Part shown: one piece after another, positions 1-64,000 of the stretch
Layout: each line of letters starts with the position of its first letter
Position numbering within the stretch: position 1 is the first letter of the stretch
DNA from: Thecamonas trahens ATCC 50062
Lineage: Eukaryota > Protista > Apusomonadida
Assembly (NCBI RefSeq): GCF_000142905.1
Contig: NW_013657677.1
Location: 458,024 to 522,023, forward strand
DNA: 64,000 nt
Direction: 5' to 3'
Made by a program: the position numbers and the translations under genes
The notes under the pieces: model-generated
Told to the model about the DNA's origin: nothing
Seen by the model: the letters and a program-made list of their open reading frames with translations, nothing else
The model's database searches: none

Positions 1-434
1 AGATCCGGGAGCGGCGGTTGCTCTGGCAGGTGATAGTGCACGTAGTTCATGGTGTGAATAAGCGCAAAGCTTGCCGCCATGTACACACACAGCGCAGCAA
101 CGACCGAGCGCTTGGGATGGGCCATGACAAAGGCTGCCTCGCGCGAGCCGTGCTCGCCGAGGTCGCTGCTGGCTGGCCCGCCCAGAACCTTCTTGTCGAG
201 ACCCTTGGCATCCGACGCGTCCGACTCTGCCTCTACCGGCTCGATGAGCGCCTCCAGCGGGAGGGCAGGCGGTGCGTCCGAGACAGCACCGGCGTCAGCG
301 TGTGGGCGCGGCGAGGCAAGGCCGGCCTCCATGCGGTGGAGCGTGCCCATGTTGTTGACCGAGGCTATGCGGCGGACAGCGCCGTTGGAGCCCCACATGG
401 ACGACACGTTGGTGGACGAGGTCGAGTGGAGCAT
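1..434 (-). CDS. Sphingomyelin/IPC synthase family protein, 5' part (runs off the window edge)
   Basis: Not in the ORF track. My translation from ATG 434 is open to base 1: MLHSTSST...SVVAALCVYMAASFALIHTMNYVHYHLPEQPPLPD. A TM helix followed by VH..xP..PPLPD matches the D1 motif of sphingomyelin synthases. Confidence 0.7.
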   Translation of the reverse strand, partial: MLHSTSSTNVSSMWGSNGAVRRIASVNNMGTLHRMEAGLASPRPHADAGAVSDAPPALPLEALIEPVEAESDASDAKGLDKKVLGGPASSDLGEHGSREAAFVMAHPKRSVVAALCVYMAASFALIHTMNYVHYHLPEQPPLPD

Positions 435-754
435 GGGTAGGAGTGGGGGGGGGGAGGGTGGGGGAGGGAGGGGTGAAGTGTGCGAGGAAGGAGGTGGGGA
501 GGGAGGTGGGGAAGTAGGAGTGGGCCCATATTGAGCGGGCAAAGTTGGCCGGCGACGTGGCAGCGGCAGCCGTGTGCAGCTGGCCGTGCGTCCTCCAGAT
601 TTGCTCCATTTCGCCTATTTGACACCGTTCGCTGCGCCTCCATCCACGCACAGCCGAGGGGTTGACCGGCCAACCTTCCCGGCAGATTTCCTCGCCTCCT
701 CCTCTCGCCCCCCCCCCCCCCCCCCTTCTTGTTGTTGTACACACACTGGAAAAT

Positions 755-2071
755 ATGGCCCTTCGCATCCTGATTGCAGGTGGCGGCGTGGCCGGCCTGG
801 CCGTGGCCCGCGCCCTGCGCGCCCGCTGCCCGCTGTCTGCTGCAGACATCACTGTGTGGCAGCCGCATCGTCCGGTCGATGGTTGGTGGGGTGGCATGAC
901 GCTGACGCCGTCGGCTTGCCGCGTCCTCGACGCTGCGCTTGGTGTGTGGCCTGCTGTCTCGGCAGACGATGCCTCTGTCGCCATTGACGCCTTTGTCACC
1001 ACCGATGCTGCCGGCGATGAGCTGCTGCGCCTTGCCCCGGCCGCTGCGCCTGACTACGCGCCATACGGCTACCCGATGATCTCGGTTGAGCGGGCGGCGC
1101 TGATTGCGGCTCTCGCCGATAGCGCTGCACCAGCGCCCGAAGACCGCGCGCTGGCGAGTGTGGCGCACGTGCCGGGTGCCGGGCGCACCGTTGTCGCCAC
1201 CGATGCCGACGGCGGCGCCGATGACTTTGACCTTGTCATTGCTGCCGACGGCATCCACTCGGTGCTTGCGCCCAACGACGACGCACCACTGCTGGATCTT
1301 GGCCTCAAGACCGTCCGCGGCGTGTCAGACTCGGTTGCTGCCGCCGAGGCTGTCACCGCCATGGGCGGCGCCACGCTTGCGCTCGGCCGCGGCGTCTCGT
1401 GGTTTGCACGTGTTCTCCCGGGCGGCCGCTCGCAGTGGGCTGTCACGTTCCACTCGCCCGAAGACGCGTCGTTCCCGGATGGCGAGCGTGGCCTTGCCCG
1501 GGTCGCCGCGCTCGCCGCCGACGCCGGCCTGCTCGCCTCCGACTCGCTTGCGGTCGCCGCCTCACTCGACGGCACGCCGTCCGACGTGCTCCGGATCCAC
1601 CAGCTCCGTGATCGCGACCCGGCCGCCGTTGGCTCGTATCTGGTGAGTGGTGACGACGGCGAGGTGCTGGGTGCTCGCATCGGCGACGCTGCGCACCCGA
1701 TGTCACCGTTCTCGGGCGCCGGCGCCGTCGCCGCTCTCGAGGACGCCGCCGTACTCGCTCACACTGTTGCCGACGCCGCTGCCGGCAAGATCGACATCGC
1801 CCACGCGCTGCGTGCGTACAACGCGCTCCGTTTTGAAGCAGGCACCGCTATGGTCCTTCGGGGGCGGACTGCCACCACCACCTCGCACACCCGCGGCGCT
1901 TTTACCGGCTTCCTCCGCAACAAGTTCCTCGGCTTCACCGGCTCGATGCTGGAGCGCGCCCAGGCGGCCAACAAGGCCAACCACGTCATCGCCGAGCACA
2001 TGTACGATACCGCGAGCCTTGACTACGATGCAGCATATGAGGCGACTGCCAGCCCCCCGGCCGACCCGTAA
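755..2071 (+). CDS. FAD-dependent monooxygenase (salicylate hydroxylase/zeaxanthin epoxidase-like)
   Basis: ILIAGGGVAGLA (GxGxxG), DLVIAADGIHS (DG motif), IGDAAHPMSPFSGAGAVAALEDA (GD motif). ATG 755 follows a C-tract. Confidence 0.9.
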   Translation: MALRILIAGGGVAGLAVARALRARCPLSAADITVWQPHRPVDGWWGGMTLTPSACRVLDAALGVWPAVSADDASVAIDAFVTTDAAGDELLRLAPAAAPDYAPYGYPMISVERAALIAALADSAAPAPEDRALASVAHVPGAGRTVVATDADGGADDFDLVIAADGIHSVLAPNDDAPLLDLGLKTVRGVSDSVAAAEAVTAMGGATLALGRGVSWFARVLPGGRSQWAVTFHSPEDASFPDGERGLARVAALAADAGLLASDSLAVAASLDGTPSDVLRIHQLRDRDPAAVGSYLVSGDDGEVLGARIGDAAHPMSPFSGAGAVAALEDAAVLAHTVADAAAGKIDIAHALRAYNALRFEAGTAMVLRGRTATTTSHTRGAFTGFLRNKFLGFTGSMLERAQAANKANHVIAEHMYDTASLDYDAAYEATASPPADP

Positions 2072-2348
2072 CCAGCCAAACGAAGCCAAGCCAGACGGTA
2101 AAACCTCCATCTGCCATGCGACTTTGGCTCGGCAGCTGTGCCGGCAGTCGATCGGAGCGACATCCCGGGCAGTTGGACCAAGACCAAGCCACGCGGCGCC
2201 TCCGAGGCAAGCAGTCCCCTCCCCCCCCTACTCACCCACCCATACACATACTCTCTTTCTCTCTTGCTCTCCTCACACCTCTCCACCTCTTCCCACCACC
2301 ACCGCCGCATTTCCCCCTCCCCTCCCCCCCAACCGCCGCCACCTCGTC

Positions 2349-4463
2349 ATGTCAGTTTGGGGTGACAAGGGCACGGCCCACGGGTGGCTCTCGTACGCAC
2401 TGGGCGACGATGCGTCGGACCAGCACTCGCTGCTGTTTGCGCGACATGGGCAGGTGCCTGCGGCGTCGCTCTCGGACTTTCGCTACATCCGCAACCTTGG
2501 CATCGGCACGTGGGGCGCCGTCATTCTCGTCTCGCTCGCCCACACCTACGAGGTCTACGCCATGAAGGTGATGGAGAAGGACACGCTGATCAAGACCGAA
2601 ATGGTGGAGCAGACGGTGGAAGAGCAGGTGCTGCAGGGCGCGGCGTCGGCATCACCGCTGGTGGTCAACCTCCGGTACGCCTTCCAGACCGAGCGCAAGA
2701 TCTGTATCGTCATGGACTTTCTGCCCGGCGGCGACCTCTTCCGCCTCCTCTCGCGCCAGCCGCACAACATCTTCCCCGAAGCGACGGCCAAGTTCTACGC
2801 GGCCGAGACTGCCGTTGCCATCCTCCACCTCCACCGGCTTGGCATCATCTACCGCGACATGAAGCTGGAAAATGTGCTGCTCTCGGCCGACGGCCACGTC
2901 CGGCTCACCGACTTTGGCCTCGCCAAGAAGATCTTCTCCAAGCGGACGTCGACCATTGTGGGCACGCCCGAGTACATGGCGCCCGAGATTCTGCTCTCCA
3001 AGTCGTACGACACTCGGGTCGACTGGTGGGCCTTTGGCGTCTGCCTCTTTGTCATGATGGTGGGCAAGTACCCCAACACCTCGTCGCCCATCGCCAACCA
3101 GGTCCCGGCCTCACTTGGGCTCTCGATCTCGTGTCTCGACATCATGCAGTCGCTCCTCACTCAAAAAGTTAAGAAGCGGCTCGCCGGCCGCGACGTCCTC
3201 AAGCACCCGTGGTTTGCCGACTATGACTTTGACGCCGTCGAGCGCTTCGAGTACGAGCCGCCGCTTGGCATCGAGCTCGAGCCGCTGCCGGACCCAGTTG
3301 AGCTCCCGTCGTGGCCGCTCCTCACCGAGTCCCTTCTCGACTCGTACTTTACTCCGGTGACGGCCGCCACGCCTTCGGCTACGCCGCGGCCCATGTTTGG
3401 CGGCGACGGTGGCGGCGGCTCAGAGTCGGTCGCCAAGCTCGCCGACAGGCTCCGCGAGAGCTCGTCAGGTGCAAACTCGACCAACTTTCTCTCTGCACTC
3501 CCGGCTCACGCCCAGTACCCGGCATCTGGCCCAGGCTCGGCCCGCTCGCAGTCGACCTCGTTCGAGACCCCGCACCGCGGCTGGGCTCGCTCTACTCCGG
3601 ACCTCGGCAAGTTTGTCCGCCAGCGGACAGACTCGGCCAATTCGGCGCTGCCGTCGATGAGCCGCCCGCCCATCGCCTCCCGCGGCGGCCACGCGCTTGA
3701 GCGCATTCCGTCCGAGTCGCAGACGCCGCCGACGGGCCGCAACGAGCGGCCGTCGTCGTCGCACTCCCACTCGCACCGCCACCGCCACCACTCGTCGTCG
3801 CATGGCCACCACCACCGCTCGGGCCACCACAAGCACCACTCGTCGCGCTCCCACCGCCACGCGTCGCGTGACCGTTCCGCCTCGCACGAGCGGTCACGGT
3901 CGCGCTCCCGCGATCGGCGCAGCTCGCGCGACCGCTCTCGTGGCGACTCGGCGTCGCGCAAGTCTGATGACGCCGACGGCACAGGCTCGGTCGTCGATCA
4001 TGCCGAGGACTCGCTCACCTCGCTCGCAGACCGTGTCTCGGCGCTCGAGAGCGAGAAGCGCGCCCTCGCCGCCACCGTCGCTACCCAGGCCGAGCGCATC
4101 CGCCAGCTCCAAGTTACCACCTCGAACCACATCACCGAGATGTCCGACCTCCGCGACTTGGTCCGCGACCTCGAGGCCCGGCTCAACGACTACGCGGCCC
4201 AAGGCCACGACGAGCCGCTCGTTGAGGAGCCGCTGCCGGTGACTCGCACCTCGCGCGAGACTACGCCGCGCGAGAACGAGGCTCCGTTCCGTGTCTCACC
4301 GCACATGAGCCCGCGCGACCGTCGCCTGTCGTCGGGCGCTGAGCGCTCGCCGCGGCTTGTCCCCGAGCCGGCGCTCGTTGTCGCCACCGAGTTTGGCGAC
4401 GCTGATGATGAGACTGACTTTGACGACGACTACCTCTTCTCGTACTCGTCGACCGATGAATGA
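2349..4463 (+). CDS. AGC-family Ser/Thr kinase with a His/Arg/Ser-rich tail and a coiled coil
   Basis: LGIGTWGAV, YAMKVM, YAFQT, YRDMKLEN, DFGLAK, GTPEYMAPE, VDWWAFG, HPWF. The likely start is ATG 2349; the upstream ORF extension is C-rich intergenic DNA. Confidence 0.92.
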   Translation: MSVWGDKGTAHGWLSYALGDDASDQHSLLFARHGQVPAASLSDFRYIRNLGIGTWGAVILVSLAHTYEVYAMKVMEKDTLIKTEMVEQTVEEQVLQGAASASPLVVNLRYAFQTERKICIVMDFLPGGDLFRLLSRQPHNIFPEATAKFYAAETAVAILHLHRLGIIYRDMKLENVLLSADGHVRLTDFGLAKKIFSKRTSTIVGTPEYMAPEILLSKSYDTRVDWWAFGVCLFVMMVGKYPNTSSPIANQVPASLGLSISCLDIMQSLLTQKVKKRLAGRDVLKHPWFADYDFDAVERFEYEPPLGIELEPLPDPVELPSWPLLTESLLDSYFTPVTAATPSATPRPMFGGDGGGGSESVAKLADRLRESSSGANSTNFLSALPAHAQYPASGPGSARSQSTSFETPHRGWARSTPDLGKFVRQRTDSANSALPSMSRPPIASRGGHALERIPSESQTPPTGRNERPSSSHSHSHRHRHHSSSHGHHHRSGHHKHHSSRSHRHASRDRSASHERSRSRSRDRRSSRDRSRGDSASRKSDDADGTGSVVDHAEDSLTSLADRVSALESEKRALAATVATQAERIRQLQVTTSNHITEMSDLRDLVRDLEARLNDYAAQGHDEPLVEEPLPVTRTSRETTPRENEAPFRVSPHMSPRDRRLSSGAERSPRLVPEPALVVATEFGDADDETDFDDDYLFSYSSTDE

Positions 4464-4496
4464 AAATCGACAAGAGCGTTTACCAAAGGCGGCAGG

Positions 4497-5991
4497 CTAC
4501 GCTCGCCGGAGCGCCAGCAGCCGTAGCTCGCCGGTCGATGCCGAGAGTTCAAACGCGGCGTCGACAGTGGCCCACAGGATCGAAGAGTGGAGGAGGACAA
4601 GGACCGCGTCGTCGGAGAGTGTGGCGTACGCTGCGTGGGTGAGCGAGCCGAGCAGAGTCTGCGCAACCTCGCCAAAGACCGTGATCGGTGCGGTGACACC
4701 GGTCTCGTCGAGCAGCCGCATCTCGACCCTCCAGCATGGCTGCCCGGTTGTCCCGGGCTCCAGCACGTGGCCTGAAGGGCAGATTGGCCGCATCGCGCGT
4801 GAACACTGCGGGCAGGCGGTGTAAAACGCCCGCGAGCGATCACGCGCTGCAAACGGGAGGCCAAAGTCGAGAACACGGACACCGCGCAGGACGCCGATCG
4901 GCGCGTCCGAGCCCAGCGCAAACGAGCTGCGTGACAACTCGGCAATGGTAGTCTCGCGCAGCTCGTTGTGGCTTCCGGGTGCGTCGCTGAGAAGCGCACG
5001 GAGCGTCGAGGTCTGCCGAAGGCGTGCGGCGCGGGTCTTCCGGGCGTGGACAGCCACCGCCGCGTCAAAGTGGGCGTCGAGCTCATCCGGCGCCTCAAAC
5101 GACGGCAGGAGCGTGACCGAGCCACCAAACGGGAGAGTGAGTGCAGGCAGGCTCGCGCCAGCTCCCGAGTCGGGAAGCATCTTGGCGCCGTGGAGTGCCA
5201 CGAGCGAGCCGGAGGTGATCTCGGGCGCCACAAAGGCGGCGACATCGTCAGGCACGTAGAGTGCAGCGCGGGCCCCACCAGCATCGACCAGGACCAGCTT
5301 GAGCTTACCGCGGGTGGTGGACTCGCGCGCAACAACGCGGACAACCGCGAGATCGACCTTGCGCGGCTCCCGCTTGCCCGCACCGGAAACTCGACCGCCG
5401 CCGCCAGCGCGGTCAGCGCACCGCTTCCAACCCCAGCCACGTGATCCGGCAAGTACGAGAGCGTCGACGCGCTGGTGGCAGCAAGGACATCGCCAGCTGA
5501 GACCGGGACCACGCCCTGCCCCGTCGCCGAGCTGAGAACAAGCTTAAAGGCCGAGGTTGTTCGCGGCCCGTGGGAACTGCTCGCGTCGCGCGGCTTGACC
5601 TCCGGGTTTTCGACGGCGAGGCAGGCGACAAGGCCGGCCGTGGTGGCGTCTGCAGTCGCAGCTGCGGCTACTGCAGCTACCGCCTCTGCAGCAGCATCCC
5701 ACGCCTCGACAAGGATGTCCCCGGTGCCATCGCGGATGACAAGCGAGGTGACTGCACCCCGGAGCGGGCCGAGTCGAGAGGCCGGGGCCTGAGTTGATCG
5801 TGGCCGGGATCAAGCCCGCGATCATGATCGTGAGGCACAGTCGCCGGGGTTCTCCGCGGCCGCTTGCGGGTAAAGTAGCGGAGTGAGCGGAGGGCAACGA
5901 TGGAGCCCAGGACGACAACGTTTGTTGAAGTAGCTCGGATTGAGCCGATGGGGGTGCGGGCGAGGGCAGCGTGCAGCGGAGGGGCGTTCAT
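4497..5991 (-). CDS. MEIOB: MEIOB-like (RPA1-related) triple OB-fold ssDNA-binding protein, with two frame breaks
   Basis: Three consecutive frames give NVVVLGSIVALRSLRYF / SLVIRDGTGDILVEAWD...VENPEVKPR...SAFKLVLS / KLVLVDAGG...YTACPQCSR..C..CWRVEMRLLDETG..ITVFGEVAQTLLG. These are collinear with MEIOB OB1, OB2 and the zinc-ribbon OB3. Breaks lie near 5790-5840 and 5380-5440. Confidence 0.7.
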
Positions 5992-6076
5992 GGCCGTCGA
6001 CGAGTGTGGGCGGGGTTCGGAAAAGGCCGTGTGAATGCCGGACATGTTGCAGACGGCGATGTGTTTAGGGACAAGG

Positions 6077-7036
6077 TCAGGACTGACTGGGAGTGCCAGT
6101 GTAGCTGGCTTCGAGACGGGATCGCAGATGGTCGCCGGCGGTGAGTCCGGGCATGTTGCGGACCGCGATGTGGTCGTGCGGGTGGACAAAGAGGGCGAGG
6201 GCGAAGCGATGCGCGGTGGCGCGGCCACGGACGCGGTGGAGTGTGGAGGGGAAGAGGCCTGTCGACCAGTCGTGGAGGAGGTCGCCGACGTTGACGACGA
6301 CGGTATTGCGAACAACCGGGACGCGGATCCAGTCATTGCCGACAAGGACCTCCAGATCATCGCTAGTGGAAGCTGGGTCGTTGTCGTCGACGCCGCGATC
6401 ATCGCGAAAGAGAAGCGTGATGGTGCCGTAGTCTGTGTGCGCACCAGCACGAAGGACACAGCCGTCGTCGTCGACAGCCACAACGCCGTCACTGTCTGTG
6501 ATCGGCGAGTAGTGAAGGGCACGGAGGGTGGTGCCCGAGGTAGCGGCGGGCGCCGCCGAGGCATCGTGGGCGGCGACAAAGGCGGCAATGTCGTCGTCGC
6601 CCATGGCCTCGCCGATGGCGGCCAGCAGAGCAAGGGCGGCAGCCGAGGCAGCATCGAGGAGCGCGGCGAGTGCGTCGGCGTCGGCTTTGTCCGTGGTGGC
6701 GGCAACAGCCGCCAAGACTGTTGCGGCCGAGTCGCGGGGCAGGTTGAGCGCTTCCTTGCCGACGTCGGGGTGGGAGACGCCGAGCCTCTCCCGGCCAATG
6801 GCCACATAGCCGGCATTAGTCTCGGCCTCCCAGGCGCAGGCAGCGATCTTGGTCGTCGTGTCGGCGGTGAAGAATCGAGCGGCGGCGTCAAAAGCAGCGT
6901 CGACGACGTGGCGAGGAACGCCGGCAAAGTCGTCGACGAGGAAGAAGCCTGTCCGGCTGGCAGCGTCACGCATGTGCGCAGCTGTGTGGGGGTAGGGGAG
7001 GTGGGGAATGGGCGGGAGGTCCGCGATGGATGCCAT
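6077..7036 (-). CDS. 2-oxoglutarate/Fe(II) dioxygenase (IPNS/DIOX family)
   Basis: TGFFLV, AGAHTDYGTITLL (HxD), VVNVGDLL..W, STLHRV (distal His), RFALALF. Confidence 0.9.
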   Translation of the reverse strand: MASIADLPPIPHLPYPHTAAHMRDAASRTGFFLVDDFAGVPRHVVDAAFDAAARFFTADTTTKIAACAWEAETNAGYVAIGRERLGVSHPDVGKEALNLPRDSAATVLAAVAATTDKADADALAALLDAASAAALALLAAIGEAMGDDDIAAFVAAHDASAAPAATSGTTLRALHYSPITDSDGVVAVDDDGCVLRAGAHTDYGTITLLFRDDRGVDDNDPASTSDDLEVLVGNDWIRVPVVRNTVVVNVGDLLHDWSTGLFPSTLHRVRGRATAHRFALALFVHPHDHIAVRNMPGLTAGDHLRSRLEASYTGTPSQS

Positions 7037-7152
7037 GTGCGACGGGGGGGGGGGGGGGGCAGATTGTGACAGGTGTGCTGTTTCGCAAGCGACATTTACG
7101 GAGCCCGTGTCGTGAGTGATGCAGGGCGCGAGGGCGGGAGGAGGGGATAGAA

Positions 7153-9420
7153 CTAGGAGCGTACACGGCGGAGCATGCGGCGCTGGTTAGTGTGCTCGTA
7201 GGCGCCGCGCGAGATGGAGGCACCGATGGCGCGGCGGATGGTGTACTCCTTGTAACCGGCCTGAACCAGCTGGGTCTCGATGCGCTGCAGCGGCGCGGTG
7301 TGGCCGAGGGGAAGGATCTTGGCGAGGTGACGCTCGCAGTTCTCGAGAGCCACCTTCTCTTCTTCGGAGATGGGCCCCATGTCGAGGTGGCCCGACTCTG
7401 CAGCGTCGAGTGTGGAGACGCGGAAGAGGCGGAGGGCCTCATCGACGTGGCGTGGTTCTGCGACGGTAGCGAGCTCCATCTTGGCGAGCGACTCTGCAAT
7501 GCGGACGATGGCCTCGAGCTGACGGACGGTGATGGGGAAGGTGGCCATTTGGCCCGACTGGCGGGCAGCCTCGCGGACAGAGGAGCGAATATTGACGTAC
7601 TGGTTGGCGAGCGAGTCGGCGGCGGCCTGGGAGAGGCGCGGCGAGACCTTGGAGCGGGCGTAGGCGACGTACTTCTTGAGGAGCGGGATGGGCAGATCAC
7701 CGACGGTCCGCTCGATCTCAAGCGATTTGTGGATGGAGATGACGTGCTGGGCGATGCGACGGTCGTTGGCCTCATTCTTCTGGTCGCGGACGATAAAGAT
7801 GAGGTCGAAACGCGAGAGGATGGTGCCGCGGAAGTCGATCTGCTCTGCGGCGGACTTTGTCTCGTCGTACTTGCCAAACACCGGGTTTGCGGCGGCAAGG
7901 ACGGAAGTCCGCGAGTTGAGGATTGTGGTGATGCCAGCCTTGGCGATGGAGATGGTCTGCTGCTCCATGGCCTCGTGGATGGCGACGCGGTCCTCTTCGC
8001 GCATCTTGTCAAACTCGTCGATGCAGACAACGCCGCCGTCGGCAAGAACCATGGCGCCGGCCTCGAGGTAAAACTCGCGCGACGACGGGTCCTTGATGAC
8101 CGAGGCGGTGAGACCTGCGGCGGACGAGCCCTTGCCCGAGGTGTAGACGGCGATGGGCGCGACCTTTTCGACAAACTTGAGGAATTGCGACTTGCCTGTT
8201 CCGGGGTCACCGAGCAGTAGAACGTTGATGTCGCCACGCAAGCGCATGCCGTCGGGCAGCTGCTTGCGGGCGCCGCCAAAGAGGAGGCAGGCGATGGCCT
8301 TCTTGATGTCTTCGTGGCCAAAGATGGCCGGGTCAATCGAGTCCGCAATGTGGTTATAGATGTTGGGCTGCTCCGAAATGGCGCGGAGCTCCTCCTCCTC
8401 TTCGGGGGTGAACGAGGTGGAGGCGCGGCCGGTGCCATCCTCGTCGATGCGCATGCCGATGACGCGGACGTACGGCGAGGGGAGGCCGGCCGAGCGCGAG
8501 CGGCGGGTGGCGCCGGAAAAGGTGGTGTACTCGCCGGCGAGAGCGACCCGGGTTCCGGGCACAACCTTGTCAACCAGGTTGCGGTCGACTGAGAGGAGGA
8601 CCTGGCGCGGCATCTCACCGGTGGGCACGTCCTCAGGCGACTCCTGGAGCTTGAGCGTCTGCTGGTCGACGTAGTCGGACTTGTCGGCGACAATGAGGTA
8701 CGGATCGAGGCCGCAGTCGTCTCCCTGGCCCTGGCGGGCGCGGAGGCACTTACGCGGGACGACGATGCCCGAGAAGCCGAGCCGGCCCTTGAGCAACTGC
8801 TCGTCGGCGCAGGTCCGGCAACGGACGACGATGCCGGCGGCCTTGGCGCGGGTCCGCGACGCCGAGATGACGATGCCACGGATAAAGACTAGGCGCGAGA
8901 TGTGGACCGACATAAGGTCCCGGAGCTGGATGGGCACCGACGTGGTCTGCAGCATGACCTGGATGTCGGCAATAGCCGGGCTGCCGCCGGCGGCGCCTGC
9001 GCCGCCCAGCCCGCCGCCCACGCCACCCGCAGCGCCCTCCTTACCCGCCGCCAGCGGGTCGTCGTCAGGCAGCGCGCCGCCCGAGCCTCCGGGCGCAAAA
9101 ATCTGCTTGGCCGCGTCCTTGGCCGCCAGCTCAAACTGCTCCACATACTCTGCCGGCGCCTCAACCAGGGTGTCGGCCAGCGCCTCGTCGTAGGCCTTGA
9201 GGTGCTCGAGCTGGACCTCGAGCTGGTACTTGCGGAGGACGTAGTTGGCCCGGAGCTGGTCGCGGTAGGTAAAGACGTTACCGTCACGGAAGTTGCGAAT
9301 AAAGTTGAGGAACTTGGCCCGGGCGTCCGAAGGCTGCAGCGATGCCGCCGACCGGGGGACGAGCTCCTGGTCCGAGGTGAAAATTTGCCCAGCATCAAAG
9401 CCGGTGGCCACACCCGCCAT
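7153..9420 (-). CDS. MCM5: DNA replication licensing factor MCM5 (intronless)
   Basis: N-terminal GFDAGQIF, YRDQL, DQQTLKLQESPEDVPTGEMPR, Walker A GDPGTGKSQ, Walker B CIDEFDKM, Arg finger SRFD, ITVRQLEA. The true ATG is at 9420. Confidence 0.97.
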   Translation of the reverse strand: MAGVATGFDAGQIFTSDQELVPRSAASLQPSDARAKFLNFIRNFRDGNVFTYRDQLRANYVLRKYQLEVQLEHLKAYDEALADTLVEAPAEYVEQFELAAKDAAKQIFAPGGSGGALPDDDPLAAGKEGAAGGVGGGLGGAGAAGGSPAIADIQVMLQTTSVPIQLRDLMSVHISRLVFIRGIVISASRTRAKAAGIVVRCRTCADEQLLKGRLGFSGIVVPRKCLRARQGQGDDCGLDPYLIVADKSDYVDQQTLKLQESPEDVPTGEMPRQVLLSVDRNLVDKVVPGTRVALAGEYTTFSGATRRSRSAGLPSPYVRVIGMRIDEDGTGRASTSFTPEEEEELRAISEQPNIYNHIADSIDPAIFGHEDIKKAIACLLFGGARKQLPDGMRLRGDINVLLLGDPGTGKSQFLKFVEKVAPIAVYTSGKGSSAAGLTASVIKDPSSREFYLEAGAMVLADGGVVCIDEFDKMREEDRVAIHEAMEQQTISIAKAGITTILNSRTSVLAAANPVFGKYDETKSAAEQIDFRGTILSRFDLIFIVRDQKNEANDRRIAQHVISIHKSLEIERTVGDLPIPLLKKYVAYARSKVSPRLSQAAADSLANQYVNIRSSVREAARQSGQMATFPITVRQLEAIVRIAESLAKMELATVAEPRHVDEALRLFRVSTLDAAESGHLDMGPISEEEKVALENCERHLAKILPLGHTAPLQRIETQLVQAGYKEYTIRRAIGASISRGAYEHTNQRRMLRRVRS

Positions 9421-9574
9421 GGTTGGATGGGGAGGGGAGGGGTAGAGGGAGGGGTAGCGGTGTACGAGGGGGGGGGGGGGAGGGGAGGGGAAGATGGGGT
9501 GGCGATGGGGTTGATAGGGTTGATGGGGTGGAGGGGGAGGGGGGGGAGGGGGGGGGTAGTGGGTGAGACGATGA

Positions 9575-9740
9575 AAACGGTGGCTGGTGGCTGGCAATGA
9601 TGGTGGCTGGTGGCTGGCAATGGTGGTTGGCGGTGGCCGGGCGGTGGCTGGCAATGGTTGGCGGTGGCTGGCTGGCTGGCTGGCCGGCTGATTGGTGGCC
9701 GTTCGTTCGGTCGTTCGTTCGTTCGTTCGTTGGTTTGTTG
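9575..9740. repeat. Compound microsatellite (GGTGGCTGGCAAT-like units, (GCTG)n, (CGTT)n) in the divergent MCM5/HECT promoter
   Basis: Tandem units are directly visible in the sequence. Confidence 0.85.
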
Positions 9741-9777
9741 GTAAATGGCAGGTGATTTGCAATTGCCTCAGTGCCAC

Positions 9778-9789
9778 TTTGGCGCCAAA
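9778..9789. promoter_or_regulatory. Palindromic double E2F-like site TTTGGCGCCAAA
   Basis: A perfect 12-bp palindrome reading TTTGGCGC on both strands (E2F consensus TTTSSCGC), located between the divergent MCM5 and HECT genes. Confidence 0.55.
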
Positions 9790-9868
9790 CCAGTCTCTCT
9801 GCTGCAGTACGGCGACTGCGTTGCGCACTGCACCCCACAGGCAAGACCACGTCTCCCGAACCACGGCT

Positions 9869-12800
9869 ATGGCACAGGGCATGCTGCGAACGCACGGCAG
9901 TGTGCTGGAGGAGGTGAACGGGCGAGATGGTCGGGCGTCGCATCCGGTGACGCCGACGAAGGAGGCGATGGCGCTCGGTGGCGGGCTGGCGACCGAGACA
10001 TTCTGGTCGCCGATGGGCGAGGCTGGGGACGCGGTCTCGGTCGCATCGTCGTGCTGGTCGCCGGACAGCAGCAACGCGAGGCAGGGCGAGGCCGAGACTG
10101 ACGGCTCGTTGCTCTTCTCGGCGTCGTCGTCGTCAATTCTGGTCGAGTCGCTGTTCTCGTCGCCAGACGGTGGCAACGTGAGAGGCGGCGCCGGCGCCGC
10201 CGATGGCGGCAGCTCGCTGGACTTTCCGCTGTTTGAAGTCCGGTCTGGCTCACCGCCGGCATCGCCGAATGCCGACAAGGAGCCGTGGACGGCCTCGGTC
10301 TCATACTCGGTCTCGCCGTCGGTCTCGCCGTCTCTGCGTGAGGTGCGGCGCGAGGCCGCGGCACTCGGCAGCAGCAGCCTCCCGCGGATGAGCCACGCGC
10401 AGATCTCCAGCCTCCCGCACGCCACTCAGGTCGCGTACATGACCATGCAGCGTGCAGCGCTGGCAGCGGCCGAGGCGCAGCTCGCGCTCGAGTCACTCGC
10501 GGTCCAAGGCGGCTCGCAGGGCGCCCTCGACCGGCTAGCGCAGGTGCTCGAGGCAAAGAACGCCGAAGCCCGGAAGCAGCTGGCCGCTTTCGAGGCTGCG
10601 TACGGACGGACGCTGGCGCCGGCAGCGCCGCAGACGTATGACAGTGCGTGGATCTGCGCCCAGGCGCCGGCTACGCCCGAAATGCACTCGGGCGGGCACC
10701 TCCCGCTCGGGCTCAAGACCCACGAGGCGTTCCGGGCCGACGCGGAGCTGGGCGATGAGTTTGAGCTCGTCGACAGCGATGCAGTCTCTGGGCCAGGTAG
10801 CGTGGTGCTGATGCAGGAACGGACAACAGGAGTGGAGGTTCTGGTGCGGAGCTTCCGCACCTCGACGCCGCACGAATGGCACGCGCTCATCCGGCACCTG
10901 TCGGCGCTGCAGCGACTGAGCCACCCGGCGGTAGCGCGGCTGGTGGCCTTTTACCGCAGCGGCGGCTCGCGGACAAGCTGGCAGGTGGCGGTCCCGGCTG
11001 TGGCACACGCGTCAGTGAGCCGTTGGATGGCCGAGCTCGCCGAGTCGGCGCACACGGCGCGGGCGCAGCACGAGATCAAGCTCACATTTCTGCGGCAGCT
11101 TGCGAGCGCCGTCCACTACGTCCATGAAGCCGGCATTGCCGGGCTCAACCTCACCACTCCCGGCGCCGTGGTGGTCACTGCCGACGGCTCGCCGGTGCTC
11201 TGCGACTTTAGCGCGTCGTCCGACCCGGTCAACTCGCTGAGCAATACGCCGACCCGGGAGCTTGCCGTGCCGAGCGGTGGCGGCGACGCGCTGCTGCCGG
11301 CGCGGGCGCGCGATCTCGCAGAGCTCGGCGACCTCGCGGTGGCCCTCTTTGCCGAGCTCACCGGAGGCGGGCCGGTGGTCCGGGTCGACGGCGAACGGGC
11401 GGTGTGGGCGGCGAGGAGAGTGGCGGCCGAGGCACCGCTCCTCGCCTCGTTCCTCGCCTATCTCCTGCAGCCGACAAGCCAGCTCGAGGCGGCGCTGGCG
11501 AGCGTGCCCGGCGCTGGCGGAAGCATCCTGCTCCGGCATCCGCTGTTTGTGGCGCCGGTCGCGCCCAGCATCGGGTGCGAGCCGTCGGCGTACAACGCGA
11601 AGGAAGTCCGACTGGTGGCGCTGTTCAAGAAAATCCGCGCGCGAGTCTACAACGCCGGCAGGGCCAAGGTCGGCAAGATCATCATCCGGCGGATGTACCT
11701 AGTCCGCGACGCGCTCAACGTCTTCCAGAAAATTGCAGTCCTCGACCGGCCTGACTGGTGCTTCCGGCTCAACGTGGCTTTTGACGGTGAGCGCGGCGTC
11801 GACGCCGGTGGGCTCTCGTCGGACATGTTCACCCACGTCTTCCGTGCCCTCATCCACACACCGTTTCCGTACCGGTCGGCGCGGAGCAGTGCCGGCGACG
11901 ACGACGACGACGAGTTTGGCAGCGTGCCCGGGGGCTATGTCAAGTTCCGCGGCAAGCCGCTGTTTGAGGTTGCCGACGGTGGCGCCATGCCTGTGGCGCT
12001 CCCGCTTGGCGAGCCCTGCATCGACGCGGTCATGGACGCGCACGACATGGCCAAGGCGTTCCATTCGATCGGGCTTGTCCTCGGCAAGTGCTTTCTCGAC
12101 GGCTTCCTCATCGAAGACGTCTTTGCGCGCCCGCTGTACAGCTACCTCCTTGCGGCAGCACCGGCTATGGCCGGATGCAAGCTGGCAGCGGCCGGCGGCG
12201 AGGCAGAGATGCTGAGCGCGCTGTCGGCGGCGGCGGCCGAGACGAGCGCCAAGCTCGCGCTTGGGCTCGACGACCTTGCGGCGTTTGATCCTGTCAAGGC
12301 CGCGGCGCTTGGCGAGCTACTCAACGTAGCCGCGCCCGAAGAGCTGTACCTCTCGTTCCTCGATGTGGCGCCCGGGGCCAAGAGTGGCGGGACGGTGACG
12401 CGCGAGCGGACGTCGGCGTACGTGGCGGCAGTGGTGAGGCACGACTTGCTTGGGCGTGGGCGAGCCGAGTCGCTGGCGGCCATTGCGTGTGGATTCTATG
12501 ACGTCATTGCGCCGCTTCTTGGCGACGAGATGGTCCTTCTCTCGCCGACGTCGCTGCAGGCGCTCCTCTGCGGCGCCAAGGTTGTCGACGTGGAGGAGGT
12601 GGTAGCCAAGCTCGAGTTTATCGAGTATCCTGATGACGAGACCGCGAGCCTTGCAAAGGCGCAACTCGTCGCGGTCCTCCGCAAGTGGGGTACTGAGGCG
12701 ATGCAGCACGTTAAGGCGTTCCTCGAGTACGCCACGGCAGCGCCGATGGTGCCCGAGGGTAAGATTCGCGTGCAGCACGTGGCGGCGAGCGAGCTGCTGC

Positions 12801-12922
12801 CGGCGGCTCACACCTGCCATGCGGTCATCGACCTCCCACTCTACGGGTCGACCGACGAGCTCGAGGCCAAGTTCCTCACCGCGTTTGACAACGGGCTTGG
12901 ATCCGAGTTTGGGCTCGCATGA
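9869..12922 (+). CDS. Pseudokinase-HECT E3 ubiquitin ligase fusion
   Basis: Kinase-fold remnants: LQRLSHPAVARL, LRQLASAVHYVHEAGI, LCDFS, LLRHPLF. HECT motifs: F.GERGVDAGGL..DMF, LPAAHTC..IDLPLY, terminal FGLA. Confidence 0.88.
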   Translation: MAQGMLRTHGSVLEEVNGRDGRASHPVTPTKEAMALGGGLATETFWSPMGEAGDAVSVASSCWSPDSSNARQGEAETDGSLLFSASSSSILVESLFSSPDGGNVRGGAGAADGGSSLDFPLFEVRSGSPPASPNADKEPWTASVSYSVSPSVSPSLREVRREAAALGSSSLPRMSHAQISSLPHATQVAYMTMQRAALAAAEAQLALESLAVQGGSQGALDRLAQVLEAKNAEARKQLAAFEAAYGRTLAPAAPQTYDSAWICAQAPATPEMHSGGHLPLGLKTHEAFRADAELGDEFELVDSDAVSGPGSVVLMQERTTGVEVLVRSFRTSTPHEWHALIRHLSALQRLSHPAVARLVAFYRSGGSRTSWQVAVPAVAHASVSRWMAELAESAHTARAQHEIKLTFLRQLASAVHYVHEAGIAGLNLTTPGAVVVTADGSPVLCDFSASSDPVNSLSNTPTRELAVPSGGGDALLPARARDLAELGDLAVALFAELTGGGPVVRVDGERAVWAARRVAAEAPLLASFLAYLLQPTSQLEAALASVPGAGGSILLRHPLFVAPVAPSIGCEPSAYNAKEVRLVALFKKIRARVYNAGRAKVGKIIIRRMYLVRDALNVFQKIAVLDRPDWCFRLNVAFDGERGVDAGGLSSDMFTHVFRALIHTPFPYRSARSSAGDDDDDEFGSVPGGYVKFRGKPLFEVADGGAMPVALPLGEPCIDAVMDAHDMAKAFHSIGLVLGKCFLDGFLIEDVFARPLYSYLLAAAPAMAGCKLAAAGGEAEMLSALSAAAAETSAKLALGLDDLAAFDPVKAAALGELLNVAAPEELYLSFLDVAPGAKSGGTVTRERTSAYVAAVVRHDLLGRGRAESLAAIACGFYDVIAPLLGDEMVLLSPTSLQALLCGAKVVDVEEVVAKLEFIEYPDDETASLAKAQLVAVLRKWGTEAMQHVKAFLEYATAAPMVPEGKIRVQHVAASELLPAAHTCHAVIDLPLYGSTDELEAKFLTAFDNGLGSEFGLA

Positions 12923-12968
12923 CGAGCGGTCGAGTGTAATGTTCAAGTGTAAAAGCCATGATGTGCTA

Positions 12969-14070
12969 TCATGCGAGCTTGAAAAAGGCGTGGGTGAGGG
13001 CAGCGGCGGCCGAGGGACGGTCGGCTGAGACCGGGGCGAGCAGTTGACGGGCAAGGTCGGCGGCGGCAAGCCGGACCTTGCTGCCGCCAAATGCATTAGG
13101 ATCGGCGGCGGCAGCAGCGAGCAGAGCCTCGATGGTGGCGGGGTTGGAGCGGACGCCAAAGTCGTCGAGAGTGTCAGAAAAGAGACACTCGCCGAGCATG
13201 ACGCCGACCGAGTACATGTCTGCAGCGAGGGTGTAGCCTCGGACACGCGAGAAGAACGACTCGTCGTCCTCGTCGTCGTCATGAACCGTGTCCATGGCCT
13301 CAACCTCGGGCGCCATGTACCCATGCGTCCCGATGCACGAGTAGTGGCCGTGGCGGGTGTTGTAAAAGGTGGAGATGTCAAAGTCGATGAGATAGACGGC
13401 CGAGGTGTCGGCGTCGATGACCACGTTGTCGGGTTTGACGTCGCGGTAAATGATGCCAGCGTCGTGGAGGATGGAGAGCGCGGTGAGCACGGCCGAAATG
13501 TAGTGGGCAACGTCAGCCATCGAGTCGCAGTCGACGCCGCGGGCATGGATGAACGGCGTGACGGTGGCAAAGCACTCGGTCTCGGGCATGGCATGCCACG
13601 AAACGAGTGGAATGATGGGGACCTGCGGGAGGTCAAGAAGCGATGCGGTAGCTGCAGCAGCCTGCATCAGTTGGACAGGCAGCGGCGGGCGAAGGGCGTC
13701 GACAGAGGTGGTCGACGCGCGGGTGGCCTTTTCCTCGGCGCGCGCCACGTACTCAAAGTACTCGGGATCGCGGATGACCTTGACCGCAACCTCCGGGCCG
13801 CGGTGCGAGCCAAACTCGGCCTCGCCGGGCTGGGCCCGCATGTAGGCGCGGTAGACGACGACGTCAGTCCCGGTGTGGATCCGCTCGCGGAAGATGTAGT
13901 CGTCGTTGAGTAGAAAAATGTTGTTCTCGTCCTCGCGTGTAAACTCGGTGACATCGGTAGCTCCATCGTTGCCACCGTCGTCTACCGCTGCGTCGGCTGC
14001 TATGCTTGCGTCGGGCGCGAGGATGGGCTCGATGTCATGCGGCGCCGACGACTCGAGCGCCGACGACGAT

Positions 14071-14101
<31 letters not shown>

Positions 14102-14552
14102 ATGGTGATGAAGCAGCGGAAGAGAATGCAGAGGACGACGGGCGAGGGAGAGGCGAGGCTGGCGGTGAGGCCGATCGTGAGCACGCCGAGTCTGACGAAG
14201 ATAACGTTGGATGGCTTTGCGGATGGCCGGCGTCGCTGGCCGACACAAAACCGTTGCCGTGGTAGGGTGGAGGGTCCGAGCGCCGGGCGCGATCCTTGAT
14301 TGCGGCTGGTGAGACCGGCGGCGCGTGTGCGTTGTCGGCAGCAGCCCTGTGTGCCCGCTGAGCCTGAGCAGGAGAGAAGGCGACCGAGGAGACACGAATG
14401 GGTCGCATGCCCGCCATGACGCCGGTATACGGTCCGTCATCGGCTTGGCGCGGTTTGTGGCCAGCAGGAGACGACCCAGGCTCGGGCGCCACACCCTTGA
14501 GCGGGCGTGGGTGTCCGGGCGGAGGAGCTGCCTTACTGGCCTTGCACCCCAT
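12969..14552 (-). CDS. Ser/Thr protein kinase with an N-terminal acylation motif
   Basis: MGCKASK start, VAVKVI, IYRDVKPDN, LIDFD, GTHGYMAPE, DMYSVGV, RPSAAAALTHAFF. Confidence 0.88.
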
Positions 14553-14760
14553 GGGTGGTGGTAGTAGGAGGGGGGAGGGGTGAGGGGGGGAGGGGGTGAG
14601 GTGAGAGGGGGAGGGGGGAGGGGAAGGGGAGGGGACAGGCACCGTCCGCCAACCGCTCGCCGGCTGCCACCCGACCGACCGACCGACTGACGATTCGGGC
14701 GCCAACCCGCTCGCCGGCTGCCCGAGTCGGTCGGCTGGCACTCCTTCACTCTCAGTCACC

Positions 14761-15994
14761 ATGGACGAGGCTTGGGAGAAGGGCAAGAACTCGGTGTCTG
14801 AAGATGATATGGGCATGGGCCCGACAGTGATTGAAGCAGACATGGTCGACATGGATGGCCTCTCCGCAGACGACGGGGGCCGACCATCGAGGGCGTGCCA
14901 CAGACCGTACGTGAGGAAGACGGGACGGCGAGGGAGGGGGACATCCACCGCCGAACGGGGGGATACCGGGAAGGCGGCGAGGAGGAGAAGGAGGAGGGGA
15001 GAGGGGGAAAGGGACTCGCGCGGGAGAGGGGGAGGGGGGGGGGGAGGGGGCAGGCGACATGGGGAGCGCAGCGCGGCTGTCGCGGTGCGTACAACTCATC
15101 GACAAGGGCGAGGGGCTACAGATTGAGGTCGTGGACGTCCCCGGTGGGGCGGTGCAGGTGACGGTGTTCGGCAGAGTCGGAGCGCCAGCGGTGGTGGCGT
15201 ACGGCGACATTGGGCTGGATGTGGGCCTCTCGTTTACGCAGTTCTTCAACTACATGCCGATCCGGCGGCTGCTCTTCCCGTACTTTGCCGTCTACGCCAT
15301 CGATGCGCCTGGGCAGGCTGCCGGCGAGGCCGAGATGGCGGCCGACGCACCGTATCCCGAGTTTGGCGAGCTGGTGGAGCAGGTCGGCGCGGTCATGGAC
15401 GCGTTTGGGGTGGAGAGCGCAGTGTTGATGGGCGTGGGCGCGGGCGGGACGGTGCTAACCCACTTTGCACTCTCTGCGGCGCACCGGGTCAAGGGCCTGG
15501 TGGTCATTGGAGCGACACACAAAGCGCCCGGGTGGCTCGAGTGGGCGTACTCGCACGCGTCGCAGTTCTGGCTCTCGTGGTGGGGCGTCGACGGGTACGT
15601 CAAGGACCAGCTAATGCAGCGGTACTTTACCTGGCGTGAGGAGGCCGACGAGGGCGGCCTGATGCGGCTGACGTACCAGGAGGCGTTGGCCAACGTCAAG
15701 GCGACCAACCTGTGGAAGTTTATCGCGAGCTACATGGCGCGCCCGCCGCTCGACGACGCGGCGCTCGCCAGTCTCACCACGCCGGTCATCTTCTTTGTCG
15801 GCCGTGACTCGTACTACTACGACGATGTCGTCGACTTTTTCGGCGCGTTCAACTCCGAGTCGGCCTCGTGGGTCCCGGTCTGGGGCGCAGGCAACATGGT
15901 CCACATGGAGATGCCGCAGGAGCTCGTCACTCCGCTGCGCCTCTTCTTCTACCGCTGCGGCCACGTGGCCTTTGGCCTTGCGCCGAAGGAGTAA
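14761..15994 (+). CDS. NDRG/Ndr-family alpha/beta hydrolase-fold protein; probable intron 14907-15121
   Basis: VVAYGDIGL, FTQFF, AIDAPGQ, YPEFGELVEQV, GVGAGG.VL.HFA, GWLEW, GNMVHME.P. The intron reads GTACGT...ACTCAT...CTACAG; splicing is in phase if one G is missing in the G-run at about 14875-14879. Confidence 0.85.
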
Positions 15995-16012
15995 AACTGC
16001 CGCATCCGCCGC

Positions 16013-16206
16013 TCACTTGCGCCCGGCCGAGTACTCGGCGAGCATGCTCTCGAGTACCGCCACCTTGGCCTTGTACTCATCGAGCGACTCGCGGAGCGTG
16101 GCGTTGTCGTGGAGCGCTCGCTGGAGCGCCGCTGCCGTCTCGGCGTGGCTCCGCGACACCCCGCCGGCGACGCCCGCAGGCGACGCCCGCCGCGCCGGTG
16201 ACCCGC
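16013..16206 (-). CDS. C-terminal fragment of a coiled-coil protein (rest lies in the gap)
   Basis: My translation ...TAAALQRALHDNATLRESLDEYKAKVAVLESMLAEYSAGRK* has a heptad pattern and typical codon usage. Confidence 0.6.
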
Positions 16207-16909
16207 NNNNNNNNNNNNNNNNNNNNNNNNNNNNNNNNNNNNNNNNNNNNNNNNNNNNNNNNNNNNNNNNNNNNNNNNNNNNNNNNNNNNNNNNNNNNNN
16301 NNNNNNNNNNNNNNNNNNNNNNNNNNNNNNNNNNNNNNNNNNNNNNNNNNNNNNNNNNNNNNNNNNNNNNNNNNNNNNNNNNNNNNNNNNNNNNNNNNNN
16401 NNNNNNNNNNNNNNNNNNNNNNNNNNNNNNNNNNNNNNNNNNNNNNNNNNNNNNNNNNNNNNNNNNNNNNNNNNNNNNNNNNNNNNNNNNNNNNNNNNNN
16501 NNNNNNNNNNNNNNNNNNNNNNNNNNNNNNNNNNNNNNNNNNNNNNNNNNNNNNNNNNNNNNNNNNNNNNNNNNNNNNNNNNNNNNNNNNNNNNNNNNNN
16601 NNNNNNNNNNNNNNNNNNNNNNNNNNNNNNNNNNNNNNNNNNNNNNNNNNNNNNNNNNNNNNNNNNNNNNNNNNNNNNNNNNNNNNNNNNNNNNNNNNNN
16701 NNNNNNNNNNNNNNNNNNNNNNNNNNNNNNNNNNNNNNNNNNNNNNNNNNNNNNNNNNNNNNNNNNNNNNNNNNNNNNNNNNNNNNNNNNNNNNNNNNNN
16801 NNNNNNNNNNNNNNNNNNNNNNNNNNNNNNNNNNNNNNNNNNNNNNNNNNNNNNNNNNNNNNNNNNNNNNNNNNNNNNNNNNNNNNNNNNNNNNNNNNNN
16901 NNNNNNNNN
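16207..16909. other. Assembly gap (N run)
   Basis: N run followed by a poly-G tract. Confidence 1.
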
Positions 16910-17294
16910 GGGGGGGGGGCGGCAAAGGGAGGGGGGAAACGGGGGGGTTGTGGGGGGGGGGGTGGCGATGGCGTCGTGGGGGGAGGGCGATGTGGCTGGC
17001 GTGGGGGCAGGGCTGGCTGTGGCCGGAGTGTGCGATCATTTATTTTCCGACGATGAGATGTCCGCCGTACAGATGGCGGAGAGATGGATGATGGGTGAGG
17101 TTGAGGATGGGGAAGCCGGTGGAGAAAGGTGAGCGGCGGGCGTAGGTGATGGTGTGACGGGGGAGGGAGGGGAGGGGAGCTGTTGGGATCCGATCGTACT
17201 ACGGTTGGTGCGGCCAGTCGGCGGAGCGGTGTCCGTCCGAGGCACGGGCGCGGTCATGGTGTCCCACACCTATCTCACCCCTCTCCCCGCCGCT

Positions 17295-17882
17295 ATGACC
17301 AAGACCGCCAAGCCGCAGAGCGGCAAGAACCCCATGGGCATTGTCTCAGTCGTCATGCTCAACTTGCCGTTCCCTGCGGTCATGCTTGCCGTGGACGCCC
17401 TCGGCTACATGGCGACGGCCGAGGCGGCGCTGCAGGGGCTCGTGCCTGGCGGACAGCTGACGTCACTGGCGGCGTTTGGCATGGGGGCCATCGCCTTCCA
17501 TCTGCTTAACGGCTGGCTCGGGGCGTGCGTGAACGGGGCGCGTGCGGCGTACGACGTCCCGTGGCCGCACGCTTACGCACCGACCGACAACAAGCACAAG
17601 ATCCTGTTCGACTCAACGCAGCGGGCGCACCAGAACACCGTCGAGGGCGCTGTCCCGCTCCTGGTCTCGTTCCTCCTCGCCTCGCGCTCGTACCCGGCCA
17701 TCGCGCTGCTTTGCTTCCTGACCTTTATCGCCTCGCGCATCCCCTTTGCCCTCGGCTACATGTCGGGCATTGTCTCGCGCAAGGACTCGGGCGTCTTTGG
17801 CTACCCGCTGGGCAAGATGCCGCTCTTTGGCCTCGCCGTCGTCACCGTCGTCGACGCCGTCGTCCACGGCACCGATTGGTGA
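17295..17882 (+). CDS. MAPEG family protein (microsomal glutathione S-transferase 3-like)
   Basis: V.GARAAYDVPWP..YA, F..TQRAHQNTVE, SRIPFALGY, and several TM helices. Confidence 0.88.
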   Translation: MTKTAKPQSGKNPMGIVSVVMLNLPFPAVMLAVDALGYMATAEAALQGLVPGGQLTSLAAFGMGAIAFHLLNGWLGACVNGARAAYDVPWPHAYAPTDNKHKILFDSTQRAHQNTVEGAVPLLVSFLLASRSYPAIALLCFLTFIASRIPFALGYMSGIVSRKDSGVFGYPLGKMPLFGLAVVTVVDAVVHGTDW

Positions 17883-18524
17883 CCATCGACCTACCCCTGC
17901 CCGTGCTCGCTCCCTGTAAAGTGCTTGGCTGCCAGCAGGCGGCGGGTCTTCTCCCGCGCCGCCGCGATCCTCCTGCTCCCTCCCACCGTCCCCACCGCCC
18001 CGACATCCTCGCTGCTCTGCGTGCTGCCTCCAGAGCTCGGCGGCGCTGCGAGCGCAGCACGGACGACCCGCATCTGCTCAACCACCGAGCCCGAGCCGGC
18101 CACCGGCCGGAGAGCACTGACCGGACGCCACCAACCGCCACCTTTGCCACCCAAGCCGCGTGCCGCACCACTCCCATCGAGCAAATGAAGACAGATGCGG
18201 GTGCCGGTGCCGTAGTGTCGGTCGCCCGCCGTCGTCCCGACTCGGTCCCGTCGCAATCATGTGGTCGGGCATGTCGCGCTGCCGGCTGCGGGGGCCACGG
18301 GACCGGCGATGAGCGCAGACACACGGATCCCGCCCCCCTTCTGTTGCCATGTCTAGCTTTATGTGGCCATGTGTGGCCATGATGCCTCCAATCGCCGCCC
18401 CCCCCCCTCCTCCTCTGCGCCAGCCCGGCGTACCCTCTGCCTCCTTGTTGGCGCCAACCGCGGCCACCAGCCACTCTCTCACGCCGACGCTCTCCACCGA
18501 CACACCCCTCGCCCTCCCCACACC

Positions 18525-21500
18525 ATGGAAGGGGCACATGCAAGGGTGCCTCCAAACAGCCGGTCGGCGCTTGTGCTGCGCGACGCATGGGGTGGGCTTC
18601 CTGACGCACCCTTTGCCGCTGCCGCCGACGGGCGCGCGCTGACCATCGCTGTGGGCGTGGGCGCTGCAGCGGTGGTGTGGACGCTCACGAGATCCGCGGC
18701 ATGCGCAAAGGCCATGGTTGCTCCTCCATCAGAACTCCAGCTTGTGCCGCAAGTGGATGCTCGGCGAGACACCGAGCTGCCGCCAGTCGTGCCGCCGTCG
18801 CCGACGCTGGCGCTCATCCTTCCGCCGCGCGACGACCTGCTTGTTGCCGTGGCGGCCGCAGGCACCCTAAGCGTCTACTGCACACGGACTGCGGCGCTTG
18901 TGAGCTCGCTGGAACTGGCACCGCCATCGTTGCGGGCTGATCCGGCCGCAGGCCTGCGGCCGACCGCTGCGATTGCTGGCGTCGCGCACTGCACCTTTGA
19001 GCCATCGGGCGTGACCGTGCTCGCCATTGCGGTCCGCGGCGAGCTTGTGCTCGCGGTGCTCGACGATCCAGCCGGTGACATTCTCCTCTTCCCAGCGATC
19101 CCGCTCCCGGCGCCGTTTTCATCGCAGGTGCCGTTGGCTGGCACCTGCATGGCAATGGCGCCACGTGAGTCCTCAGCGCTGTGGATCGGACTGCTCGGCG
19201 GCGGCGCGCTGGTCGAGGTCATTGTTCCGCTCCCGCTGCCCGACCGGGCCTCGATGCCTGATGCGCTGAAAAGAGTGCAAGTAGGGCGGCGGATCGCGCC
19301 AGAGGTGGCCAGTGTGCCCGGTGCCACTCTTGGCTTTGCACCCAGCGCCGGTCCGTTTGTGGCGTCGTCCGACGGCCGTGTGGTTGACGCTCACGGGCGC
19401 GAGCTCGAGCTCGATCTCGAGCTGGCAGGTTACAGCCGCGACCAGGTCCGCTCCGCAGTAGTGGTAGCTGGCGCGTACAGCGTTCTCGCACTCACACTTG
19501 ACGACAATCGGCTGGTTGTTGCGAGTGCTGCGTCTTGTGAGGCGCTGCACGACGTTGTTGTGAGCCTTGACGCCGGCGCGGTCGTGGAGACTGTGTCGGC
19601 ATGTGGGCCAGAGTGGCTGGTTGTTCAGACATCGACTGGCGCCATGCACGCGTATTGCGCAGAGAGCCGAGCGTGGACAGGCATTCCGCTGTCGTGGCCG
19701 GCCGAAGGCGCACAGCTCGGTGCAGCCGATGGTGTTGGCGTTGTCCTCTTTGGCAGCGGCGAGGTTGTGCAGGCGTGGGCGCGTCGCGGCGGGCGGCTGC
19801 AGTATGTGCGCGGTGATATGCGCGGGACAGTGGCGCCGAGCCTGGTGGCGGGCGGGGGTCGTGGCCTGAGCAAGACCGTCGAGGCTGCGGCTGCCGCCTT
19901 TCTCTCTCCACAGTATTTGGTGACCGGCGACGGCTCAGGCTACATCCGCCTCCTGGCACTTGACGGGCCACAGGCGCAGTGTGTGGCGACAGCGCGCCTG
20001 GCGTCTGGATACGGTGTCGTTGCGCTCGCCGCTAGCGCGCGCACCAGTGTCCACGCCGCCACCTTTGTCACCCTTGACGCCGCGCACACGCTGAGTGTGT
20101 GGTCGGCATCTGAGGTCCCTGCGCTCGCGCAGCGGGCGACAGTGCGGCTGGGTGAGCCCGGGGCGGCAGCTGATGCGGCGGCGTGGGCAGCAGTGCCAAC
20201 GCAGATCACACCCCTCGCCCCAGCGCCGTTTCTCGCTATGGTGCCGATGGCGGCCGGCAATGTCCGTGCCGCGCTTGCGCCGCTCGGAGCACGCGAGCAC
20301 ATTCTTGTCTCGCGTGACGCCAGCTGCCTCATCCACTACGGCGTGAGTGGGATTGGCGGCGATGCTGAGCTTGTCCGACTCGCCAGCTACGAGACCAACG
20401 AGGTGTGGGCTGGTTGGCAGGTAGTGACCGGCACTGCTCTGGCTGCTGCGATTGAGCTGGCAGTCGGTGGCACGCTCACGCTTACGCTGGTGGATCTGAG
20501 CCAACTTGCTGTTGTCCGGCGTGTCGAGCTTGCGCTTCTTCCTCGCTCGTTCTCGACCGGCCTGCATACCTTTCGATGGGCGCTACATCCGCTTTCGCTC
20601 GGCATTCTGGTCCTCGTGCGCAACGGTGAACCGTGGGTCCTGGACAGCACCGGCGTCTCGCCGTTCCCCACCGCTGCGTCGGGGCACATTGTTGATGTCC
20701 GCTACGTTCGCAAGGTCTCGGGCGGGCTCGCAGTAGTCGCCGTAGACGCCGATGGTGTGCTCTGGATCCATGCACCTGGTACCAGCGGTCCATGTCCAGC
20801 ATGGGCGTCGACCGATCAGGCGCTGGCACTCATGGCGGCGGCGTTTGAGCCGGTCGGCGGGCACTGGGGCGGGGATCTAGGGGCAGACGCAGCCGGTAGC
20901 TATCGCTGCGAGGGTCAAGTAGAGGAAGGAAGCGACGGCAGGTCTCAGGGCTGGTATGGCCCGGACAGGGTCGGGGCCGACGGTCGCAGCGGTCATGGCG
21001 GGCACACTGGCGGAATGGGGCCTGGGTTCGGTCCGCCGTTCCACTTTGGAAGCCATCCTGGCTTGTATCCAGGAGGCTGGGGCCATGCCGGAGGCTTGAG
21101 CGTTGGTGCTGGCGACGGCCACAGCGTCCAGACTGCGACGGGCCGAAGCAACCAAGGTCTTGCTACAGGCGGTGGCCATGGGTCCGCCGGCCATAGTGTC
21201 CAGCCTGGGCCACACACCAGCGACCGGGACGATGGTGCTGGCGGCGGCCACAGCGTCCAGACCGCGACGGGCCGAAGCAACCAAGGTCCCACTGCAGGCG
21301 GTGGCTATGTACCCGACGACCATTGCGTGCAACCCGACATCCATCAGGATGCTGTCGCAGATGTGAAGACCCAGATCACCCCGCGCGACGATCCTCTGAT
21401 GGGAACCAGCCATGGTGCTCAGGAGCGAGCATCAGCCATGGCATCGTCTTCAGCAGCAACGGCGAGCGAAAGTGTGACCTCTCTGAGATCGTCTGGTACA

Positions 21501-21685
21501 CGCGATGCAAACCAGGCTTCCCTGCCGAGGGCGGTGTCGTTTGATGACGGACCGCGACAGGGTACGGCCAGCGTGCCGCGGACCGTGGCTGAAGCCAAAC
21601 CAGAGAACATGCAGCGCGCGACCGGCCGTAGGGCTCCGTCTGCTAGCCCAGCCCCCGTTCCACCGCTGTTGCCGTCACCGTCACC

Positions 21686-21716
<31 letters not shown>

Positions 21717-24700
21717 GCACCCGGGCCACAGGCACCACCACCGCTCGACCTGGATGGGATGGCTGCAGACGTGGCACGCGGACGCGAGGTGGCAGACGAA
21801 CTGCTCACCGTCTCGATTCCGTCATCCGAATCTGGCGAGTTTGTGGCACAGTTCTCGGCGCTGGTGGAGGAGACCGGCACTGCGTTGACCACACTCCGTA
21901 ACGCGCTCGGCAAGGCTAACGACGCCGACGTCACCCACGCCAACGAGCGCTGGGCATCACTGCGGCACGCACTCCCACAGGCACTGGCGCTCGCCAACGA
22001 CATCCATTCGGCAGCGGCAGCATCAGTCTACTCTCGCCCAGCCTCGTCGGCGTCGCGGGCGCACTCACGCGCATCTTACACCTCAGCCGGCTCCACCGTC
22101 AACGACGATGCTGACCTCAACTCGCTGCTGGGCTCTGTGGACGTGCTCAGCTTCTACCACTCGGCAGCCGTCGAGCCTTGGCTAGACGACACCACCACAG
22201 TCAACACGCTCCCGTCGATTGCGTCGTCGGGAACCGGCTCAGCCCGGTCGCGATCGACGTTTGTTGCGCGGGCGGGCGAGACGCTAGGCGCACTGGCGCA
22301 GTTTGGCGACAACTCTCGGGCTGACGATCTGGCGCGTGCCATCTCAGCGGCCATTGGCTCCAAGAGTCATCTGCGCCTTTTCGGTGCTCTCGAGGCTGCC
22401 GAAGCTTTCTTGACGCCTCGTATGCCAAGTATGTTACAGCCGCTGATGTTGTCGACGTCGAGTCCAGGATGGCTGAGTCTGTCGGAGCCACTGGCAGCGC
22501 TGCTGTGGCACTCGATGCCATGCGCTCGGCCCATGACCGCATCCTCACACTCAAGCTCGTGGATGTTGTTCCCTCGACACCTGAGCAGGCCGCCGCCGTT
22601 GCTGCCTGGTTTGCGGCCAAAGACAAGCTTGCGATTGCGACGGCTGCCAGCCTCGGATCGCGGATGGTGACCTCTGCCGACGTCGCCGACGCCAAGACCA
22701 AGATGGCCAGCGTCAGCACGACGGATGCAGCCGTTGCTATGCAGGCCGCCCAGGCCAGCATCGACGGTCTCGACCTTGTCGACACGGTGCCCACAACGGC
22801 AGACCAGGTTGCGGCCGTGGACGCGTGGTTTGCTGCCAAGGACAACCTGGATGCGGCGGCTGCCAGCCTCGGATCGCGGATGGTGACCTCTGCCGACGTC
22901 GCCGACGCCAAGACCAAGATGGCCAGCGTCAGCACGACGGATGCAGCCGTTGCTATGCAGGCCGCCCAGGCCAGCATCGACGGTCTCGACCTCGTCGACA
23001 CGGTGCCCACAACGGCAGACCAGGTTGCGGCCGTGGACGCGTGGTTTGCTGCCAAGGACAACCTGGATGCGGCGGCTGCCAGCCTCGGATCGCGGATGGT
23101 GACCTCTGCCGACGTCGCCGACGCCAAGACCAAGATGGCCAGCGTCAGCACGACGGATGCAGCCGTTGCTATGCAGGCCGCCCAGGCCAGCATCAACGGT
23201 CTCGACCTCGTCGACACGGTGCCCACAACGGCAGACCAGGTTGCGGCCGTGGACGCGTGGTTTGCTGCCAAGGACAACCTGGATGCGGCGGCTGCCAGCC
23301 TCGGATCGCGGATGGTGACCTCTGCCGACGTCGCGACGCCAAGACCAGATGGCTAGCGTCAGCANNNNNNNNNNNNNNNNNNNNNNNNNNNNNNNNNNNN
23401 NNNNNNNNNNNNNNNNNNNNNNNNNNNNNNNNNNNNNNNNNNNNNNNNNNNNNNNNNNNNNNNNNNNNNNNNNNNNNNNNNNNNNNNNNNNNNNNNNNNN
23501 NNNNNNNNNNNNNNNNNNNNNNNNNNNNNNNNNNNNNNNNNNNNNNNNNNNNNNNNNNNNNNNNNNNNNNNNNNNNNNNNNNNNNNNNNNNNNNNNNNNN
23601 NNNNNNNNNNNNNNNNNNNNNNNNNNNNNNNNNNNNNNNNNNNNNNNNNNNNNNNNNNNNNNNNNNNNNNNNNNNNNNNNNNNNNNNNNNNNNNNNNNNN
23701 NNNNNNNNNNNNNNNNNNNNNNNNNNNNNNNNNNNNNNNNNNNNNNNNNNNNNNNNNNNNNNNNNNNNNNNNNNNNNNNNNNNNNNNNNNNNNNNNNNNN
23801 NNNNNNNNNNNNNNNNNNNNNNNNNNNNNNNNNNNNNNNNNNNNNNNNNNNNNNNNNNNNNNNNNNNNNNACGGCAGACCAGGTTGCGGCCGTGGACGCG
23901 TGGTTTGCTGCCAAGGACAACCTGGATGCGGCGGCTGCCAGCCTCGGATCGCGGATGGTGACCTCTGCCGACGTCGCCGACGCCAAGACCAAGATGGCTA
24001 GCGTCAGCACGACGGATGCAGCCGTTGCTATGCAGGCCGCCCAGGCCAGCATCGACGGTCTCGACCTCGTCGACACGGTGCCCACAACGGCAGACCAGGT
24101 TGCGGCCGTGGACGCGTGGTTTGCTGCCAAGGACAACCTGGATGCGGCGGCTGCCAGCCTCGGATCGCGGATGGTGACCTCTGCCGACGTCGCCGACGCC
24201 AAGACCAAGATGGCCAGCGTCAGCACGACGGATGCAGCCGTTGCTATGCAGGCCGCCCAGGCCAGCATCGACGGTCTCGACCTCGTCGACACGGTGCCCA
24301 CAACGGCAGACCAGGTTGCGGCCGTGGACGCGTGGTTTGCTGCCAAGGACAACCTGGATGCGGCGGCTGCCAGCCTCGGATCGCGGATGGTGACCTCTGC
24401 TGACGCGTCCGATGCACATGCCAAGCTAGCTCGCCTTGCTTCCAACCCAGCCGCGGCACCAATCCTCTCTGGCATGCAGGCAGCTCATGCACTGATCCAA
24501 ACGCTCGAGCTCGTTGACGTCTCGCCGTCATCGGCCGACGAGGCCGCCGCTGTGGCCGGATGGTTCGAGTCCAAGGCCGATCTTGACGCTGCGGCAGCTG
24601 TTGCGGCATCGGGCCTGATTGTGACCACCGCTGACGTCTCCGCCGCCGACGCATCTACCACCGAGCTCGAGAAGCTGGCAGCGTTTATGGCCTCTACTTC

Positions 24701-25481
24701 TGCGACCGGGCCTACGCAACGCCTGGCTCGCGCGGTTGACACGATGCGGGAGGTCCAGTCCCAGGTCAACGACGCAGGACTGGTTGACCTCGCTCCGGTG
24801 ACGCAAGCACAGGCTGCACTGACTGCACACTGGTTTGCGACGCGCGACAAGCTTGTCGCCGCAGGCGAGGCAGCGCGCGCTGCGGCTGCCGACGACATAG
24901 CGCAGCTGGTCATGTACTCACCACGTCGCGAGCGTGCGTACGAATCGTTGCTGCGCAAAGCGCCCTCAGTTTTGGGCAAGGCACGACGGGCGGTGGCCGG
25001 CAAAAAGCCAGTTGACGATGCAGCAGCAGATGCAGATCCTGCAGTTGAAGCGCTCCGGGCGGCCTTGGCTGCCATCGCCACGTTCCCTGGGCCGTCACCC
25101 CGGCGCGTGCCGCAGGAGCTCATAGCTGCTGCCGAGGACGCCGCGTCAGCGCTGCGCACAAAGCTCGACAGCGAAGTCAAGGCTGCGCGGCGGGTTGAGG
25201 CCAAAGCGCGGCTGGAACGCGAGCGCCGCGAGCGCCAGCTCAAGGCCAAGACCGAGGCCGAAGCCCGCGAGGCGGCTGCACTTGAAGAGGCACGTCTGAT
25301 GGCCGAGACGGTACGAGCCGCGGCGGCGGCGCGCATGGCGGAGCGCCAGCTACCCGAAATCGGGGAGGTTGACCCTTCGGCGTCGATGGGCTGGCGAAAG
25401 GAGATCAAGCTCGACCCGTCCGAGCTCAACGCACTCTACCACCGCAAGGTCTTCCTCGAGACCAAGGGAACGAAAGAGTAG
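18525..25481 (+). CDS. Large protein: divergent beta-propeller, low-complexity linker, 72-aa tandem helical repeats, C-terminal coiled coil (frame break at ~22407; spans a gap)
   Basis: WD-like segments (YLVTGDGSGYIRLL, FVTLDAAHTLSVWS). The ORF continues in the -1 frame at GCT TT CTT GAC into the repeat frame, which stays open to 25481. Confidence 0.7.
22640..24405 (+). repeat. 216-bp coding tandem repeat, near-identical, about 8 copies including the gap
   Basis: The anchor GGATCGCGGATGGTGACC occurs at 22655, 22871, 23087, 23303, then 23946, 24162, 24378 (spacing 216). Confidence 0.97.
23365..23870. other. Assembly gap inside the repeat array
   Basis: N run. Confidence 1.
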
Positions 25482-25487
25482 TATGTG

Positions 25488-26480
25488 TCACATGAACCCA
25501 TTCGCCACATACCACTCGTGGGCCGAGTCGAGGATGTCGTCCAGCGTTGGGACGGTGTAGCCAAGCGCGGCTGCAGCCCCGCTGGAGTCGACTTCATGAG
25601 AGATGGACATGTACCGCGCCTGACCGGGATTGAGCTCCGGGTGCACGCGACTCACCCAAGTCGCCCACAGCTCGACAACCCATGCATAGCCAACGAGCGC
25701 AAACTGCGGCAGCACGCATCGTGGTGGCGGCACTTCGACTCGGCGGGCGATGGCGGCAAAGACCTCCGCGTACGACACGTTGTGGCCTCCGAGCGCAAAA
25801 GCGCGGCCGCCCACAAGATCGGCTGGTGCTGTTGCTGCCGCGAGGTGTGCTGCCGCCACCGCGCGAACGCATGCCACCGACGTTCCGCCGCAGGGAATGG
25901 CCGGCACGTCGCCGGCGGCCAGGTTGATGAAGAGCCGGCCAAACTGGAGGGTAAAGTCGTACGGGCCGACGAGCATGCCGGGCCGGAGCGCGACAACACA
26001 CATCAGCGGCGAGTCGGCGGCGAGCGCCTCGGCCTCGGCCTCTCTCTTGGTCTCGCCATAGTTGTAGTCGGCCGGCATCGGCTCGAGCTCGACATCGGCG
26101 GTCGAGGTGTGGATCAGGCGCGGGATGCCTGCTGCACGCGCTGCGGCGATGACATTGCGGGTCCCGCCGATGTTGATGGCGGCCTGTCGGGCGTAGAGCG
26201 GCTTCCAGAACGAAGTGTCGCCACAAAGATGGAAGACAACATCAATCGGGACCGGATTGCCCCCACCTGGCGGCGGTCGCGGCGCGAGCGCAGCCGCCAC
26301 ATCCTCGGCGTCGGTGATGTCGCCGGCCACAAAGGTGGCCTTGGCGCACGGCGCAAGGTATTGCGTCTCGGAGCCCGGGAGACCAAAGACCGTCACCTGG
26401 GCCACGGCATCACTAGCCTCCAGCACCTGCGCAAGGTTTGCCCCCAGAAAGCCCGTCCCGCCGGTCACTGCCGCATGCAT
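25488..26480 (-). CDS. NAD-dependent epimerase/dehydratase (extended SDR; DFR/HpnA-like)
   Basis: VTGGTGFLG, GDITD, VFHL, IN..GT.NV, HTST, YGETK (YxxxK), LRPG. Confidence 0.9.
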   Translation of the reverse strand: MHAAVTGGTGFLGANLAQVLEASDAVAQVTVFGLPGSETQYLAPCAKATFVAGDITDAEDVAAALAPRPPPGGGNPVPIDVVFHLCGDTSFWKPLYARQAAINIGGTRNVIAAARAAGIPRLIHTSTADVELEPMPADYNYGETKREAEAEALAADSPLMCVVALRPGMLVGPYDFTLQFGRLFINLAAGDVPAIPCGGTSVACVRAVAAAHLAAATAPADLVGGRAFALGGHNVSYAEVFAAIARRVEVPPPRCVLPQFALVGYAWVVELWATWVSRVHPELNPGQARYMSISHEVDSSGAAAALGYTVPTLDDILDSAHEWYVANGFM

Positions 26481-26618
26481 GACTGGGTGGCGACAGGTGT
26501 GCGTGTATGTGTGTGGTGGGGCGACAGGTGCGCGGCAGCCATTTACCGCATCATGCTCAGACGTGTCGAGATCCAATGACCCCGCATAGGCACCGCATCG
26601 CCACCGACGGGAGAAAGA

Positions 26619-27008
26619 TCAGGCGTAGATGGGAACTTTGGTGATGCGCAGGTGGATGTCGCCACCTGTAGGCTCGTTGTCGCGGCCCAGGAGTGGCTCC
26701 CACACGTCGCGGACGTCGTCGTCGGCGTTGGAGAGGGCGATCTTGACCGAGCCGAGAAAGTCGTCGGCCGTGAGGGTGTCCTTGTCCCACACCTCGACCA
26801 TGACAAAGTTCTGCCGCTCCGGAGTAGCAAACACGGCGTCCCACACGGGATCGGAGGTACGGTGAGTCACCGCCGTCCGCTCCTCCTCGCCCGTCGACCA
26901 GTACAGCACGGCGTACGGGTCCGACCCTCCCGCCACATCGCTGCTCCGCAGACTCCGCGCCCCAGCCACCGCCACCTCCCACGAGTATCCAGTCACAAAG
27001 CCTGCCAT
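26619..27008 (-). CDS. Small stand-alone C2-domain protein
   Basis: ARSLRSSD..GGSDPY, TSDPVW, VEVWDKDTLTADDFLG with Ca-ligand Asp residues. The start is uncertain; an upstream exon is possible. Confidence 0.85.
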   Translation of the reverse strand: MAGFVTGYSWEVAVAGARSLRSSDVAGGSDPYAVLYWSTGEEERTAVTHRTSDPVWDAVFATPERQNFVMVEVWDKDTLTADDFLGSVKIALSNADDDVRDVWEPLLGRDNEPTGGDIHLRITKVPIYA

Positions 27009-27133
27009 GTATGCTCTCCGAACCTGTCCACTGAGCCAAGTCTGCACGTCGCTGGCTGTTCCCGCACCACCTCCCACTCTCTGTCTCGAAAGCGGAGCAG
27101 AAGCACATGGTGTGCGGGCAACCGGGCTGCAGC

Positions 27134-27225
27134 CAGCCGATGACCAGCCGATGACCAGCCGATGGCCAGCCGATGACCAGCCGATGGCCAGCCGATGGCC
27201 AGCCGATGGCCAGCCGATGGCCAGC
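27134..27225. repeat. 11-bp minisatellite (CAGCCGATG[A/G]C) x8
   Basis: Direct tandem units with no spacers. Confidence 0.95.
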
Positions 27226-27239
27226 TATGGTCTGATTGC

Positions 27240-27339
27240 NNNNNNNNNNNNNNNNNNNNNNNNNNNNNNNNNNNNNNNNNNNNNNNNNNNNNNNNNNNNN
27301 NNNNNNNNNNNNNNNNNNNNNNNNNNNNNNNNNNNNNNN
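27240..27339. other. Assembly gap (100 N)
   Basis: N run followed by poly-C. Confidence 1.
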
Positions 27340-27469
27340 CCCCCCCCCCCCCCCCCCCCCCTTCCTCCTTCGGCACGATCCGTCCACGCCCACCACACTC
27401 CACGCCCACCACGCCCACGCCCACTCCCCCACTCGACACCCACGCCCACGCCTTTCCCGCCCCCTACGC

Positions 27470-28432
27470 ATGGAAGACCCCGTTGTGATCACAGCATGTG
27501 CGGTGCTCGCAGCTTTGATGGCTCTGGTGGCCTGGCTGATGTTCCGCCCTCATGGCTCTGACCCCGCCGCTGCTCTCGACCCGGACTACATCCGCTTGGA
27601 GGAGGCCCGTATGGCTGCCGTCCTCGACGATCCGCAGGCCGACTCGCTTGCCCTCCCCAACCTGCCCACCACCCCTGTCGATCCGGTTGCGGCAGATGCC
27701 GCCGCCGCCGCCGCTCTCGATGCCGGCCTGGTCCTTGCTGCTCGATCCGGGCGCCCGCCGCTCAAGGCTCTACTCTTCCTCCACGGCCTCGGTGACTCGG
27801 GCCGGGCGTGGACTGCCCGTGCTGCTCGCTGGCAGGAGAGCCTACCTGATCTGGCGGTGGTCCTTCCGAGCGCGCCAGCGATGGCGGTGACGGCTGCCTC
27901 AGGCATGTCGCTCCCCGCGTGGTACGACGTACTCTCGATGCGGGTCGACGGGCCGCAGGCGGCCGATTCGATCCGTGCCGGCGCCGAGATGGTACGGGCC
28001 ATGGTGGCCAAGGTGGCAGAGGATCTGGGCCTTCCCCAAAGTGCGATATTGGTTGCAGGCTTCTCCATGGGCGCAGCGCTGGCCCTTTTTGCTGCGCTGG
28101 AGACCCGGTTGCTCGGCGCACCGCATCGCGGCGGCCATCTGGTAGCCGTCGGCGTCCTCTCAGGCTACCTCCCGCTGCACACCCTCGTGGCGAGCGCCAA
28201 GGCGCGGCGGCGCGGACAGCCCGAGTGGCAGCGAGCACTGCCACCGCTGGCGGTGTTCATGGCACACGGCGCCCGTGACGCGGTGGTGCCGCTGCAGGCG
28301 GCGGCGGCGTCAGCGCGGGCGCTGGAGCGCGAGCCGTGGATCGAGCTCGAGTTCTTTACAGTTCGCGGCTGCGGGCACGAGACGTGCACGGCCGAGGAGT
28401 TAGAGTTTGTGCGATGGCTCGGAGCACGGTGA
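27470..28432 (+). CDS. Phospholipase/carboxylesterase (acyl-protein thioesterase-like) with an N-terminal TM anchor
   Basis: LHGLGD, P.A..MAVT...GM..PAWYD, GFSMG (Ser), HGARD (Asp), GHE (His). Confidence 0.9.
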   Translation: MEDPVVITACAVLAALMALVAWLMFRPHGSDPAAALDPDYIRLEEARMAAVLDDPQADSLALPNLPTTPVDPVAADAAAAAALDAGLVLAARSGRPPLKALLFLHGLGDSGRAWTARAARWQESLPDLAVVLPSAPAMAVTAASGMSLPAWYDVLSMRVDGPQAADSIRAGAEMVRAMVAKVAEDLGLPQSAILVAGFSMGAALALFAALETRLLGAPHRGGHLVAVGVLSGYLPLHTLVASAKARRRGQPEWQRALPPLAVFMAHGARDAVVPLQAAAASARALEREPWIELEFFTVRGCGHETCTAEELEFVRWLGAR

Positions 28433-28452
28433 GCCGTGCCTGTATTTCTGGC

Positions 28453-31400
28453 TCACGTCCGCGGCTCGACGATACGCGACCGTTTGTGGGCCTCTTCCTC
28501 GTCGTCAAAGCCGGACATGCCTGCGGCGAGGACGGAGCGGAGGAACGAGAAACCGTCAACGGCCTCGTCACCTTCGGGCACGTACTTGGTCTGCTGGTAT
28601 TGGCGGACTTGGGTGATGGTACCGGCGACGAGCCAGCACTTCGAAAAGTTGATCAGCTGCTCGCCGTCGTGGTCGACATGATCCGGGTTGCCGTCCTCGA
28701 TGAACGTGAGATCGGTGAGGTACATGCCGAGGTACGGAATGCACGGTGGGTTGGCGAGGCCGAGGTGTGAGCGCATGTTTTTGTACGACGCGTTGCGCGA
28801 GAGGAGCTCATTGAGTGCATCCCACTGGTCGCGGGTCTTGCGGTCGAGCGCGGCCCAGTGCTTCTTGAGCCGAAAGATCGGCGACGACTGGAGCGCCGCG
28901 GTCACCTCCATGGCGCCGTTGAGGTTGTTGAGTGCGACGAGCTCGTGCCCGAACCGGATCGCTCGCTTGAGGATCTTGACGCGGTCAGCCATGCGACCTT
29001 CGACACGAAGGATCTCGTGGACAATGAACCGCGAGAAGCTGTTGAACCACCGGATCATGGCGAGCACGTTTGGCGCCTTGGTCTCCTTACCCTTTTTCGA
29101 CCACGAGAGCCCAAGGAACTCTTGCGGCCGGATGGCGATGAACAGTTTTTGCTCGTAGATCGAGAGCGCGAGCGCCAGTGACTTGATGTCCACGTCGGCG
29201 AGGGTGAGGTCGAGTGAGACCGACGGGAGCACGCCAGACGCCCGGTCGACCGTGGCCCACTCGACTATCAGCTCAGAGGCTCGGACCGAGTCGCGTGCAC
29301 TGCCGCCTGCCGCGGCTGGCACCCCCGACGCCCGCGTCAGCAGCCGCTCCAGGATCTTGGCCGGCCGCTCCATGGCCGTCGCCGGCATGACGTTCCGCAC
29401 AAACTCAAGGAGCCGCTTGGCCAGCTCGGGTTCGGCCTCAAAGTCGTAGTAAAAGTCCTTGATCCACTTCCGCAGAATGTTGAAAACCCGGAGCCGAATC
29501 GGAACCTGCTGCGACTTTGTAAAGTCGAGCAGCGCAGAGCCCGTAAGCTCCGGCGGCGGAGTGATGCAGTACCGCTCGACGAGCAAGTCGAGGAGCTCGA
29601 GCGGCGAGGTAAATGCTCGGTAGGTGAGAAGGAAGGCCCGGACGTACGACGGCATGGGCGACCGCTCGTACGTCAACAGCTCGACAAGCTTGCGAAGCGT
29701 GCCTGCGCGGACCCGGATGTCCGAGTCGACCTCGGACGCGTCGAGATCGGCCGGGGCAGTCGATGCTACCGCGACGCTCGCGCTGTCGTTGCGCGTCGCC
29801 GGACTCGCGCTCTTGGCGTCCATGAACAGCAACTCGGACGAGGCCACGAGCGAGGTCCGCGAGCCGGGCGACTGCGGCATGGCCGAACGGGCGCGGACTT
29901 TCTTGAGCAGCGTCTCGCGATCAAGCGCGGTCATCGTTTCCACCGGTTGCGATGGCTGCGAGGTGTCTGCTGCGAGGATCGAGTCGATGTCGACGGCGGT
30001 GTGGGCCTGCGGCGGCTGGTTGCGGCCGTACTCGGACGACGAGCGCGCGCGCTGGACAAATGACCGCTCAAACGAAGCGCGGTTGACGGCGCTGATACCG
30101 GAGGCCGGCTCGTTTCCGTGGATCAGTGACGGGTCGGAGGCGCGACCCGAGGGCGAGCCGGCCTGCGGCGACGAGCTGTCTGGCTGGCTCTCGGGCTTGC
30201 TATCGGCGGCTGAGCACCCTGGGCTCCCTCTCAGGGCGTCGGCTGGCACGGGGTCGGGCCGTGAAATCAGCGGCGGCAAGACCGGCGAGACCGACAGGTC
30301 CGGCGGAGGGCTAAGGCCGTCCTCGCCAAAGATGGCGACGAGGCGGAGGTAGACCTCGGCGTCGACCGAGGGCATGCTAAAGGCAGCAATGCGCTCGAGC
30401 GTCGACCACCGGTCCAGCATCTTGCGGTTCTCGTCTTCGGTCTCCTGCAGCGACCACGCGAGGTCGGCGTTGAGCGAGTTGATCCGCTGCAGGCCGCGGA
30501 GCGTGACGGCGTCCTCGCGGAGCAGGAGGCGCGTCTCAGTGTAGTCCTTCTGCTCGTCGATGAGTCGGATCTTGAGCTGCGACTTGCTCACGACAGCAGA
30601 GCCGACCAGCTCGCCGAGCCGCCGCAGCGACATCAACGACGTGGTCTTGGTAGCAATGAGCGTCTCCAGCGCCCGCCTGAGGTCGGCTTCCTCGCGGGCA
30701 TAAGCATGCGTCTCGGCGGTGAGCGCGGCGTGGCGCTTGCGCATGTCAGAGAGAGCCAGCTCGCGCTCTTGAAGGACGGCGGACAGCGCTTGGGCCTCGG
30801 CGAGCTGCGACGCGGTCGGCGCGGGCGGGCCGGACGCGTCCTTGATACGGGCCTCGAGGACAGCGACTTCTGCGGCAGCGACCGAGCGGCGAAACTCGAG
30901 CTCGCGGCGCTGGGCCACAAACGGGGCACCGCGTGCGGCGGCTGCGCACTCTGCCGCGAGCTGGCTCTTCAGCGCATGCTCAACCTCGCGCATGTCGGCG
31001 AGCAGCATCTTGGCCTCTGCGGCGTCGGCATTCCGCTCCTCGGCAGTGGTCCTGAGCGCAGCTAGCAGCGCTGACGACGACGTCATCTGGTCACGCATGC
31101 GGTCGACGACGGTGGCGAGGATAGCATGGGTCTCCAGCACGTGCTGAGTGGCTTCGGCCTTGTTGCGGAGCGTGGCGAGCTCGCACTTGGCGTCCTGGGT
31201 CACGGCAATGAGCGCAAAGAGTGACCGCCGCAACTTTTGCATCTCGGACGGCGAGCGCGCAAACCGGAAGAGCGTCCGCTCGAGCACCGACGTGTCCTTG
31301 ACTTCTTCGATGGTTGCCGAGACGACGTTACGGGCGGCTTCAAACGACTGCTGCTTGGCGGCCTGCGCGGCCTTGACGAGCTCGACAAGCTCGGCCTTTT

Positions 31401-31848
31401 CCAGCCTGAGCTCCTCGAGCTCGGCAACTCGGGCCTTGCGGGCGCGCGAGCCGGCCGACGACCGTGTCCCGCGCTTGGAAGCCGACGTCCGCTCGCGAGA
31501 GGCCAGCATAGCTCCCGCGGCCGAGACCGGCTCGTCACTCTGCTCGCCACCTTGCCCATCGCCGTCGGTCTGGGCTTCGGCGTCAGCGTCAGCGTCGGCG
31601 TCGGCGTCGGCTTGCGACGGTGGCGGCTCGGTAGCCTTGCGGGCCTCGGCATGCTTGGCCAGCAGCGTCAGCTTTTCGTTCTGCTTGGCAAGAGCGTCAG
31701 CCTGCTTGGTCAGGGCCCTTCGCTCGGCAATGACCTTGATAAGTGTCTTCTCCACCTTTGCCGACAGCGCCGCCTGCTCCTGCTGCAGCTTCGCCACCTG
31801 CGCCTGCAAGGCTGCGTTCTCGGCGGCGAGCGCCTCCTTCTCCGACAT
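28453..31848 (-). CDS. Ras guanine nucleotide exchange factor (coiled coil, REM and CDC25 domains)
   Basis: AGTLRKLVELLT, FLLTYRAF, IRLRVFNILRKW, LNNLNGAMEV.AAL.S.PI.RLKKHW, PPCIPYLGMYLTDLTFIEDGN, INFSK. Confidence 0.95.
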   Translation of the reverse strand: MSEKEALAAENAALQAQVAKLQQEQAALSAKVEKTLIKVIAERRALTKQADALAKQNEKLTLLAKHAEARKATEPPPSQADADADADADAEAQTDGDGQGGEQSDEPVSAAGAMLASRERTSASKRGTRSSAGSRARKARVAELEELRLEKAELVELVKAAQAAKQQSFEAARNVVSATIEEVKDTSVLERTLFRFARSPSEMQKLRRSLFALIAVTQDAKCELATLRNKAEATQHVLETHAILATVVDRMRDQMTSSSALLAALRTTAEERNADAAEAKMLLADMREVEHALKSQLAAECAAAARGAPFVAQRRELEFRRSVAAAEVAVLEARIKDASGPPAPTASQLAEAQALSAVLQERELALSDMRKRHAALTAETHAYAREEADLRRALETLIATKTTSLMSLRRLGELVGSAVVSKSQLKIRLIDEQKDYTETRLLLREDAVTLRGLQRINSLNADLAWSLQETEDENRKMLDRWSTLERIAAFSMPSVDAEVYLRLVAIFGEDGLSPPPDLSVSPVLPPLISRPDPVPADALRGSPGCSAADSKPESQPDSSSPQAGSPSGRASDPSLIHGNEPASGISAVNRASFERSFVQRARSSSEYGRNQPPQAHTAVDIDSILAADTSQPSQPVETMTALDRETLLKKVRARSAMPQSPGSRTSLVASSELLFMDAKSASPATRNDSASVAVASTAPADLDASEVDSDIRVRAGTLRKLVELLTYERSPMPSYVRAFLLTYRAFTSPLELLDLLVERYCITPPPELTGSALLDFTKSQQVPIRLRVFNILRKWIKDFYYDFEAEPELAKRLLEFVRNVMPATAMERPAKILERLLTRASGVPAAAGGSARDSVRASELIVEWATVDRASGVLPSVSLDLTLADVDIKSLALALSIYEQKLFIAIRPQEFLGLSWSKKGKETKAPNVLAMIRWFNSFSRFIVHEILRVEGRMADRVKILKRAIRFGHELVALNNLNGAMEVTAALQSSPIFRLKKHWAALDRKTRDQWDALNELLSRNASYKNMRSHLGLANPPCIPYLGMYLTDLTFIEDGNPDHVDHDGEQLINFSKCWLVAGTITQVRQYQQTKYVPEGDEAVDGFSFLRSVLAAGMSGFDDEEEAHKRSRIVEPRT

Positions 31849-31886
31849 GTGCAGAGGCGGTGAGTGGGAGTGGGAGGGGAGGGGAA

Positions 31887-31891
31887 GTGTA

Positions 31892-31943
<52 letters not shown>

Positions 31944-31952
31944 TGTGTGTGC

Positions 31953-31986
<34 letters not shown>

Positions 31987-32021
31987 ATGTGTGTGTGTGC
32001 GTGTGTTTGTGTGTGTGCGTG
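31887..32021. repeat. (GT)n/(GTAT)n microsatellite in the divergent promoter
   Basis: Directly visible in the sequence. Confidence 0.97.
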
Positions 32022-32186
32022 AATGTGCCCCGCTTGGGGGGCGGTGGCAGTGGAGGAGTGTCACACCCCAAATCCGCCTCGGTTGCCGCCGCCTGTTCGC
32101 ATTCGGTGCACTCTCAAACCACCACTCCCCTCCCCCTCCCCCTCCCCCCCCCCCCCTCCCCCCCCCTTCCCCAACCTCTACCCCTC

Positions 32187-34499
32187 ATGCAGTACGTGAG
32201 CGGACTCCCTCCGGGGATGCAAGAGGGATACTTTGGCGAGACGGCCGAGGGTATCCGCCACGGACAGGGCACCTATATCTACCCGGGTGGCTTCTTTGCC
32301 TACTCGGGCCAGTGGCGCGACGGGGTCAAGCACGGGCAAGGCACCTTCTACATGGGCGATGGCTCGTCGTACGAGGGTGCCTTTGTCGACGGTGAGATAC
32401 AGGGTCACGGTCTCCGCCGCTATGCTGATGGTGGCACATACTCGGGAGTGTTCCGCATGGGCGAGCGCCACGGCCAGGGTGTCGAGCTCGCTGCCAACGG
32501 CGACCGCTACGAAGGAATGTGGGCCAACAACCAGCGCCACGGCAAGGGCATCCTCGTTCTCGCGGATGGCACACGCTACGAGGGCACCTTTGTCCGTCAT
32601 GCCCGCCACGGCTCAGGCTCACTTCGCGCAGCAAACGGCGACGCCTACACCGGCGGCTGGTACAAGAACCGCCGCCACGGCGAGGGCGACGCCCGCTACG
32701 CAAATGGCGACTCGTACTCGGGCGAGTGGCACAAAGGCAAGCGCCACGGCTCGGGCAGGCTCTATCACGCTGCCTCAGGCTTGGTCTACCTTGGCGAGTG
32801 GGTCAACGATGCCATCGACACCCCGACCGTCCTCCGCCTCGTCCCGCCTCCTCCCGATCAGCTGCCTCACGACTCGCTCCTCGCACCCGCGCGCTCATCG
32901 GCCGAGCTTGTGCATGCTGACAGCGGCGTGAAAGCAGGCACAGCCGCCGCTGTTGGACCAGACAAGCCGCTGCTGAGGGCCGATCCGCGGAGTAGGCAGC
33001 CCGCCGGGCCACGGGCGGCCTCGCGCGCCGGCACCCGCGCCAGTGGCGCGCGGCCCAACCCTGCTCGACGGGCTGCAGCCCGCAGCACCCGCACCCGCGC
33101 GCCTTCTAACCCGTCGCTGCCGTCTGTATTTGGCGCTGATGCCGACGCCAACAAGGGTGGCGACCTCGGCGGGGCACACGGCGAGCCGTCGCTGGCGCAG
33201 GCCGTCTTTGCCGACATGCCTGGCACTGCCGGCGGTGGCGCTGGCGTTGCTGCCCTTGTCAACATTTCTGAGAACGAACGGTTGGCCGCTGTCGCCGAGG
33301 GCAAGCTTCTCCAGCTCGAGGTCGGCGATGTCCTGCCGCGACTGGAAGTGCTTGCCTGCCTCGTGCGTGAGCGCCCGGCGTCGGTGGCGACCGACGGGTC
33401 CGGCGGGACGGGCGAGAGCACAGGCGCTGATCTCGGTGCCTCGGGCTCGGCAGCAGCGGCGGTGGCGTCTCCGGGTCCTGGCTCCCGGCCACGTCCGGGC
33501 TCGGCCGCTGCTGGCCGGAACCGGAGTAGCCGGCCGGGAACCCGGCGGCCAAACCCGCGGCGCACCGGACCTGCTACCGGCGGCAGCGCCAAGGCGAGTG
33601 CAGCAGCCGCTGAGGCTGCCGCCAAGGCCGAGATTGAGGTCGCTCAGCCACCTCCACCGGCCATCGAGTACCTGCCTGTCCGTGTCGAGTCTGGCCGCTT
33701 CCTTCGTCTCGAGATTGTGCGGCGGACGCTCCTTTCCGAGCAGCCGATACCGCCGCCGCTGGCCTCCCAGGTCGAGCGAGCCGAGGCGGCCGCTGCCGCT
33801 GCCGCTGCCGCCGTCACACCGTCCTCGAGCCGCCGCAGACACTCGAAGCGCGAACGGGGCGGCGACAAGGCCGACAAGACCGACCGGTCCGCGCCCGACA
33901 AGACCGAGCGTAGTGCTGACAAGAGCGATGCCGGTGCCGATGTCGACGGCGACCACCCGCGGCTCCCTGGAGGCGTCGCCGACCAGATTGTTCAGCGTCC
34001 AATCCCGCTACTGAGAGCAAGCCTCTCCCGGTCCGAGTATCTCGCTGCCGAGCGCGCCAAGCAGGACGATGCCTCCGCGGCCTTGGCCGCAGCCGAGGGC
34101 TCGGCCACGGCCGCAACTGTGGCGCCGTGCAGCAGCGCTTCTGCAGCAGGCGATGAGAGTACTGCAGTGGCCGAGAACGATGCTGTCAAGGCGGCCGCAG
34201 CATCCGATGCGCACAACGGCCTGCCGCGCTCGGCTATTGCCGGCCTCCCGATGGTCTCGGTGCCGGGCAAGACCGAGGAGGGCTCCGCAGTCTTTGACAG
34301 CATCCAGCTGCCGGCTGATCTGGCGCCTGGCGCCAACTATCGCCTGATGGTTTACGACGAGACCAAGGGAACCGAGCGCCTGGCCGAGATCGATATCGAG
34401 GTCCACATCTACCCTCGCGGGCGGCTGCGGCATGCGCCGGGCGCCGCAAAGCCGGCGCCCAGCCGCGACCAGAAGCGGTCGCGGCGGCGGCGGCGGTGA
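32187..34499 (+). CDS. MORN1: MORN repeat-containing protein 1-like
   Basis: About 8 MORN repeats (YxGxWxxGxxHGxG), with YIYPGGFFAYSGQW and YEGAFVDGEI, plus a downstream ESGR motif as in MORN1. Confidence 0.82.
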   Translation: MQYVSGLPPGMQEGYFGETAEGIRHGQGTYIYPGGFFAYSGQWRDGVKHGQGTFYMGDGSSYEGAFVDGEIQGHGLRRYADGGTYSGVFRMGERHGQGVELAANGDRYEGMWANNQRHGKGILVLADGTRYEGTFVRHARHGSGSLRAANGDAYTGGWYKNRRHGEGDARYANGDSYSGEWHKGKRHGSGRLYHAASGLVYLGEWVNDAIDTPTVLRLVPPPPDQLPHDSLLAPARSSAELVHADSGVKAGTAAAVGPDKPLLRADPRSRQPAGPRAASRAGTRASGARPNPARRAAARSTRTRAPSNPSLPSVFGADADANKGGDLGGAHGEPSLAQAVFADMPGTAGGGAGVAALVNISENERLAAVAEGKLLQLEVGDVLPRLEVLACLVRERPASVATDGSGGTGESTGADLGASGSAAAAVASPGPGSRPRPGSAAAGRNRSSRPGTRRPNPRRTGPATGGSAKASAAAAEAAAKAEIEVAQPPPPAIEYLPVRVESGRFLRLEIVRRTLLSEQPIPPPLASQVERAEAAAAAAAAAVTPSSSRRRHSKRERGGDKADKTDRSAPDKTERSADKSDAGADVDGDHPRLPGGVADQIVQRPIPLLRASLSRSEYLAAERAKQDDASAALAAAEGSATAATVAPCSSASAAGDESTAVAENDAVKAAAASDAHNGLPRSAIAGLPMVSVPGKTEEGSAVFDSIQLPADLAPGANYRLMVYDETKGTERLAEIDIEVHIYPRGRLRHAPGAAKPAPSRDQKRSRRRRR

Positions 34500-34585
34500 T
34501 CCTGCCGCACATTTGCTTTGCATGTCAGCGCTTACGGCGCCGCATCCCACGGCGACTCTTTCAGTGTAACATCCATAGCCCTTCT

Positions 34586-34901
34586 TCACCACTCGCCTGA
34601 CGAGCTATTGCCCTCGGCGCCTGTTGTGGCGCCTGCGCCCGCGGCGCCTGTTGCTCTGATTCGCTCGCGAGTCGAGCCTATCCCCACACCACCACCCGCA
34701 ACCATCACTTGTGTTAGTCTCGTCGCACTCTGCGCGGCTGTGGAGGGACAATGCCAACGTACGGACGGGGGTGGACGGCGCGGCGGGCGAGGCCGCCGCC
34801 GGGTCGACGCCGCGGCTGGCAAGAATGCGCGGGCGGGCAGCGAGGTACTCTTCCTCGTCGCGGCGGGTGAGCTCCATGCGGGTGGGGGCTCTGCGGAGCA
34901 T
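34586..34901 (-). CDS. CDC26: APC/C subunit CDC26 (APC12), 76 aa, intron 34678-34762
   Basis: MLRRAPTRMELTRRDEEEY matches the CDC26 N-terminus (MLRRxPTRxEL). An 85-nt intron GTACGT...ACTAAC...TAG joins in phase to ...RSTRERI...GEW*. Confidence 0.85.
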
Positions 34902-34988
34902 GTGTTTGACTTGTTGTGTATGAAGAGAGGAAAGAGGAGTGGCTGGCGCGGGCGTGGGCGCGGGCGTGGGCGTGTCGAGTGAGGGGCT

Positions 34989-34997
34989 GGCGCCAAA
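34989..34997 (-). promoter_or_regulatory. E2F-like site TTTGGCGCC upstream of CDC26
   Basis: About 90 nt upstream of the CDC26 ATG, within a ~130-bp intergenic region. Confidence 0.35.
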
Positions 34998-35031
34998 TGC
35001 CGAAGCGAGTCGACAGCCGTGTTCTCTGATT

Positions 35032-36477
35032 TCAGCGGCCGTCGCCGTGGCCACCCTGGTCGCCAAACATGGCGGTAATGGCGGCGTTGTGGGGGTTGAC
35101 CGGACCGAGAACATGCGGGATGTTGGTCTCGAGGATGGTCCAGATGGCATCGGCCCAGAGCGTGGAGCCGACCAGCGATGGGTGGACACCGCCGACCTGG
35201 GAGACGAGGTCGGCGACGTTGCCTCCCTTGGCGGCCCAGGATGCAATAATGTCCTCGTCGGGCAGGTCAAAGTAGTACATGTCGAACGAGGCATAGTGCT
35301 TCGTGGCAATGATGTCCTTGTAGACGGCCTCGAGCGCGCGAGCACGGGCCGAAGTAAAGGCACGAAGCGTGGCGTTCGGGTTAAGCCATCCGTAGCACGG
35401 GTTGAGCGTCCGTGCGTCGCCGTGCTTGGCGCCGACAGTCTGGTTGTTGACAAACTCCCAGGCCTCGAGGTAGGTGATGCCGGCAAAGGGATAAGGCTTG
35501 TCCTTCATCGCCTGATAGTAGGCCTCGCCGTGGAGGTAGCCAAAGAAGACGACGTTGGAGTTGGGCGGCAGCATGGCATCGAGCTGATCGAGGATGGAGA
35601 GCATGTTGGTCTTGTATGCCGCCGGCTCGGTCATGTGCGAGGTGCCCGGGTGCGGGTTGCACACGTCGTTGGCGACTTCTGCGAGGAGAACGAGGGCAGG
35701 TGCGTCAGTTTCCTTGTGGCGGGCGGTGGTGTTGACTAGCTCGGCGGCCATCGGTCCCGATCGCATGCCGTTGACCGCAATGTTTTGGTAGTCGCGCAGA
35801 TTGCAACGGTTCCGCTCCACGAGCCGCTTGTAGATCGAGTCGACGTGGCCGAGGATGTACGGCCCGTCACACCGCTTGACGTCATCTTCCCACGCGGTCG
35901 CCCACGAGCACTCAGGCCAGTCGAGCTCGGTATCGAGCATCTTGGGCCACTCGGGTAGATGGGCCGGCCGCAGCGGGACATCAAAGTGGGCGCCGGTCGA
36001 GTCCGAGAGCAGAATCAGGCCCTGTGGCGCAAACTTGTCGCCGCAGAAGAGCTCCTCATACGTTCCGGATGCGTTACGGCCGGATATCCCGTTGCAGTTG
36101 TAGTCTGCGGCGGCATCGGTGCCTCGCGGGACAGATCGTCGTCCAGGGTAGATTTCGGGCGCGTGGTCGTCGCAGTCCTTGCCGCGCCACGCGTAGCCAC
36201 GGAGGCCAAAATCGGTGGAGAACTTGTCGCCGTCATGGTCCGAGGCTGGCAGATGGTCGGCGACCTCGTTGATGGGACACTCAAAGAAGGAGCAAACACT
36301 CACTAGCACATCGCAAATGATCTTGTCTTCACCACTCGCGCCTTTGCACGCCTTGGACGCCCCACGGACCTCCTCGCACTTGGGGCAGAGCGGGAGCCGG
36401 CTAGGCGCGGCCAAGGCCGGGACTAGGACCAGGACGACAGCAGAGGCAACAATGAGCGTGAGAGGGTGGACGTGCAT
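35032..36477 (-). CDS. AOAH: Acyloxyacyl hydrolase (AOAH)-like secreted SGNH lipase
   Basis: Signal peptide, D.D.DKFS...LRG..WRGKDCDD..IYPGR, DYNCNGI, DS.GAHF, ELDWP..SWAT, SIY.RL..RNRCN.RDYQNI.VNG, NDVC, PCYGWLN, FGDQGGH. Confidence 0.9.
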   Translation of the reverse strand: MHVHPLTLIVASAVVLVLVPALAAPSRLPLCPKCEEVRGASKACKGASGEDKIICDVLVSVCSFFECPINEVADHLPASDHDGDKFSTDFGLRGYAWRGKDCDDHAPEIYPGRRSVPRGTDAAADYNCNGISGRNASGTYEELFCGDKFAPQGLILLSDSTGAHFDVPLRPAHLPEWPKMLDTELDWPECSWATAWEDDVKRCDGPYILGHVDSIYKRLVERNRCNLRDYQNIAVNGMRSGPMAAELVNTTARHKETDAPALVLLAEVANDVCNPHPGTSHMTEPAAYKTNMLSILDQLDAMLPPNSNVVFFGYLHGEAYYQAMKDKPYPFAGITYLEAWEFVNNQTVGAKHGDARTLNPCYGWLNPNATLRAFTSARARALEAVYKDIIATKHYASFDMYYFDLPDEDIIASWAAKGGNVADLVSQVGGVHPSLVGSTLWADAIWTILETNIPHVLGPVNPHNAAITAMFGDQGGHGDGR

Positions 36478-36598
36478 GGTGGTGTGGGTCCGTGGACGGT
36501 GGCGAAATGGTGGTGCGACAGGTGACACAGGTGCGCGCGTGCGGCGTGAAAAACAGCCAGCACAGAGGACCGACACACGGCCGAGCGCCATTGAGGAT

Positions 36599-37996
36599 TT
36601 ACGCCAGATCGAGGGCCTGCGGGAGGTGGACATGGCAGAGCTCGGCGGCGCGGTCAGTGGCGTCCGGGTCCGAGACAAGAAGCGCCGACGAGGCACCCGG
36701 AAGGAGGACGATGCCCTCGTACTTTGTGACGTCGCGGGCGATGGAGCCGTCGCGGCTGCGGCGGTAGATGTGGGCAGCACGCGGCGGATGGGAGGATGCA
36801 ACGGCGCCGGTGCGGACGTCGACCTCGACGACGCCCACAGCACAGCCGATGACTGGCCCATCGGCAAGAGGCGAGGGCGTGTCTTCGGCAGCCGCAAGGA
36901 AGACGAGGCGGGCGGCGCAGTGCTGCGTGCCGCGGACCGGCGCAGTACCGTTGACGTGGCGCGGGTCACACCGCGGCGGCGCGGTGTCGAGATCGGTCGG
37001 GGTTAGAGCCACACCGTCGATTTCCGGCAGCGCCAGCGCCGCCAGCGTGGTAATGGCGGGAACAGGGAGCTTGTGCGGCTCCGCGAGGTGGCCAAGCAGC
37101 TGGCCGCACGGAAAGCCGACGAGGGTGCCAGACGCTGGCTGGCTGCCACCGTCGTTGGCGCGATGAATGGCAAAGACGGTGCAGTGGAAGGGCGAGGCCG
37201 GGAGTGCCACGGCGAGGCCTTCGATGTTGAGCTCTGCGGCAGCTGTGGCGGCGCGGGTGGCGGCGTACAGCTTCGAGTACACCGCCGACTCCATGTCTGC
37301 CACAAGATGGGTCTCATTGTCGTCATCGGTGTGGATGTGAAGGAGGAGCGCGACCTCACGCTCGTCGACGAGCGAGCCAGAGCCGACGACCAGGACATGC
37401 ATGTGGCGGGCGTGGTCCGGATGGGACCGCGGCTTGTAGCTCGCCACGTCGACGCTGCGCAGTGAGGTGTCGAGCCCGACAAAGCCTGGCATGAGCAGGC
37501 CCATCGGCAGCGAGGCTGCAGCCTCGAGATCGTGCTTGTCATCCTGGTCGGGTAAGACGTGGAGATCAAGCCACTCGATGTCGACACCGTCAAGCAGAGC
37601 GTCACCGGTAGCCACCCCGGGCCCCGGTGGCGTCCGGTCTTTCCGGCGGATAGCCGCTGCGTCGGCCAGTCGCAGATGCAGCGCTGCGACCGAGTCGTCG
37701 GAGAACACCAGCAGCGAGCCGTCGTCGAGCATGACCATAGCCGAGCCTGCGGTGAGGAAGCGGCCATCCGGCGCAGCCAGCGGGCGACATGACGAAACAA
37801 GTGCATGGATCTCTGGGTCAAACTCGGGTCCGCTCGCTCGTCCATCATCACCCTCGCCATGCCCTTGGGGTATGAGCGGACCGAGAGCCAAGATGGGAGT
37901 GATCGGCGGGCTGACGACCGAGCTGTCCCAGGCGTACATGACCGCCACTGCGAGGAGGGCCACACATGCACTAGCCAGAGCAGGCGATAGCGACAT
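36599..37996 (-). CDS. Secreted or anchored bacterial-type propeller protein (DUF6910/DUF6929-like)
   Basis: N-terminal hydrophobic segment; motifs AGSA..SDD, KHDLEA, GSGS...R, LNIEG, AAEDT....DG...G, KYEG, DPD. The family name is from memory. Confidence 0.6.
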   Translation of the reverse strand: MSLSPALASACVALLAVAVMYAWDSSVVSPPITPILALGPLIPQGHGEGDDGRASGPEFDPEIHALVSSCRPLAAPDGRFLTAGSAMVMLDDGSLLVFSDDSVAALHLRLADAAAIRRKDRTPPGPGVATGDALLDGVDIEWLDLHVLPDQDDKHDLEAAASLPMGLLMPGFVGLDTSLRSVDVASYKPRSHPDHARHMHVLVVGSGSLVDEREVALLLHIHTDDDNETHLVADMESAVYSKLYAATRAATAAAELNIEGLAVALPASPFHCTVFAIHRANDGGSQPASGTLVGFPCGQLLGHLAEPHKLPVPAITTLAALALPEIDGVALTPTDLDTAPPRCDPRHVNGTAPVRGTQHCAARLVFLAAAEDTPSPLADGPVIGCAVGVVEVDVRTGAVASSHPPRAAHIYRRSRDGSIARDVTKYEGIVLLPGASSALLVSDPDATDRAAELCHVHLPQALDLA

Positions 37997-38245
37997 GTTG
38001 TAGAGGGTAGATGATGGAGGTGGAGGATGGGGGATGAGTGAGGTGGCGGGGGCGGCGGCGTGGACGGCGGGGAAATGAGCGGGTGTGGGATACGGCTTGG
38101 CCTGGCTTGGCCTGGCTTGCACTCTGCAAGGCTGAGGGAGGCACGGCAAGCCCTTACATCTCACTTGGCGACTGTTCTTGGCTCGGAGCGGCCTTGTGTC
38201 TGCTACTGTGCTAGCTGTGTCACAACGTCAGCAGGGGACGGCATC

Positions 38246-39322
38246 ATGGACAACATGGACGACAAGAGCCTCCTGAGCGTCGTCGAGGGTGGCGACGTGG
38301 ACGAGATGAAGAAGCTCATCACACTCATCGACACCTCTGACAGCGGCGATGCCTCGGACGGCAGCGATGGTGGCGGGGACGGTGAGGACAGCGATGGTCT
38401 GTGTTCGACACCAGCTGGCCGTGCTGGGCTCACCGAGGGCACCATCGCGCGGTGGATGGCGATGACTACGGACGAGCTCAGCGCCGAGACTACAACCATT
38501 CTGGCTGCTGTTCGTGAGTCGGGGCTCGCTCAGCTGAGAAGCGTTTTTGGGCACTTGCTCCCGCTCATGTTGCGTTGCGTTGATGGATCAGCTCCGGCGG
38601 TCTACCGCGCAGGCTGGGCGTGCCTTGCGTCGGCGCTGCCGCGGATCTCGCCGACGGCGCTGGCATGGCACGCGCCACTGCTGCGCGAAACGCTCGAGCG
38701 CGGCCTGGTAGCCGCTGACAAGATGTCGGGCATGCTGGCTCTGGACGCCGCTGCGGCGCTGGTGGCCGGTCTACCGGCGTCTTCGGACGATGCACTTGAC
38801 TGGGCGCGAACATTGCATTTGCGGATGATGGCGTCGCTGATGCGGACATCCGAGCCTGCGCTCCGCGCCGCGCAGCTGCGGGCTTGGGGCGCAGCGCTCA
38901 CCGCGCTGCCAGCACCCGACGTCGTCGCCACACTCGAGCAGACACTCGCTCTTCTGCAGGGCTGCATCCGTGCCGACCAGCCGGCACCGGCATTGGTGGC
39001 ACTCGACGTCCTCGACAGCATCGTATGGCCGGTGGCCTGGCCGCGCATGACCCGCCACATGGACCGGATCTTTACCACTCTTCTCCACGCGTACGTCAGC
39101 CACGTTGCCGACGGCGACGACAACGGCGAGGCGGCGCACCTTTGCGCTGCGCTGCACGCGTCTTTTGCCCAGAGTCTGGCCCGATTTGACGCCATCGACC
39201 ACGCGGCGACGACGTCGTACACCGCGGACCTGTACGAAATGCTGGTCCGCGATGTCGACGTCGCCACCGAGGCCAGCGCTCTCGTCGACCTCCTCGCCGA
39301 ACTCGCATCACCCGATTCGTGA
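38246..39322 (+). CDS. TTI2: TTI2-like HEAT/ARM protein (TTT complex)
   Basis: LLPLMLRCVD....YRAGWACL, L.WH..LL.E.L, AWPRM..H, all-helical pattern. The 5' end is uncertain. Confidence 0.6.
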   Translation: MDNMDDKSLLSVVEGGDVDEMKKLITLIDTSDSGDASDGSDGGGDGEDSDGLCSTPAGRAGLTEGTIARWMAMTTDELSAETTTILAAVRESGLAQLRSVFGHLLPLMLRCVDGSAPAVYRAGWACLASALPRISPTALAWHAPLLRETLERGLVAADKMSGMLALDAAAALVAGLPASSDDALDWARTLHLRMMASLMRTSEPALRAAQLRAWGAALTALPAPDVVATLEQTLALLQGCIRADQPAPALVALDVLDSIVWPVAWPRMTRHMDRIFTTLLHAYVSHVADGDDNGEAAHLCAALHASFAQSLARFDAIDHAATTSYTADLYEMLVRDVDVATEASALVDLLAELASPDS

Positions 39323-40444
39323 CACCAGATACGCTAGCGCCGACTCGAAGAGCGCGAGGTAAAAGTCGAGTTGTGGCGGAAGGCCTGCGGCGCGGCCAAA
39401 GGCGACCCATGCCTGCAGCGACGCGCAGCTGCGGACGGGCGCACATACCGCAGCCCTAACCAACAGAGGCACCATACCGTCCATGGCCACCACGTCGCAT
39501 CGACCGGCAGCATGAGCGCTGACGCAGCCTTCAATGGCGGCCACTACCTTCCGAACATGTACTGCGAGCTCGATCGGTGTCCGCGGCTTGGCCAGCGCGG
39601 CCGGAGCTAGCAGCGCCTCAGCCGAGCCGAGCTTGACTCCGTGAAGCGCGGGTGGTGCGTCGAGCGCCACAAGCGTCAGCTCGTCCGCCAGCATCGGGAG
39701 CGACTCGTTGAGCGCTGTGTCCTCAGCGGCATACAGCGTTTGCAGTTCTCCCAGCACCAGGTCGTGGATAGTGCCGAGCGTGACCGAGACAAGGGCAAGC
39801 TCGAGCGATGGCAGCAGTGATGGCATGGCGCGGGCAAAGGCTGCGGCGTGGATCGTGACCAGTGTCGCTACTTTGGCACCGGCTGCTAGCTCGCCGCCGC
39901 GGACACGGATGACGGCGCCGTCGCTCATCAGCGCCGCAACGGCGTCCATCATGCCTGCCAGCTGAGTTCGCACTTCTGGCGCAGACACCATCGCCATGCT
40001 CTCTTCCAGATCCGGTGGATCACGGACAGTGGCCGGAGTGGCAGCGCAGTCATCATCGATCGGTTCGGCATTATCCAGCGCTCGTGCCACCGCTAGCAGC
40101 GTCACTTCTTCTCCGCTCTCCAGATACAGCAGCTCCTCAGCGAGAACGGCGACCGCAGCGCCGGTATTGCGACAGACCAGGGCGCCGCGCTCCGGGCTCC
40201 ACACCCAGACCCGCGCCTTGCGCGCATCCCCATGTGCATCCACAAGCTCGACGCTCGCCGAGCCCTCCCCCGATGCTCTCGTCAGCACATGTGCCTGCAT
40301 CCGCTTCACATCCAGCGCCTCGTGCGGCAGCGCGACGACCGCATCGGCCAACGCCTTTGCCCCTGCGCGGCGGACGAGAACAGCCAGCTCGTCCCGTGCA
40401 GCCAGCGAGTCGTCAGCCCAGGCGTGGTCACCCACCGCTGCCAT
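39308..40444 (-). CDS. VPS9-domain protein, VARP/ANKRD27 N-terminal-like, without ankyrin repeats
   Basis: VAVLAEELLY.E.GE.VTLL.VA..L (VARP N-term), EDTALN, RTPIE, AMDGMVPLLV..., FYLALFESALAYL (VPS9 C-terminal helix). Confidence 0.7.
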   Translation of the reverse strand: MAAVGDHAWADDSLAARDELAVLVRRAGAKALADAVVALPHEALDVKRMQAHVLTRASGEGSASVELVDAHGDARKARVWVWSPERGALVCRNTGAAVAVLAEELLYLESGEEVTLLAVARALDNAEPIDDDCAATPATVRDPPDLEESMAMVSAPEVRTQLAGMMDAVAALMSDGAVIRVRGGELAAGAKVATLVTIHAAAFARAMPSLLPSLELALVSVTLGTIHDLVLGELQTLYAAEDTALNESLPMLADELTLVALDAPPALHGVKLGSAEALLAPAALAKPRTPIELAVHVRKVVAAIEGCVSAHAAGRCDVVAMDGMVPLLVRAAVCAPVRSCASLQAWVAFGRAAGLPPQLDFYLALFESALAYLVSRIG

Positions 40445-40464
40445 ACCAAGCCCAAGGGAGAAAG

Positions 40465-40466
<2 letters not shown>

Positions 40467-40495
<29 letters not shown>
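40467..40495. repeat. (GA)n microsatellite
   Basis: Directly visible in the sequence. Confidence 0.9.
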
Positions 40496-40497
<2 letters not shown>

Positions 40498-40686
40498 GGT
40501 GAGGTACGTGACGAGTTGCGTAGTCTGTGTCTGCGTCGGTCCCCGGCACCAGCTGACCGTGACTCCCACCCGCATCCGCTGCGAGCTCCGCATTGCTCAA
40601 CAGCGGCTACACATCACTATACGCCACTCATCGACTCGGTATCCCGCCACACACACACACGCGCAGCAAGAAGCACCGTCACACGT

Positions 40687-42840
40687 ATGTCAGACTCGGC
40701 TACCGGCAGAGAGAGTGCGAGTGGCGATGGTGACAGCCTGGTCCTCCGCTGCTATGTGACCGGCTCGTGGGACGTCCACACTCGGACGTACTCGCGGAGG
40801 GTGACCATCGATGACGAGACGCGGTCGGATGGGGCCCACGTTGCGCTGGCCCGGGCAGTTATTGCGGCAATGGAAGGCGTGCTTCCGCCAGAGCTGGCTC
40901 GAGAAGGCGCAGAGTTTGAGATCGGCGCGTGGGACGAGGTACTCGGCGACTACGTCGTTATCGAGTCGGACGCTGCGTCCAAGGAGCTGTTGGCTGCCGC
41001 CGGCGATGCCGACGCCCGCCCACCGAGGCTGCGGCTGTATGGCACGCCGCCGGCGGATTGGACTATGAGTCCGTCGCCGCCACAACGCGAGCCGGAGAGG
41101 CAATCCGTCATTGCTAGCGGCGGGACGGGATCGCCAATGCCGGCGCGCGCCGTCGACAACGACCACGATCGTCAGCGTGAGCTTCTGTACACACGCTCGG
41201 GCTCGTCAAGTGAGTCGCGGTCTTCGTGGTCTGGAGATGACAAGGCTGAAATTGTCGCCGAGGCCAGCGGCTCCGGTTCGTCGGCATCGCGTCCGGCGTC
41301 GTCGAGCTCGGTCCGCTCCGAGGAGCGACTGGCGGTGAAGACGGCGCTGCGCCAGCTGACTGCCGGCAACGACGGCGGACAAAAGCCAGCGCTCAAGCTC
41401 CCGATGCGACGCATGGACAAGTGGCGCAAGGGTGGGAACCGCGGCTCGCGGGCATCCAAGGCGACACCAAGCCCATCGGGCGCCGCTGCCAACCGGATGT
41501 TTCCGCTCACCGGCGTGGTGGAGGAGTCACCGTTCACAGTTCCTGCCGACCATCCGTTTGTCAACGGCCGGTACCGGCTTACCATCTACGACTACTCGGC
41601 GTCGTCGATTGCTATGTTTGAGGCGCCGAATGTCGAGTATCTACAGGAACGACCACGGCCAGCGTGGGCCACCATGCGCTGGATCCACGTCGAGGGCATC
41701 GACAAAGACATCATCGAGGCGCTGGCCGCCATGTACGAGCTGCATCCACTGGCAGTTGAAGACTCCATGACCACACCACAGCTTGCCAAGGTCATGCGGC
41801 TGCCATCGCAGCTTTTTGCCGTCTTTAACGCCTTTCACATGTACATCCACGGCGAGGATGAAGAAGCCGCCGCGGATGGGCCGTCCGCAGGGGGAGGCGC
41901 CGGCTCGATTGCACCGACACCATCAGCTGTCGACGAAGGCACTGTCCTCGGCCGGACCGATGCTAGCACCGGCTCGTCGCCACCGGTGATGGGCATGGAG
42001 CCGCTAGGCGTGGCTGGCGCAGGCAAGGAAGCCGCGTCCGAGGTCGGCTTGGCGTCCGACGGCTCTGCAGACTCAACGGCGTCGGAGCCACTTGCGGCTG
42101 TCGACCGGGCCGAGTTCCGAATGGAACAGATCGCGGTCTTTACCACTACGTCCGACCGCACGTGCATCGTAGTTCAAGAGGGCAAGTATCCAGAGGGCTC
42201 GTTTGTGGCGGTCTGGCAGCCTGTCCTAGCCCGGCTGATGTATGACGGCTCCAAGGTCCGCGAGCACGGCGCAGCCTTCCTACTCTACACCATCCTCGAC
42301 TCGGTGGTCGACAACGTAGTGCCGATCACCTCGTACTGGTCGCTGCAGCTCGAGGAGCTCGACCTCGCGATGACGACCGACGTGCTGCCGACGGCCGTCG
42401 AGCAGTATGCGACGGCGGTGCGGTCGCTCAAGCGCGAGCTGAAGCTGCTGCGGCGGCTGCTGTGGCCGATGTCGGCCATGACGAACCGCCTGCAGATGGA
42501 GGACGATGCCGTCGATCCCACAACCAAGCTCTATCTCTCGGACGTCGCCGACCACATCAAGCTCAACATCGAGGCCATCGACACGTACATCGAGACCTCA
42601 GACTCGCTCATCGAGTTTGTTACCGACGCCCAGAACCGGCGGATGAACGACGTGATGAAGACGCTCACCGTCATGTCCACCGTCTTTCTCCCGGCCTCGT
42701 TCATGGCCTCGGCCTACGGCATGAACTTTGACGACATGCCCGAGCTCGGCTGGGAGTGGGGCTACCCAGGCTTCTGGACCATCGCCATCCTCCAGGCCGC
42801 CTTCCAGATTCTCTACTTTCGTCGCATCGGCTGGCTCTGA
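40687..42840 (+). CDS. CorA-family Mg2+ transporter with an N-terminal PB1-like domain
   Basis: RWIHVEG, LHPLAVED, LLYTILDSVVD, YLSDVADH, MNDVMKTLTV.STVFLP.SF...YGMNF..MPEL.W.WGYP. Confidence 0.93.
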   Translation: MSDSATGRESASGDGDSLVLRCYVTGSWDVHTRTYSRRVTIDDETRSDGAHVALARAVIAAMEGVLPPELAREGAEFEIGAWDEVLGDYVVIESDAASKELLAAAGDADARPPRLRLYGTPPADWTMSPSPPQREPERQSVIASGGTGSPMPARAVDNDHDRQRELLYTRSGSSSESRSSWSGDDKAEIVAEASGSGSSASRPASSSSVRSEERLAVKTALRQLTAGNDGGQKPALKLPMRRMDKWRKGGNRGSRASKATPSPSGAAANRMFPLTGVVEESPFTVPADHPFVNGRYRLTIYDYSASSIAMFEAPNVEYLQERPRPAWATMRWIHVEGIDKDIIEALAAMYELHPLAVEDSMTTPQLAKVMRLPSQLFAVFNAFHMYIHGEDEEAAADGPSAGGGAGSIAPTPSAVDEGTVLGRTDASTGSSPPVMGMEPLGVAGAGKEAASEVGLASDGSADSTASEPLAAVDRAEFRMEQIAVFTTTSDRTCIVVQEGKYPEGSFVAVWQPVLARLMYDGSKVREHGAAFLLYTILDSVVDNVVPITSYWSLQLEELDLAMTTDVLPTAVEQYATAVRSLKRELKLLRRLLWPMSAMTNRLQMEDDAVDPTTKLYLSDVADHIKLNIEAIDTYIETSDSLIEFVTDAQNRRMNDVMKTLTVMSTVFLPASFMASAYGMNFDDMPELGWEWGYPGFWTIAILQAAFQILYFRRIGWL

Positions 42841-42944
42841 CCGTGCCCGGCTCGCCCGCCCACCCGCCCCGCCCACTCCCCTCAGCCCAGTACCAGTACC
42901 AATCCAAAACACAGAACGAGTGCCACCTCACCCCCTCACTTAAC

Positions 42945-43981
42945 ATGCAGCACGCTCTACTCCTCCTCCCACTCCTCCTCCTCCTTACAGTCGCAGCGGC
43001 GTCTGACGGCACCCCGCCACCGGCGCTCGTCTCGTTCACTGTCGATGAAGCGGTGGTGGGCTCGACCTCGGTCTCGGTGAGCGGCACCACGTGCACCTTT
43101 ACCTTCGATACCCGACCAGCCAACACACCAAACCCGCCGCCGCCGAGCCCGCCGCCGCCAGCGACTGGCGAGGCCGAGCCGGTGGCCAAGATCATGGCCA
43201 TGCTCGTTGCTGAGCTGCCCAAGTCACCGTGCCTGGTCCACACCGATGGACTCGGCTACACGTACGAGGTGTGCGCAGGCCGCGGCGGGCGGATCACACA
43301 GACCGGACTAGGCGAGAACAACGTGGTTGGCGTCTTTAAGGGTCCTGGTGGGCCCATCGGCGCCACGGTCCTCTACGACGGCGGCGATCGATGCTTTGAC
43401 ACGGGTGCCCCACGCATCGCCTTTCTGCACTTTGTCTGCCCCACGGCCGTCCCGCCACAGCTCGCGCTGCCGGCCGGCGCCGAGCTCCCGACCATCGTCT
43501 CTGTCGCCGAGCTTGCCAAGTGCGAGTACTCGTTTTTCATCGCCTCGGAGACGGTGTGCGGCGACGACCGCTTCGACGCACAGCCAACGACCGGCGTGAC
43601 TGAGGCCAAGCGGACGCAGCAGCGCACCGCGACACCGGGCCAGAGCTCCCGCACTGCTTCGCGTTGGGTCCTGGAGATCTCGCCGGTGGCCGATGCCGCT
43701 GGCTCGCGTCGCTTCCTCTGCTCCGCCACACTCTCGTATGAGGCCGAGGACCCGCCCCGCTCGCACTCACCTCGTTTGCGCTCTCCTTCGATCCGCCGTC
43801 GTCGCCGCTCGCCGCCCGGGTCCGCGCCGCCGACTACCGGCGACTGGATGTTGACCAGCCCGATTGGATTGCGGTCGATGGAAGCGTGGCGACCACGGCT
43901 GCTTTTGAAGTTCTTTCGCCGGCCCAACGTCCGGTCGTCGTCGCCGTCTCGGCCATCGCCAGGCGTGAGAGTTTGCAGTGA
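42945..43981 (+). CDS. Secretory-pathway MRH-domain protein (OS-9/PRKCSH-like), frame break at ~43757
   Basis: Signal peptide, CL....YTYEVC...ITQ, YDGGDRC, R......C, E..KCEY. A codon-typical C-terminus (PLALTSFALSFD...RESLQ*) continues in the -1 frame. Confidence 0.7.
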
Positions 43982-44322
43982 CGAGTGCTGACATCACTTC
44001 AGTGCTGTATCTGCTGTGATGGTGCGGGCCTTTTGAGCCAATTAAGAAATCTCATCCCGCGCCCTATCCGTTTGACCAATTGTGAGAATTGCTCGCTCCC
44101 CGCCCGCATGCTGTAGTGGACCACACAAGTGACAGCAAAGACTCGACCCAAGCCAAGGAGTCAAGTTTCCTTCCTTCCTTCTTACGCCCATCCCACGTGC
44201 AAGCTCGTACAACTTGTCCACAACCACCTCCAGTGCAGATCACTGCTGTCCTCGCGCACGTGTGAGGGTTTTGTGCGAGCCTTCCTGAAGCCCAGCTCAA
44301 AAAACAACAACCTCATTCAACA

Positions 44323-47300
44323 ATGTTCGAAACTGCCAGTCCCAGTTCTCAACGCCATCGAATTGCCGCGCCACAGACCGGCGACTACCGATGCGAGGAT
44401 GGACCATGTGCGAGTAGCGGTGCCAAGCCCTGGACACACTCCTCGTCGCCGCCCTCATTGCCGTCGACGTCACCTCCTTCTAGTCCGGAGCTATCACCGC
44501 CTGTCCTGCCCCTGCGCTTGGCGTCTCCCCATAGGGAAGCCATGTCGCACTCGGCTCGCGGGGAGATTGGCCCGCCGGCGCTCCACGTCCTTGTTTCGCC
44601 CGAAGCAGCTACTGCCCACAGCGTGGTGTCGTCCACGGCCACCTCATTGGCATCGCCGGCATCCCCATTGTCGGCTTCGCCGCCGGCATCGTCATCACCG
44701 GCGTCGTCGGCCTCGGACGACGCCTCGCTCTCGTGCTCGTTCTCTCGCCGCATGATCTCTTCGACCGACGACGATGCTTCGGTCTCGTCGCGCGGGGCGT
44801 CGCTCACCATTGCCCGGCTTAATGCGCACCGTGTCGGTCGGCAGCAGGAGACATCGGTGACGTTCTCGGCGTCGCGGACCAAGCAGCTGCCCCGGCCTGG
44901 CCCGACCGCCACCGCCTCGCCGCTTGCTGGCCCGCGGCTCGGCACCATCATCGCCTCGGCCTCGCCGGCAAACTCTTCCGAGCACAACGAGGTCCAGCTC
45001 GTCTCGACAACCGGCGCTTCCAAGACACTTGAGGCTGTTCTCTGGACCGACCTCACCGTCGGCTCTCGCCTCGGCTCTGGTGGCTTTGGTGAGGTCTGGA
45101 CCGGGTTCTGGGGCGCGACGCCTGTAGCCATCAAGCGCCTCTCGCCCAAGGGCGAGGAGTCGCAGCAGGTAGCCGACCTTGTAGCTGAGGCATCGGTTCT
45201 TGCCTCGCTCTCACATCCCAATATTGTTCAGCTGTTGGCGGTCTGCACCGACGCGCCCAACCTGGCCATTGTCACCGAGCTCATGGAGTCTGGCGACCTC
45301 CATGCCGCGCTCTTTGGCTCGTCACGCCATCGCCGTCGCACGCCCGAACCTGCCAGCTCTACGGCGTCAGCGTCGTCATCTGACTCATCACCGGGCTCGA
45401 GCAACAACAAGTCAGGCGGCCGTGCCACAACCTCGTCAGGTTCGTCGAGCTCAGTGCCCTCCGGTGGCGCCGGCTCCAAGACTAGCACGCCGTCGTCGCC
45501 ATACTCGTCGCCGTGGTCTTCAATCCGCACATCGGCGCGGTCGTCGTTCTTCTCCCCCGCGCTCTCGGGGCGGCACAGTGCGTCTGGATCGCCGCTACTT
45601 GCAAGCGGCCAGCTCTCGGACAGGCTCAAGCTCTCGATTCTCCACGGCGTGGCATGTGGCATGGAGTACCTCCACCGGCACGGCATTTTGCACTGCGATC
45701 TCAAGCCGCGCAACATCCTGCTCTCTCGCGGCGGCTCTGTGGTCAAAGTTGCCGACTTTGGTCTCGCAGTCACGCTGCAAGACGACGAGACTCGCGGCTT
45801 TGCCGGCACTCCGCGCTATGCAGCGCCCGAAGTCATCATGGGTGATGCACCGACGGCCGCCGCAGACGTATTTTCCTTTGGCGTTCTCCTCTACGAGACC
45901 GCTACCCAGATGCGTGCCTTTGGCTCGGTCTCGCGAATCAAGAACTGTTACGCCCCTCTCCTGCCGCGTGCAGTCCTTAGGTCGACGACGACACTCGACG
46001 CCGACCTGCCAGATGTCTTCCACTCGCGCCTCTTCCGCATGGTCCTCCCGCTCATTGTGACCTGCATCGCTGAAGATCCGGTCGCCCGGCCGAGCTTTGC
46101 GGACCTCGCTGTCGCGTTTGCCTCGCTCGAGCAGCATGCCGCACAGGTGGGCCAGATTTTCCCGTCGGTCCCGCCGCTGCCGGACCCGGCTACCTCACTT
46201 GCGCGGCCCGATCTCGTGCGAACCGCTGTCCGGCTCCTTACCCAGTCTGTCAACGTTCTTGCCCATCCAGCAGGTGTTTGTTCGACATCACACGGGGCTA
46301 GTCGGTCGGCGGGTGGCCACAAGGCCGGGCTTTTACTCTCTGCTCCTGCCGGCGCAGGCAAAACCTGGCTCGCCACCCACGTTGCCCACAACCGTGAAGT
46401 GGGCGCTGCCTTTGTCGACGGCATCCACTGGTTCACCCTAGGCGCCCACCTCGAGCTATCGGCGCTGTATCCGGCGCTCGCACGCGAGCTCGGTATCAAG
46501 CTCTCGACACACCAGCAGCGGTCGATCAAGGCTGCCCGCGAGGCGCTCACGGCTGCCATAGCCTCGGCTTCCCTGCTCCTCGTCCTCGACAACCTGTCAT
46601 CTCCCGCGGAGCTTGCGCTTTGCGACGTACTGAGCGCTGCACCGCGCTCGCGGCTGCTTATTACGGCCCGCTCCGACGTGGCCCCAATGCTGCGCGGGCC
46701 AGCGTTACCACGACTCGACGCCTTTGCTCTGCCTCCGCTCTCAGACGCCGACGCGCGGGCGCTGCTTGCGCTTGCTGCGGCGTGCCCCATTAACGACCTT
46801 CCGCCCGAGGCCGACCCACTCCTAGTCGAGTGCGAGTCGCTGCCGATTGCGCTATCCCTCGTCGGAGCTGTCGTGGCCCACAAGCGCCAGTCGGCGTGGA
46901 AGTTTGCCCTTGACCAGGTGACCGAGTCCAAGTCGCGTGGGCTCTCGCCGCTGCGAATGGCGACTGCGCTCACGGTCCGTGCCATGCATGCGCTCCGGTT
47001 CCGATTTCTTGACCTGCAAGTCCTTCCGACGCTCACGCTGTTGCCCATCGACCCGCTGGTGGTCCTCTGGGGCTCGTTACCGGAGCCGCTCTCCGAGTAC
47101 GACATCGATGCCGTGCTCGACGAGTTTGCAAGGCATGGGCTCGTGCGGCTGTCGAACCCATCGACCTCGTCGCACGCTGTGTTGGCCTTTACCATTCTGC
47201 CCAATGCCGCCGATTATCTGGCATGGGAAGTACGGGCTGATACTCGCCGACATGTTGCAGCCCACGCCGCCATTCTCGACGCGTACAAGACCACGAGCAA

Positions 47301-50300
47301 GCTCCAATCGTGGGTCTGCGGTCCTGTTACCCACGACGCGTACTACCGGCAGCACACTGTACGGCACTTGCTTGCGGTCAACGCTCTCCAAGACGCAATC
47401 GACCTTGTCACGTCGTTTGAGTGGTATCTCAAGTCTTCACGCGCCGAGCGCGACGCCGAGCCGTGGCTCTCGGCTGGCGCAGATGGCCTTGCATCGTATC
47501 TTGCCGACTTGGGGCGCGTGGTGATGGCGGCCAAGCGGGCACGGCTGCCGGTGGTCAAGGACCTTCTCTTGCTCCGCGAGCTGTTTTCTCTCTCGCGGTC
47601 TGCGCTCCTGCGGTACCCATCTATGGTCGGCTACCAGTTTCTCGGCCGGCTGTGGCCGGTGCCTGACCTCGCGGATGTACCTGTGGCCATTGCGCGGTTT
47701 GTGGACGCTGCTCTTGTGCACAAGTCACGCGGACACTTGCTGTATGTGCCGCGGACTCGCCTGCTCACCGCGCACGGAGGCGCGATGGACTCGGTCCTCC
47801 GCTCGCATCCTCACCCGATCCATGATGTTGTCTCACTCGGAGGACCGATGTTTGCCTCGCTCTGTGCCGACTCGGTCTGTGTCTGGGACATTAGTGCCGA
47901 GGCCTGGCACGAGTACCCGCTCGGCTTTCTCATGCCGCCAACGCTTGGAGGCTCACCAAGCCCCAACACAGCTGGTGTGGGAGGCGGTCCCGGATTAAGT
48001 GCCAGAGCCTCGTCTGGCCTGCAGTTGCTCGGCAGTGACGGCTTCCTCGGCATTGTCGCCGACGGCTGTATCCGCATCTTCTCGGTAGACGCCGACGCAG
48101 GCGTTGGCTCGGCCATCAACGAGTACAACTCGTACACTCGCGGGTCGTCGGCGGTGATCACCAGCGCAGCCCTAGTCGAAATGGATGACGACATGTACAT
48201 TGTCATGCTGGTGTGCAGCGAGGGCTGTGCGACGCTCCGGGCGAGGCTGCTGACACCGGCTGGTTTTACGCCCAACTCGTCTCCGGCCTGCTCGCCGGCG
48301 CCGAGCGGCCTCGACGGTGCGGGCCTCGTCGAGGCTATCGAGCTGCCAAGCGGGCTCGGTTACGTTGATGTGCTGCCTGCGCGCGAGGCGCCGCTGGCTG
48401 CAGTTGTGGCGCCGCAAGCAGGCATTGTCACCGTCGTCGATTATGACGTCGGCGCGGTCCTATTCCATGCCACACTCCCGGTCTCGGTCCGTATCGCTGA
48501 CATGTCGGTGGTCGAGTTGGCTTGCGATGGTACCATGCTCGCTGTTGCGTCGCCAGACCGGATCCTCCTGTGGACGACCGAGAACGACGGTAGCTGCTTG
48601 TTTGACCTCGCCAACGCCGTCGAGCCTATGGTCACACTCGACGTCAAGCACGCCAGCGCTTTGCAGTTTGTGCCCGAGTCGACGCTCTTGCTCGTCAGCC
48701 AGCCGTCTGGCCACTTGTGCGTTGCCTCGACGGCGTCTGGGAGGATGCTCGGCAAGCTCCGCGTCCACGTCCCGACAGCCGTCACAGCACTCTCGGCCGC
48801 CAAGGTTGACGACCGGTACATGGTGGTCTCTGGCGACGCCGACGGTGTGCTTGGGGTGTGGTCGGCTAGTGGACTTGTCAACCAGCTCTCGACTATGTCG
48901 CTGGCAGGCGGTGCGCACCGTGGGCTCGCCCACCGCGCGCCGGTCACCTCGCTTGCGGTCCATCCTGACGGAAGCCTGGTGGTGACCGGCTCGAGCGACC
49001 GAACGCTGCGTGTGTACTCCAGTGACTCGCAGACGGTGGTCGCCATTCTTGTGGGCCACAGTTCACGAGTTATTGCCCTGACCTGGATGAGCAAGACCAT
49101 GCTTGCGTCCATTGACGACAACGGCACGGTCGCGCAATGGCATGTATCTAGAGCAGACGCCCACATGGTGGCCAAGGGTGCGCTGCCGACGCTCGGCGCC
49201 GTCGGTGCTGCGGTATGGCTCGGCACCCGCATCTTTGTCGGCTTTACCAACGTCATGGATCGCATTCCGGCCGTCCAGGCCTTTGACATGGTCCGCTCCG
49301 AGGGCGGAACCGGCGCCGTGCTGGACCTACCGTTTGTCCACGGCTTTACCGGTGTGGCCGGCTCGTTTCTCGCTGCTGCGTCATGTCTCCTTGTCACTCG
49401 TTGCTCGCTTCCCGACTCAACGTCTGCCGTGGTCCACAACACCTCGACGCTGAAGCCGGTAGCACGGCTGGAGGGACTCCACTTTGCGCCGCTGACCTGT
49501 GCACACATGCTCGAGGTTGCATCGCGGGTGTTTGTGGCAACGGGCGCGCTCGACAATTCGGTGGTAGTTTGGGACGCCCGTAGCGGCGCCGCGCTCTGCA
49601 CGTTGACAACCCGCAACGGGACGGTGGCGGCATTGCGACTGTTCACATTTCACGGCTCGCCGTCACTGCATCTCGCAGTTGCCGACACCGGGCGATCGCC
49701 GGGCATACTTGTGGTGGCGCTGCGCGCGGCGGCGCTTGCGTCCGGCACGGTCTCTTCTGACGGTGACGGCGAAGGCGAGAAGGCTAAGAGCCGGTTGCGG
49801 CGCAAAGCCAAGTCGCGCCGACGTCGCAAGGGCAAGTCATTGCTCAAGGGCACTGTCTTGGAGGAGCTTGCGGACGCAACCATGCTGCGGGTCTTCTCGC
49901 GGCGGATCCACCAGCTCGACGCCGGGTGTGCGCTGCTGGAGGTGTGTGACTCGGGCGCATCGCTGTTTGTGGTGGTAACCGAGGCGCGAACGTTCCACCA
50001 TCTAACGTCGCTCGCGGTGCTTCGTGACGCAGCCGAGGCCGACCAACAGCGCGGCGTACTCGAGACGCTGTGGCACTCGCTGCGGAGCGCGTGGCATCGT
50101 GCGCAGTGGCATGAAAACCGGCTGCATGATTCGCGTGCAGTCCGCAACGCCTCTGTCGGGTACCTTGTGACTCACGCAGGGCAGAGCCGTGGCCAGATTG
50201 CGGAGCAACCGGTCTCGCTCGAGCTGCTGCGAGCCAACGCAGTGGTGGTGGTGAAGACTGCAGGCCGGGTGTACGTATGGCGTGGCCCGCGGGCGCCACG

Positions 50301-52475
50301 GCGAGTCATGGTGCGGGCCATCACACTGGCGCAGTCGCTGACAAAGCAAGGTCGACGAATGCCGCTGGTGATCCTGGGTGCATGCGATGGTGTTGCGCGC
50401 GGCGTGTCCAAGACGATGAACAAGGATCTTTTCGCGATTGAGCCGCCGTACGACGCGCTCTGGCGTGTGCTTGTGCCTCCCGAGTCGGAGGGCAACTACG
50501 CGCAAGTGGCGCAGGTCAAGGCGGCCGACGAGCTGCGACCGGTCTCTGTCGAGTGGCTGCGGGCGCTGGCGGCCGAGTGGCAGCGGCTGCACGAGGTGTG
50601 CGACGACCGTGCGGATGGTCTCGTGGCGCGCGAGGTGGCCCGCGGTGTGCTCTACTCAGAGTACCTTTCTTCAAGCGGTGTGTTCCTCATCGGGACCCTG
50701 GTTGGGCTCTGGGTCTGGGTCGGCGACGATGTACCCGAGGGCTTGCGAGCCAAGGTGCTTCAGCTCGTCCGCGAGATGGACAACAGTGCAGGGTCTGGCG
50801 ATGATGGGCGAATGCTGCTGAACACGTATCCGTGGGATGCGGAGCAACGGCCGATGGCATGGCAAAGGCTCCAGGTGGTGTATGACGGCTCAGAGCCGGT
50901 CATTTTGCGTTCTGCACTCTCTACGGCTGCCGCGCCGAGTTCGGAAGAGAGCTCGCCGCTCAGCACGGCGGCATGGACGGGCGATTCGTCGACCGCGAGC
51001 CAATCGGCGCCGTCGGTATCGTCTGCCGGCGCGCCGCGCGATCTTTGGATGGAGCTTGCGGATGGGCCAGAGTCGTGGTACGAGCCGGCGCGATACGGGC
51101 TGCCGTGGCTGGAGCAGCGGGCGCTGATGAGCGCGGCGTCGACAACGACGACCAGCACAGGTTCATCGGGTGGCTCGGGAGCAGAGCTGGAGCGCGTACA
51201 CGACTCGCAGATCCGCATTCTCTCGCGGGTCTTGTGCTTGTTGAGGACAGTGAGCGGGCGTGGCAGTGGGACGAGTTTGGTTCTGTCTTTTTCATGGGCT
51301 GCGCCATGGTTGTATGTGCCATTGTCCAGTACCCGAGCCAGACGGCTGAGGTGGCGGCAAGTGGCGGCATGGTGACGCGGGCGCATGTGTGGCTCTGGGT
51401 CGGCGAGGAGCTGGCGAGCGGAAGCAACAGTGCATCGTCGTCGATCTCGGAGAGCGCGTCGTCGCACGACCATCTGCTGAATGCAGTCTCGAGTGCGATG
51501 TGGATGCAAGACCTACAGCTAGGTATGCCGGGTACGCCGGTGGTGACGCTGGTCCGGGCTGGATGCGAGGATGGCGTCTTCCGCATGGTCGTGCCGAACA
51601 TGGTGGTGCTTCGCGGGTCGCCGCGGCGGTTTGAGAGCTGTGACGAGATTCTCAGTCGGGCACTGGCATTCAAGGTTGGCTCGTCGTCGAGCTCGCACTC
51701 GGCAGCCGATGGCGAGGGCGAGAACATTGCGGAGATTGGCGTGCCGTCGCCGTCACTGTCGCCGTCGCCGCTGGTGCCTGCACCCGGGGTCGATGATGGC
51801 GGCATGCGGTTCCATGTCAACGCACGGACGCGGATGGTGGTGGAGCTGGTTGACTGCTGCGAGTCAGCAAGCGTGCTGGATGCTTCATCGGTGTACGCAG
51901 TCGTGGCGCCGCCGTCTGTGCGAATGTGGGCCGGACCGGGGGCGTCGGAACGCGCCCGCGACGTGGCAACGCACCTGGTGGGCGAAACGAGCGCTATGTT
52001 CGAGCGGCTGCTGGGTGTGTCGATGCAGCCGCTTGCGGTAGCTGCGGCTGGCATGGCGCCAACAGCAATTGGGCTGAACGGAGAGACTACCAATGTGTGG
52101 CGCGGGTCAGAGCTCTTTATGATTGTCGACTTTTCCGGCCCGGTCGACAACCCGGTGGTGACGGTCCATCCAGTCCTTGACGAGCGGCGGGGCGAGGTGG
52201 CGCTGCGGACGCGGTTGCTGGACGATCTGGCGACGTCGGCATTTCTGGTAGTTGTCTTTCCGGACGCGTCTGTCCACGGGCGGCAGGTCGGCTGGTGGTC
52301 GCGGTCGCCGCGGCCCGAGGCCAGCCACCTCGACGCGCTGGCCGGCCTTGCCTCGCGGTTCTTGGCCAGCAGCGGTCCCGAGCCACCAGTATTTACTTCT
52401 GGCAAGCCTGCTGCCGCCACTGACCTGCTGTTTGAGCTTGATCGCGTCGATCTTGATCTTGCGTTTGTACTGTAA
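44323..52475 (+). CDS. Multidomain protein: TKL kinase, NB-ARC (Apaf-1-like STAND), WD40, gelsolin/villin-like repeats (frame break at ~51227)
   Basis: Kinase: GSGGFGEV, VAIK, HCDLKPRN, DFGLA, GTPRYAAPE. STAND: APAGAGKT, F.DGIHW, LLLVLDNL, RLLITAR, C.SLPIAL. WD40: AHRAPVTSLAVHPDGSLVVTGSSDRTLRVY, VATGALDNSVVVWD. Gelsolin-like: VYVWRG, LWVWVG, GSEP, VWLWVG, RMWAG. Confidence 0.85.
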
Positions 52476-52628
52476 CAAAGTCGACATGTAGCTGTCTGGG
52501 TGTGTGGGCTATTGGGGACCAGCCGGCGGGTGGGCTGCAGGTGGCGGGCCGACCAACGGGCGAGTGGCGGTTGACGGCGGGGCGAAACACGCAACTCTGA
52601 CCCTCCCCCACAGCGACACAGCAGGACG

Positions 52629-53893
52629 ATGGCGCACTCGTACTCGACCGAGATGCTGGAGGAGGCTCTCCGGGAGCGGTTGGACACGCTCACCGGCTTT
52701 GGCTCGCCCGAGGCCAAGGCCCGTAAGCTCGCGGAGGTCTTCAAGAAGGTCGACACCAACGGGTCGGGCTGCGTCGACGGCAACGAGTTCCTGACTGCCA
52801 TGGCCGAGCTCAACTTTCTGGACGTCCCCGGTCTCATGGGTATGTGCTAGAGGAGTGGAAGGTGGGGGGTATGAGGAAGAGGGAGGAGGGGGGGGGGGGG
52901 CGGTATCGCCGTTGGAACGACGGTGGAATGCAAAGTGACGGTGTGGGGACTGACAGACTCTTTTGGGGTGCTGGCGTGTGACTGGGGGCTATGGTGCGGG
53001 GCATGGGTACGGGAGTGGTGATGGCAGATCTGTTCAACAAGTACGACGTGGACGGGACCAACACACTGGACATTGAGGAGTTTGCAGAGGGCTTCACAGG
53101 TCTGCGGACAACGGCTGCGGATGTCGACGCGACAACCCGGTCTGTTCTCGGCCAGCTGCGCAACGCCATTGCGCGGCGTGGTGGGCTGAACGGGATCCGG
53201 TCCCTTGGGCGGCTCTTCCGTATCATCGACGACTCGGGCAATGGGCGGCTGAGTTACGATGAGCTCAAGTTTGGCCTCCTCGACTTTGGGCTCGACTTTT
53301 CAGAGCGCAAGGTCAACATGGTCATCGAAGCCTTTGATCGCAACCACGATGGCGTGATCGACTACAACGAGCTGCTCCGTGGTCTGCGCGGCAAGATGAA
53401 CAAGCGGCGGCGCGAGCTCGTGCTCCGGGCCTTTGACGTCATCGACAAGGACGGCTCGGGCGTGCTGACTATCGAGGACCTCGCCAACGCATACGACACC
53501 TCGCTGCATCCTGACGTGGTGAGCGGGTCGGCGACAGCCGACGACGTACTGCGGGAGTTCCTTGGCCAGTGGGAGACGGTCAAGCGCGACGGCCTCGTCG
53601 ACCGCAACGAGTTCCTCGACTACTTTAAGGACCTCTCGGCGTCGGTCGACAACGACGACTACTTTGAGCTCATGATCAAGAACTGCTACCGCATCTTTGA
53701 CACCGGCGAGGGCGTTGCCGGCAACACGGCTAACATGCGGGTCCTTGTGGTCTTCCGCGACGGCCGGCAGGAGGTTGTGCCCCTGCACAACGACCTGGGC
53801 ATCGACCGCGACAATATCACCGCCATCAAGCTCCAGCTCTACAAGCAGGGCATCGAGCCGCAGAGCATCGAGCGCATTGAGACTGCGTACTAA
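52629..53893 (+). CDS. Calcyphosin-like EF-hand protein; intron 52840-53027
   Basis: RG..GIRSLGRLFRIIDDSG, FDRNHDGVIDYNE, DKDGSGV, HPDV..G, EF.DY..DLSASVDND.YF, plus two extra N-terminal EF hands. The intron GTATGT...CAG is phase 1. Confidence 0.92.
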
Positions 53894-54096
53894 CGTACCA
53901 AGATGGCCAGGTTGTGGCCCACTCTGCCAGCGGAGGTTAAAGACAAGACGATGACGCCAAAGCCAGCCAAGCCAGCCAGCCAGCCAGCCGCCAGCCCAAG
54001 AGCCAGAGATAGAGTGCCACGGCCACCGCTGCCACCACGACACCAGCCACCACGCACGACACCCGACGCGACTCGAGTGGCACAGACAACGCCACC

Positions 54097-55188
54097 ATGG
54101 CAGCTGAGCGGAAGCCACTGGCGCCTCCGGGGGAAGATGTACGTGAATGGGTGGAGCCGAGAGGCTGGGGGGTGGGTGGGCTGGGGGTGGGTGGGGGGTG
54201 GAGGGTGGCGCGTCGAAGCCGTAGATGGAGGGCAGACCAAGGGGGGGGGGGGGGGGGGGGAAGGGGGCTTGAAGGCGGCTGCGCAACTCACGAATGCGCT
54301 GTATGGTGGTCATGGTGGCCGCACTACTCTCGTATGCGCTGTATGGTGGTCGTCGTGCTTGAGTTTGGTCTGCAGTGGTCGTCGATGGTGGAGTTGGTGA
54401 AGGAGACGCTGGCGGGTGGGGACATGGACTCGATGACGCTGACCGGGATGCTGAAGGAGAATGGCGTGCCGTATGACACGTCGACCAAGCTGATCAACCA
54501 CTTGATGGCAACGTTCCAGGTGGTGCTCATGCAGCAGGGCGACTCGATGAGCTTGCATCTCAACTCCGCCGAGGAGCAGGTCCAGGCTCAGAAGATGGCC
54601 CGGCTGAGCAACGAGGAGAAGCTCGTGTTCCAGGCGGTGGAGGAGACACAACGCGAGGGTATTTGGACAAAGGATCTCAAGTATAAGACTGGTTTGCACA
54701 AGTCGGTCATCGACAAGGCGCTTGCCAAGCTCGTCTCGGTCCAGCTCATCCGCACCTTCAAGCCCGCAAGCTCCAAGTCGCGCAAGATGTACATGCTGTA
54801 TTCGCTCGAGCCGGTCGTCGACACCTCGGACGTGTGGTACACCAACCAGGAGTTGATCGGTTTTGTTGACAACGTCTCCTCAGTTGTCCTGCAGTTCATC
54901 CAGAGTCGGTCATCGGTCACCGCCGAGGACGTCGCTGCCCACCTCGCCAGCCACGAGGCCATCAAGCCGCCGCTCGCCCTCGTCAACGTCCAGGAGCTCA
55001 TCGAACTGCTCATCCGCACCGGCGAAGTCGCCCGCTTGGACGAGTCCACCTTTGTCTGTGCCCCACAGTCGGTTCCGACGTACAATGGCTTTACGCACAC
55101 GCCTTGTGGCCACTGTCCGGTCTTTGGCGACTGTCACGAAGACGGCATCATCTCGCCCGCAAAGTGCATCTACCTCGACGATTGGTGA
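54097..55188 (+). CDS. POLR3F: RNA polymerase III subunit RPC34/RPC6; intron 54139-54375
   Basis: LSNEEKLVFQ..E.....GIWTKDLK, KMYMLY.LEP, WY, C-terminal Fe-S motif PCGHCPVF..C....ISP.KC.YL..W. The intron reads GTACGT...CTGCAG. Confidence 0.93.
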   Translation: MAAERKPLAPPGEDVREWVEPRGWGVGGLGVGGGWRVARRSRRWRADQGGGGGGGRGLEGGCATHECAVWWSWWPHYSRMRCMVVVVLEFGLQWSSMVELVKETLAGGDMDSMTLTGMLKENGVPYDTSTKLINHLMATFQVVLMQQGDSMSLHLNSAEEQVQAQKMARLSNEEKLVFQAVEETQREGIWTKDLKYKTGLHKSVIDKALAKLVSVQLIRTFKPASSKSRKMYMLYSLEPVVDTSDVWYTNQELIGFVDNVSSVVLQFIQSRSSVTAEDVAAHLASHEAIKPPLALVNVQELIELLIRTGEVARLDESTFVCAPQSVPTYNGFTHTPCGHCPVFGDCHEDGIISPAKCIYLDDW

Positions 55189-55239
55189 CCCTGGGCTGCA
55201 GTCGTCTCTGCCCGCCTCGGAATGAACATCGGACTCTTG

Positions 55240-56598
55240 CTACGCATACCGCCCTGCTGCCATTGCCTTGAGCTTGCGCGCCTGCTTTGCCAGCGCCGCC
55301 TTCACCTGCGCGGCCCGCGCCTCCCCGCGCACATGGATCGGCGGCAGCTTGACCTTAATCAGCTGGATGGGAGAAATACCGGCCTCGGCGCCAAAGTGGT
55401 TAAACGACTGTCGGTGCCGCTTGATGTTGGTTGCCTTGGCCGTCCCGTACGGGCACGCAGGGCACATGTACAAAGAGTGCGCCGGGTTGACCTGGCGCAG
55501 CACACTGTACTGCTGCCGTACCTGGATTTGCAGCGACTCGGGGAGATTGTGCAGCAGTGCCTCAATCTCGTCCATTCGCTCGCATGCCTCGTCCACCGTC
55601 ATGGCCCCGATGGCTTCGGACGCCACCCGGCCCGAGGGACGTGGTCGCGTCGACTTGCTTGACGAGCTCCTGCCTCTGCTGCCTTGAGTTTGCGGTACCT
55701 CGCGGCCGCAAGCCTGGTGGGGCGAGGCTTTCGCTGCTCCGCTCGCACCCAACGCCGCGGCGTTGGCCGCCGACGCTCTATCAACAATGGCCTGGATTCG
55801 CGGCGAGAGCGGCGGCCGGGAAAATCGCTCCACAACTCGTCGCATGAGCATCGTCCCGTCCGGCAGCGTCTGTGCCGTCGAAATGACCGCCGGCAGGCAT
55901 CGCTTGGTGACACGCTGGTGCGGTTTTTTGCCACTGGCGCGCTGCCCGCGCCCGGCCCGCCCGCTGCTCGCGCCCTCGTCGTCGTTGTTGGCATCGCCGT
56001 CCTCGGCCCGCGCAAGCAGCGCCGCAAGCCGGGCCATGGCCGATGTACCAAGGGCAGCCTCGAGATCTGCCATGGGATGAGAGTCGCAGGGCGGTGGAGG
56101 GTGAGGGGCAGCCAGTCTGAAGCTGCTCCCGTCGAGCCTTTTCTGCCGCTTGCTCCCGCCTCGCAGCGACTGTTCATGGCTGTCACCTCCGACTGTGCGG
56201 ATGGCCACCACCTTGGGTCGGCTCACAAACGCCACCACGTCCGAGCCTGGCGGAAGCGCCTGGTCCTGGCTCACCACATTATTGTACACCTTCTCCTTGC
56301 GTCCCTTGAGGCGCGACCTCTGCCCCGCAGCTCTCGGCATACCCGCAAGCAGCGGCTCCGTCTTCCCAGACTTTGTCGCCCACTCGGACGTGCCCGACAC
56401 CAAGCTCACGGATTTTCCTACTCCAGCTCGAGCGAGCACGATTACGCTGGCCTCCAGAGACGGTCCCGGTGCAGCGGGTGTGCAGATGTGCCTCTCTATG
56501 TCTGACTCGCTGAGAACGAGTCCAACAGCGAGAGTAGGTGGAGAGTGCCCAAGTGTGGAGCTGGGAGCAGGATCACTCCCTTGCCTCAATAAAGGCAA
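55240..56598 (-). CDS. Hypothetical protein with a single C2H2-like zinc finger (start uncertain; ATG 56340 or 56073)
   Basis: YMCPACPYGTAKATNIKRHRQSFNH and a long ORF converging on RPC34. Confidence 0.6.
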   Translation of the reverse strand: MPLLRQGSDPAPSSTLGHSPPTLAVGLVLSESDIERHICTPAAPGPSLEASVIVLARAGVGKSVSLVSGTSEWATKSGKTEPLLAGMPRAAGQRSRLKGRKEKVYNNVVSQDQALPPGSDVVAFVSRPKVVAIRTVGGDSHEQSLRGGSKRQKRLDGSSFRLAAPHPPPPCDSHPMADLEAALGTSAMARLAALLARAEDGDANNDDEGASSGRAGRGQRASGKKPHQRVTKRCLPAVISTAQTLPDGTMLMRRVVERFSRPPLSPRIQAIVDRASAANAAALGASGAAKASPHQACGREVPQTQGSRGRSSSSKSTRPRPSGRVASEAIGAMTVDEACERMDEIEALLHNLPESLQIQVRQQYSVLRQVNPAHSLYMCPACPYGTAKATNIKRHRQSFNHFGAEAGISPIQLIKVKLPPIHVRGEARAAQVKAALAKQARKLKAMAAGRYA

Positions 56599-56755
56599 CG
56601 TGGTGGTAAGCCAGCCAAGCCAACTCGCTCTGCTCGCTCAGCCGACCATCCGTTTGTTGGTTGGCGGGCAATCGGAATTTCCAGCAGGTGACGACGAGTT
56701 CGGGCGAAGGGCTCTTGCTTTTACTATTTGGGCAACACCCCTTTCTTGACCAGCC

Positions 56756-57529
56756 ATGGTAGGTGACCTGGGGGGGGGAGGAGGGGGAGGAGGGGGAGCA
56801 AGCAGGGGAGGGGGACGATGGGAAGGACCATGCGAGTGGGCTGGGAGAGAGCATGCGTCGGAAAATAAGGGGGAGGGGGGAGAGGGGCTCCAGCTGCACC
56901 GGTTGGGGCCACCCTGTGGACCATGCCCAGGTGTGTGGCGTGAGGCTGTTGCTTTGGCTTCGCATGCGTTTTTTTCGGCGGTTTCAGGTGAATCCGCTCC
57001 CTGCGTGCGTGCTCGCAGGTGGGAACTTATTGAATGCGGATGTGTGGATGTGTGTGTGGATGTGTGTGTGTGTGTGTGTTCGGGTTTACAGGCATCGTCG
57101 TCGTCTGTTACTGAGCGTGAGGTCCGCGAGGCCTTTGATGTGTGGTGCCGGCAGAACTCCAAGCTGCCCGGCAAGGACCTCATCAATGTCCTTCGCTGTG
57201 TCGGCTTCAACCCGACTGAAGACGAGGTCGACGAGATCTACGAGAACATGAACGTCAACGAGGAGATGTACCTCGAGTTTGCGCAGGTCATGTCGGCGAC
57301 TCGGCTCTGCCAAAAGACGGTGGAGAACCCAGAGGAGCTTGTCGAGGCCTTCCGCATCTTTGACAAGCACGGGACTGGGTGCATTGCTGCCAAGGAGCTG
57401 TCACGGATCATGACCACTCTTGGCGACAACCTCTCTGCCAAGGAAGCCGAGGCCATGCTCGCCGAGTCGCGCATCGACTCGGAGGGCAACGTCAACTACA
57501 TGGACTTTACCCGCAAGATGATGATGTAG
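56756..57529 (+). CDS. Calmodulin-like EF-hand protein; ATG-only first exon, intron 56759-57091
   Basis: ATG|GTAGGT...TTACAG|GCA; EVREAF, G.NPTE.E, ELVEAFRIFDKHGTGCI..KEL..IMTTLG, DSEGNVNY..F...M. 147 aa after splicing. Confidence 0.9.
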   Translation: MVGDLGGGGGGGGGASRGGGRWEGPCEWAGREHASENKGEGGEGLQLHRLGPPCGPCPGVWREAVALASHAFFSAVSGESAPCVRARRWELIECGCVDVCVDVCVCVCSGLQASSSSVTEREVREAFDVWCRQNSKLPGKDLINVLRCVGFNPTEDEVDEIYENMNVNEEMYLEFAQVMSATRLCQKTVENPEELVEAFRIFDKHGTGCIAAKELSRIMTTLGDNLSAKEAEAMLAESRIDSEGNVNYMDFTRKMMM

Positions 57530-57581
57530 AGAGAGCTGGAGATTGATAAACGCTGTGCCGCACGCGCCCAGTCCCAGTTCA

Positions 57582-60325
57582 CTACTCGTCACTGCCATCG
57601 GCGACGGCGCTGCGATGGCGTGCGGCGCCGATGGCAAAGGTAAAGGCGAGGCTCCAGATTCGGGCGTCGCTGGCCGAGGCAGCGATGCACCACAGCGTCC
57701 GGGATCCAACCCACTCGGGCTCGTCGGTGGCGGCAGCGACAGAGGCGACGGCGTCGAGAGTCGCCGGTGGAGCGGCCAGCGAACGGTACTTGGTGGAGAG
57801 GCCGGGCGCTGTCAGAACCTCGAGCGCGTACGATGCTGAAGCCCATGCTCCCGGGTCGGCGCCGAGATCTTCGAGGCGGGCGGCGAGCCGCGGCGGGTCT
57901 AGTACCGGCGGAATGGAGCCGGGAACGATGCGGGTCGGCGAGGCCTGCTTCCACGCTGCGGGCACACGGCCTTTGCCCCACAGCACCCGGAAGGTAGTAA
58001 AGTCGATGCGGAAGGTCCGCCACTCGGGCCGGCCGGCGCCAGCGCGGGTGTGCTTGATGAGACGAACGCCCGATGCGGCGGCGGCCAGCGCACGCTCGAG
58101 CTCGGTCGCCGGCATCGCCCGCAGCTCGCGGTCGAGGACGCAGGTGGCGGCGCCAATGGGAAGAACTGAGACAGACTCGCCCTCAAAGACCGAGGCCTCG
58201 GTCCCGCCGAGCACCTCGCCGCCATCGCTCTTCCCGGCACTGTCCGAATCGCCAGACAACGCGCCGATGGCAACGTCCTCCATCTCCGACTCGGAACCGC
58301 CGTCGTCCTCGGCACGGGCGGCGACGTAGAGGTCGAGGTACGATGGCTCGGCGTCCGACTCGTCCTCGCCCGAGCGCCGGCAGGGCGAGGCAAGCCGAAT
58401 GAGCCTGTTGTGGGCGTCGGTCTTGTTGGCGTTGCGAAGGAGGCGGGTTGGATCTGTGGCGGCGAGCTTCCGCCGGCGCTCGGCCTGGTGGCGAAGGACG
58501 TCGGGAGCCGGCGGCGCATCGCCAGGTGCCAGCAAGCCGTCCATGATGCGCGCATACTGGACATCCGAGTGAACAAGTGAGTTGTCAAGGAGGTGCAGGC
58601 AGCGCCGGAGGTAGGTGTCGACAAGGGAGTGCTCGGTCCGGCGGGCCTCTGCAGCAGCGGCGGCAACGACGGCCTCGGCGGTGAGGTTGCGCGCCAGGTC
58701 GGCATTTGCCGCCATCACTCCGCTGGTGCTGCGGGCCGAAAAGGTGAGCGAGCGGCTGCGGTGGGTGGCACCCGGTCCATTCGAGTCTACGTTGAACGAG
58801 AGGCGGCGGGTCTTGCGGCGGCCACTTTCGCCGGCGGCTCCGCTGCTGTTTCGGGTCGCTATGGGAGCGACCGCGTCGGGCGAGGCCGACCGCGTCCGCG
58901 AGCCGCGGAGCGACGATGGAACGGCGAGGCTCGGCGGCGGACTCACGACGTCTGCATCCCACGGCTCAAAGAACACGTCGTCGTAGCCCGACTCTGAGTC
59001 GGTCTCGGCCACCCGCGACGAAGCCAGCGACTGGCGGCCAGCGAGCTCGGTGGCGTGGACGTGGACGCCGTGGTCGGCCAGCGCGCCGGCGAGGCCTGCC
59101 AATGTCCGCACGTCGCCGTCGGCGGATGAGGCGTCGTCGCGGCCGAGCAGCGCGGGGCGGCGGCCCGCCGGCGTGGGCTTGATGGTGATGGTAAAAGAGT
59201 CACCCAGAGTGTCGGAGAGAACCCGCAGTGCATTGGCAGCGGTGGTCGAGCATGCGAGCGAGACTTGGTCGAGGGCGACCGCGCGCTTGAGTGTGTACGA
59301 CTCCTTGGCAAGGCGGCGGAGGCTGCGCGAGCGCTTGGCGAGGACGAACAGGTCATTGAAGGCAAAGAGAGTGAGATGGAGTGGACGTGTGGTCGCGCCG
59401 TCGGGCTGGTAGCTGCAGTTGAGCTGGGCCACAAACCTGCGAGTCGGCGTCGAGAGCTGTAGCGCGTGGCCGAGGGCAGCCTGGATGGAGACCATGCGGA
59501 AGCGGTTTTCCGAGTCACGCTTCTTCTCGTTGACGTCGCGGACAACAGAGTCCATGGCGTCGGCGGCGTCGGCAACGAGTGTGGCGTCGGGCGAGTCTGC
59601 AGGGATGGCCTTGAGGAGCTGGTTGAAGAGGATCGGGTACTTGCACAGGCGCTGCATGGGCTTGACCAGGTAGTCTGACAGATCTAGGCCGCGGAGTAGC
59701 TCACGGCGCTGGGCAAGGAACTTGGCCACCCGTGGCTGGGCTCTGATCTCGTGGAGAGTGCGGAGCGAGCGCAGATGGTGCTCCATGTAGTGTGCGTAGA
59801 GGCGGAGGAACGGGACCATGGAGAGGACGGCCGAGGCGACAGCCCGCGGGTGTGGGCAAACGACGATGCGGTCATGCGGCGGAGAACCTCCTCGTTGGCG
59901 GCGACAAGCTGCGGGAGGTTGAGAAAGACACGGGCGACGACCGAGGCGTCGACAAAGGCGCCGCGGAGAAGCGGCTCGCGGAACTCATCGATGACCATGC
60001 GCATGTCGGCCACATACTTGCTCTCCGACTCGATGATCTCGTCCACCACATGCTTGCACGTCGCAGCGAGCTTGATCTCGCCCGGGCGAGCCTCGAGCGC
60101 CTTTGCCACCAGCGCCGCTCCGTCACTCCGGATGTACTCGTTTCGCGCCACCGAGAGCCGTCGGGCCGAGCCCGAGTCGAGCCTCAGCGCCGAGACCGTC
60201 CGCGGCGGGGCGGCTGCCCCCCTGCTCCCGGAGCTCCACCCTCGCTGTCCATGGCGGCTCTGAGTGTGCGCCCGTATGTACGCCACACTCCGCCCTGGTG
60301 TGCGGGGGCTTTGCGGTGTGCTCAT
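57582..60325 (-). CDS. Dbl-family RhoGEF (DH-PH) with a C-terminal PH-like domain (frame break at ~59845)
   Basis: HVVDEIIESESKYVADM, VFLNL, then in the -1 frame PFLRLYAHY, LSDYLVKPMQRLCKYPILF.QLLK, VNEKKRDSEN, LFAFNDLFVLAK. Confidence 0.88.
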
Positions 60326-60661
60326 CAGCAGAGGCGAGAGGTGGATAGGAGGGCGGGGTGAGGCAGGGGGAGGGGAGAGACCGGGCGACCAACCGACCGA
60401 CTCGCTCACCACGGCGCGATGAGCCCAGCCGACTCTGATGCGACCAGCGGCTTGAACAGCGTGCCCTGTACAGAGCTACATGTGGGACCTTTTGAGTTCA
60501 GGCCATGGGCCGAGTACAAGCCCGATGAGTCCGATCCATGTCTCATCAGCTCGACTCTGGCCTGAGCTGTGTCTCCTCCTCTCCTTCGGCAGGGCACCAC
60601 CACCGCAGCCACCACCGCAGCTACTTCTCTCTGCCTCTTCCACCGGCAACGGGTGACGGGC

Positions 60662-61930
60662 ATGGGTGGAAACGGATCAAAGAAGGCTCCACCAGCGGCG
60701 GTGGTGGCTATGGAAAGGCTGGGCGAGGAGCGGACGGCCGCGGTGGTCGAGGTGTTCCGGGCCGCGGTCGGGAGGGAGGCAGCCAAGGCACAGATGGCAG
60801 TCCTGGCCAAGTCGAATGCCACAGTGGCTGGGCTGGTGGATGCCATGATGGCGCTGCGGGGAATGCCGGAGGAAGTGGCTGCTCTGATCGTGGTAGGCCT
60901 CCCTCGCGAGGCCACGATCGACCTCTACGGCTGGCTCATCGCTGCCGCTGCGCTCGTCTTGGACTCGCATCCGGAGACCGGCGCCAGCTTTGCGCTGCCG
61001 AGCCCGGTGCCTGCCGCGGTGGTGGTTGCGCTGGCGCGGCTGGATGAAGTGGCTGCAACCAGCGACGACGACGCGGCGGCAGCGGCGGAAATGGCGGCGG
61101 GATCGGGCTCGATCCGACGCGACGCCGTCGTGGCCCAGCTTGGGGCGTGGCTCCTCGATGAGGAGTGGTACAAGGTGCCTAGCGGGGTGGTGGATGGGGT
61201 GGAAGGCATCGGGCGTGACGTTCTCGGCGCGCGGGTCTCGGCGCTTCTGGTATGGATGCTGACGGGCCATCTCCCGGCCGCGCAGTGCCGCGAGTGGATT
61301 CCGCGGTACTCGAGCGCGCGTGACGGACGCTCGTGCTTCCACGTGGCGCGGACGATTGTGGCGGCCGGGCCAACGCTTGTCTTTGTCTGCACCCGGACTG
61401 GTGTGGTGATTGGCGGCTACGCGCCAAGCTCATGGCGTGCGCCGGGACCGTCATTCTATGGTACTGGCAACGCGTTTGTGTTTGCCTGCTCGCCTGCGGC
61501 GACGCAGCTCGAGGTGTGGCACGCCACCGGGCGCAACGACCACTATCAGTACTTTAACCACGGGACGCAGACGCTGCCCAACGGGCTGGGGATGGGTGGG
61601 CAGCTCAAGTTCTTTGGCCTCTTTGTGGACGCCTCGTTTGAGACCGGCGAGTCGCGGACGTGTTCGACGTTTGGCTCGCCACAGCTGCACGGGGCCGACG
61701 CCGCGAGCGCGACGTTCGAGCTCGTCTCGCTCGACGTCTACGCTGTTGACCGCAGCGCCATGGTAGCGGCGGCTGAGGCTGCGGCCGAAGCCGCGGCGGC
61801 TGGCGATGGCTCGGTGCTGGCTGGCAACAAGGATGTGCGGGCGCTGCTGGAAATGGCTGGCGTCCGAATGCACTCGGACGGCATACGCGAGCTAGACGAG
61901 GACGCCGATGCGGCGCGGGCGTCGGGGTGA
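60662..61930 (+). CDS. MEAK7: TLDc-domain protein, MEAK7/TLDC1-like
   Basis: MGGNGS myristoylation start, YSS.RDG.S, GPTL, GGYA..SW, FYG, HYQYFNHGTQTLPNGLGMGGQ..FFGL, CSTFGSP, SVL......ALLEMAG. Confidence 0.85.
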   Translation: MGGNGSKKAPPAAVVAMERLGEERTAAVVEVFRAAVGREAAKAQMAVLAKSNATVAGLVDAMMALRGMPEEVAALIVVGLPREATIDLYGWLIAAAALVLDSHPETGASFALPSPVPAAVVVALARLDEVAATSDDDAAAAAEMAAGSGSIRRDAVVAQLGAWLLDEEWYKVPSGVVDGVEGIGRDVLGARVSALLVWMLTGHLPAAQCREWIPRYSSARDGRSCFHVARTIVAAGPTLVFVCTRTGVVIGGYAPSSWRAPGPSFYGTGNAFVFACSPAATQLEVWHATGRNDHYQYFNHGTQTLPNGLGMGGQLKFFGLFVDASFETGESRTCSTFGSPQLHGADAASATFELVSLDVYAVDRSAMVAAAEAAAEAAAAGDGSVLAGNKDVRALLEMAGVRMHSDGIRELDEDADAARASG

Positions 61931-61949
61931 GCCGCAGAGTTTCACTTGC

Positions 61950-63896
61950 TCACCACATGAGCGAGACCTTGGTCGGTGAGACAATCGAGTTTGAGAGCGT
62001 GTCGTCAGGCGAGTGGACAGGGGTAGGAAAGGCGGTGGCGTCGTGGTGTGCAGGCGGAGCGACGGCGGCGGCAACGGCGGACGGCGGACGGAGCCAAAGG
62101 CGGACCGTGCCCGAGTCGTCGGCGGTGACGACGTGATGGCTGGTGAGGGCGAGGCCAGTGAGCGGGGCGGCGGCGACGTCGTGAGAGAGCGTCGGCTCCA
62201 GGACAAGGAGGTCGTCCATGGGTGCGGCGGGCGTGAGCCAGTCCTGGGCAAACGGGCGGTTTCGGAGGCTGCCTGCGGCGTTCTCGACCACGGCGTCCAT
62301 GTCTGCGGCCGGCAGGTCCCACATCATAAGCAAAGTATCTTGGCCGATGGAGAGGAGGCGGTAGGCGCCATCGAGCGGGGCCGAGTCAAAGGCGAGCGCC
62401 GACGGCCACGACTGGTGCCCCATGCAGCGGAGGACGGGAAGCCCTCCGCCGGCATGCGGCATGTAAAGAGTGATCATGTCGTCCTGCCCACCGGCGGCGA
62501 GAAGGACCGAGTCCGGTGACCAGGCGAGGCACTCGACCGAGCCAAAGTACGAAGCCCAGCCCGCGAGGCGCTTGCGGTTGCAAAAGTCGACGACGTGCAA
62601 GGCGCCCGAGGCAAGGCCGACAGCAATGTGGCAGCCGTCGGGCGCAAAGGCGAGGCTGGAGACGGCGATGCCCTCGTCGCCAAAGCGCCATTTGACGCAG
62701 GGCGTGCGCGACGACGAGCGCGCGTCAGCGACGCTCACGCCGCACCCGAGGTCCATGGGTGGACTCCAGCCACGGAACGAGGTCTCATGGCCGGAGAGTG
62801 TGTACTCATAGACCGCGCCCGAGGCATGCGCGGCGACAAAGTGGTCGGCCGGGCCAGCCTCTGAGCCCGAGCCTGGAACGACCGCGAGGGCGACAACAGC
62901 GGTGCCGTCGGCGGCAGCGAGCTTGTTGAGGAGTGTCGACGACGGTGGCGAGAGCGAGTGAAGAACTAGGATCTCGCCTGTGGAAAACCCCAGAATGAGC
63001 GGGGCGGCGTCGGGCGGCTCGACCGAGGCCAGCACCGCATGCGGCGGCGGCATGTCCGGCGCCGCCACCGGCCCGAGTGACTCGGGCTCGGTCGGTGTGG
63101 CCAGCGTCCGAGGAAGCGACGCAGGCAGTGCCGACGAAAGCCGGAGCTCCGAAGGCGCGGCACCGACACTGGACTCGCCGCCTACTACTGCGGCCGCCGG
63201 CATAGGTGTGATGACCGGCATGCTCACCAGCGCGGCGTGGCAGGTAGGCAAGGCGCGGAAGCGCAGCGTGTCGACGCAGCTGGCCACCAGTCGTGGCGCA
63301 GAGCCGTGCAGCAGTGCCGGCTCGCGCGCCTCGTGGTGGCCGGCGCCAATGAGTGGTTCCGAGTCGACCCGCTCGGCGGCGGTTGCGGGTTCGTCTGCGA
63401 GCGCAACGTCGTCGGGCGCAGCGGCGGCGGCGGCATCGCCACGCGGCGGCGACGGTGGGTGCAGAGCATCGCCAGCCCGATCGGCAGCGGTCAGAACGGA
63501 ATCGGCCTCTGCGGCAGCGACTGTGGCTGCAGTATCGTCACTGTTTGCCACAGCGTACACATACAGCGCGTAGCCGTGGTTGAAGACCAGGTTCATGGGC
63601 GGCGGCGGTGGCGGCAGGGGAAGACTACCGAGTGAGTGGGTGTGATGATGAGCGGCAAGGTTTGCTTGCGCGGCGCGAGTGTGAGCCGTATGCGGGGCAA
63701 CAGAGCCACCGGCATCAGCTGGCGAGGACGATCGCGAGGAGAGCGAGAGAGAGCAGAGCGAGGGTCGTGGCCGCGGAATGACGGTCACCGCTGTACCTGC
63801 CTGGCGTGCCCGCAGCCGCCCTCTTGAGGTGTGGCGGAACTCGGCGTCAAGCAGGTACCGCCCCTCGGGTGCCGCGAACCGCGGTCCTGTGTACAT
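61950..63896 (-). CDS. WDR20: WDR20/DMWD (CreC)-like WD40 protein
   Basis: F.APEG.Y.L, LVFN.G..LYVY, LILGFSTGEI, SYFG..ECLAWSPD..LLAAGGQDD, GHQSW.S..AFD, YRL.SIGQDT...MWDL, LEP. Confidence 0.9.
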   Translation of the reverse strand: MYTGPRFAAPEGRYLLDAEFRHTSRGRLRARQAGTAVTVIPRPRPSLCSLSLSSRSSSPADAGGSVAPHTAHTRAAQANLAAHHHTHSLGSLPLPPPPPPMNLVFNHGYALYVYAVANSDDTAATVAAAEADSVLTAADRAGDALHPPSPPRGDAAAAAAPDDVALADEPATAAERVDSEPLIGAGHHEAREPALLHGSAPRLVASCVDTLRFRALPTCHAALVSMPVITPMPAAAVVGGESSVGAAPSELRLSSALPASLPRTLATPTEPESLGPVAAPDMPPPHAVLASVEPPDAAPLILGFSTGEILVLHSLSPPSSTLLNKLAAADGTAVVALAVVPGSGSEAGPADHFVAAHASGAVYEYTLSGHETSFRGWSPPMDLGCGVSVADARSSSRTPCVKWRFGDEGIAVSSLAFAPDGCHIAVGLASGALHVVDFCNRKRLAGWASYFGSVECLAWSPDSVLLAAGGQDDMITLYMPHAGGGLPVLRCMGHQSWPSALAFDSAPLDGAYRLLSIGQDTLLMMWDLPAADMDAVVENAAGSLRNRPFAQDWLTPAAPMDDLLVLEPTLSHDVAAAPLTGLALTSHHVVTADDSGTVRLWLRPPSAVAAAVAPPAHHDATAFPTPVHSPDDTLSNSIVSPTKVSLMW

Positions 63897-64000
63897 GATG
63901 GGGGTGGTGGGGGGAGGGTGGGGGGGGGGGGGGGGGGAGGGGGGGGAGGGGGGAGGGGGAGGGGGAGGGGGGCGGGGGAGGGGGGCGGGTAGGGTTGGGG

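Follow-up and report, generated by a model that had tools for sequence, protein, structure and literature searches.

An intronless gene joining a TKL kinase, an Apaf-1-type switch, WD40 repeats and a diverged gelsolin-like tail in the apusomonad Thecamonas trahens

In the apusomonad Thecamonas trahens ATCC 50062, a marine flagellate, a single intronless gene of 2,717 codons on the forward strand encodes a STAND protein that is composed of a Ser/Pro-rich N-terminus, a TKL-type kinase, an Apaf-1-type nucleotide switch, a WD40 region, a basic linker and a tail of five diverged gelsolin-like repeats, the last of which is putative. We propose that this protein acts as a switch and that its tail is tied to actin or to a regulator of actin, a reading to which a probability of roughly 0.6 is assigned. 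The gene lies in a window of 64,000 nucleotides of contig NW_013657677.1, to which all positions refer, and its parts are the following.

44323-52475, + strand: whole gene, 2,717 codons with the missing T counted (ORFs and reads)
44323-45054, + strand: Ser/Pro-rich low-complexity N-terminus (sequence composition)
45055-46110, + strand: TKL-type protein kinase domain (Pfam E ~1e-46; catalytic motifs)
46336-46932, + strand: NB-ARC nucleotide-binding domain and HD1 (Pfam NB-ARC, 43 bits; curated cut-off 23.5)
46933-47424, + strand: winged-helix domain and start of an Apaf-1-type HD2 (BLASTP HSP to Nematostella Apaf-1)
47770-49770, + strand: WD40 beta-propeller region (Pfam WD40, 48 bits, and many propeller models; PDB)
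49774-49839, + strand: Lys/Arg-rich basic linker between WD40 region and tail (same place in the C11 and C30 paralogs)
49903-50154, + strand: conserved segment ahead of R1 (alignment with a paralog and an environmental ortholog)
50155-50463, + strand: gelsolin-like repeat R1, core VYVWRGP (hhalign 96.5-96.8%; 23.9 bits with the own-genome HMM)
50587-50919, + strand: gelsolin-like repeat R2, core LWVWVGDD, end GSEPVILRSAL (hhalign 91.6-92.1%; villin match)
50920-51183, + strand: Ser/Thr-rich linker; the C11 paralog stops just before its equivalent (alignment)
51184-51620, + strand: probable gelsolin-like repeat R3, G1/G4 type with insert, core VWLWVGEE (hhalign 30-39%, E 3e-4 to 5e-4)
51231-51233, + strand: assembly error, one T absent from the reference, run at 51232-51233 (inserted T in 4/4 runs)
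51804-52082, + strand: gelsolin-like repeat R4, core VRMWAGPG (hhalign 83%; 13.0 bits with the own-genome HMM)
52113-52472, + strand: putative repeat R5, core VGWWSRS, and C-terminus (colinear tail alignment; Atlas match of the ortholog)
52473-52475, + strand: stop codon (ORF)

As deposited, the locus reads as two overlapping ORFs in different frames, 44323-51375 (2350 aa) and 50973-52475. An earlier note, made from the letters alone, had claimed one gene with a single-base frame error at ~51227 and had asked for reads across this site. In all four independent public runs mapped to the locus, an extra T is present behind 51231, about 5 nt from the predicted position, and joins the ORFs into one frame; the reference is, thus, short of one T at 51232-51233. 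One of these runs is a DNA metagenome, another is a further T. trahens data set and two are metatranscriptomes, the contigs of which span the insertion site with the extra T and, coming from RNA libraries, may contain DNA. The reference as it stands, together with its public model of 2,350 residues, would favour two separate genes, i.e., a STAND kinase ending at 51375 and a downstream gelsolin-like gene starting at 50973 or later. This is contradicted by the frame-fusing T in the four runs, by P0002, an environmental ortholog that carries both halves of the tail in a single frame, and by repeat R3, within which the frame break falls; two genes are, hence, regarded as very improbable. Due to the one base missing from the assembly, the public protein model, which stops at 51375, is 367 residues too short and wrong in its last 48 residues, and the last three gelsolin repeats are hidden. 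The only annotation given to the family is 'TKL protein kinase'.

In the N-terminal region ahead of the kinase, no Pfam match and no recognisable domain was found. The kinase domain (Pkinase/PK_Tyr_Ser-Thr in Pfam, aa 245-596) contains all expected motifs—the G-loop GSGGFGEV, VAIK, HCDLKPRN, DFG and APE—and is interrupted by a Ser-rich insert of ~100 aa at ~45316-45615; its closest solved relative in a PDB search is CTR1 (1.7e-34). The assignment of an intact TKL kinase in the earlier note is, thus, upheld, and catalytic competence is predicted from the motif set. A CARD, which recruits a caspase in Apaf-1 orthologs proper, was not found in the Pfam search, and the kinase occupies the N-terminal place instead.

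The NB-ARC domain (aa 672-870) is composed of a Walker A motif APAGAGKT (46342-46365), a Walker B motif LLLVLDNL (46573-46596), whose second acidic position is Asn (D-N), a sensor-1 Arg motif LLITAR (46654-46674) and SLPIAL (46834-46854), and its best matches in the PDB are plant helper NLRs and Apaf-1 (2e-8 to 1e-7). One colinear BLASTP HSP to residues 246-612 of Nematostella Apaf-1 (E 3e-20) spans the NBD, HD1, the winged-helix domain and the start of HD2, running into the motif YYRQHTVRHL at 47341-47370. Both the STAND NTPase, with every motif quoted for it, and the Apaf-1-type helical region had been recognised correctly from the letters alone. The winged-helix His of the MHD/LHD motif contacts ADP. 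This His is absent from the window protein, where ILP (47188-47208), already read at this position before, is aligned with IHN of Nematostella Apaf-1; a paralog has MLT here. Because of the absent His and the D-N form of Walker B, nucleotide control may differ from that of Apaf-1. For the WD40 region, likewise found as claimed, Pfam WD40 and propeller models match at ~aa 1404-1778, and WD40 proteins in the PDB are matched down to 2e-31; distinct repeats are seen at ~48532-49656, while the N-terminal part of the region is degenerate.

Of the domain-by-domain check that the earlier note had proposed, the Pfam part succeeded for kinase, NB-ARC and WD40, but not for the tail, for which gelsolin homology comes from profiles. 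On the tail of the window protein itself, Pfam Gelsolin (PF00626) gives no match at a threshold as loose as E<=10, and a genome-wide scan with it gives 27 matches elsewhere and zero at this locus. Free-standing gelsolin proteins occur in the T. trahens genome. A three-sequence profile of tail region A matches villin (7.5e-8) and gelsolin (5e-7) in the PDB, and all of its matches with E below 2 are gelsolin-family proteins; for tail region B, the matches are gelsolin or villin throughout (17/17, best 0.002). Furthermore, the tail reaches 41.6 and 14.6 bits with an HMM built from gelsolin domains of the same genome, the maximum among 404 shuffled or reversed controls being 4.2 bits. The hhalign values were obtained against a profile of these same T. 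trahens domains. On this basis, three of the five repeats that had been claimed (R1, R2 and R4) are well supported, and R3 is a probable gelsolin-like repeat, with a profile and PDB match to gelsolin G4-G6 and in register with the corresponding repeat of P0005, a second environmental relative. R5, which reaches 0.3-0.4% in hhalign when taken alone, is putative; its assignment draws on the colinear whole-tail alignment, in which R3 and R5 are both in register, and on the structural match that the ortholog gives in the ESM Atlas. The segment 49903-50154 gave no gelsolin signal in hhalign.

Among the family-bearing feature matches that the tail of the ortholog P0002 has in the ESM Atlas, the ten best all fall into gelsolin-family clusters. 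The Atlas model of P0002 aligns to gelsolin over residues 293-958 with a TM of 0.46, and villin is also matched. The AlphaFold2 models of the window protein are poor (pLDDT 39.5 and 33.9), so that the Foldseek matches obtained with them (gelsolin-family chains only, TM 0.15-0.28) are no trustworthy fold comparison of the protein itself. As type-2 Ca2+ ligands of gelsolin domains, we take an Asp before the core strand and a Glu in the long helix. In our reading of the alignment at these positions, the ligands are not kept in R1, with Asn for Asp and Arg or Val for Glu, or in R2, with Gly and Leu. These changes suggest an altered biochemistry of a tail that, judged by its sequence, is far diverged from canonical gelsolin and probably is not a Ca2+-regulated severing module. 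The gelsolin fold also occurs in proteins without actin binding, Sec23/24 among them.

The T. trahens genome contains three such genes, on contigs C3 (the window gene), C11 and C30, and single-ORF versions are present in environmental assemblies of two uncultured relatives (P0002 and P0005). Like the window gene, the C30 paralog and its ortholog P0005 encode kinase, NB-ARC (89.8 bits), WD40, basic linker and five gelsolin repeats in one ORF, and the window-type and C30-type tails are colinear over 676 columns (93.1%). Unlike the window gene, the C30 type has gelsolin repeats that are recognised by Pfam (36 to 63 bits; 36.1 bits for the C30 tail and 62.7 bits for P0005, cut-off 21) and a C-terminal Cys-rich finger, whereas the window tail is much more diverged and without finger; the NB-ARC regions of the two types are only ~30% identical. 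The P0002 tail, with ~30% identity to that of the window protein, also passes the Pfam model (31.6 bits). In the C11 paralog, R1-R2 are present and R3-R5 absent, and the C53 family member lacks the entire tail; the tail is, therefore, dispensable for at least some family members. In an exhaustive search with tail region A, 3 clusters only were retrieved among 1.84 billion proteins, which indicates a small family limited to one lineage. As to the earlier statement that no protein of this architecture has been described, no paper was found in which gelsolin is combined with NB-ARC or with NLR integrated domains, but the gene itself is not unique, being one of three paralogs and having relatives in two environmental assemblies.

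From these components and by analogy with Apaf-1 and NLRs, we infer a switch in which the NB-ARC domain would be kept closed by the WD40 region, perhaps with help from the tail, until a ligand or some change at the sensor end frees it. Nucleotide-dependent oligomerisation would then gather the N-terminal kinase domains, which, being brought together, are proposed to trans-phosphorylate and signal. The gelsolin tail would be an integrated extra domain, gained once in the common ancestor of the small gene family. Its most likely role is to connect the switch with actin or with a protein that regulates actin, where the tail would serve as an anchor or else as a surface that is sensed or acts as bait. 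Any immune or other biological role is likewise conjectural. As a candidate function, the earlier note had put forward an actin-coupled, oligomerising signalosome that would respond to cytoskeletal disturbance or to ingested bacteria.

Different roles of the tail have been weighed against this reading. The protein could be a regulator of the cytoskeleton rather than an immune or death sensor, i.e., a ROCO/LRRK2-like scaffold kinase whose tail sits on actin filaments and whose NB-ARC domain gates the kinase in gliding, pseudopod formation or phagocytosis. The five repeats are kept over a deep divergence (~30% identity to P0002, colinearity with the C30 type), which gives the tail a closer resemblance to a housekeeping module than to a bait that evolves fast; moreover, the WD40 region is apparently without homogenised hypervariable repeats and the flanking genes are ordinary cell-biology genes. 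The NB-ARC/WHD/HD2 module, however, otherwise characterises switches in death and immunity, and the confinement to a small one-lineage family, with the few clusters found in the region A search, likewise speaks against a cytoskeletal regulator, which we consider a possible but minority explanation. Unlikely is a tail that serves as an integrated bait, where intracellular bacteria or viruses that manipulate the flagellate's actin regulators would bind or modify the tail, the switch, released in this way, would oligomerise and the kinase would fire. If so, an NLR-ID-type guard of the actin cytoskeleton would have arisen in a close unicellular relative of animals and fungi, independently of the plant NLR-IDs.

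Likewise unlikely is that the tail is a decaying remnant of an ancestral fusion without function of its own, leaving only the kinase-NB-ARC-WD40 core to matter. Its loss of recognition by Pfam, the altered Ca2+-ligand positions (as read from the alignment), and the absence of R3-R5 from C11 and of the whole tail from C53 would fit such a decay. Yet ~770 codons have stayed open in a genome of 65% GC, their sole break being an assembly error, and a comparison of the window protein with P0002 (~30% identity) shows the hydrophobic cores and the V-W-x-G strands preserved in each of the five repeats. The strain variants in the region (7 synonymous and 7 non-synonymous), although too few to test, are unlike those of a free-running pseudogene. 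We retain the proposed switch with an actin-linked tail as the preferred reading.

Apusomonads branch beside animals and fungi. The connection of an Apaf-1-type module to a kinase in an apusomonad would imply that other outputs were coupled to the apoptosome scaffold before, or alongside, the recruitment of caspases. With the gelsolin array behind the sensor repeats, a domain combination not found in the literature, a connection of a STAND switch to the actin cytoskeleton becomes open to testing, whether the array is an anchor or an integrated decoy. The decoy concept has been developed mainly in plants until now.

Compared with known systems, the protein belongs to an established kind, the NLR/Apaf-1-like STAND proteins with an integrated domain; new is the combination of kinase, NB-ARC, WD40 and gelsolin, for which no paper was found. 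Apaf-1, the scaffold of the animal apoptosome, is composed of CARD, NB-ARC, WHD, HD2 and two WD40 propellers. The order NB-ARC (with Walker A, Walker B and sensor-1 Arg), winged helix, HD2 and WD40 is shared, and the module is colinear with that of Nematostella Apaf-1 over ~370 residues at an identity of only ~25%. The window protein differs in its kinase in place of the CARD, the replacement of the MHD His by Leu (ILP), the D-N form of Walker B and a tail of ~860 residues beyond WD40.

Fungal NLRs combine Pkinase with NACHT or NB-ARC and WD40, TPR or ANK repeats, and extra non-canonical C-terminal domains are discussed there as integrated decoys (PMC12258605). The fusion of a kinase to a STAND NTPase and a repeat sensor is common to both, but gelsolin is never mentioned for the fungal proteins (PMC12258605). 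The kinase of the window protein is, in turn, TKL-type and N-terminal, and its host is an apusomonad, not a fungus.

In the gelsolin/villin superfamily, Dictyostelium villidin consists of WD repeats, gelsolin repeats and a headpiece, and flightless-I of LRR and gelsolin repeats. Tandem gelsolin-like repeats behind a repeat domain are shared with the window protein, whose R3 has the long-insert G1/G4 look. To our knowledge, such superfamily proteins carry neither STAND module nor kinase; the window protein differs from them also by five rather than six repeats and unconserved Ca2+-ligand residues, and no villin headpiece was found in it by Pfam. In plant NLR-IDs (RRS1-WRKY, RGA5-HMA), a STAND receptor carries, behind its sensor repeats, an added domain that derives from a host protein. 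The likeness to these is architectural only: the gelsolin tail is placed after the WD40 sensor end, in a genome that also holds free-standing gelsolin proteins, as in an integrated-decoy layout.

The observation that a single gene of Thecamonas trahens joins a kinase, an NB-ARC module, WD40 repeats and a gelsolin-derived tail is confirmed, and its interpretation has partial support: the architecture stands, and the function is a prediction. In the reference assembly (28.7 Mb, 131 contigs; the window corresponds to C3:458024-522023 and has a G+C content of ~65%), the gene is spread over two open reading frames:

44323..51375, + strand: ORF 1, 2,350 aa, overlapping ORF 2 in a different frame
50973..52475, + strand: ORF 2, overlapping ORF 1 in a different frame

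The stretch 48500-53500 was compared with four public runs, comprising an estuary DNA metagenome (X4), a data set from 2020 that carries the label of this organism (X6), and marine metatranscriptomes from two different studies (X11 and X13). All four runs carry one T inserted behind position 51231, which is the sole indel reported in this stretch, and contigs span the break site in each run (e.g., a 3,023-nt piece covering 48735-51756 in X6, 51101-51292 in X13, and 51210-51607 in X4). The reference assembly is in error at the frame break; with the inserted T, the first frame continues into the second, resulting in one gene of 2,717 codons at 44323-52475. The earlier note had postulated one gene of about 2,700 aa and a single -1 correction at ~51227, a position no more than five bases from the inserted T. 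In the public protein model, which ends at residue 2,350, the last 48 residues are wrong. An intron as the cause of the frame change was rejected, because contigs from DNA and RNA libraries agree in having one added base, with no joint at this position; the joints 48945>53152 and 50586>52399 come from metagenome contigs, where each side measures just 21-24 nt, and were disregarded as chimeric. RNA-library contigs span much of 51100-52350, which is consistent with the tail being transcribed, DNA carry-over being another possible source.

Several further features of this stretch were recorded. At 51181, all four runs have T versus G in the reference (Ala to Ser in the window gene); either the reference contains another erroneous base here, or the difference from the sequenced clone is fixed. 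Strain variants amount to seven synonymous and seven non-synonymous changes, a count too small to use. In the Ser-rich linker between the third and fourth tail repeats (51673-51839), depth leaps to 30-100x in metagenome and metatranscriptome runs with short contigs of ~31 nt, probably low-complexity matches from other organisms; a T>C change at 51757, a site of inflated depth within this low-complexity stretch, is attributable to these contigs. An antisense ORF opposite the gelsolin tail (50960..52837, - strand, 625 aa, ATG start) has no Pfam match and is most likely a high-G+C artefact. Estuary, seawater and subsurface samples from several studies contain contigs at least 99% identical to the window gene, both in metagenomes and in metatranscriptomes; hence, T. 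trahens or very close strains are widespread in such samples.

In front of the tail, Pfam recognises the following domains:

aa 245-596: protein kinase (Pkinase/PK_Tyr_Ser-Thr), E about 1e-46
aa 672-870: NB-ARC, 43 bits (cut-off 23.5)
aa about 1404-1778: WD40, together with many propeller models

This bears out the intact TKL-like kinase and the WD40 repeats of the earlier note. The kinase has kept its catalytic motifs (G-loop, VAIK, HCDLKPRN, DFG, and APE), is interrupted by a Ser-rich insert of ~100 residues, and has the TKL kinase CTR1 as its closest solved relative (1.7e-34). The solved structures with matches to the NTPase region include plant helper NLRs (2e-8) and Apaf-1 (about 1e-7), and a single colinear BLASTP alignment to residues 246-612 of Nematostella Apaf-1 (E 3e-20) covers the NBD, HD1 and winged helix and reaches into HD2. 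Within this alignment, YYRQHTVRHL pairs with the Apaf-1 HD2 helix, as expected for the Apaf-1-type helical region that had been proposed. The STAND NTPase motifs had likewise been read correctly, i.e., Walker A (AGAGKT), Walker B (LLLVLD-N), sensor 1 (LLITAR), the GxP-like SLPIAL, and, at the MHD position, ILP, in which His is replaced by Leu; a paralog has MLT there. Given ILP in place of MHD, the way in which the closed state contacts ADP probably differs from that in Apaf-1.

The assignment of the tail, i.e., region A (repeats R1-R2) and region B (R3-R5), required profile methods. Pfam Gelsolin has no match in the window's own tail pieces even at E<=10, and a genome-wide scan retrieved 27 canonical gelsolin repeats at other loci and none at this locus; thus, the proposed per-domain Pfam check succeeded for kinase, NB-ARC and WD40, but not for the tail. 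This miss reflects the limits of the model, not missing homology. A phmmer search with residues 1901-2300, run exhaustively against 1.84 billion representative proteins, returned only three clusters: the protein itself, its paralog on contig C11 (P0003), and an environmental ortholog (P0002). The latter, a 962-residue metagenome fragment, contains the WD40 end, region A, the linker and region B in one frame, which demonstrates the fusion without recourse to the reads, and exceeds the Pfam Gelsolin cut-off (31.6 bits vs 21). On its metagenome contig (L015:1-1370), the upstream WD40 part lies in frame 3 and the called gene in frame 2, so that the gene call begins at an internal Met; a frame error or a short intron could account for the frame difference near 1300-1370.

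Tail profiles were built from few sequences (the window protein and relatives); in our own-script alignment, the two frame pieces were joined with an X at the break, and search queries were left unjoined. Against all PDB sequences, the region A profile matched villin (7.5e-8) and gelsolin (5e-7), and all matches with E below 2 belong to the gelsolin family, including fragmin, adseverin, CapG, and Asgard 2DGel proteins; region B had 17 matches, each to gelsolin or villin (best 0.002). An HMM of 13 canonical gelsolin domains from the same genome scored 41.6 bits for region A and 14.6 bits for region B, with a maximum of 4.2 bits among 404 shuffled or reversed controls. In hhalign comparisons with the own-genome gelsolin profile, R1 reached 96.5-96.8%, R2 91.6-92.1%, R4 83%, R3 30-39% (E 3e-4 to 5e-4), and R5 0.3-0.4%. 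In the ESM Atlas, the best ten family-bearing feature hits of the P0002 tail are all gelsolin-family clusters (top 0.94), and the Atlas model of P0002 aligns with gelsolin over residues 293-958, covering all five repeats, at a TM of 0.46. The AlphaFold check suggested earlier gave models too poor as structures (pLDDT 39.5 for region A from a 3-row and 33.9 for region B from a 2-row alignment); Foldseek retrieved exclusively gelsolin-family chains with them (1.7e-7 and 1.3e-4), but at TM 0.15-0.28, and since Foldseek also scores residues, these lists count as weak support. The tail is gelsolin-derived but very diverged. From the gelsolin-like repeats originally read (about five), R1, R2 and R4 are established (hhalign 83% or more), R3 is probable, with its long-insert G1/G4 look and closing 'F..V.N.VV..G' segment, and R5 is putative, being placed by register.

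Of about 21 NB-ARC loci in the genome, five carry a kinase in front (the window gene on contig C3, and genes on C11, C30, C53, and C15); XP_013760351.1, a paralog from the same assembly, is annotated 'TKL protein kinase [Thecamonas trahens ATCC 50062]'. The C11 paralog has 36% identity overall and the same domain order and ends after R2, R3-R5 being absent when looked for; no tail was found in C53. The C30 paralog comprises a kinase, NB-ARC (90 bits), WD40, Pfam-recognised gelsolin repeats (36 bits), and a Cys-rich end. Its ORF (L019:1296-7640) shifts frame into ORF 7508-9916 within the gelsolin tail (L019:7440-7700, equal to G000:C30:78440-78700), probably another assembly error, because no frame change interrupts its environmental ortholog P0005. 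P0005 is a single ORF of 2,269 aa on a 6,961-nt contig, with the kinase C-terminus, NB-ARC (89.8 bits), WD40, and Gelsolin (62.7 bits). In the C15 gene (G000:C15:407601-408515, L022), the open frame extends over just 1,100 aa, and searches gave no WD40 match.

The tail profiles of the window and C30 subfamilies align in one colinear stretch (676 columns, 93.1%, E 3e-7), in which the V-W-x-G cores coincide with the matching P0005 cores, the R5 core lying only near its counterpart. A Lys/Arg/Gly-rich linker from WD40 to tail is common to all three tailed paralogs. The window gene is a much more diverged sister of the C30 paralog. The NB-ARC tree joins C3 with C11 (100/99), then C53 (97/96), with C30 outside. 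Because sequences are few and branches long, we can only infer the tail history; the simplest one would be a single five-repeat gelsolin acquisition, followed by loss in C53 and truncation in C11.

If the protein follows the established mechanism of Apaf-1 and NLRs, its C-terminal repeats would hold the NB-ARC module closed until a ligand opens it, nucleotide exchange would drive oligomerisation, and proximity in the oligomer would activate the N-terminal effector domains, here kinases. The gelsolin-derived tail could anchor this switch to actin, a putative activity, or itself serve as the surface that is sensed. As read from the tail alignment, R1 and R2 of the window protein have not kept the Asp and Glu that form the type-2 Ca2+ ligands of gelsolin domains, and Pfam found no villin headpiece in the tail; hence, gelsolin-like Ca2+-regulated severing is not expected. 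As to actin itself, the best T. trahens copy (L016:1498-2700, G000:C39, minus strand) has a stop-free in-frame intron that appears as a Pro/His-rich insert after 'AVFPS', and a second actin (L017:1492-2619) is intronless.

Repeat domains joined to gelsolin arrays are known from villidin and flightless-I, and the module of NB-ARC, WHD, HD2, and WD40 is common to Apaf-1 and the window protein. In the searched literature, no single protein was found described in which gelsolin stands together with NB-ARC or with NLR integrated domains, in line with the novelty that had been claimed for the four-part architecture. Judged from sequence, this is an undescribed domain combination of a lineage-restricted family, in a lineage relevant to the origin of the animal cell-death machinery. 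Among fungal NLRs, architectures of kinase, STAND and repeats are known, and additional C-terminal domains are discussed as integrated decoys (PMC12258605).
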